A stretch of DNA of 63,719 nt, the filler included, from Octopus bimaculoides (lineage: Eukaryota), in NCBI RefSeq assembly GCF_001194135.2. It is 8 parts of 6 records of this genome, joined end to end, with 100 filler letters (N's around TTAATTAATTAA, not from the genome) between each part and the next. Parts side by side here need not be neighbours in the genome. Positions count along the whole stretch, not along the records: positions 52,301 to 54,973 come from NC_068988.1; 7 more parts are not named here. One strand, 5' to 3'. Below, one piece after another: positions 1-63,719 of this stretch (position 1 is the first letter of the stretch; every line of letters starts with the position of its first letter). Both the position numbers and the translations under genes were made by a program. The notes beneath the pieces are model-generated. The model saw only the letters and a program-made list of their open reading frames with translations. It did no database searches and had not been told where the DNA came from.

Positions 1-22
1 TTTTTTCATTTTAAATTTGCTT

Positions 23-72
23 TAACCCTAACCCTAACCCTAGGGTTAGGGTTAGGGTTAGGGTTAGGGTTA
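23..72. repeat. Short interstitial telomere-like palindrome (TAACCC)3-TA-(GGGTTA)5
   Basis: taaccctaaccctaaccc|tagggttagggttagggttagggttagggtta, centred on CCCTAGGG; adjoins the repeat family at ~90-330. Confidence 0.9.
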
Positions 73-89
73 ATTGTTTCAGAATCGTT

Positions 90-330
90 TGTTTATGTAG
101 TCGGCACTTAATGTATATCGGCTGAATGGACGTCAGTGATTGGTTGAAATTACAGAAATACGACAACTTTAACATGGAAAAACTTATGGATTTCTTTTTT
201 TTTTTAAGAAGACTAAGAGAAAAAGATGTTTTATATGACACATTCTACCAGTGTTCCAAGTTTCAAAGTGTTTCGTTAATGAAAAATGTGGCCCCCGTTT
301 TAAAAAAGATCCTCGTTTATTCTTAAAACT
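90..330 (+). mobile_element. Non-autonomous interspersed repeat (MITE-like), copy 1 of 3 in window
   Basis: gacgtcagtgattggttgaaatt...aagtttcaaagtgtttcg shared with ~10010-10200 (+) and ~43500-43800 (-). Superfamily not determined. Confidence 0.7.
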
Positions 331-1254
331 GCAATAAAATCGTGCAATATCATGTATAATGGTAATATATGATACTATACGTGATATATTACTAAGGCAT
401 AGGCAAATGACGCTAGTTATGATTAGAAGTGGATATTTATGATTCCGTTACTATATTTGTGATTAAAAGAGGTGAGTCAGAAGAGCACTTGATCATATCT
501 ATTATTGAATATGCTTTAATTTCTAAATATTCTGAGTTCAAATCTCATGGAAACCAATTTCACTGTACATCTCTTTGGGACCGATAAAACAGACAGGAGT
601 TTATTCAGTCGAATATGACTTCTACGATATCACTTTAGAAAATTATGTCTTCTGTTTTGAAGGAGAAACTTATTGTACTTAATAATATAATGAGCTTATG
701 TATTAAGTATTCAGGTGCATTACAGCTTGTCAGAATAAGGTATAAGAGGGGGACAGAAAGCAGACATACAAGTCAAGTAAAGAAAGACAGCAATAGGAGC
801 TAGAAGCACATACATATTACATAGGATAAAAAACAGAAAAGTGAACATTAAAAGAGCCACAAAGAGGAAAGGGTGCAAAGGTCTATCAGGAGAAATGTTG
901 GTGAATTTCAGGAAGCATGGAAATTTTGGTGGATGCAGTGTTCTGACAGCTAACAGTCAATATGGGAAGTTTATTCTATGCTTCAACAATTCAGAGCGTG
1001 GAAAAATGTTTTCGAAAGTCAAGGATGCTGCGATTTAAAAAAAAAAAAATTATGAGTGGTAGAGGTACTGAATTTAAAAAGTTAGTCACAGTTGTGGTTG
1101 GAAAGGTGGATAATATTGTGGGGTGCCTACCAGGTCAGCTGTTAAATATCGAAACTTTAGTGTGTCATTATAACTGTTGGATCAGTTACATTAGGGATAG
1201 AATTATCGCAATGTTTGTAGACATAAGAGTGTGACCATATAATTATAGCAAGAA

Positions 1255-1703
1255 ATTGATTTCAAATTCAGGCTCAAGGCCAGCGATTTTGGGAGAGGGA
1301 AAGTCAATTACACCAACCCCACTGCTCAACTGGTACTTATTTTATCAACCCCGAAAGAATGAAAGCAAAGTCGGCCTCGGTGGAATTAGTATTCAGGACG
1401 TAAAGACGGATGAAACGCCGCTAAGCATTTTGTCTGGCGTACTGACGATTCTGCAAGCTCACCGCCTTACTTATAGCAATATATTAGTTTCAAACTTTGG
1501 CACAAAGCCAGCAACTTCGGGTGAGAGGGTTAGTTGATTCCATCGACCTTAGTGTTCAACTGGTACTTATTTTATCGACCCCGATAGGAAGAAAGGCAAA
1601 GTCGATCTTGGCGGAATTTGAACTCAGAACATGAAGACGAACGAAATGCCGCTAAGCATTTTAGCCGGTTTGCTAGCGATTTTGCCACTTCGTCGCCCCC
1701 TTA
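1255..1703 (-). mobile_element. Two tandem tRNA-derived SINEs, family A (Meta-SINE-like core)
   Basis: Reverse complement of ggcg-gagctggcagaatcgttagc...gttcaaattccgccgaggtcgactttgcctttcatcctttcggggtcgataaaataagtaccag; A/B-box-like head present. The Meta-SINE label is from memory of the core motif. Confidence 0.85.
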
Positions 1704-3739
1704 GTTATAGCAACATATTAAAATATGATTTTACAAGATTATATGCAATAACTTACAGTGTCACTATAAAATATATGGCAGAAAATAGGTAAAGTAATAT
1801 AACGACTCGGACAGATGTCGCGAACCAGGGAAATTACCCCAAGTGGGATATAAATGAAATTCTTGGGGGTAATGAGGACTCATTAGGCATAAGTAAAATT
1901 ATATAAAAAAAACGTGTTCCTTGTTACGACAGGAATTTTTCTCCTGGTACTGCTGCATCTGTCCAATGTAATAAACGTGTAAATAGATTCATACAAGAAA
2001 ATAGATTCAATAAACCTTTTAAATTCAAACTATCTATGATTTTCTTCCTTTCAAATCAAGGAGGTAACGTCGGCGTAAATATATATATTGTGAGGTAATT
2101 GGTTAAAAAAGTTTCCCGGCCCCTGGATTAGAAGATGTACATCACGTTTTACTCGTGAGATGTCAAGCAGTCGACACGGTTGATTAAAACTGAAGAATCT
2201 TTAGATATACTCACCGACCAGTTCCTGGTTTGCGCCTGACTTGAGCAGATGCAGATGTAAGAAGGAAGAAAATAAAACAAACAGATAGAAGTAACATCGT
2301 TGTTTTCTTGATTGTGCAACAGTAAACTTTTCTTCAGATAGATGACAAGAATACTCTTGTAGTACTAGACGTGAACTATGTTGGCCAGTGGTGCTACTTG
2401 TAGCAATTTTGCAGTTGAAGATGAAAAGAATAATATGTCCAATAAATTTTGAACATGTGTGGGCAAAGGAAATGGTCGATAACCGAGAGTGCCACCACCC
2501 TGCCTACTGCATGCGGAAATACTAAAATGCCAGTGGACGGCTATAACACCTCTGCACACTCCTCAACCAAATGAAACGAGTTGTTTGTTTTGTGGTATTC
2601 AGCAAGCAGATGGATTTAACAATTATGTCAAATACGTGCAGCTTACCAAACGAAAGACACACACAACTTTCACATTATTATTATTTTTTTTTTAACGAAA
2701 AGAAAATTAACTTTTTATGTATGTATATATTTTGTTTTTATTGCAGGTCGAATGTCAACAATGTACAAAGGTACAGATAAAACGACTGTTTACTCAAACT
2801 ATTTGTTATTTTTTCAAATCTTTTGTAAGATTCACGTCTAAATAATACTACGCTGTGCCACGCTGATTCCTTCCTGCTTTCTTTTGTTTGGTGGATTTAT
2901 AAAAAGTAAACAATTTGTCGAAGACAGTTTCCTCGACAGCTGGTTTACTCCACAAGATTCGTAACTGCTTAAATAAAGACTTAAAGCCTCGTCATCCAAA
3001 AGTAAGGCTGAAGGCCGTGCATTTGTCATCATAGGTTCCAGCACGTCTTACCTGAAGTCATACGATTGTACAGCTAGGCCTGTATTTAAAGAGACACATA
3101 TTAAAAGTACACTTTCAAAGTAGATTTATTTAGAAACTCTTTTATTACTACTCCAGCAAGTATGGTAATCTTTATGCTTCGTTGCTGAGGTCTAATGAGA
3201 CCGAAACATGTCCTCACTTCTCTCCCATACTTGCCAAATCATGAAAATAATTTTAATCATTATGCTAACTGTTTCTAATCGGATTTTCAATGTTCACTTT
3301 ATTAAATATAGTAACTCTAACTTCAAATTACAAATAAAAGCCATATGTTGTAGTGTACCTAAGAACTGTATACAATATGCTCGTCGTTTTTAATGCATTG
3401 TTACATGCATTTTCAATTTAAAGAAGTTCGATTCTATCGTATATCGTATCTTCACCATCAACCATCTTTCTTCTTATCAAATATGTAATTATGACTGTTC
3501 GTATTTCCATCTAACTTCCCATTCGTTAACCTTTTAATCTCTAAAACAGTTCATCACTAAATACATTCGAATAACCAAGCATCTATTTAACCTGGAACTG
3601 CCAGATAGACTGAGGAAATAGTCAATCTGATAGGCCGTGAAGCCATTGTTTGTGTCTAATGTGATCAGAGTCTTTTTCTGAAGTGGCGTGTTTAACCTGG
3701 GTATTCGCTATCGCCAATTGGTTCGTTGCAGCAAATGTT

Positions 3740-4560
3740 TGATCAACATTGCAGTCAAAACATTTACTATCATTCTAAAAGAATTTTAATACCAGTGTGG
3801 TCAACGCTCACAACAAATTCAGTGTAGTTTTCGTCAGGGCTGAAGCTATACAAATCAAATTTTCACGATGAGAGGGGTTTTGAACAACGTCAGAGCTACT
3901 AACTGCAAACCAACACTTGCACTGTGGACTTTGCAACAGCCTTTGATTCTGTCGATTGCAATGCATTCCGGGATATCATGATTACAAATGGTTTACCTGT
4001 GAAGCTAATTCTAGAATATATCAGAATTCTACGTGAGTAAAGGTATGTTGTTACAACGAGGAATTTGACCCGGTCGAAATTTATTTGGGTGTTCTATCTC
4101 AAATGTTCTTCAAATATGTCATCGACAAGATTGCAGAGTGTGCTCAGGCTCAAGTGGATTTTCTGGTTGCTATTATGAGACGAGACTTCACCCACTCTGA
4201 TCCCAACTATACTGATATCCAGTCAGAAACTTAAAACTTCAGTGTGTGCGTGTCATATGTCAGCAGGAAAAAAAAAAAAAAGATCAGTGTAGCCAAGAGA
4301 AAGAGTGTATTCGTTGGCATCTCGCTCGCTGAAAGGGTCTACCGTCATAGGCAATGGTGAGATTCTAAAAGAGGTCGATCCATTCAAGAACACTGATGCT
4401 GGCTTTACTGTTAGACCAGGGTAAAAGTGGGCTAAATGTAAGCATCAATCATGCATGTAGGGTATTTTGTTGTCTTGAAACCTGGATTGATCTAGCTCGG
4501 AAAACACGTGACCACAACAACTCGCATTTAGTGAGACTTCATTCAGACCATCCTGCTGCA
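3740..4560 (+). mobile_element. Decayed RTE-like LINE reverse transcriptase fragment
   Basis: Frameshifted translations recover QxxFRQG.S..QIF..R, VDFA.AFDSVD and EVDPFK.. motifs typical of non-LTR RT. Confidence 0.7.
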
Positions 4561-4612
4561 AGGTGGTGCGACATGAACAATAACAGCGGTAGTCTTGCGC
4601 AAGTTGGACGTA

Positions 4613-4839
4613 TTAAACCTCTCAGCATTCAGATTACTGTCAAATATAATGCTTATTTATTCACATCATTTTGAATTAATCATGGATTATCTTGTAACTT
4701 TGAGATTTCAACAATGAGATTGTTTAATTTTAAAATGACATTGTAGGGTAGGTGTAAGAAGCCAGATCTGGCTGGTGTGAGCATAAAGCAAGCAGAATAT
4801 TTGAGCCCGATATAGTTGGTTTAAACACTAATGAGTTAA
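4613..4839. mobile_element. TTAA-flanked piggyBac-like MITE
   Basis: Begins ttaaacctctcagcatt and ends aacactaatgagttaa: degenerate terminal inverted repeats between TTAA sites. Confidence 0.55.
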
Positions 4840-6459
4840 TCACTTTTGCCTTCGCAGAATCTTCCCTGTTTACATTTTGGATTTTGAGTCCAACTCCAAG
4901 GTTCCTCGTCGTTACCGGATTGCTTTCCTTAAATAACTCTTGCTCAAAGCTTAGGAACACAAGGAAATTGCCTGGTGGCTGTGGTGGGATAGGAGCTCAA
5001 ATGCCTAGGAGCCCGATTCTGATCTTTGTAACATGTTGTCAATAAATACTGTAAGTTGCAGTGTACTGATTTTCCCTGGGGCCTATGATGATGCGAATAC
5101 GGCCTTGGGCTTGTCAGTATTCTTTTCTACAAGTATTCTTTTTCTATAATTCTTTGATCAGAATTCAGCCACTGAGAACACAGAACTTTATACCACTAGA
5201 TGGCAGATCAAAAAATATCAATCAACACCGTTCAGTCAAAAATTAAGTTACAACGGTCGACATGACTCATCAGCGTTATCTACCTTTTTGTCACAAGGTG
5301 ATGTCATACTGGTCAAACACTACCGATCCAAAGTTTTCAGCAAAAATATTGTCATTTTAATAAACAGGGTTAAGACGTGTGTATCAATGACGTTAACAGA
5401 AAATATGATACATTCACATATATTGAGAGCGTACAAGAGGGAGAAAGAGGGAGAGAGAGAGAGAGAGGAAGGGAGAGGGAGAGAGAATGGGTGATTGGTC
5501 TGAGAAGTCGTCATATTTTATACCATCAGTTGCTGGTTGTCCTTGGATGCCTTTAACAGAGCTCCCTCGTGGGTCTTTGAATTCCTCTCCGCCTACGTTT
5601 TTCCTGAATATATTCAGTTTGGATATTAGCCACATCAATTTCACCAACTTGAGAGGTACTGCAGCAGTCGTGTCAAACTTGCGATCTACGGAGCCATGTA
5701 TAGTCTGGCTCTCGACTCAATTTTATAAAAAAATTACTATTCCTATTTTTGGAATTTTAAAATATTCCGTCCAGAGTTGGGAATCTGAACAGAATCGTGA
5801 TTAACACCGGTTCTGTTTAGTAAAATCAATGCATTTTAAGGAATTTTTTGTTATCTCAACCATTGAAAAAATGAAATTTATGAATCTATACACTGAAGAC
5901 GTGACTTACTTTCCCTTCACTTTGTCTATACATGCCAAGTCAAACGCAAGTTTCTTTGCGTTTCAGATTTACGCACGTGAATGGATTGTAATATGAGTGA
6001 CATTGAAAGTTTTGCATCTGAAACAGTGCAAGTTTTTATTATTATTATTATTATCAAATATTGATCTTCTCATGAATTGTATGTATTCGGATAATTTCTA
6101 AGTGTTCTTCCTTCCAAGAACACTTAACAGGACTGTTTAAAACATGGACAGTAAATAATGATGATGGTGATGATGATTATAAGATCATTTTATTGTCAAC
6201 AACACAAATTACAACAACGCTTTATCTTCTTAGTCAGATGAAAGGTAAAGGATCGCACCATTAGATTCGTCACTCCTGACGGCAACTAAACTTACCAAAC
6301 TCTTTTTTGAATTCCCTTTATGGACTCACCAGCAACTATTTTCTCGAATTCCGAATTTTACATTGAGGATTAGATTTATTGTTACACAACAATCAAGATA
6401 TCACTGCTAGGTTCAAGTCCTACTTAGGCAATGTCAGCCAACAAAGTAACGATGATATA

Positions 6460-6677
6460 TTGATTTCAAATTTTGGCACAAAACCAGCAATTTCGGGGGC
6501 GGGGATAAATCAATTACATCGACCAAGTGTTTAACTGGTACTTATTTTACCGACCCCGAAAGGATGAAAGGCAAGATCAACCTCGGCGGCATTTGAAATC
6601 AGAACGTAAAGATGGACGAAATGCCGCTAAGCATTTTGCCCAGCGTGCAAAACGATTCTGCCAGCTCACCGCCTTAA
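6460..6677 (-). mobile_element. Family A SINE
   Basis: Full head plus core in reverse orientation, CpGs retained. Confidence 0.85.
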
Positions 6678-7410
6678 GTAACGATAATGTATTGGTATAA
6701 CACTTTATTCTAGCTTTTATTTGTTTCAGTCATTAGGCTGCAGCTATGCTGGGGTACCGCCTTGGCAAGTTTTTAGTCGAATGCATCAATCCCAGTACTT
6801 ATTTTTAAAAAGCATGGTATTTGTTCTATCGGTTTCTTTTGCCGAACCGCTTGGTTACGGGGACGTAAACACACCAGCACCGGTTGTCAAGCGGTGGTGG
6901 TTTGGACAAACATAGACACAAATACACACACATACATTTACTCGGATGAATTCCCATAGCCAATTAATGTTTAAACAATGCTATATTTTTATGATTAAAT
7001 ATTATTATGAATTGTATATATAAAGAAATAGGTTGTTAGAATATTTTATGTATAGTAGCAGTATAAGCAATTTATTGCACATAAATTTTAACAACGAAAT
7101 CTTACATGAAATCCCAAGGGTTATATGGACCTCGGTTGAGAACAACTGTTTTCGACCGACACTCCAGAACACTACTACAACGAAATATATCCCTACTACA
7201 ACTACCCCAGAATATTAGAGTGCTTCTACGTGGTCGCTTGACTTCTCAGAAAAGACAGCTTAATTTCTCTCAAATGACACTGTACAGTCTTAACTAAGGG
7301 AAGGACTTGTTGGATAATGCAGTTGTAGTAGATGCATTCTAAAAAAGACGGGACGGTCATGGTTGGAACTGTGATTATAGGTCTGCTCAATCAAGGCAGG
7401 CCTTGATTAT

Positions 7411-8130
7411 TTACAGCAATTTAATGATATCTTGCATATTAGAAATGACTGAATCTTCAGAAACCTCATCAGGTAGTGGAATGTCTGGATTGTTCTGGAA
7501 AAAGATTGGTCTGAGCCCAGCATTTTTAGCCCCTAGGTAATCGTTTGTAAGATCGTCACCTACATGAATAGTTTCCTCAGCTTTCGTATTACCAAGATGT
7601 AAAGCTTTTTTAAAAATGTCAGCGTCGGGTTTAGCTACTTTTTCTACCGAAGAACAAAGAATAAAGTTAAAATAATTTGCTATACCAAGATCAGTTAGAA
7701 TATTCGGAAGGCGATTGTCGAAATTGGAAACTATGCCAAGCTGCAAACCTTTATCTTTCAAGAGTGCCAGGCCTTCTTCAGAACCTGGAATCACTTCCCA
7801 TCCTCGGTTCGAAGCAAAAAATGTGTAGAGATCATTAGCAACTTTAGACAACACGTCTGGATCAATACTCTGCTTATCACACACTGACAGTAAGCTACTT
7901 TTCATAACATCAGTCCACCATTTCTGAGAAGTTAGGCCCTGGTTGACGCCATAGTTAGGATAATCTTTATTCATCTGTTTCCATGCGGTTTTGAATGCTT
8001 TGTTAACTTCATCTGTATTGGCATATATGCCGTGTTGGTTTGCAACACGGCCATATTGTAATCCGACACTGCCCATCACACGAATCAATGTATTTGTAGC
8101 GTCGAACGTTACCAGTTTATACAAAGACAT
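7411..8130 (-). CDS. HDHD3: Haloacid dehalogenase-like hydrolase, HDHD3/Reg-2-like; 239 aa, single coding exon
   Basis: MSLYKLVTFDATNTL (HAD motif I variant), VSNFD (motif II), K.PDADIF (III), HVGDD..DYLGAKNAGL (IV). ATG at 8128-8130 directly follows a polypyrimidine tract + TTGCAG acceptor, so the 25 extra N-terminal residues of the listed ORF are intronic. Stop TAA at 7411-7413; AATAAA candidate at 7071-7076. Confidence 0.88.
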   Translation of the reverse strand: MSLYKLVTFDATNTLIRVMGSVGLQYGRVANQHGIYANTDEVNKAFKTAWKQMNKDYPNYGVNQGLTSQKWWTDVMKSSLLSVCDKQSIDPDVLSKVANDLYTFFASNRGWEVIPGSEEGLALLKDKGLQLGIVSNFDNRLPNILTDLGIANYFNFILCSSVEKVAKPDADIFKKALHLGNTKAEETIHVGDDLTNDYLGAKNAGLRPIFFQNNPDIPLPDEVSEDSVISNMQDIIKLL

Positions 8131-10554
8131 CTGCAATCGGAAAAGAAAAAGAAAGTCCAGAATTAATACAATTAAACATTCATATAGATAATATACAATT
8201 GACACGATATTCCATATAACTAGTTGATGTTATCTGAGAACTCTCGGTACCACTCGTTCGTACAGAGAAAAAGATATAAAGGAGATATTTTCTCAAAAGC
8301 TAAATCAAGTAAAGTGATATGTTCCGATGAATAAATAATAACAGTTTCTGATTTAGGCATAAGGATAGTAATTTGGAGGGGAAAAGAATTTCATCATTAC
8401 CATCGATATCATGTATTTAACAGGTAGTTTATTCGATCGCCTCCGAAAGAATGAAAGCTAAACTTGACATCGGCGAGATTTGAATTCAGAATGTAAAGGC
8501 CTGGAAGAAATACCCCAAGGCATTTTGTTCGACGTTCGTCGCTTAACCCATAGAGCGCTGGGATTTTTCACTCACATAGCATGGGCTGCTGAGCATATTT
8601 TATGAAAATGAGACTACCATGCACACATAAAAACCAAAAAAATAGTTAAAATATCTTCTTTGTATATAATGGTGGCAAGTTTTACATCGTCTGAAAATTC
8701 ATTAGTTGAGCTATTAGTCCTCTTGCATTCTGGTGGATATCGGAGCGTTTGAGTAACATTAGACCCTAACAAACGTCCATAAATTAAATACATCTATCTG
8801 GGCCATGATCGTGGTCTATCGACCTGTGCCTGGCGGCTACGATCGTGGCCCGTCGCGCTTTATGTGTTAAATAATATTTGCTTCTAATTTAGGTACAAGA
8901 CCAGAGTTTGAAAGAGGTTTGTCAATACCATAGAACTCAATACTTGAACAGTATTTTTATATTATCGATCCCGGTGGGATGAAAGGCAAAGCTGATCCCG
9001 GTGGGATGAAAGGCAAAGCTGACCTCGGCGGAATTTGATCTTAGAACGTAAAGAGCTAGAAAAATATCACATGGCATTTTGTGATTTTGGCACAAGACCA
9101 GTAGATTTTAGAGAAAGGGTTTTGTCAATCGACTCTTGAATTTGACTAGTACTTTGTTTTATCGACCCCAGAAGGACGAAAGCAAAGTTGACTTCGACAG
9201 GATTTTAACCCAGAACGTATAAGCTTGTATAGGCTGGGGGCAGGAGATGTGTGGNNNNNNNNNNNNNNNNNNNNNNNNNNNNNNNNNNNNNNNNNNNNNN
9301 NNNNNNNNNNNNNNNNNNNNNNNNNNNNNNNNNNNNNNNNNNNNNNNNNNNNNNNNNNNNNNNNNNNNNNNNNNNNNNNNNNNNNNNNNNNNNNNNNNNN
9401 NNNNNNNNNNNNNNNNNNNNNNNNNNNNNNNNNNNNNNNNNNNNNNNNNNNNNNNNNNNNNNNNNNNNNNNNNNNNNNNNNNNNNNNNNNNNNNNNNNNN
9501 NNNNNNNNNNNNNNNNNNNNNNNNNNNNNNNNNNNNNNNNNNNNNNNNNNNNNNNNNNNNNNNNNNNNNNNNNNNNNNNNNNNNNNNNNNNNNNNNNNNN
9601 NNNNNNNNNNNNNNNNNNNNNNNNNNNNNNNNNNNNNNNNNNNNNNNNNNNNNNNNNNNNNNNNNNNNNNNNNNNNNNNNNNNNNNNNNNNNNNNNNNNN
9701 NNNNNNNNNNNNNNNNNNNNNNNNNNNNNNNNNNNNNNNNNNNNNNNNNNNNNNNNNNNNNNNNNNNNNNNNNNNNNNNNNNNNNNNNNNNNNNNNNNNN
9801 NNNNNNNNNNNNNNNNNNNNNNNNNNNNNNNNNNNNNNNNNNNNNNNNNNNNNAAGCACTTGGTGGAGGTGCATTAATAATTCTGCCAGCTCCAATAACA
9901 AGTGCAGGCAATATTCAAGTATTTTGATGGCTTTTTCCCCTTTGTTTACGAACAGTCTAGTTAATCGGAAATGTCAGAACTAACGGGGATTAATACCATA
10001 TACACCGTCACAGCAGTAACTGTATTCAACTGAATAGACGTCAGTGATTAGTTGAAATTATCGAAATAAGACAATTTTTAACGTGAAATAACTTCGAATA
10101 CAAAATTTTTTATCTGTTCTATACCACAAAATATACAAGTATACGAAGTTTGAAAGTGTTTCGGTACCAAAAACACTACATAAAAAAATGTTGCCCGTCA
10201 AATCATAAAGGTCCCTCAAGGGCCACCCCACTGTACCTCCTGGCCCTTTGGTATCTTTAGCAGAGCCCACTCTGTTGCAAGTACTCGAGCCTGGTCTGAG
10301 ATTAGCTCGTTATCTTGACGTGCTATTTCCCACTGCAGCAACCGATGACTCAGGGTTTTTCTCCTCTTTTTCAATCATCAGTCACGAAGATACTGATAAA
10401 CGTGGTGGGCATTGCACCTCTCTTGCCCTTAAGTTATTAAGTCATAAAAATATACATAAGCAACTGCTTTAAGTAAGAAAAAAAGAAACCCTCACTGCTA
10501 AATAAAAGTTTCTGAACGACTGTAATAATTATTAATAGTTTCTTTCTACTGTAA

Positions 10555-10975
10555 GACAGAAGGCTTGAAATTTTGGAGGAGGGGGCTAGAAGATTTCATT
10601 GACTGGAATTTATTTTATCGACCCCGAAAGATGAAAGGTGCAATCAACCTCGGCAGAATTTGAATTCATAACATAAAGCCGGAAAAATGTCGCTAAGCAT
10701 TTTGTCCGGTGTGCTAATTCTGTCAGCTCACCGGCTAAATCATTGGTTTCAAATTTCAGCACAAGACCAGCAATGTCGGAGCGGGAAGTGGTGGTGGGGG
10801 ATTGAAGTCGATTACATCGATCCCAGTACTCAACTAGCACTTATTTTATCGACTCCTAAAGGATGAATGGCCAAGTCGACCTCGGCAGAAATTGAAATCA
10901 GAACGTAAAGACGGACAAAATTCCGCTAAGCATTTTGCCCGGCGTGCTAACGATTCTGCAAGCTCACCGCCTTAA
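10555..10975 (-). mobile_element. Two tandem family A SINEs
   Basis: Two consecutive reverse copies of the core and head. Confidence 0.85.
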
Positions 10976-11387
10976 CCATCTTAATCATTGATAATAAGGG
11001 CCTCCAACTAAAGGAAGAAGTCCAGAATTTTCTGGTTGCGGTAGTGGTAGTGGAATAGGCTTAGTCGTTTACATCGACTCAAGTACTTGGCTGGTATTTT
11101 ATGGATGAAAGGCAATATCTACTTCGATGGAAATCGAACTCACAACGAAAAGGAATGTATCTAAATTATAAAGTTACTATAAATGATCAGATTTATAAAC
11201 GATACAAAAGAAGATAACACGACATTCACACATTTCTTGATAACATCAACGACATAGGATAAATATGTTGCATTCAAGAATTGAAACTGGATAGCGACAT
11301 CGAAAAGAAACAATCACTGAGTTCTTTTGGTTAGGTATTTAAGCCAAGAAAAGGGTTATTCATTGATCATCGAATCAACACTACCAT

Positions 11388-11610
11388 AAGGCGGCGAGCT
11401 GGCAGAAACGTTAGCACGTCGGGCGAAATGCTTAGCGGTATTTCGTCTGCTGCTACGTTCTGAGTTCAAATTCCGCCGAGGTCGACTTAGCCTTTCATCC
11501 ATTCGGAGTCGATTAAATAAGTACCAGTTACGCACTGGGGTCGATGTAATTGACTTAATCCGTTTGTCCCCTCTATGTTTAGCCCCTTGTGGGCAATAAA
11601 AATAAGAATC
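11388..11610 (+). mobile_element. Near-consensus (young) full-length family A SINE
   Basis: ggcggcgagctggcagaaacgttagcacgtcgggcgaaatgcttagcggt...gttcaaattccgccgaggtcgac...; all CpGs intact. Confidence 0.9.
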
Positions 11611-11846
11611 AACACTACCATATTGCTGCTACTGAAGCCAACAGTGATGCAATTTGAACTCGAAATATAACAATAAGCGACTAAGCACTGTACGACATTG
11701 TGACTGGGTGACTTAAACATGCCCATTACCCCCAGTTAAGCCAATCCCTAAAATGTTGACATAAACATATAGAGACAAGTTCAGTGTTTAGTCTTGGTAA
11801 GCCACTATCGATGATATTCCAAGTAACAAGAGTTGTGTTATTTCCA

Positions 11847-11892
<46 letters not shown>

Positions 11893-11904
11893 GTTATGAA
11901 GAGG

Positions 11905-11995
11905 GGTGACAGTAACATCGAAGTTTTAGCCTGCTAGCTTTTGTCCGATAGTCCGACGAAGGCAAGTAGTTCGAAACTTCGTAGTCACTGTCAAC
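11905..11995 (+). ncRNA. Candidate pre-miRNA-like or structured-RNA hairpin (41-bp stem, 9-nt loop)
   Basis: Manual pairing: 34 of 41 positions pair with no bulges, including 5 G-U pairs on the + strand. No expression evidence. Confidence 0.35.
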
Positions 11996-13551
11996 ACTAT
12001 TCTTGTAAAAAAATAATAAATATGTACTCTACAAAAGTATTGAGTAATTCTTCTGTTTAGTGTTAAATTGTTTTTATTATAACTCGACTACAGATGGAGT
12101 GTATCTAAATCTAAGATATTAGACTACTATATCTAGCAAGATAAGATCTATAAGGTAGAGGTGAGCCATATCTTGGAAGACAGGCTTCTTTAAATTATAT
12201 TTCATATTTTAACCTCTTTTAGTAAAGTGAACAGTTGATGTGCATGATAGTGTAAGGGAGATAACTACACGATTAAATTGAGCAATCTTTTTTTATGTGC
12301 GTTTGTGAGAATGCACAAATTCACATAAATTATTTTAAATGCACATGGCCTTGTGTTATATATTATGGGTACCAACACAGAAGAAACAAATAAATAACTG
12401 TTGCTTCACTTCACTAGTAACAATACTGGTTATTGTAGAAAAAAAAAAAGACAGAGAAGAAGAGCAGTTGAGTGACTGCAAATGATGGGACATCATATAT
12501 ATTTGTGAGTGGACTTGGAACATCTAAAATAATAGTCAGTAAACAGTTAGCCCTAATTTTTGTGTCTGTGTTCCCTATTTTACTGTCAGTTCGTTCTACA
12601 ATCAACTTTCTGTGTATTTCTGAGGTTTAACCAAACCTAGGAACATGTCTAAATGTAATAACAAGGGTATCCAATGATTTTTTTTTAAAGTGTTTATCAG
12701 AGCAGGAAGAGACAGTCAGTGCTCATGTCCAATTTCAGAACCTCTGGCTAGGAAAGGATGCACTTATTCTTTGAACAGAATCTGATCTGGATGTTCCCCA
12801 AAGAGTGAGACAACCTTAAACCTTGTGACACATGAGGTCAGGGCTTACTGGAAACTTTAAGGTGATTGAGCCGACAGTACAAGACTTCTCCCTTGAACAG
12901 GATACTAGTCTGTCACAGGCTTAACCCTCAAGCACCGAATGCTCACTTTCAGTTGAATATACTGGAACAATGTGGAATGAAATACCTTGCTCTAGAACAA
13001 AGCATAGCCTGAGACACTGACTCACAACTCTGATGTACAACTTAATGACTCTGGATCCAACACACTAACCAGTATGTCAGACACCTTCACTTTCAGCAGA
13101 GTAGACTCTGCTAAAGACACTCGTGATAAACTAGCACAGTACAGTTGTCACTGACAAGTAAGTATGGCTTGGTAGCATGTATCATGCTTTTGCTAATTGT
13201 TTTAAGGTGACTATTGTAGTCACAAGGAGATATAGACATTCTCTCAGCATCCTCATCTTTGACCTAATGGTACATCCAGGAAGTAACTGCTTAAGGAAGA
13301 TAGAGCTGCACCAGCACCAGACTGATAGACATTTGCAGCTTTGTCAATTAGAACAAAGTAAAATGAAGTGCCTTGTTAAAAGACACAACACACTGCTGGC
13401 CTAGGGATTGAACCCATAACCTTATGATCATGAGCTGATACCCTACCCATTAGGCTAAATGCTTCATAGTTGATAAATTAAGCATCAGTTATAAGTCATT
13501 CCAGTAATATTCCCTATTCTGTAACCTTACAAAAATAGATTATATCTAAGG

Positions 13552-13950
13552 CACAGGTGTGGCTGTGTGGTAAGAAATTTGCTTTCCAACCTCATGGTCC
13601 TGGGTTCAGTCCCACTGTGTGGTACCTTGAGGTACTTTTACGGTAGCTCCAGGCTGGCCCAAACCTTGTGAGTGGATTTGGCAGATGGTAAGATGAGAAC
13701 TGAAAGAAGCCCATCATATATATATGTGTGTGTGTGTGTGTTTGTGTTTGTGTTTGTCCCCCACCACTGCTTGATAAGTAGTGTTGGTTTGTTTACATCC
13801 CAGTAAATTAACAGTTCAGCAAAAAAGACTATGAGAATAAGTACCAGGTTAAAAAGAAAATAAGGACTGGAATTGCTTTGTTCATCTAAATTGTTCAAGG
13901 CAGTGCACTAGCATTACTGCAGTCCAATGAGTGAAACAAGTAGAAGATAA
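13552..13950 (+). mobile_element. tRNA-derived CORE-type SINE, family B (CpG-decayed)
   Basis: ggtgtggctgtgtggtaag...gggttcagtcccactg..accttg..; body matches 57080-57430 and 62333-62755. Confidence 0.8.
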
Positions 13951-13989
13951 ACGATAAAATATACTATGTAAGAAGTTCAAGTATCTCAG

Positions 13990-14450
13990 GGCTGTATTCA
14001 TGAGTGATGGGAGGTTGGAGATTGAACTGGATACAAGAATTGCTGGTGCTTTATCACAATAATGTATCAGCTTAGCAGTTGATCATAAAAGTGTGTGGGA
14101 GAAACAAACAAACAAACAAACTTGCTTTCTTCAATTCAATTTTGAAGCTTATCCTGACCTATGGTCATGAATGTTGGGTAATGACTGAAAGAGTAAGATC
14201 ATGAATACAAGTGGCTGAAATAGGGTCCCTCCTAAGGATCTCTGGAGTAACATTACTTGACAGGGTGCATAGCTCAGAAATCAGGGAACTATGGACATGT
14301 GATTAGAATGTTGCAGGTAAAGGCTGCAAGACAAATTCTTTCAGATGAGCTAACTAGCAGAGGTCCCAGGGGAGGTGGGGTCTGAGAACTCTGCCTTCAC
14401 AACCCTCTTGGGAATAGTTGAGTGGTGGAGAAGATGGATGGATGAATAGA
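13990..14450 (+). mobile_element. RTE (Expander/Rex3-like) LINE 3' fragment
   Basis: Translates to ILTYGHECWVMTERVRS*IQVAEIGSLLRISGVTLLDRVHSSEIRE, the typical RTE post-RT region. Confidence 0.75.
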
Positions 14451-15469
14451 TGGATGGAATCCTATATCAACTAAAAGAATATCAAATGAAATATCCTTTG
14501 CAAAAATTATTAATACTAAAGAGTATTATCTTTAATGTCTAATCACAAGCTTTCAGTGTCCCTTTATAAAAGTACTGCATGATTTTGAAATTATTGACCA
14601 ACTATCAAGAGTTGTTTAGCTCTGCAGTTAATCCTGTGATTAAGCAGACCTATAATGGAAAATGTTCCAGTTATGACCAACACATCATTCTTTTCCAGAC
14701 ACTGTTTCCAGAACTTCATTATTCAATGAGTCTTACATTTTCTCTTTAACAGGATGGTGAAAACAGAAGAAGATTTAGCTCCTTTTTCTAGCATGTTAAT
14801 TGAAAATGCTCCAGGGGCTCCCTCATTTACTTGTGTAATCAGAAGATAGAAATCCAGGTGGGAATAGAATCTTCTGATTACTTAATGAAGTTTTTGCTAA
14901 TAGTTTCAAGAAGGAGAAATTAGGATCAGAATACTAAAAATATACAAATTCAAGGAACATCATCATCTTCATTTTAGTACCTGCTTTTCGATGCTAGTTA
15001 ATTATAGTCAATCATTGTAGGGAGGGGCTAGTTAATTCTATCTTTTTCATGAGTAGACTGATACTTAACTTCATTGACCCTGGTCAGATAAAAGGCAAAG
15101 TTGACCTTGGCAATATTTGAACTCAATATATAGAGTTAGATCCAATACCAAAAGACATTTTGTTCAATATGCCAACAATCCTCTCAATTCACTACCATAA
15201 AAATATGGTCTACAATTCTATTTTTTTCTAATTTACTGAAAAATATTTATGTAAAAATAAACCATATAAAGTATCAAACCGTTTTACAGTAGTTAGTTTC
15301 ATATCTCTGTCTGTCTGTCTCTCTCTGTATTCTGAGTTCAAATCCAGTCAGAGTCAACATTGTCTTTTACCTTTTATCCTTAATCCAGAGTCAAACATCT
15401 CAAGGTTTGTGTTTATATAACAAACAGTTATTATTGCTATTATTATTATCAATATTATTACAGATTCTA

Positions 15470-15685
15470 AGGTAATGAGTTGGCAGAATTGTTAGCACAC
15501 TGAACAAAGTGCTTAGTGGCATTTTGTCTATCTTTATGTTTCGAGTTCAAATTCTGCTGAGGTTGATTTTGCCTTTCATTCTTTTGGGGTCAGTTAAATA
15601 AGTACCACTTGAGCACTGGGAGTGATGTAATTGATTTACCACTTCCCTGTAATTGCTGGCCTTGTGTCAAAATTTGAAACCAATA
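15470..15685 (+). mobile_element. Family A SINE with CpG>TpG/CpA decay
   Basis: gagttggcagaattgttagcacactgaacaaagtgcttagtggc versus consensus gagctggcagaatcgttagcacgccgggcgaaatgcttagcggt. Confidence 0.85.
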
Positions 15686-15808
15686 TTATTATGGATTCTG
15701 CCAACACTGACTTTGCCTCTCATCTTTAAGAGATGATAAAATAAGTACCAGTCAAGTACTGGGGTTTATGAAATTGACAACCACACTCCCCTAAAACTTC
15801 AGGCCTTG

Positions 15809-15855
<47 letters not shown>

Positions 15856-15856
<1 letters not shown>

Positions 15857-16080
15857 TGTAGTCCACTTTTTATCATGTTCTATCACTGCACTACTGAGCA
15901 CAGCTCTGTGTGCCTTGGGTATGTGCTGTGGTTTATTTACTATGTATTTGTCTGTATGTTTTTTAGCCATACCTAATGTTCCTATTATTATAGGGATTAT
16001 TTCTGCTCTTAGGCTCCACATATGGGTCATCTCTATTTCGAGATCTTTGTATTTTGAGAGTTTCTTAGTTTCTTTTAGAG
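15856..16080 (-). mobile_element. R4/Dong-clade LINE 3' end with (TAA)n tail
   Basis: LSKYKDLEIEMTHMWSLRAEIIPIIIGTLG: restriction-like endonuclease C-terminus; adjoins a (TTA)n array at ~15810-15855. Confidence 0.75.
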
Positions 16081-16084
16081 ATGC

Positions 16085-17050
16085 ATTGTCATCTGTTGGG
16101 ACTGGCAGCTAGCAACCTCTGCATAGCAGCTTAGGCCTGCCATGGTTTCCAGTATGGAAACCCACATTCAGGTTGTAACGTCTGCAATAATTTATGGAGC
16201 ATGTGTGGGCTCTATTTGTGAAGCATGTCTTTCTGCAACTGATCTCCTTGATGGAGCTGCAGTTCTGGGTGAAGAAAAGACTGAGATTAGGCACCTGGCA
16301 CCTAGAATGTCATCAGACACTCACAGCCCTCTACCGGTTGGGCAATGGGCTTGGTGGAAGTTCCACATTAGCAATATATAGAGGATTAGTGATGGGAAGT
16401 GCGACAATTACTTGGAAAGACTGTGGGCGTTGACAAAAATGAATTGGCTAGTCTGTTTCAGAGGACTTTCCAGTCAGGTACCACCATGGATAATTTCTAG
16501 ATGTCATTGACATGGCTGTGCTACTGAGGGGCACTTCCAGTTTGAGATAAACTCTAAAGGCACTAATGTGCTGTCAGACAGGCTTGTCTGAGGTGTGTAC
16601 AGAGTGATGAAACTGTTCTGCAGGCACTCATTCCGTGTCTGGGCATTGCTGACCTGTGGAGTTATGTTGAACAGCTCCTGTCATATGTGGGATGGATCCA
16701 TCTGTTGGCTGAGTCTATAGTGAAGATTGACTCACCAATTTCCTATAACCAGACAGGTAAAACAGTTTTCTTTTGCCTGGTGATGATGGTGAAAGAGGTT
16801 ATCTGGTGGACGAGGCTGAAAGGCATGAGGACAGAGACTTTCCTTTTTGGTAGAGCCTTCATCAATTTTTTCAAGTTTCACTTGAAAAGGAAAGTGAGGT
16901 TGGAGAGGAAGGTGCTGTCTTCAAGTAAATTTATTGAAAGGTGGGTGCAAAAATGGCAAGAGTGGATGGTACCACTCTAAGTATAGACCTTGGTGTTCAG
17001 GGAAATCTTAAATGGTGGGGTTCCTCGATTATTCCCAGAGGTCCTCCTAT
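16085..17050 (+). mobile_element. Tx1/L1-clade LINE C-terminal (zinc-knuckle) remnant
   Basis: GALPV*DKL*RH...CLRC.QSDETVLQAL..C..IADLW pattern resembles the zf-RVT region; multiple stops. Confidence 0.6.
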
Positions 17051-17234
17051 GTCAGGAGGGCCACTTTATTATTTTTATTTTATTTTATTTTTACTATTGT
17101 ATACTACCTATGCTTCCCTTCTCTGTTTTATTGTATACTGTGTATATTTTCTATACTTTGGCATATATATATTTTTTGCCCTATTGGCAAATAAAAGAAA
17201 TCATTATCATTATTATCATTATCATTATTATTAT

Positions 17235-17690
17235 TAAGGTGGTAAGCTGGCAGAATTGTTAGCACATCAGGAAAATTGCTTTGTGGCATTTCATCCATCT
17301 TAACGTTCTGAGTTCAAATTCTGCCAGTGTCAACTTTGCCTTTCATTTTTTCAGGGTTGATGAATTAAGTACCAGTGAAACATTGGAGTTGATGTAATTG
17401 ACTAGTCCCCTCTCACACAATTTCAGGTCTTGTGCCTTTAGTAGAAAGGATTATTACTATTGTTATTATTGAGGCAGTGAGCTGGTAGAATCCTTAGCAT
17501 GCTGAACGAAATGCTTAGTGTTATTTCACCTGTCACTACGTTCTGAGTTTAAATTCTGCCAAGGTCGACTTTGCCTTTCATTCTTTTGTGGTTGATAAAT
17601 TAAGTACCAGTTGCATATTGGGGTCGATTTAATTGACTGGCTCTCCCTCTCCCAAAATTTCAGGCCTTGTGCTTATAGTAGAAAGGATTA
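17235..17690 (+). mobile_element. Two tandem family A SINEs (largely CpG-decayed)
   Basis: Two consecutive heads and cores. Confidence 0.85.
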
Positions 17691-18559
17691 TTATTACAGC
17701 CATATCATGTATATCTATTTTCTTCCACAAATAATGTATTTAAGGCCAGGTACTGTATATTGCATAATCTAAACAACTGAGCTAAGAGAAATAACACAGA
17801 CAAATAAAGGTCTATCAAATACCATACAACATAAATCCTTGATTTATGCCACTAGAAGATGTGTCATGATTATTAAATGGCAATTAATACCAGCCCCACT
17901 TGAGAAGGGAGATCATCTCAAGAGCCAAGGAATCTCTAAAGTTTACATGCCATTAAAGAAAAGGACAAGCTTATTGTTTGGTGATAAGAAGATAGTTATG
18001 GCCCCTGATTAAATGCAAAACTTCAAGTAACAGTGATGTAAATCATCAACTCATTCCCAACATCATGTATTGAGTACTTTTAAAACTCAACATCATGTAT
18101 TGAGTGCTTTTTAAACCCAACATTATGTATTGGGTTTATAAAACCAACAACATTATATAATAATAAAATGTTGTAATATTGTAATAATGTTGTAATACTG
18201 TAATAAACCCAACAACATTATATTGTAATATAAACCCAACATCATGTATTTTTATCAATTTTAATATTGCTTTAGTCATTAAAGTGGTGAGCTGACAGAA
18301 TCGTTAGCATATGGGCAAAATACTTAGCATATCTTCCGTTTTTATGTTCTGAGTTCAAATTCCGCTGGTTTGATAAAATATATACCTGTTGAACCCCGGG
18401 GACGTTGTTAATCGTCTAGTCCCACCTCCGAAATTGTTGGCCTTGTGTTAAAATTTGAAACCAGTATTGCATTAGTCGTTAAGTTGAATATTATCTGTTC
18501 TTTGTTAAGGAGTATGGTGTTTTTTTGTTGGCTTATCTTTTCTACTGTTATAAGAGCGA

Positions 18560-18850
18560 CACCTACTTCTTGAAACTTCTTCGTCTTGTACCATCTGTGT
18601 TCGCCCCCCTCCCCAACTAGCTCGTCCCTCCTCCTATTGTCTCCCATATTATTTCCCCTAGCTTCGACCTGCATTAACCACTATCGATATTTCTTCCTTT
18701 CCGGGCCGTTAACCATCTGGATTTCTCTTCCAGTAATGTCTTTTTGTGTGACATATCTACACGTGTGTGCATCTCCTTCGACTGTGTTTCCTCATAACTT
18801 TAGCTTTCAGATGGCGTATATTACGATTGCATCGGAATTTCAGTGCACAT
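18560..18850. promoter_or_regulatory. Candidate housekeeping-type promoter / first-exon island
   Basis: Locally GC/CpG-rich unique sequence with TATCGATA (18682-18689, DRE-like), TTCCGG (ETS-like) and CAGATGGCG (YY1-like), plus a minus-strand GTAGGT donor candidate at 18561-18566. Confidence 0.35.
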
Positions 18851-20084
18851 AAATAAAAAAAAAATTCGAAAATGTATAAGACAGGGTAACTTTCCCAAAT
18901 GACAAAGTGCGATAATCATTCTAATCTATAAGAGTCGATACAGTCAATAACAGGTCAATCAACACAAAAGATTTAATGAAAATTATCTAAGCTGACAGTT
19001 AAAGGATAGAGAAGCGCAAAACAGTTAAGGGGAAGTAACTCTGTAAAAACAGTAACAGCTGAATGTGCTATGAGGTTTTATAACAAAAATAAATATGAAA
19101 AACGAAAGGGATAAAAGATGAAAATAATTTTGTATTTCAACAAACCTGTCCTGTTAAAATTTATGTCGGATTTATTTAATAAAGTTCTGCTATTAACTTG
19201 TTATTAATAAAGTTTTATCAACTTCTCCCTGATAGAGAGTCAGTTGTGAATTGTATGGTGTACAAATGTGATATACATACATACATACATACACATTGAC
19301 ATACAAACACACACACACATGGTAGTCTTTATGTATGCATGTACGTGTGTGTTACATTTACATTTCTCAAAAAAAAAATCGGACTTCAAAGATGTGTGGA
19401 ATAAGTGGACCCCATACTTGAAAATAGACAAGAATCAGCAACAGGTGCACCCAGCTGTTAAAAAATTTCAATTCCCAGGAGTTGAGCAACAAAGTAGAGG
19501 TTCTCTCTCCATTGGCTTATATTCAGAGAGAGAGAGAGAGAGAGATTGATGCAACTTAAATTATGATAGAGGTTTGTTTTCAATCCAGAGGAAGATTTAT
19601 TGCTCATGTGTATCGTGCTAAAATGCTCCATTTTGTTGAAGTGGAGCATTAATTAGGATGGTTGTATGAGTAAGAAGTTAACTCTTTAGTCACATGGTTC
19701 TCAAGTTTGAACCCACTGGGTTCTTCAATCAAAGTGAACCTTGGTAGAGACAGAGATTGTTCATGAGTAATTAATGAATCATTGGAACAGACAAATACAT
19801 GAAGTTGCAGGCTGTGCGGTAAAGATTTTCCTTCCCTAACCACACGGTTGTGGATTCTGACCCACTGCATGGCACCTTGGTATAGGGGTCTTCTACTATA
19901 GCTTGAGGCCAACCAAAGTCTTGTGAGTGGACTTGGTAGACAGAAGCTGTATATTAAGGCAGTGAGCTGGCAGAAACGTTAGCCCACCAGGAAAAATGCT
20001 TAGCGGTATTTCGTCTGTCTTTACCTTCTGAGTTCAAATTNNNNNNNNNNNNNNNNNNNNNNNNNNNNNNNNNNNNNNNNNNNN

Positions 20085-20096
20085 TTAATTAATTAA
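20085..20096. other. Artificial TTAATTAATTAA gap spacer (also 38490, 48705, 52245, 55018, 58130, 60749)
   Basis: Each sits inside a 100-nt N44-12-N44 block and gives stops in all six frames: a scaffolding linker, not biology. Confidence 0.9.
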
Positions 20097-20140
20097 NNNN
20101 NNNNNNNNNNNNNNNNNNNNNNNNNNNNNNNNNNNNNNNN

Positions 20141-20194
<54 letters not shown>

Positions 20195-20197
<3 letters not shown>

Positions 20198-20600
20198 CAT
20201 AATCGACATGAATGCATCTGTCAAGACCAACTAAAACCTGAGCAAGCATAAAGATCTTGAAATAGAAATCGGCAAAATGTGAAACCTGAAGACTAAAGCA
20301 ATACCTGTTGTCATAGGTGCCCTAGGAATGATAGCAAAAGGGGCTGATTCCTAAATAGTTAAATAGTTCAGATACCAGGAAACTCCAAAATGGCAGAAAT
20401 TCAAAATATTGGCTATGAAATCTCAAATTTTAAAATAAACTTATTTTTTTATGTTTTTTTAAACATCCCCTAGAACAATACTATGTGTAAGCCCAAATAT
20501 ATGGCACCCTAGGCATAGCACCAACATGAACTTCTAGCTTGTTGTCTCTTGAGGTCTCTGGGTGAGACTTGGAGTCAACTTGTACAAATACAAAGCAAAA
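20195..20600 (+). mobile_element. R4/Dong-clade LINE 3' fragment
   Basis: LSKHKDLEIEIGKM*NLKTKAIPVVIGALGMIAKG; flanked by (TAA)n. Confidence 0.75.
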
Positions 20601-21257
20601 GTTAAGCATTTATTATTATTATTATTAATAATAATAATAATAATAATAATGATAATTCCTTATTGTAGTATAAACCAGCAATTTTACGTATGGAGAGGGT
20701 ATATTGATGCCACTCCCACCTGTACTTATTTCAACAACTCCGAAAGAATAAAAGACTAAGTCGACAGTATTTCAATTCAGAACATAAAGCAAGAAGAAAT
20801 GCCATTAAGCAATTTGTCCGACGCGCTAAGGATTTTACCAACTTTCCACCTGTAAACATGAATGCTTATATGCACCACAAAACCATATGAAAGGTCCTCT
20901 CACGAGAACTATCGCAACATCTATTTTTAAGAAGATAAATATTACCTTTTGGTATTAGTACTGCTTCTGTCGCCATTAACTTTTTTTTTAATAATTCTCT
21001 ATATTTTTGGCACAAAGCCAGCAATTTTAAGGTGAAGAAGCAAGTTCATTACATCGTGTCCCGTACTTGTCTGGTAGTATATTTTATCGACCTCGAAAGT
21101 ATGAGTGGCATAGTTGACCGTAGTGTCATTTGAACTCGGAACGTGAAGAGCTGGAAAAAAATGCCACCAAGCGTTTTGTGCAATGTGCTATACGATGCTA
21201 CCAGCTTACTTCCTTGACAACAGCAGCAGCAACAACAACAATAGCAAAAGCTACATC

Positions 21258-21323
<66 letters not shown>

Positions 21324-21728
21324 TTCTTTTATTGGCCACAAGGGCCCAAGACATGGAGGACAATATCGAAGAACGAGTTAGAGCACAAAAAATTACAAAA
21401 ACATGTGGGCTTAATATCAATCAAGCGGGGATACTACCATATTAAAGGATATAACAGAGGATATATAATAGAAAGCAGAGAAATAAATAATGAATAAAAA
21501 GAATCCTCAATAGCGGGGGGGGGGCAGACCACTTAGGGTAATCCAGGGTAACCCCACACAAAAATCCAGGATAACTCTGCCATCTCCAAGGCATGGGAAA
21601 GTTCCCTCTTCCAGTTTCTTTCCTCCTACTTAGAAAAGTATATTCAGAGTAAATCCATTCTGTCGCACCAGTCTTGCCACTATCGACTACCTTTTGATAA
21701 ATACAACAGACGGCAGCACCTCCGGCTC

Positions 21729-21764
<36 letters not shown>

Positions 21765-21966
21765 NNNNNNNNNNNNNNNNNNNNNNNNNNNNNNNNNNNN
21801 NNNNNNNNNNNNNNNNNNNNNNNNNNNNNNNNNNNNNNNNNNNNNNNNNNNNNNNNNNNNNNNNNNNNNNNNNNNNNNNNNNNNNNNNNNNNNNNNNNNN
21901 NNNNNNNNNNNNNNNNNNNNNNNNNNNNNNNNNNNNNNNNNNNNNNNNNNNNNNNNNNNNNNNNNN

Positions 21967-22031
<65 letters not shown>

Positions 22032-22794
22032 TAGCTGGATCCGTGAATATAGAAAGTAATGTAACACCAATGACTATATAATCCAACCAAAATATCTCAG
22101 TTACACAAACGTAAACGAAACTACTATTTAACCTTAAAATACATCGTACATATTCAAAGAAACTTAATGTACAAATTGAAATGCAAAAGAACGAAATAAT
22201 GAATGAAAGTTTGGGAATTGCGTTTATTTCCACCACGCGACACTTATTATTGCAAACATGTTTTAACTAACCTAAACTATACACACACACACAGAAATAC
22301 ATTCATATACATGCGTCTTGAGTTGTAGCTGTAATTCAAAGGGAACAGCCTTGTCATATTTTATGTGAGACTGAATCTCTCTGACAACTACATTAATGTT
22401 ATGCATATCTGTAGAGTACTCAGCCACTTGTGAGTTAATTTTATCCTNNNNNNNNNNTTATGCATATCTGTAGAGTACTCAGCCACTTGTGAGTTAATTT
22501 TATCCTTGTGTGGTAATGAAAAGTGAAATTGACATCCAATATTTGCTGTGTCTATGTATCTACGTATGAACTATTCTTTGGATTAATGTATCTACTGTCT
22601 TTCTCTCACTTTCTCTCTTTCTCTTTCACTTCCTTTGTGTCCCTCTTCTCTCCCGCTTTGATTTAACAATGTGTATATGTATCTATGTATCTACTTCTCT
22701 TGCGATGTGATAAACATTTAAAAACACAAAACGAACGCCGTCACCACTTACTGTCTTTTTCACTCTCTTTCTCTCTCACTTTTTTCTCTCTAAT

Positions 22795-23225
22795 CCTTCC
22801 TACAAAAGGCACAAGGCCCGAAATTTGGGGAAAGTGGACTAATCGATTACATCCAACCCAATGCTTCACTGGTACTTAATCTATCGACTTCGAAACGATG
22901 AAAGGCAAAGTCCACCTCGATAGAATTTGAACCAAAACTGTAACAGGAAATACAGCTAAGGCATTTCGTCCTGCGTGCAAACGATTCTGCCAGCTCACCG
23001 TCTTATAATAATGGCTTCAAATTTTGCCACAAAGGTAGCAATTTTGGTGGGAGGGGATAAGTCGATTTCATTGACTACAGTGTTTCACTGGTACTCAATT
23101 TATCGACCTCGAAAGGATGTAAGGCAAAGGCGACCTCGGCGGAATTTGAACTTAGAACGTAGCAACAGGCGAAATACCGCTAAGCATTTCGTCCAGCGTG
23201 CTAACAATTCTGTCAGCTCACTGAC

Positions 23226-23265
<40 letters not shown>

Positions 23266-23475
23266 CAACAATAATAATCCTTTCTACCACAAGCATAAAG
23301 CCTGGAATTTTGGGGAGGGGGGGCCAGTCGATTAAATCGACGCCAGTACGCAGCTGGTACTAAATTTATCGATCCCGAAAAAATGCAAGACAAAGTCGAC
23401 CTCGGCGGAAGTTGAACTCAGAACGTAGCGACAGACGAAATGCCGGTAAGCATTTCACCCGGCGTGCTAACGACT
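22795..23475 (-). mobile_element. Cluster of three family A SINEs
   Basis: Three reverse copies separated by (AAT)n. Confidence 0.85.
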
Positions 23476-23491
23476 CAGCCAGCTTGCCGCC

Positions 23492-23552
<61 letters not shown>

Positions 23553-23769
23553 TGATGATGATGATGATGATGATGTGGATGATGATGATGATCTCTTTAG
23601 TGGGTACAAGGAGCGAAATTAACGACAAGACGATAGGACATTAAAAACAACAGCTACAGTAACAACGATAACAACACAATATGGAACTGGTGACAACAAA
23701 GTAACAAGAAAAAATAATAAAAGCACTCGCATCAGCAGCAAGAGCAATATTATCAACAAACTGTTGTTG

Positions 23770-24135
23770 TTGGCACTCCGTCGCTTACGACGACGAGGGT
23801 TCCAGTTGATCCGATCAGCGGAACAGCCTGGTCGTGAAATTAACGTGCAAGAGGCTGAGCACTCCACAGACACGTGTACCCTTAACGTAGTTCTCGGGGA
23901 TATTCAGCGTGACACAGTGTGACAAGGCTGACCCTTTGAATTACAGGCACAACAGAAACAGGAAGTAAGAGGGAGAGAAAGTTGTGGTGAAAGAGTACAG
24001 CAGGGTTCGACACCTTCCCCTGCCGGAGCCTCGTGGAGCTTTAGGTGTTTTCGCTCAATAAACACTCACAACGCCCGGTCTGGGAATCGATACCGCGAGT
24101 CCGCTGCCCTAACCACTGGGCCATTGCGCCTCCAC
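23770..24135 (-). mobile_element. tRNA-derived SINE, family C, near full length
   Basis: Head gtggaggcgcaatggcccagtggttagggcagcgg...gattcccagaccggg; same family as 34370-34845. Confidence 0.8.
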
Positions 24136-24547
24136 AGCAATAACAATAACAACAACATATGCAGCAAGGGCAAATTCAGTAATGCTACAGATTTGATGTA
24201 AAGCGAAAAAAACATGAAAAAAAAATAAATAAATAAATAAAATAACGACGACTGCAACATTAGCTAGAAAAACGTCTGAAACAACAACATCTGCAACAGC
24301 AACAACAGAAAGAGCGACTAAGTAGCATCAATAATATCAACAATAAGAAAGATGACAATAAGTATAAAAATTGGTATAAAGCGAAACATGGAAAATACCA
24401 GCAACATTAGTAACAACGAGAGAGAACATTAACAGCAACAAAACCAGCAAAAGCAACAACCTAGAACTAGGATGAAAAGAATAAAAATAAAATAAATATT
24501 AAAAAATATAAGTATAATAAAAAATATGTGAATGGAAAGAAGCTCAC

Positions 24548-52665: not shown

Positions 52666-52846
52666 TTATAATTCGTATTGCAGTTTCGGGATTTGACAAA
52701 CATAAAATTGCGTCAAATTGTTTCCCACTTCGAGTTGGATCGATTGATTTTGAAGAAAGTCTAATATGTATCATGATTGCTTCATCCAGTAATCACTTAA
52801 CAGCAGGCATTAAACGTCCACTTAAAGGATTGTTTCCAATCCATGT
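52666..52846 (-). pseudogene. Decayed GRL-type terminal (TM7) exon relic
   Basis: After a tttacag acceptor, frame +1 reads HGLETIL*VDV*CLLLSD...S*YILDFLQNQSIQLEVGN, resembling the GRL AH...L..V..L...FL..L....I.L.vG segment; three stops and out of phase with exon 1. Confidence 0.35.
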
Positions 52847-53159
52847 CTGTAAATATATATATTAGCAGTTATATCCTCTTCGTTGTATTACGGCACTCCA
52901 ATAATTTGAGGCCTTGTGCTTCCAATAGAAAGGATTATTTTTAAATGTGGTGTTGAGGATCCTTCTAGGCCTGCTATTTATCTTTCTGACTCTATGTGCG
53001 TGCTTGCTCTAATTATGAGTATTATTATCACAATTATTTCTACCGACTTTAGTGTTGTCTCTTGCGGTCTGGAATTTAGATTTTCGCCTAGCAATATCTA
53101 ATCAACCTTATCAACAATGCCAATTCATTTATACGCCGCATCATGTGGTGTGCATACAA

Positions 53160-53520
53160 TTTTGACTGAGACTAAGAGAAGAAATACCACACCACAAGAA
53201 TTACAGCATTTATTTAAATCTCAGAAATTTCCCCCACCTAATCTACAACTGGCTGTATTTTGAGATGAAACTCCCTCTAATAAAGAACTAACAACTAAGA
53301 AAAATGCATGTACAAGTCAAGAAACTCAAGAAGGAAATATACTAATTGGTCTATAATCTACATCAACCTCTGCTTAAAAAGGAAATCTCGAAAAGCTCCA
53401 AAATGGCACGTACAAATAACCTGATTTAAACTTGCAGGTTAAGAAAATAGTGGTGAAGTTACATTTGGGATTTAGATTTAGAAGTACTGGACATTACCTA
53501 ACATGAACCTTCAAATAAAT
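53160..53520 (-). mobile_element. CR1/L2-type LINE RT remnant in the GRL intron
   Basis: DYRPISIFPS motif (the YRPISL box) on the minus strand. Confidence 0.55.
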
Positions 53521-53606
53521 CTAAGAGACCATAAGCCTAACTTTACTAGTAATACATATATACATATATCAAATCATGATTCGTATAGATAACTTATAAC
53601 ACTTAC

Positions 53607-54560
53607 TGTTCGGTTTAAACGAAGTCCACACCAAAGCAATGTCACGTAAAAGACCATGTGAATGGTTGCCATCACTAGCGTATAAAGATATTCATATGGG
53701 GCATTTTTTAAAAAATTATTTATCATTCCATAAGTGGCAATGCAGCTGCTTATTATACAACTAAGGACAATAAATCCGGATGTTATCTGCCGTGATTCGT
53801 TGACAAATCTCAGTATTGTGCTTAGGGTATCGTGTCTATTACATATTTCTGCAATCTCTCTATGTGTCTTGAAAATAACAGTCTTATCTGATTGTTGTTC
53901 CTTTACGCAGTTTTGGACCTCATTCGCCACTTTCTTAAACTCATAAATAAGTGTAAGAGTGATTATAAGATCAAAATAGAGATCAAATAACACAGTCATT
54001 AAAGAGAAGCCATTGAATATGACTTGTATTGTTAAAACTGGAATGTAATATATATTATTTGTTGGTACAGGAAATGTTACAAACATCAGAAAATCGTTAC
54101 TGTAGAGCGGCAAAATAAGATCTATACAGATATAGAAAATGACAGTCCCGAATATATATACAAATAAAGTTGTATATGAATATATTAACTTAGTGTTATA
54201 ATATTTTCTACTTTCCTCTTCAATTTCAAGACCGGAGAATTTTTCAAATAGTTGCTTGTCGTTAGAATCCCTGAAGAGTTTCATCAAACAGAAAAGAGAT
54301 AAGAAACTCCTGTAAAAAAGTATGTAAAAATACACAAATATTCCACTTGTGTTAGCATTTTGCAGTTCTATTAAAGTCACAATATGCCGAATCGGGTTTA
54401 CAATCAAATATATAATGTACAATAAGTAAATTGCAGAGAAAAAAATTGCTTTCAACTCGAGTGCTTTCAGGATGGATTTATTCATAATATATTTCCGAAT
54501 ATTACAAATTTTTCGATATAATTCCAACATTTTAAAGAATTGTGTTTGATTTGCTTCCAT
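53607..54560 (-). CDS. Gustatory-receptor-like (GRL/7tm_7-type) chemoreceptor, first coding exon (TM1-TM6)
   Basis: 318 uninterrupted codons with six hydrophobic segments, the GR-type IC2 pattern (EF..VA....H..L..I...VN...S.FI) and ...LWCGLRLNRT followed by a phase-0 GTAAGT donor (53601-53606). No DRY/NPxxY GPCR motifs. Confidence 0.7.
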
Positions 54561-55130
54561 GCTTATTCTAATTCCGTCGTATTAGAAGAGTTTCCCTTTC
54601 AAATAGATGAACACGGTAATAGAGACCACGCGATGTATAAAGTAATTTTTAAAGTTTTCTGTTGTTTCTTTCTTGTATATTTTTGCCTGTGTTGTACAAT
54701 TTAATCTACCGTGAAAATGGAAACAATAACCGATTGCTAAATAAAGTAATTGCGAAAGGCTTATAGAAATTCGACAGCATCACTGTAAGATAGTTACAAT
54801 CATGTATTAATTCTATATAGTTTGAGCATTATGCTCTTTCAATACGATTCACAAAAAAACCGCGACGTTATGCTTGATGTTAATGTGTTATATTTCATAA
54901 GCACAATGAATGATATTCAAGTCCCATGTATTATCTGCGATAAATATACATAATATATATATATATATATATANNNNNNNNNNNNNNNNNNNNNNNNNNN
55001 NNNNNNNNNNNNNNNNNTTAATTAATTAANNNNNNNNNNNNNNNNNNNNNNNNNNNNNNNNNNNNNNNNNNNNAATTTGTACAGGCCATATGCCCGGAGT
55101 TTGGAAATTAAGGAGATAAAGGTGAATTTT

Positions 55131-55177
<47 letters not shown>

Positions 55178-57079
55178 TGTACGTTGTGTATATCTATGAT
55201 ATGAGCTGCTAATACTTTCATATATTGAAGGTATAATATAGGCAGGGTTTAAAACGAATTAGAGTTATCTCGGACGCCACCAACGGTGCAAATAACATGA
55301 AATACGTAAACAACGATAGAAAACAATAGAAAATGGGACAAGTAAACACAGAGAGAGGACCCTTCATCAGTTGTCGGCTGCCTATCTACTCCTCATTTCG
55401 TAGCCCCAAGACGGTAGATTATATGATTTTAATATACTGGGCTTCTAAACTTCTTATCTAGGTCATGTCTCCTTTCCTATTCCTTCTTCCCTTTGTTTAT
55501 ATTGGATGCTCTTGTCTTTTATTCTGATGAAGCTCCGTGCCTTAATTCGAATATCCTATGAAGATGAAGANNNNNNNNNNNNNNNNNNNNNNNNNNNNNN
55601 NNNNNNNNNNNNNNNNNNNNNNNNNNNNNNNNNNNNNNNNNNNNNNNNNNNNNNNNNNNNNNNNNNNNNNNNNNNNNNNNNNNNNNNNNNNNNNNNNNNN
55701 NNNNNNNNNNNNNNNNNNNNNNNNNNNNNNNNNNNNNNNNNNNNNNNNNNNNNNNNNNNNNNNNNNNNNNNNNNNNNNNNNNNNNNNNNNNNNNNNNNNN
55801 NNNNNNNNNNNNNNNNNNNNNNNNNNNNNNNNNNNNNNNNNNNNNNNNNNNNNNNNNNNNNNNNNNNNNNNNNNNNNNNNNNNNNNNNNNNNNNNNNNNN
55901 NNNNNNNNNNNNNNNNNNNNNNNNNNNNNNNNNNNNNNNNNNNNNNNNNNNNNNNNNNNNNNNNNNNNNNNNNNNNNNNNNNNNNNNNNNNNNNNNNNNN
56001 NNNNNNNNNNNNNNNNNNNNNNNNNNNNNNNNNNNNNNNNNNNNNNNNNNNNNNNNNNNNNNNNNNNNNNNNNNNNNNNNNNNNNNNNNNNNNNNNNNNN
56101 NNNNNNNNNNNNNNNNNNNNNNNNNNNNNNNNNNNNNNNNNNNNNNNNNNNNNNNNNNNNNNNNNNNNNNNNNNNNNNNNNNNNNNNNNNNNNNNNNNNN
56201 NNNNNNNNNNNNNNNNNNNNNNNNNNNNNNNNNNNNNNNNNNNNNNNNNNNNNNNNNNNNNNNNNNNNNNNNNNNNNNNNNNNNNNNNNNNNNNNNNNNN
56301 NNNNNNNNNNNNNNNNNNNNNNNNNNNNNNNNNNNNNNNNNNNNNNNNNNNNNNNNNNNNNNNNNGCCCAACACACACGCACACACGCTCATATTTAAAT
56401 GTGTGTATGTATACGTGTGTGAGCGTGTGTGTGCGTGTGTGTGTGTGTGTGTGTGGATATATGTGTGTGTGTGTGTGTATGTGTATACTACTAAAATATC
56501 TCAGGACAGAAGGTAGCAGAAAATAGTTTAGTTTATGGATTTCCAGCCTTTCAAGAGCATGTTATGTGTATCATATTGTGTAGCCACTTGCTACACTTGA
56601 CACAGGAGACCAAGTTTATATACCTATTAATTGTGGTATAGATTATGTAACAAAAATTATAAAAAGCAACTAATATTACATCAAGGAGACTTGTACAAAT
56701 GAGGCAGAACACTTTTGGAAATATTGTAAGGGTAAAAAGAGAGTATTGTATCTATGGATAAGTGTAACTAGCACGCACATACCATACACATACACACACG
56801 CACACACACACGCACGCACACACATATATACATATATACATACACACATACATATATGCATATACACACATCTGAACACATTGTTTTGTGTCTACGTATG
56901 TGTATTAATCCACAGCTGTATACAGAAAGTAGACAAAGACTTAGAGAGTAAGAGAGAAAGAGAGAGTGAGAGAGAGAGAGAGAGTGAGAGAGAGAGAGAG
57001 AGTGAAAGAGAGAGAGAGTGAGAGAGAGAGAGAGAAATAGAGAGACAGAGGGAACTTGATCATTTATATATAAATAGTA

Positions 57080-57430
57080 TAGGCGCAAGCGTAGCTGTGT
57101 GATGAAAAGCTTGCTTCCAACCACAAGATTCCGGTTTCAGTCCCACTTCGTGACACCTTGGGCAACTGTCTTCTACTATAACTTCGCGCCGACTAAAACC
57201 TTGTGAGTGGATTTGGTAGACGGAAACTGAAAGAAACTCGTCGTATATATTTCTGTGTTTGTCCCTATACCATCACTTGGCAACCGATGTTGGTGTGTTT
57301 ACGTTCCCGTAACCAGCGGTTCGGGAAAAGAAACCAATAAAATAAGTACTAGGCTTACAAAGAAAAAGTCGATTTGTCCGACTAAAGGCGCTGTTCCAGC
57401 ATGGCAGCAGTCATATTACTGAAGGAAGGA
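57080..57430 (+). mobile_element. Family B CORE-type SINE
   Basis: ggcgcaagcgtagctgtgtg...gtttcagtcccac...accttgggcaa (MIR/CORE-like motif). Confidence 0.85.
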
Positions 57431-57874
57431 AAGAATTAGAATATGATATAATTGTTTCTTGATTTCGTAACATAAGTTCTTAGTACATGTATGTAACTAT
57501 ATTCATATACATACATACATACATACATACATACATACATACATACATACATACATACATACATACATACATTTAAGCATACTGCACTAACTCACACTTA
57601 CGGACATACTCTATCGCGCGCACAAACACTCCGTCGGAATGACACACACACATACATACACACATACGTGTTCGAAGGTTGATCTATGATTTTGTCTAAT
57701 GAAAATGTCATCGATTTAAAGGGTAAAACGGCATAGACTTAGGTTTGCACTTGGATTTCCACATACATCGATGCATGAGGACGGGCTTAGAAAAATGCGT
57801 GAACTGCAGCAAACATAAATCCAGTAATATAATTGTTTATACATGCACGTCTGGATGTAGAGTACATGACAATG

Positions 57875-57917
<43 letters not shown>

Positions 57918-57918
57918 G

Positions 57919-57958
<40 letters not shown>

Positions 57959-58028
57959 GCTCTCTAGCTATCTATCTGTCTATCTGTCTATCTATCTATC
58001 TATCCATCCATCCATCCATCCATCCATG

Positions 58029-58073
<45 letters not shown>

Positions 58074-58083
58074 CTCTATCTAT
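57875..58083. repeat. (ATCT)n/(ATCC)n compound microsatellite
   Basis: Direct reading. Confidence 0.95.
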
Positions 58084-59035
58084 AANNNNNNNNNNNNNNN
58101 NNNNNNNNNNNNNNNNNNNNNNNNNNNNNTTAATTAATTAANNNNNNNNNNNNNNNNNNNNNNNNNNNNNNNNNNNNNNNNNNNNTATATATACATATAT
58201 ATATATATATGTATGCATATGTATATGTATACACATACACACACGTTTACACGTACTCACGCATACATAAAATAATGTATAGATATGCATACACACGCAC
58301 TAGCATGTACATACATTCACACAAGAACTTATATATACACACTCAGCTTCATTAGTTAGCATCAATGACGAGGTTTAATTATGCATTGTTTCCAAGAATT
58401 GACTGAAGACAACACGCGCCCACCCAATCGCATGCACATGCGGTATATGCACACTCACCGGTATATGCAAGTGGCACCCCACCCCAATACTGCAATATAA
58501 ATTCCTGTGCATTAATGTGCATCATTACAGAAACCTGCATACGTGTACATTCGTTTGGATATTTTCATTTACTATATGACGTATCGCTATTTGTGTACAA
58601 TAGCGTCGTTTATTTCAAATTCTCAGCAACCGACTAATTTTTGGTTCATATATTTTTTATGGTAAACGTGAGAAAGAGCGTTCCGAATTCGATGGATTTC
58701 ACTCGAAGAGTATCGGTTCTCCGCCATCATGTACATCCTTCAAACATTGACAGTGAAGGATACATCTATATATAAGTCTAAATATTATCTATCCATTTAC
58801 CTTTTTTCAATAAAAGCATCTCTTTCCTTCACTAGAGTTTGTTCTTCTGATTGTCTCTCCTTTTCGTATGGAGCTGGTCTAAATTGCCCTCTGTTAATTA
58901 TGAAACATCATCCAGAATTGGTGATAATTAAAAAAATTCAATACTTTATGTTGTATGGCGTGTGTGCGCGCGCGCGTGCATGTGAATACATCTATATGTG
59001 TATTTTATATTGTCAATTATACATTGATGTGCATG

Positions 59036-59074
<39 letters not shown>

Positions 59075-59339
59075 TGTACGTATATGCGTATATAGGTATG
59101 TATATATAAGTTTGTGTGTGTGTGTGCGTGTGTATGTGTGTGTGTATTTACTGATTTGTAGGCATAGCGATACTAAAATGTGTTAGAATCTATCTTAGGT
59201 ATACTTCTCAAAAATGTGCTCGGCGAATACCGAGCATAATATGAAATTGAATAAAGGACAAAGGAACAGGAAATTATGCAACGAACTTCATTTGCTGACA
59301 GCTGTTTCTGTTGTTTTTGCGTGTGTATATATGTATATA

Positions 59340-60452
59340 CTAGCTGGTGTACCCGGTAATTCCCGGGGGTAAAAATGTTCTATTGATATACCTTCTTACT
59401 CTGATATAAGAAAGCAATTTCATTATAACTGCCACAAAAGGTGTATTTTCCGTCACGAAAAATTGCAAAAAACTGTCAGCTGGAGGAGGGAAGATTGTTA
59501 GAGGTTGACGGGAGAGGTTTTCGGAGGTCAGCGAGAAAGATTGTCGGACGTTGGTGAGAGAAGTTGTCGGCGGTTGGTGTGAGGCATTATTCTGCTTAGC
59601 GAAGGCATCTGGGAAATGTATAACTGCTGTCATTCATAGAAGAACTATTGTTTTATCGTGAGAAAAGCGCTGTTGAAGTGTTAAGTGAAATTTGGCAATC
59701 GAGGATCGAATCCACACTTTGCCTGCATGAACTCACTACAAATACGTTGTGGAATAAAAAATTTATCTACTGTCATGGAAAAAATGTAACCGCAAAAATG
59801 CAGAATTATCGGACTAATGGGCATTCAAAAAAGTATGTATGTATAGAAATGTATGAATGAAGTCTTTAAGGTTTAAGATTCAAATTAAGGAAGTGCAATA
59901 ATACTGTTTAGCAGTTCAAAACTGTGAGTAGTGAAATGCAGAATTAGGTCGGCTGATCATGAGAATCAAATATTGATCACTTCGCTAAATTCTGCAGGTG
60001 GTATGGGTTATTTCCCTTGGGTTGTTTAAATAAAATATAAGTAATATGTAGTAGATAGAAGAATCCATTGGAAGGGCCCTATTATCAATTTTTTCAACAA
60101 TCTAAGTATGTCACGAGCTTTCCAGACATGAGTTCTACACACATGTCAAATAAAGTATAAAAGTGATATTGTCTGCAAAAATTAGAAATAGGACACAAAA
60201 ACATCAATATTCAAAGTAATCGAACATAAGAATGAAATGGGTTATTTTCCTTGAGTGTTTAAAAAAATATGAGGTAGATAAAAAGGTTCCTTCCAGGGAC
60301 CATATTATCAATCTTTTTCAGCAATCTAAGAATGTCACGAGGCTTCCAGACATGAGTTCTACTCACGTGTCAAGTTTCATGAAAATCAATAAAACGATGT
60401 AGGAGTTAGCTAACAACGCCACAAACAAACAAACACCGATTTTCCACAGTAG
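59340..60452 (-). mobile_element. Non-autonomous Helitron with internal duplication
   Basis: Minus strand: A|TC 5' end at 60452, cccgg-gaatta-ccggg hairpin about 10 nt before the CTAG|T 3' end at 59340; diverged duplication 59995-60150 vs 60235-60385. Confidence 0.8.
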
Positions 60453-60516
60453 ATATCATGAACTGATCCGTATATTTTGGTTCAACAAAAAGTGTATTCC
60501 ACCTGGTGAGGGTAAA

Positions 60517-60686
60517 ATATTGCTTTATACGATCACCAAGCATACATAAACCACGCTACAAATAGTTTCATGTACATGGAAACTCACTTACGTATTTAGG
60601 CCTGAACAACGTACTTGGCTTCCATATAGGTGAAGCTATTCATAGCGTGGTTAATGCATGTGAGGTGATCGTATAAAACAGTATAT
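60517..60686. repeat. Long imperfect inverted repeat (~65-bp arms), MITE-like
   Basis: tttatacgatcacc...aaccacgcta..aatag.ttca..ta.atggaa on both arms; spacer about 37 nt; abuts (TA)n. Confidence 0.8.
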
Positions 60687-61597
60687 ATATATATATATAT
60701 ATATNNNNNNNNNNNNNNNNNNNNNNNNNNNNNNNNNNNNNNNNNNNNTTAATTAATTAANNNNNNNNNNNNNNNNNNNNNNNNNNNNNNNNNNNNNNNN
60801 NNNNAAGAAGCCCGTATATATATATATATACACACACACACGCACACACACACGTGTATGTACGTGTGTATGAGTGTTTCTCCCCCCCAAACCGGTGTCG
60901 GTGTGTTTACACCCCTAACTTAGCGGTTCGGCAAGAGAGGCTGATAGAATAAGTAAAAGGCTTAAAAAAACTAAATAAAAGTAGCGGCGTCGATTCATTC
61001 TTCGAGCCGGTGTCCCAGCATGGCTTACACTACATACGTAATGTAAGTCGACTCGTGACAGAATAAGACTACAAGTTAGAATTACCATCTCAAGAAGTTC
61101 CTGTGCGTGAATTTGCTTTGAGTGGGTAAAGTGTTACACAGTAATGAACCCTACTTTCAGGGCCAACAGCTAATGACACAACAGGGGCTAAGACGACCAG
61201 AAATCATACGTGCTTCAGGTTTTTTTTAATACTAATTTACCTTCTTCTAGAAGTAAGTTTTATTCCTTCACTTTCAGTTGTTAGTATGCTTCTTATCCCA
61301 AAGTTGCAACCCTTACAAATGCGTGAATTTGCTCAGTACTGAACCCACCTTTCAGGGTCAACAGCTATAACGCTGTTGGCCCTGTACAACAGAAGCTAAG
61401 ACGAACAGAAATCAAATGCACTTATATAGTTGCCAGGATGCTTGTTATCTCAAAACTGCAAGTCTTACTGGTGGTGCTACTGCTTCGAGTCAGAAAATAG
61501 ACCTAGGAGCAAGTAGTGGCTAAGAGGTGGTTCCACACTCTTCAAGACCCTAGAACTCTCGGTCCCAGCAACGAATGCAGTTTAAAGTCATATCCAG

Positions 61598-61675
<78 letters not shown>

Positions 61676-62332
61676 TTCACCCCACCCCCACACTAAATAT
61701 ATGTTATGAAATGCAAGTGAACTTAATATTCACAATATTATTTGACCCTCACTATAGTCACATCATCAGCAAATGCTCCCTTGTTAGTTTTAAACTTACT
61801 CTAAAATACCAATCTTATTTCAACATACACACTCGCGCGCACACACGCACACACGCACACACACACACGCACACACACACACACACACACACTAGCTCTT
61901 CTCAAACAGTGTGCAGCAAAGGGTTTTTTTTACATGCACCGCTTGTTTTATACATATATAATTGGAAGCCTTATAAAATCCATACAACTGTTTGAACATA
62001 ATGGCAAACATTAAACGTTACAAGCAATAGTTTTCTATAGCCATTTTTTTTACACTTTTATCGTTAACAGTTTTTAATATCACAAAGTAATAAAAAAATG
62101 GTTAGAAATCGCTAGGTTAATTGAATTAATGCTCTAAATACAAACTGAATGACCGGCTGCAATTTGTCCAAGTTCACAAAGGTACATTAAGGGAGTCTAG
62201 AAGAAACCTATCAGGTAGATACAACTGCCTGTGTTGGTTTGCAAGGTTTTTGTACCTTTCTCTTGTATCGGCCAATCTCAAACAATTCCTGCGTGTGTTT
62301 ATCACGGCATTCTGCTTGCTTACTAACCTTAT

Positions 62333-62500
62333 TAGGCGCAGGAGTGGCTGTGTGGTAAGTAGCTTGCTTACCAACCACATGGTTCCGGGTTCAGTCCCAC
62401 TGCGTGACACCTTAGGCAAGTGTCTTCTGTTATAGCCTCGGGCCGACCAAAGCCTTGTGAGTGGATTTGGTAGACGGAAACTGAAAGAAGCCCGTCGTAT

Positions 62501-62534
<34 letters not shown>

Positions 62535-62755
62535 GTGTGTGTATGTTTGTGTGTCTGTGTTTGTCCCCCCAACATCGCTTGACAACCGATGTTGGTGTGT
62601 TCACGTCCCCGTAACTTAGCGGTTCGGCAATAAGAGACCGATAGAATAAGTACTAGGCTTACAAAGAATAAATCCTAGGGTCGATTTGCTCGACTACAGG
62701 TGGTGCTCCAGCATGGCCGCAGTCAAATGACTGAAACAAGTAAAAGATAAAAAGA
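62333..62755 (+). mobile_element. Near-consensus full-length family B CORE-type SINE
   Basis: ggcgcaggagtggctgtgtggtaag...gggttcagtcccactgcgtgacaccttaggcaagtgtctt..., internal (TA)n, tail gaaacaagtaaaaga. Confidence 0.9.
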
Positions 62756-63209
62756 TTATTGAACAAGCCGGTCCACATGGAAGTCTTTAGACGTCTGAAG
62801 ACATCGGCCTTCCAGCTCCGGTTAGTGTGTGGTCAGCAACCAGTCTCAAACATTTTCACTTCTGCTTTTTTGGTCTTGCTCTCCAGTAATATCTCCCCAA
62901 ACCATTCCATCGTTAGCATACAACCGATCCCACCTCACAATCCAAACGACCTTCTCCACTACCAGCACCGCCGCCGACGCCACTACAACCATCACCATTT
63001 TCACTATCACCCCAGTTTTTACCCACTCCCCAATTTTCACCACCACCACCACCACCACCACTGTGGTAATAATGATGTCACCTTCGATACATACATTCCG
63101 TAGTAGATGTCGACAGTTACATTACATTTACCTTCAAACCATCAAAACATTTCACAGATAAACATGCATGCACGCAAAGTGCTCCAACACGCACGAACGT
63201 ACACACGCA

Positions 63210-63327
63210 CACAAACACACATACACACATACATACATACATACATACATACATGCATATATACATACATACATACATAACATACATACATACATACATA
63301 CATACATACATACATACATAACATACA

Positions 63328-63361
<34 letters not shown>

Positions 63362-63372
63362 CATACATACAT
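63210..63372. repeat. (ACAT)n microsatellite
   Basis: Direct reading. Confidence 0.95.
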
Positions 63373-63629
63373 ACGCTCAGTCGATGTATCATACACAATA
63401 CACATGTCACCATTCCTTAATACACCGCACACGAAGACACGTACACACAAATACACTCGCCTATATAGCGCATACCCAGACAGGAGCTATTAAGTGGTCC
63501 CTCGACATGCTAGAAATAGCGGCGCAATTTCTCTTAAATCTTATCTTAGGAAACGACTATGGCCATGTCAGGATGATACCGCCTTTATACATAATCGTAT
63601 ATATGATTTTGGTCGAGTCACAGGGTATA

Positions 63630-63719
63630 CGCCGCCGCTGCCGCCGCTGCCGCCGCTGCTGCTGCCGCCGCTGCTGCCGCTGCTGCCGCTGCTGCCGCTG
63701 CTGCCGCTGCTGCCGCTGC
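63630..63719. repeat. GC-rich (GCC/GCT)n trinucleotide array running off the window end
   Basis: gccgccgctgccgccgctgctgct...; settles into a gccgctgct 9-mer. Confidence 0.9.

What the first reader, a model, noticed from the sequence alone, without database searches (positions are those of the whole stretch)
53607..54560. Gustatory-receptor-like (insect GR/OR superfamily) gene in an octopus-type genome
Seen: a long intact 6-TM exon with the GR-type loop and TM5-TM6 pattern and a phase-0 intron right after TM6. Established: GRLs are 7-TM ligand-gated channel relatives of insect GRs/ORs and occur in molluscs and other invertebrates, whereas cephalopod chemosensation work has centred on nAChR-derived chemotactile receptors and GPCRs. 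Inference: a divergent member of a little-studied second ionotropic chemosensory family. I do not know whether it is already annotated.
Basis: partly seen in the sequence, partly recalled or inferred. Interest (0 to 1): 0.75.

Follow-up and report, generated by a model that had tools for sequence, protein, structure and literature searches.

The report
Octopus gustatory-receptor-like gene, large 5' exon
This stretch holds an intact exon encoding the first six membrane helices of an octopus relative of insect taste and smell receptor channels. In the nearest sequenced octopus, such exons sit in tandem arrays that are each spliced to one shared set of three small exons encoding the seventh helix.

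Summary
On the minus strand, 54560->53607 is an intact 318-codon exon. It starts at its own ATG and ends at a phase-0 GTAAGT donor just after a sixth hydrophobic helix. Its only relatives among billions of proteins are "uncharacterized" Octopus proteins.

Evidence for the insect GR/OR (7TMIC) superfamily:
- Pfam 7tm_7 is the best family hit to the window's own TM4-TM6 region, at E 4e-4, below threshold.
- Relatives, and a conceptual splice of this exon to O. sinensis 3' exons, pass the curated threshold end to end (about 34-35 bits; cut-off 26.6).
- An AlphaFold model of the full-length relative matches only insect OR/Orco/GR structures (TM 0.5-0.63).
- Charge distribution gives an N-terminus-inside topology, which argues against a GPCR.
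- The relatives carry TM7 "TYILVVIQ" and three 3' phase-0 introns, the last six codons before TY, as described for GR genes.

This is the design of Drosophila Gr39a. The window exon is most likely one such alternative 5' exon.

It is a new member of a known kind. Chemosensory function and splicing are inferred, not shown.

The parts
53607..54560 (-). Large 5' coding exon (318 codons). It has its own ATG at 54560-54558 and encodes the N-terminus and TM1-TM6 of a GR-like (7TMIC) subunit.
   Evidence: ORF. It is 61-62% identical to O. sinensis large exons. 7tm_7 signal. Model pLDDT 83.6. dN/dS is 0.5-0.7 against the closest paralogues or orthologues.
53601..53606 (-). Splice donor GTAAGT, phase 0, directly after codon 318 (…RLNRT|gtaagt).
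   Evidence: Sequence. All five intact O. sinensis large exons carry a donor at the same codon position: four read TCG|gtaagt and one reads TCA|gtgagt.
54393..54455 (-). TM1 (aa 36-56)
   Evidence: Hydropathy; helix 36-66 in the model.
54282..54344 (-). TM2 (aa 73-93). The preceding short loop carries an N-T-S sequon at N70 and is predicted to be extracellular.
54111..54179 (-). TM3 (aa 128-150)
53952..54041 (-). TM4 (aa 174-203). In the model it is the start of a long helix spanning aa 172-224.
53778..53951 (-). Long, charged loop between TM4 and TM5 (aa 204-261; 9 K+R), predicted to be intracellular. It holds the most conserved family motifs (YEFNK…ICNxHDxLS…VNES).
   Evidence: conservation.
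53715..53777 (-). TM5 (aa 262-282)
53622..53684 (-). TM6 (aa 293-313)
54561..54751 (-). 5' flank conserved with the 5' flanks of O. sinensis large exons at L001 10001, 16398 and 6109. It is a candidate exon-specific promoter or 5' UTR; this role is an inference.
   Evidence: The blastn similarity (77-78%) runs through the exon to about 190 nt upstream of the ATG, but only about 25-50 nt past the donor. MAFFT aligns blocks out to about -400.
52301..53600 (-). First 1.3 kb of the intron after the large exon. It holds no TM7 or constant exon and shows no similarity to the O. sinensis locus.
   Evidence: tblastn with the P0002 C-terminus gave only chance-level hits. blastn. No tRNA or Rfam match.

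Best explanation
The window holds one 'large exon' of an octopus gustatory-receptor-like (GRL) gene, a member of the GR/OR seven-transmembrane ion-channel superfamily. The exon carries its own start codon and encodes the cytoplasmic N-terminus and helices TM1-TM6. In solved insect receptors this part includes the helices that form the ligand pocket. The exon ends at a phase-0 donor. A functional subunit needs the exon spliced, across a long intron that runs beyond the piece, to three small exons. Those exons encode the last cytoplasmic segment and TM7, which carries the TYhhhhhQ pore-helix motif. In Octopus sinensis the small exons are present once per locus and are shared by a tandem array of large exons. 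Each transcript would therefore pair one variable sensing half with one constant pore helix, as in Drosophila Gr39a, Gr28b and Gr23a. The window exon is most likely one such alternative 5' exon. The product is most likely a subunit of a tetrameric ligand-gated cation channel, possibly chemosensory. Shown here: the exon, its frame, its donor, homology, fold class, topology, and the array design in O. sinensis. Inferred: that this particular exon is spliced to shared exons, that it is transcribed from its own promoter, that the product forms a channel, and that it senses chemicals.
For: Exon and donor:
- Intact 318-codon exon with ATG and GTAAGT donor; chance of such an ORF about 4e-12.
- dN/dS of 0.5-0.7 against the closest relatives, which indicates purifying selection.

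Family:
- 7tm_7 is the best Pfam hit to window aa 173-318 (E 3.9e-4) and scores 34.9 bits end to end for the exon plus O. sinensis constant exons.
- Relatives pass the 7tm_7 cut-off, and P0023 also passes 7tm_6.
- hhalign links the window's subfamily to that subfamily at prob 98.9%, E 3e-17, over 336 columns.

Fold and topology:
- The Foldseek top 18 matches are all insect OR/Orco/GR at TM 0.48-0.63, followed by a sharp drop.
- The exon-only model gives TM 0.51-0.53 to OR/Orco only.
- K+R count is 25 in the N-terminus, loops 2-3 and 4-5 and the post-TM6 segment, against 2 in the other loops. The predicted inside loops are long (35, 34 and 58 aa) and the outside loops short (16, 23 and 10 aa). 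These match criteria iii-v of Benton et al. 2020 (PMC7746228).

Gene structure in O. sinensis L001:
- Large exons lie at 1457, 6109 (degraded), 10001, 16398, 27558 and 42321. Each intact one has a donor at the same codon.
- There is one set of small exons (69, 90 and 54 nt plus stop), all flanked by AG...GT and all phase 0. The last intron lies six codons before TY.
- Conceptual splicing reproduces NCBI isoform X1 exactly and contains the 141-aa products of X2 and X3.
- Peñalva-Arana et al. [quoted passage not shown]
- Gr39a has four large 6-TM exons and three small exons encoding TM7 (PMC2204066).
- Neighbouring genes LOC118764607 and LOC118764605 likewise have isoforms with different N-terminal halves and identical C-termini.
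Against: - The piece ends 1.3 kb into the intron, so no TM7 exon and no neighbouring large exon of the window's own genome can be seen.
- No transcript evidence for this exon was available. The Logan-derived relatives are all intron read-through ORFs, not spliced products.
- The whole exon gives no Pfam hit, and its profile has no PDB sequence hit.
- The exon-only Foldseek E-values are not significant.
- The full-length model rests on a shallow alignment of 22 sequences and has low confidence over TM7 (pLDDT 34-52).
- The TM7 motif of the relatives ends in T rather than F.
- No non-arthropod GRL has a demonstrated ligand; this statement rests on my own knowledge and on the introduction of PMC7746228.
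Confidence: 0.8

Rival explanations
1. The window holds a stand-alone GRL gene. Under this reading the large exon has its own private small TM7 exons further downstream, beyond the piece, and is not an alternative exon of a shared-exon array.
For: Most GR genes in most animals are single-product genes; Gr39a-type loci are the minority (5 of about 120 loci in D. melanogaster, PMC2204066). The piece shows only one large exon, and nothing downstream can be checked.
Against: All three related O. sinensis genes seen here have isoforms with different large exons and identical C-termini. In the 59.6-kb locus L001 there is only one set of small exons for six large exons. The window exon groups with the L001 10001/16398/6109 exons, including their 5' flank.
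Confidence: 0.15
2. The exon is a silent or decaying paralogue, that is, a pseudo-exon that is no longer spliced or expressed.
For: Degraded large exons do occur in these arrays (L001 6109-6486 has a frameshift and a TA repeat). dN/dS against the nearest relatives is fairly high at 0.5-0.7. No transcript evidence was available.
Against: All 318 codons are open in an AT-rich sequence where a stop is expected about every 13 codons. The ATG and a consensus GTAAGT donor are kept at the family's positions. dN/dS is below 1, and the nearly invariant family residues are present (for example N254, Y277, H243, G262, C273).
Confidence: 0.1
3. The product is a multi-pass membrane protein of another fold, such as a GPCR, a transporter, or a generic helical bundle that resembles GRs only through hydrophobic composition.
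For: The whole exon has no Pfam or PDB sequence hit. The top Foldseek E-values for the exon-only model belong to ABC transporters.
Against: Those ABC and GPCR matches have TM 0.1-0.26 and rmsd 17-30 Å, against TM 0.51-0.53 for OR/Orco. The full-length relative matches only OR/Orco/GR. 7tm_7 and 7tm_6 pass their curated cut-offs in relatives and in the conceptual product. The topology is N-terminus-inside, the opposite of GPCRs. The GR-specific intron positions and TM7 motif are present in relatives.
Confidence: 0.02
4. The product is a true GRL channel whose role is not external chemoreception. It could, for example, have a developmental, internal-metabolite, light or temperature function.
For: Non-arthropod GRLs have no proven chemosensory role. 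One Nematostella GRL may act in body patterning (PMC7746228, introduction). From my own knowledge, some insect GRs sense heat or light.
Against: Tandem arrays of fast-diverging large exons with near-identical constant exons (40-64% against about 95% identity) are the pattern expected of receptors that diversify ligand specificity. This argument is circumstantial.
Confidence: 0.3

Closest known systems
Drosophila Gr39a (also Gr28b, Gr23a): alternatively spliced GR loci
   Same: Several tandem large exons each have their own ATG, encode six TM helices and end in a 5' donor. They are followed by three small shared exons that encode TM7 and the C-terminus. The first acceptor appears only at the small-exon block. 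Degraded large exons occur. The small exons are far more conserved than the large ones (PMC2204066, compared).
   Different: Sequence identity to insect GRs is only about 10-14%. The octopus introns are far longer: the X1 first intron is about 35.7 kb. Whether the design is inherited or arose independently on the shared ancestral intron positions is unknown. For the window itself only one large exon is visible.
Insect gustatory and odorant receptors with solved structures (BmGr9, DmGr43a, Gr64a, Orco, MhOR5, AgOR28); Pfam 7tm_7 and 7tm_6
   Same: They share the fold (TM 0.48-0.63 over about 380 columns). They also share the N-terminus-inside 7-TM topology with long inside loops, the TM7 TY…Q motif, the 3' phase-0 introns, and Pfam scores above the cut-off in relatives.
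   Different: The sequences are very divergent. The window's subfamily often falls below HMMER's filters. The motif ends in Q-T rather than Q-F. No ligand, tetramer or channel data exist.
GRLs of other molluscs and non-arthropod animals (Aplysia, Lottia, annelids, cnidarians, echinoderms)
   Same: They belong to the same superfamily. Its presence in Mollusca is already established (PMC7746228 citing Robertson 2015; PMC5850775).
   Different: No non-octopus protein was retrieved with this family as query in any search, so the octopus set is a divergent clade that appears lineage-specific. I found no paper in the searchable library that describes cephalopod GRLs.
Clustered protocadherins / UGT1A (variable first exons plus constant exons)
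   Same: The gene logic is the same: a tandem array of long variable first exons, each with a conserved 5' flank, spliced to shared constant exons.
   Different: The proteins are unrelated. Promoter choice has not been shown here, and the conserved 5' flank is only suggestive.
Octopus chemotactile receptors (CRs, derived from nicotinic receptors)
   Same: Both are candidate ionotropic sensory receptor families that are expanded in octopus (PMC11526382).
   Different: CRs have an unrelated fold (pentameric Cys-loop) and have demonstrated ligands and sucker expression. This family has neither.

Membership tests
GR/GRL family (Pfam 7tm_7 PF08395; 7TMIC superfamily) | Profile match to 7tm_7 at or above the curated cut-off (26.6 bits) | tested here: inconclusive
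   Window sequence alone: the whole exon gives no hit. Residues 173-318 give 7tm_7 as the best family, but at 20.3 bits and E 3.9e-4, below the cut-off. The cut-off is met for the conceptual product of the window exon plus O. sinensis small exons (34.9 bits, profile 32-367 of 370). It is also met for relatives P0021 (33.8), P0023 (35.1), P0020 (30.3) and P0011 (27.4). hhalign links these relatives to the window at prob 98.9%.
GR/GRL family (Pfam 7tm_7 PF08395; 7TMIC superfamily) | Seven TM helices, intracellular N-terminus, and intracellular loops longer than extracellular loops (criteria iii-v of PMC7746228) | tested here: met
   The exon holds six TM helices. K+R count is 25 on the predicted inside against 2 on the outside. 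Inside segments are 35, 34 and 58 aa; outside loops are 16, 23 and 10 aa. The seventh helix is seen only in relatives (P0002 aa 366-385), not in the piece.
GR/GRL family (Pfam 7tm_7 PF08395; 7TMIC superfamily) | TM7 motif TYhhhhhQF | not testable with these tools
   TM7 lies outside the piece. Relatives have GSFITYILVVIQT and GSIITYSIVAYQT, so T, Y and Q are kept and the final F is replaced by T.
GR/GRL family (Pfam 7tm_7 PF08395; 7TMIC superfamily) | [quoted passage not shown] | tested here: met
   The window has a phase-0 GTAAGT donor directly after TM6. O. sinensis has three phase-0 introns (small exons of 69, 90 and 54 nt), and the last exon begins MIGSFI|TY, exactly six codons before TY. 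The second and third introns cannot be seen in the window.
GR/GRL family (Pfam 7tm_7 PF08395; 7TMIC superfamily) | OR/GR fold | tested here: met
   For the full-length relative, the top 18 PDB matches are all OR/Orco/GR at prob 1.00 and TM 0.48-0.63, with the rest below 0.25. For the window exon model (pLDDT 83.6), the only matches with TM above 0.5 are OR/Orco (0.51-0.53, prob 0.87-0.99), although E-values are 0.3-0.7.
GR/GRL family (Pfam 7tm_7 PF08395; 7TMIC superfamily) | Tetrameric ligand-gated cation channel activity | not testable with these tools
   This needs heterologous expression, electrophysiology or cryo-EM.
Gr39a-type complex locus (alternative large exons plus shared small exons) | Large exon with its own start codon, six TM helices and a 5' donor, but no upstream acceptor | tested here: met
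   The window has its ATG at 54560 and its donor at 53606. The upstream sequence '…gaattagaataagc|ATG' has no polypyrimidine-AG acceptor. The same is true of the O. sinensis large exons.
Gr39a-type complex locus (alternative large exons plus shared small exons) | Several tandem large exons followed by one shared block of three small exons encoding TM7 | not testable with these tools
   This cannot be seen in the 2.7-kb piece. It is met in O. sinensis L001, which has five intact large exons, one degraded large exon and one small-exon block. Isoform X1 is reproduced exactly, and the 141-aa products of X2 and X3 are contained in the conceptual products.
Gr39a-type complex locus (alternative large exons plus shared small exons) | Transcripts showing mutually exclusive use of the large exons | not tested
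   Only NCBI model isoforms were available, not reads. The Logan-derived relatives are unspliced read-through ORFs.
Rhodopsin-like or other GPCR chemoreceptors | Extracellular N-terminus, GPCR fold and GPCR profile match | tested here: not met
   The positive-inside count places the N-terminus inside. There is no GPCR Pfam hit. GPCR structures match at TM 0.16-0.20 only.

The most novel reading that the evidence does not exclude
Octopuses carry a lineage-specific, fast-diverging set of GR-like channel genes that has gone undescribed. The genes are built as arrays of alternative 6-TM exons spliced to a shared pore-helix module. Each sensory cell could then pick one variable exon, by promoter choice, from an array. 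This would give cephalopods a second ionotropic chemosensory repertoire alongside the nicotinic-derived chemotactile receptors. The array design would be either retained since the protostome ancestor or reinvented on the same ancestral introns as in flies.
Probability: 0.3. Interest if true: 0.75.

Novelty: new member of a known kind. Interest (0 to 1): 0.5.

Why it matters
GR-like channels are known in molluscs, but no ligand or role is known for any of them outside arthropods. Work on cephalopod chemosensation has centred on chemotactile receptors and GPCRs. This locus adds three things.

- It gives solid evidence that octopus genomes encode a divergent GRL clade, so far annotated only as "uncharacterized protein".
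- In the nearest sequenced octopus the genes use the same design as Drosophila Gr39a, with many large exons and three shared small exons. That bears on whether this design is ancestral to protostome GR genes or recurs because of the conserved 3' introns.
- It shows that gene counts from automatic annotation will understate the repertoire. Two others are modelled only as 141-aa products, and the window's own exon is absent from the protein collection.

The octopus arm and sucker system is experimentally tractable, so the family could provide a test of what non-arthropod GRLs do.

Tried and rejected
- Pfam on the whole exon and on full-length P0002 and P0001 gave no 7tm_7 hit. The signal appeared only with sub-fragments, the conceptual spliced product and other relatives.
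- PDB sequence searches with the exon and with the family profile gave only chance hits: histidinol-phosphate aminotransferase at E 0.09 and ferritin at E 2.
- tblastn for the TM7 and constant exons inside the piece found nothing better than chance.
- Foldseek with the exon-only model gave no significant E-value. The ABC-transporter hits at the top are spurious (TM ≤0.26, rmsd about 20 Å).
- Look-up of the exact 328-aa ORF in public assemblies found nothing on record. Look-ups of P0018 and P0019 loci also found nothing on record. The P0021 locus is too long to fetch.
- The homologue searches found only octopus-derived proteins: 16 hits in 1.84 billion representatives, 12 with the profile and 3 with P0021. 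The family could therefore not be linked directly to other mollusc GRLs.
- The source species could not be identified. The nearest DNA is 77-78% identical.
- The literature search found no paper on cephalopod GRLs in the searchable library. Robertson 2015 and Robertson et al. 2003 are not held.
- tRNA, Rfam and tandem-repeat scans of the piece found only (AT)n runs.
- The GPCR and transporter readings were rejected on topology, profile and fold.

Full report
**1. What is in the sequence**

The piece (52301-54973) is AT-rich, at about 32% G+C, and both ends are (AT)n runs. On the minus strand one ORF stands out, 54560->53574, 328 aa. The other ORFs of at least 40 aa that lie within the piece are 41-70 aa long. 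At this composition a stop is expected about every 13 codons, so a 328-codon open frame has a chance of about 4e-12.

The ORF starts at an ATG (54560-54558). After codon 318 (…GLRLNRT, ACA at 53609-53607) the sequence reads GTAAGT (53606-53601). The last ten codons of the ORF are therefore intron read-through, and the exon is 54560->53607 with a phase-0 donor.

Hydropathy shows six hydrophobic segments and a 58-residue charged loop between the fourth and fifth.

**2. Relatives**

A word-indexed search of 5.8 billion protein clusters found two hits. A full HMMER scan of 1.84 billion representatives found 16. Every hit that carries a name is an 'uncharacterized protein' of Octopus sinensis or O. 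bimaculoides. The rest are unnamed ORFs from Logan assemblies that end in intron read-through just like the window's ORF.

The best matches are 61-62% identical. At the DNA level the exon plus about 190 nt upstream is 77-78% identical to two exons of O. sinensis LOC118764608. The exact sequence is not in the collection. The 'octopus-type genome' reading is reasonable, but the species is not identified.

**3. Family membership**

Sequence profiles:
- The whole exon and the full-length relative P0002 give no Pfam hit.
- Other members of the same octopus family pass the curated cut-off of Pfam 7tm_7 (PF08395, the insect gustatory receptor family; 26.6 bits). P0021 scores 33.8 bits over profile positions 31-365 of 370, P0023 35.1, P0020 30.3 and P0011 27.4. 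P0023 also passes 7tm_6, the odorant receptor family, at 36.5 bits.
- A profile of the window's subfamily aligns to a profile of the P0021/P0023 subfamily at 98.9% probability, E 3e-17, over 336 columns.
- On the window's own sequence, residues 173-318 (TM4-TM6) have 7tm_7 as their best Pfam family (20.3 bits, E 3.9e-4, collinear with profile 164-287), which is below the cut-off.
- A conceptual product of the window exon joined to the three O. sinensis 3' exons scores 34.9 bits (E 1.4e-8) over profile 32-367.

Fold:
- An AlphaFold2 model of P0002 (22-sequence alignment, pLDDT 75, pTM 0.73; TM7 region at low confidence) was compared with the PDB.
- The first 18 matches are all insect receptors: AgOR28, Orco, BmGr9, MhOR5, ApOR5-Orco, DmGr43a, Gr64a and AaOR10. 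They match at probability 1.00 and TM-score 0.48-0.63 over about 380 columns.
- The next matches fall to probability below 0.3 and TM below 0.25.
- The model of the window exon alone (pLDDT 83.6, pTM 0.81) gives no significant Foldseek E-value. Its only matches above TM 0.5 are again OR/Orco (0.51-0.53). The ABC-transporter and GPCR matches listed around them have TM 0.1-0.26 and rmsd of 17-30 Å.

Topology:
- Lys+Arg count is 25 in the N-terminus, loops 2-3 and 4-5 and the post-TM6 segment, against 2 in loops 1-2, 3-4 and 5-6.
- The first set of segments is long (35, 34 and 58 aa) and the second short (16, 23 and 10 aa).
- This is the N-terminus-inside, long-inside-loop pattern used as a criterion for GRLs (PMC7746228). 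It is the opposite of GPCR topology.

**4. Gene structure, and what the exon is for**

The O. sinensis gene for P0002 spans 39.6 kb. In the 59.6-kb locus L001, tblastn finds six copies of the large exon on one strand, at 1457, 6109, 10001, 16398, 27558 and 42321. The copy at 6109 is degraded by a frameshift and an (AT)n run. Only one copy of the C-terminal coding sequence is present, split into three small exons at 46673-46741, 47649-47738 and 49533-49589.

Every intact large exon has an open frame from its N-terminus (four of the five start at an ATG) and a donor at the same codon as in the window; four read TCG|gtaagt and one reads TCA|gtgagt. The small exons are 69, 90 and 54 nt (plus stop), are flanked by AG…GT, and are all in phase 0. 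Joining exon 10001 to the small exons reproduces NCBI isoform X1 exactly. The conceptual products for exons 16398 and 27558 contain isoforms X2 and X3.

The neighbouring genes LOC118764607 and LOC118764605, and O. bimaculoides LOC106880719, also have isoforms with different N-terminal halves and the same C-terminus.

The last small exon begins MIGSFI|TYILVVIQTKPL. The intron therefore lies exactly six codons before a TYhhhhhQ motif in TM7. [quoted passage not shown] The window's intron corresponds to the first of these three.

**5. Most likely mechanism**

The window exon is most likely one alternative 5' exon of such a locus. It would be transcribed from its own upstream region. About 190 nt of 5' flank, and looser blocks out to about 400 nt, align with the flanks of the three closest O. 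sinensis large exons, whereas similarity stops 25-50 nt into the intron. The exon would then be spliced over a long intron to shared small exons.

Based on solved insect receptors (my knowledge of Butterwick et al. 2018 and later GR structures), the large exon would supply the ligand-pocket helices. The shared exons would supply the pore-lining TM7. The array would then diversify specificity on a constant pore.

The large exons differ by 36-64% in protein, with dN/dS of 0.27-0.71, all below 1. The constant region is nearly identical between genes.

Channel function, tetramer formation, promoter use, splicing of this particular exon and a chemosensory role are all inferences. No transcript data or flanking scaffold were available.

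**6. Rivals**

- A stand-alone gene with private TM7 exons beyond the piece cannot be excluded (confidence about 0.15).
- A silent pseudo-exon is unlikely, given the intact frame, start codon, donor and conserved residues (about 0.1).
- Another fold is effectively excluded (about 0.02).
- A GRL with a non-chemosensory role remains quite possible (about 0.3), because no non-arthropod GRL has a known ligand.

**7. Novelty**

GRLs in Mollusca are established (PMC7746228; PMC5850775), and alternatively spliced GR loci are established in insects. What seems undescribed in the literature I could search is a cephalopod GRL clade and its Gr39a-type organisation.

Automatic annotation calls these proteins uncharacterized. 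It models some large exons only as 141-aa fragments. I rate this as a new member of a known kind, of moderate interest to people working on chemoreceptor evolution and cephalopod sensory biology.

Noticed in passing
window 52301-52346 and 54940-54973: Both ends of the piece are imperfect (AT)n microsatellites. A short ATACATAT repeat sits at 53552-53569, just inside the intron. (AT)n runs also interrupt the degraded large exon in O. sinensis (L001 about 6486) and lie upstream of the exons at 1457 and 27558.
   Followed up: partly
window 54621-54650 (minus strand; about 75-80 nt upstream of the ATG): An A/T-rich 'CTTTATACATCG(C/T)GTGGTC' block is conserved in the 5' flanks of the window exon and of the O. 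sinensis large exons at 10001, 16398 and 6109. It could be a TATA-like core promoter element for each large exon, but this was not tested.
   Followed up: no
L001 6109-6486 (O. sinensis): This is a degraded sixth large exon. The first about 128 codons align, followed by a frameshift with stops and an (AT)n run. It parallels the pseudo-exons reported at Drosophila Gr39a.
   Followed up: partly
The exon at 1457 lies upstream of the annotated gene start. Isoforms X2 and X3 are modelled as 141-aa products that start inside large exons whose full frames are open. The annotated repertoire is probably an undercount.
   Followed up: partly
O. sinensis LOC118764607 isoforms (P0019, P0020 compared with P0011): X2 and X4 join the large exon directly to 'DIKPEVVAK…', whereas X3 keeps 'VHSITRSIHYMQFQ' before it. 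This suggests an alternative acceptor inside the first small exon.
   Followed up: no
P0023 (O. sinensis LOC118764605 isoform X2): This mollusc protein passes the cut-off of Pfam 7tm_6, the insect odorant-receptor family, at 36.5 bits, slightly better than its 7tm_7 score of 35.1 bits. ORs are held to be insect-specific, so this most likely reflects overlap between the two Pfam models rather than OR ancestry.
   Followed up: no
P0015 (Logan-derived, 360 aa): This is a chimeric read-through ORF. It has an unrelated N-terminal 150 aa, then a fragment of one large exon (TM3-TM4), then the N-terminus of another ('MELKETRFYKILQFYGKI…'). It hints at closely packed or rearranged large exons in another octopod genome.
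   Followed up: no
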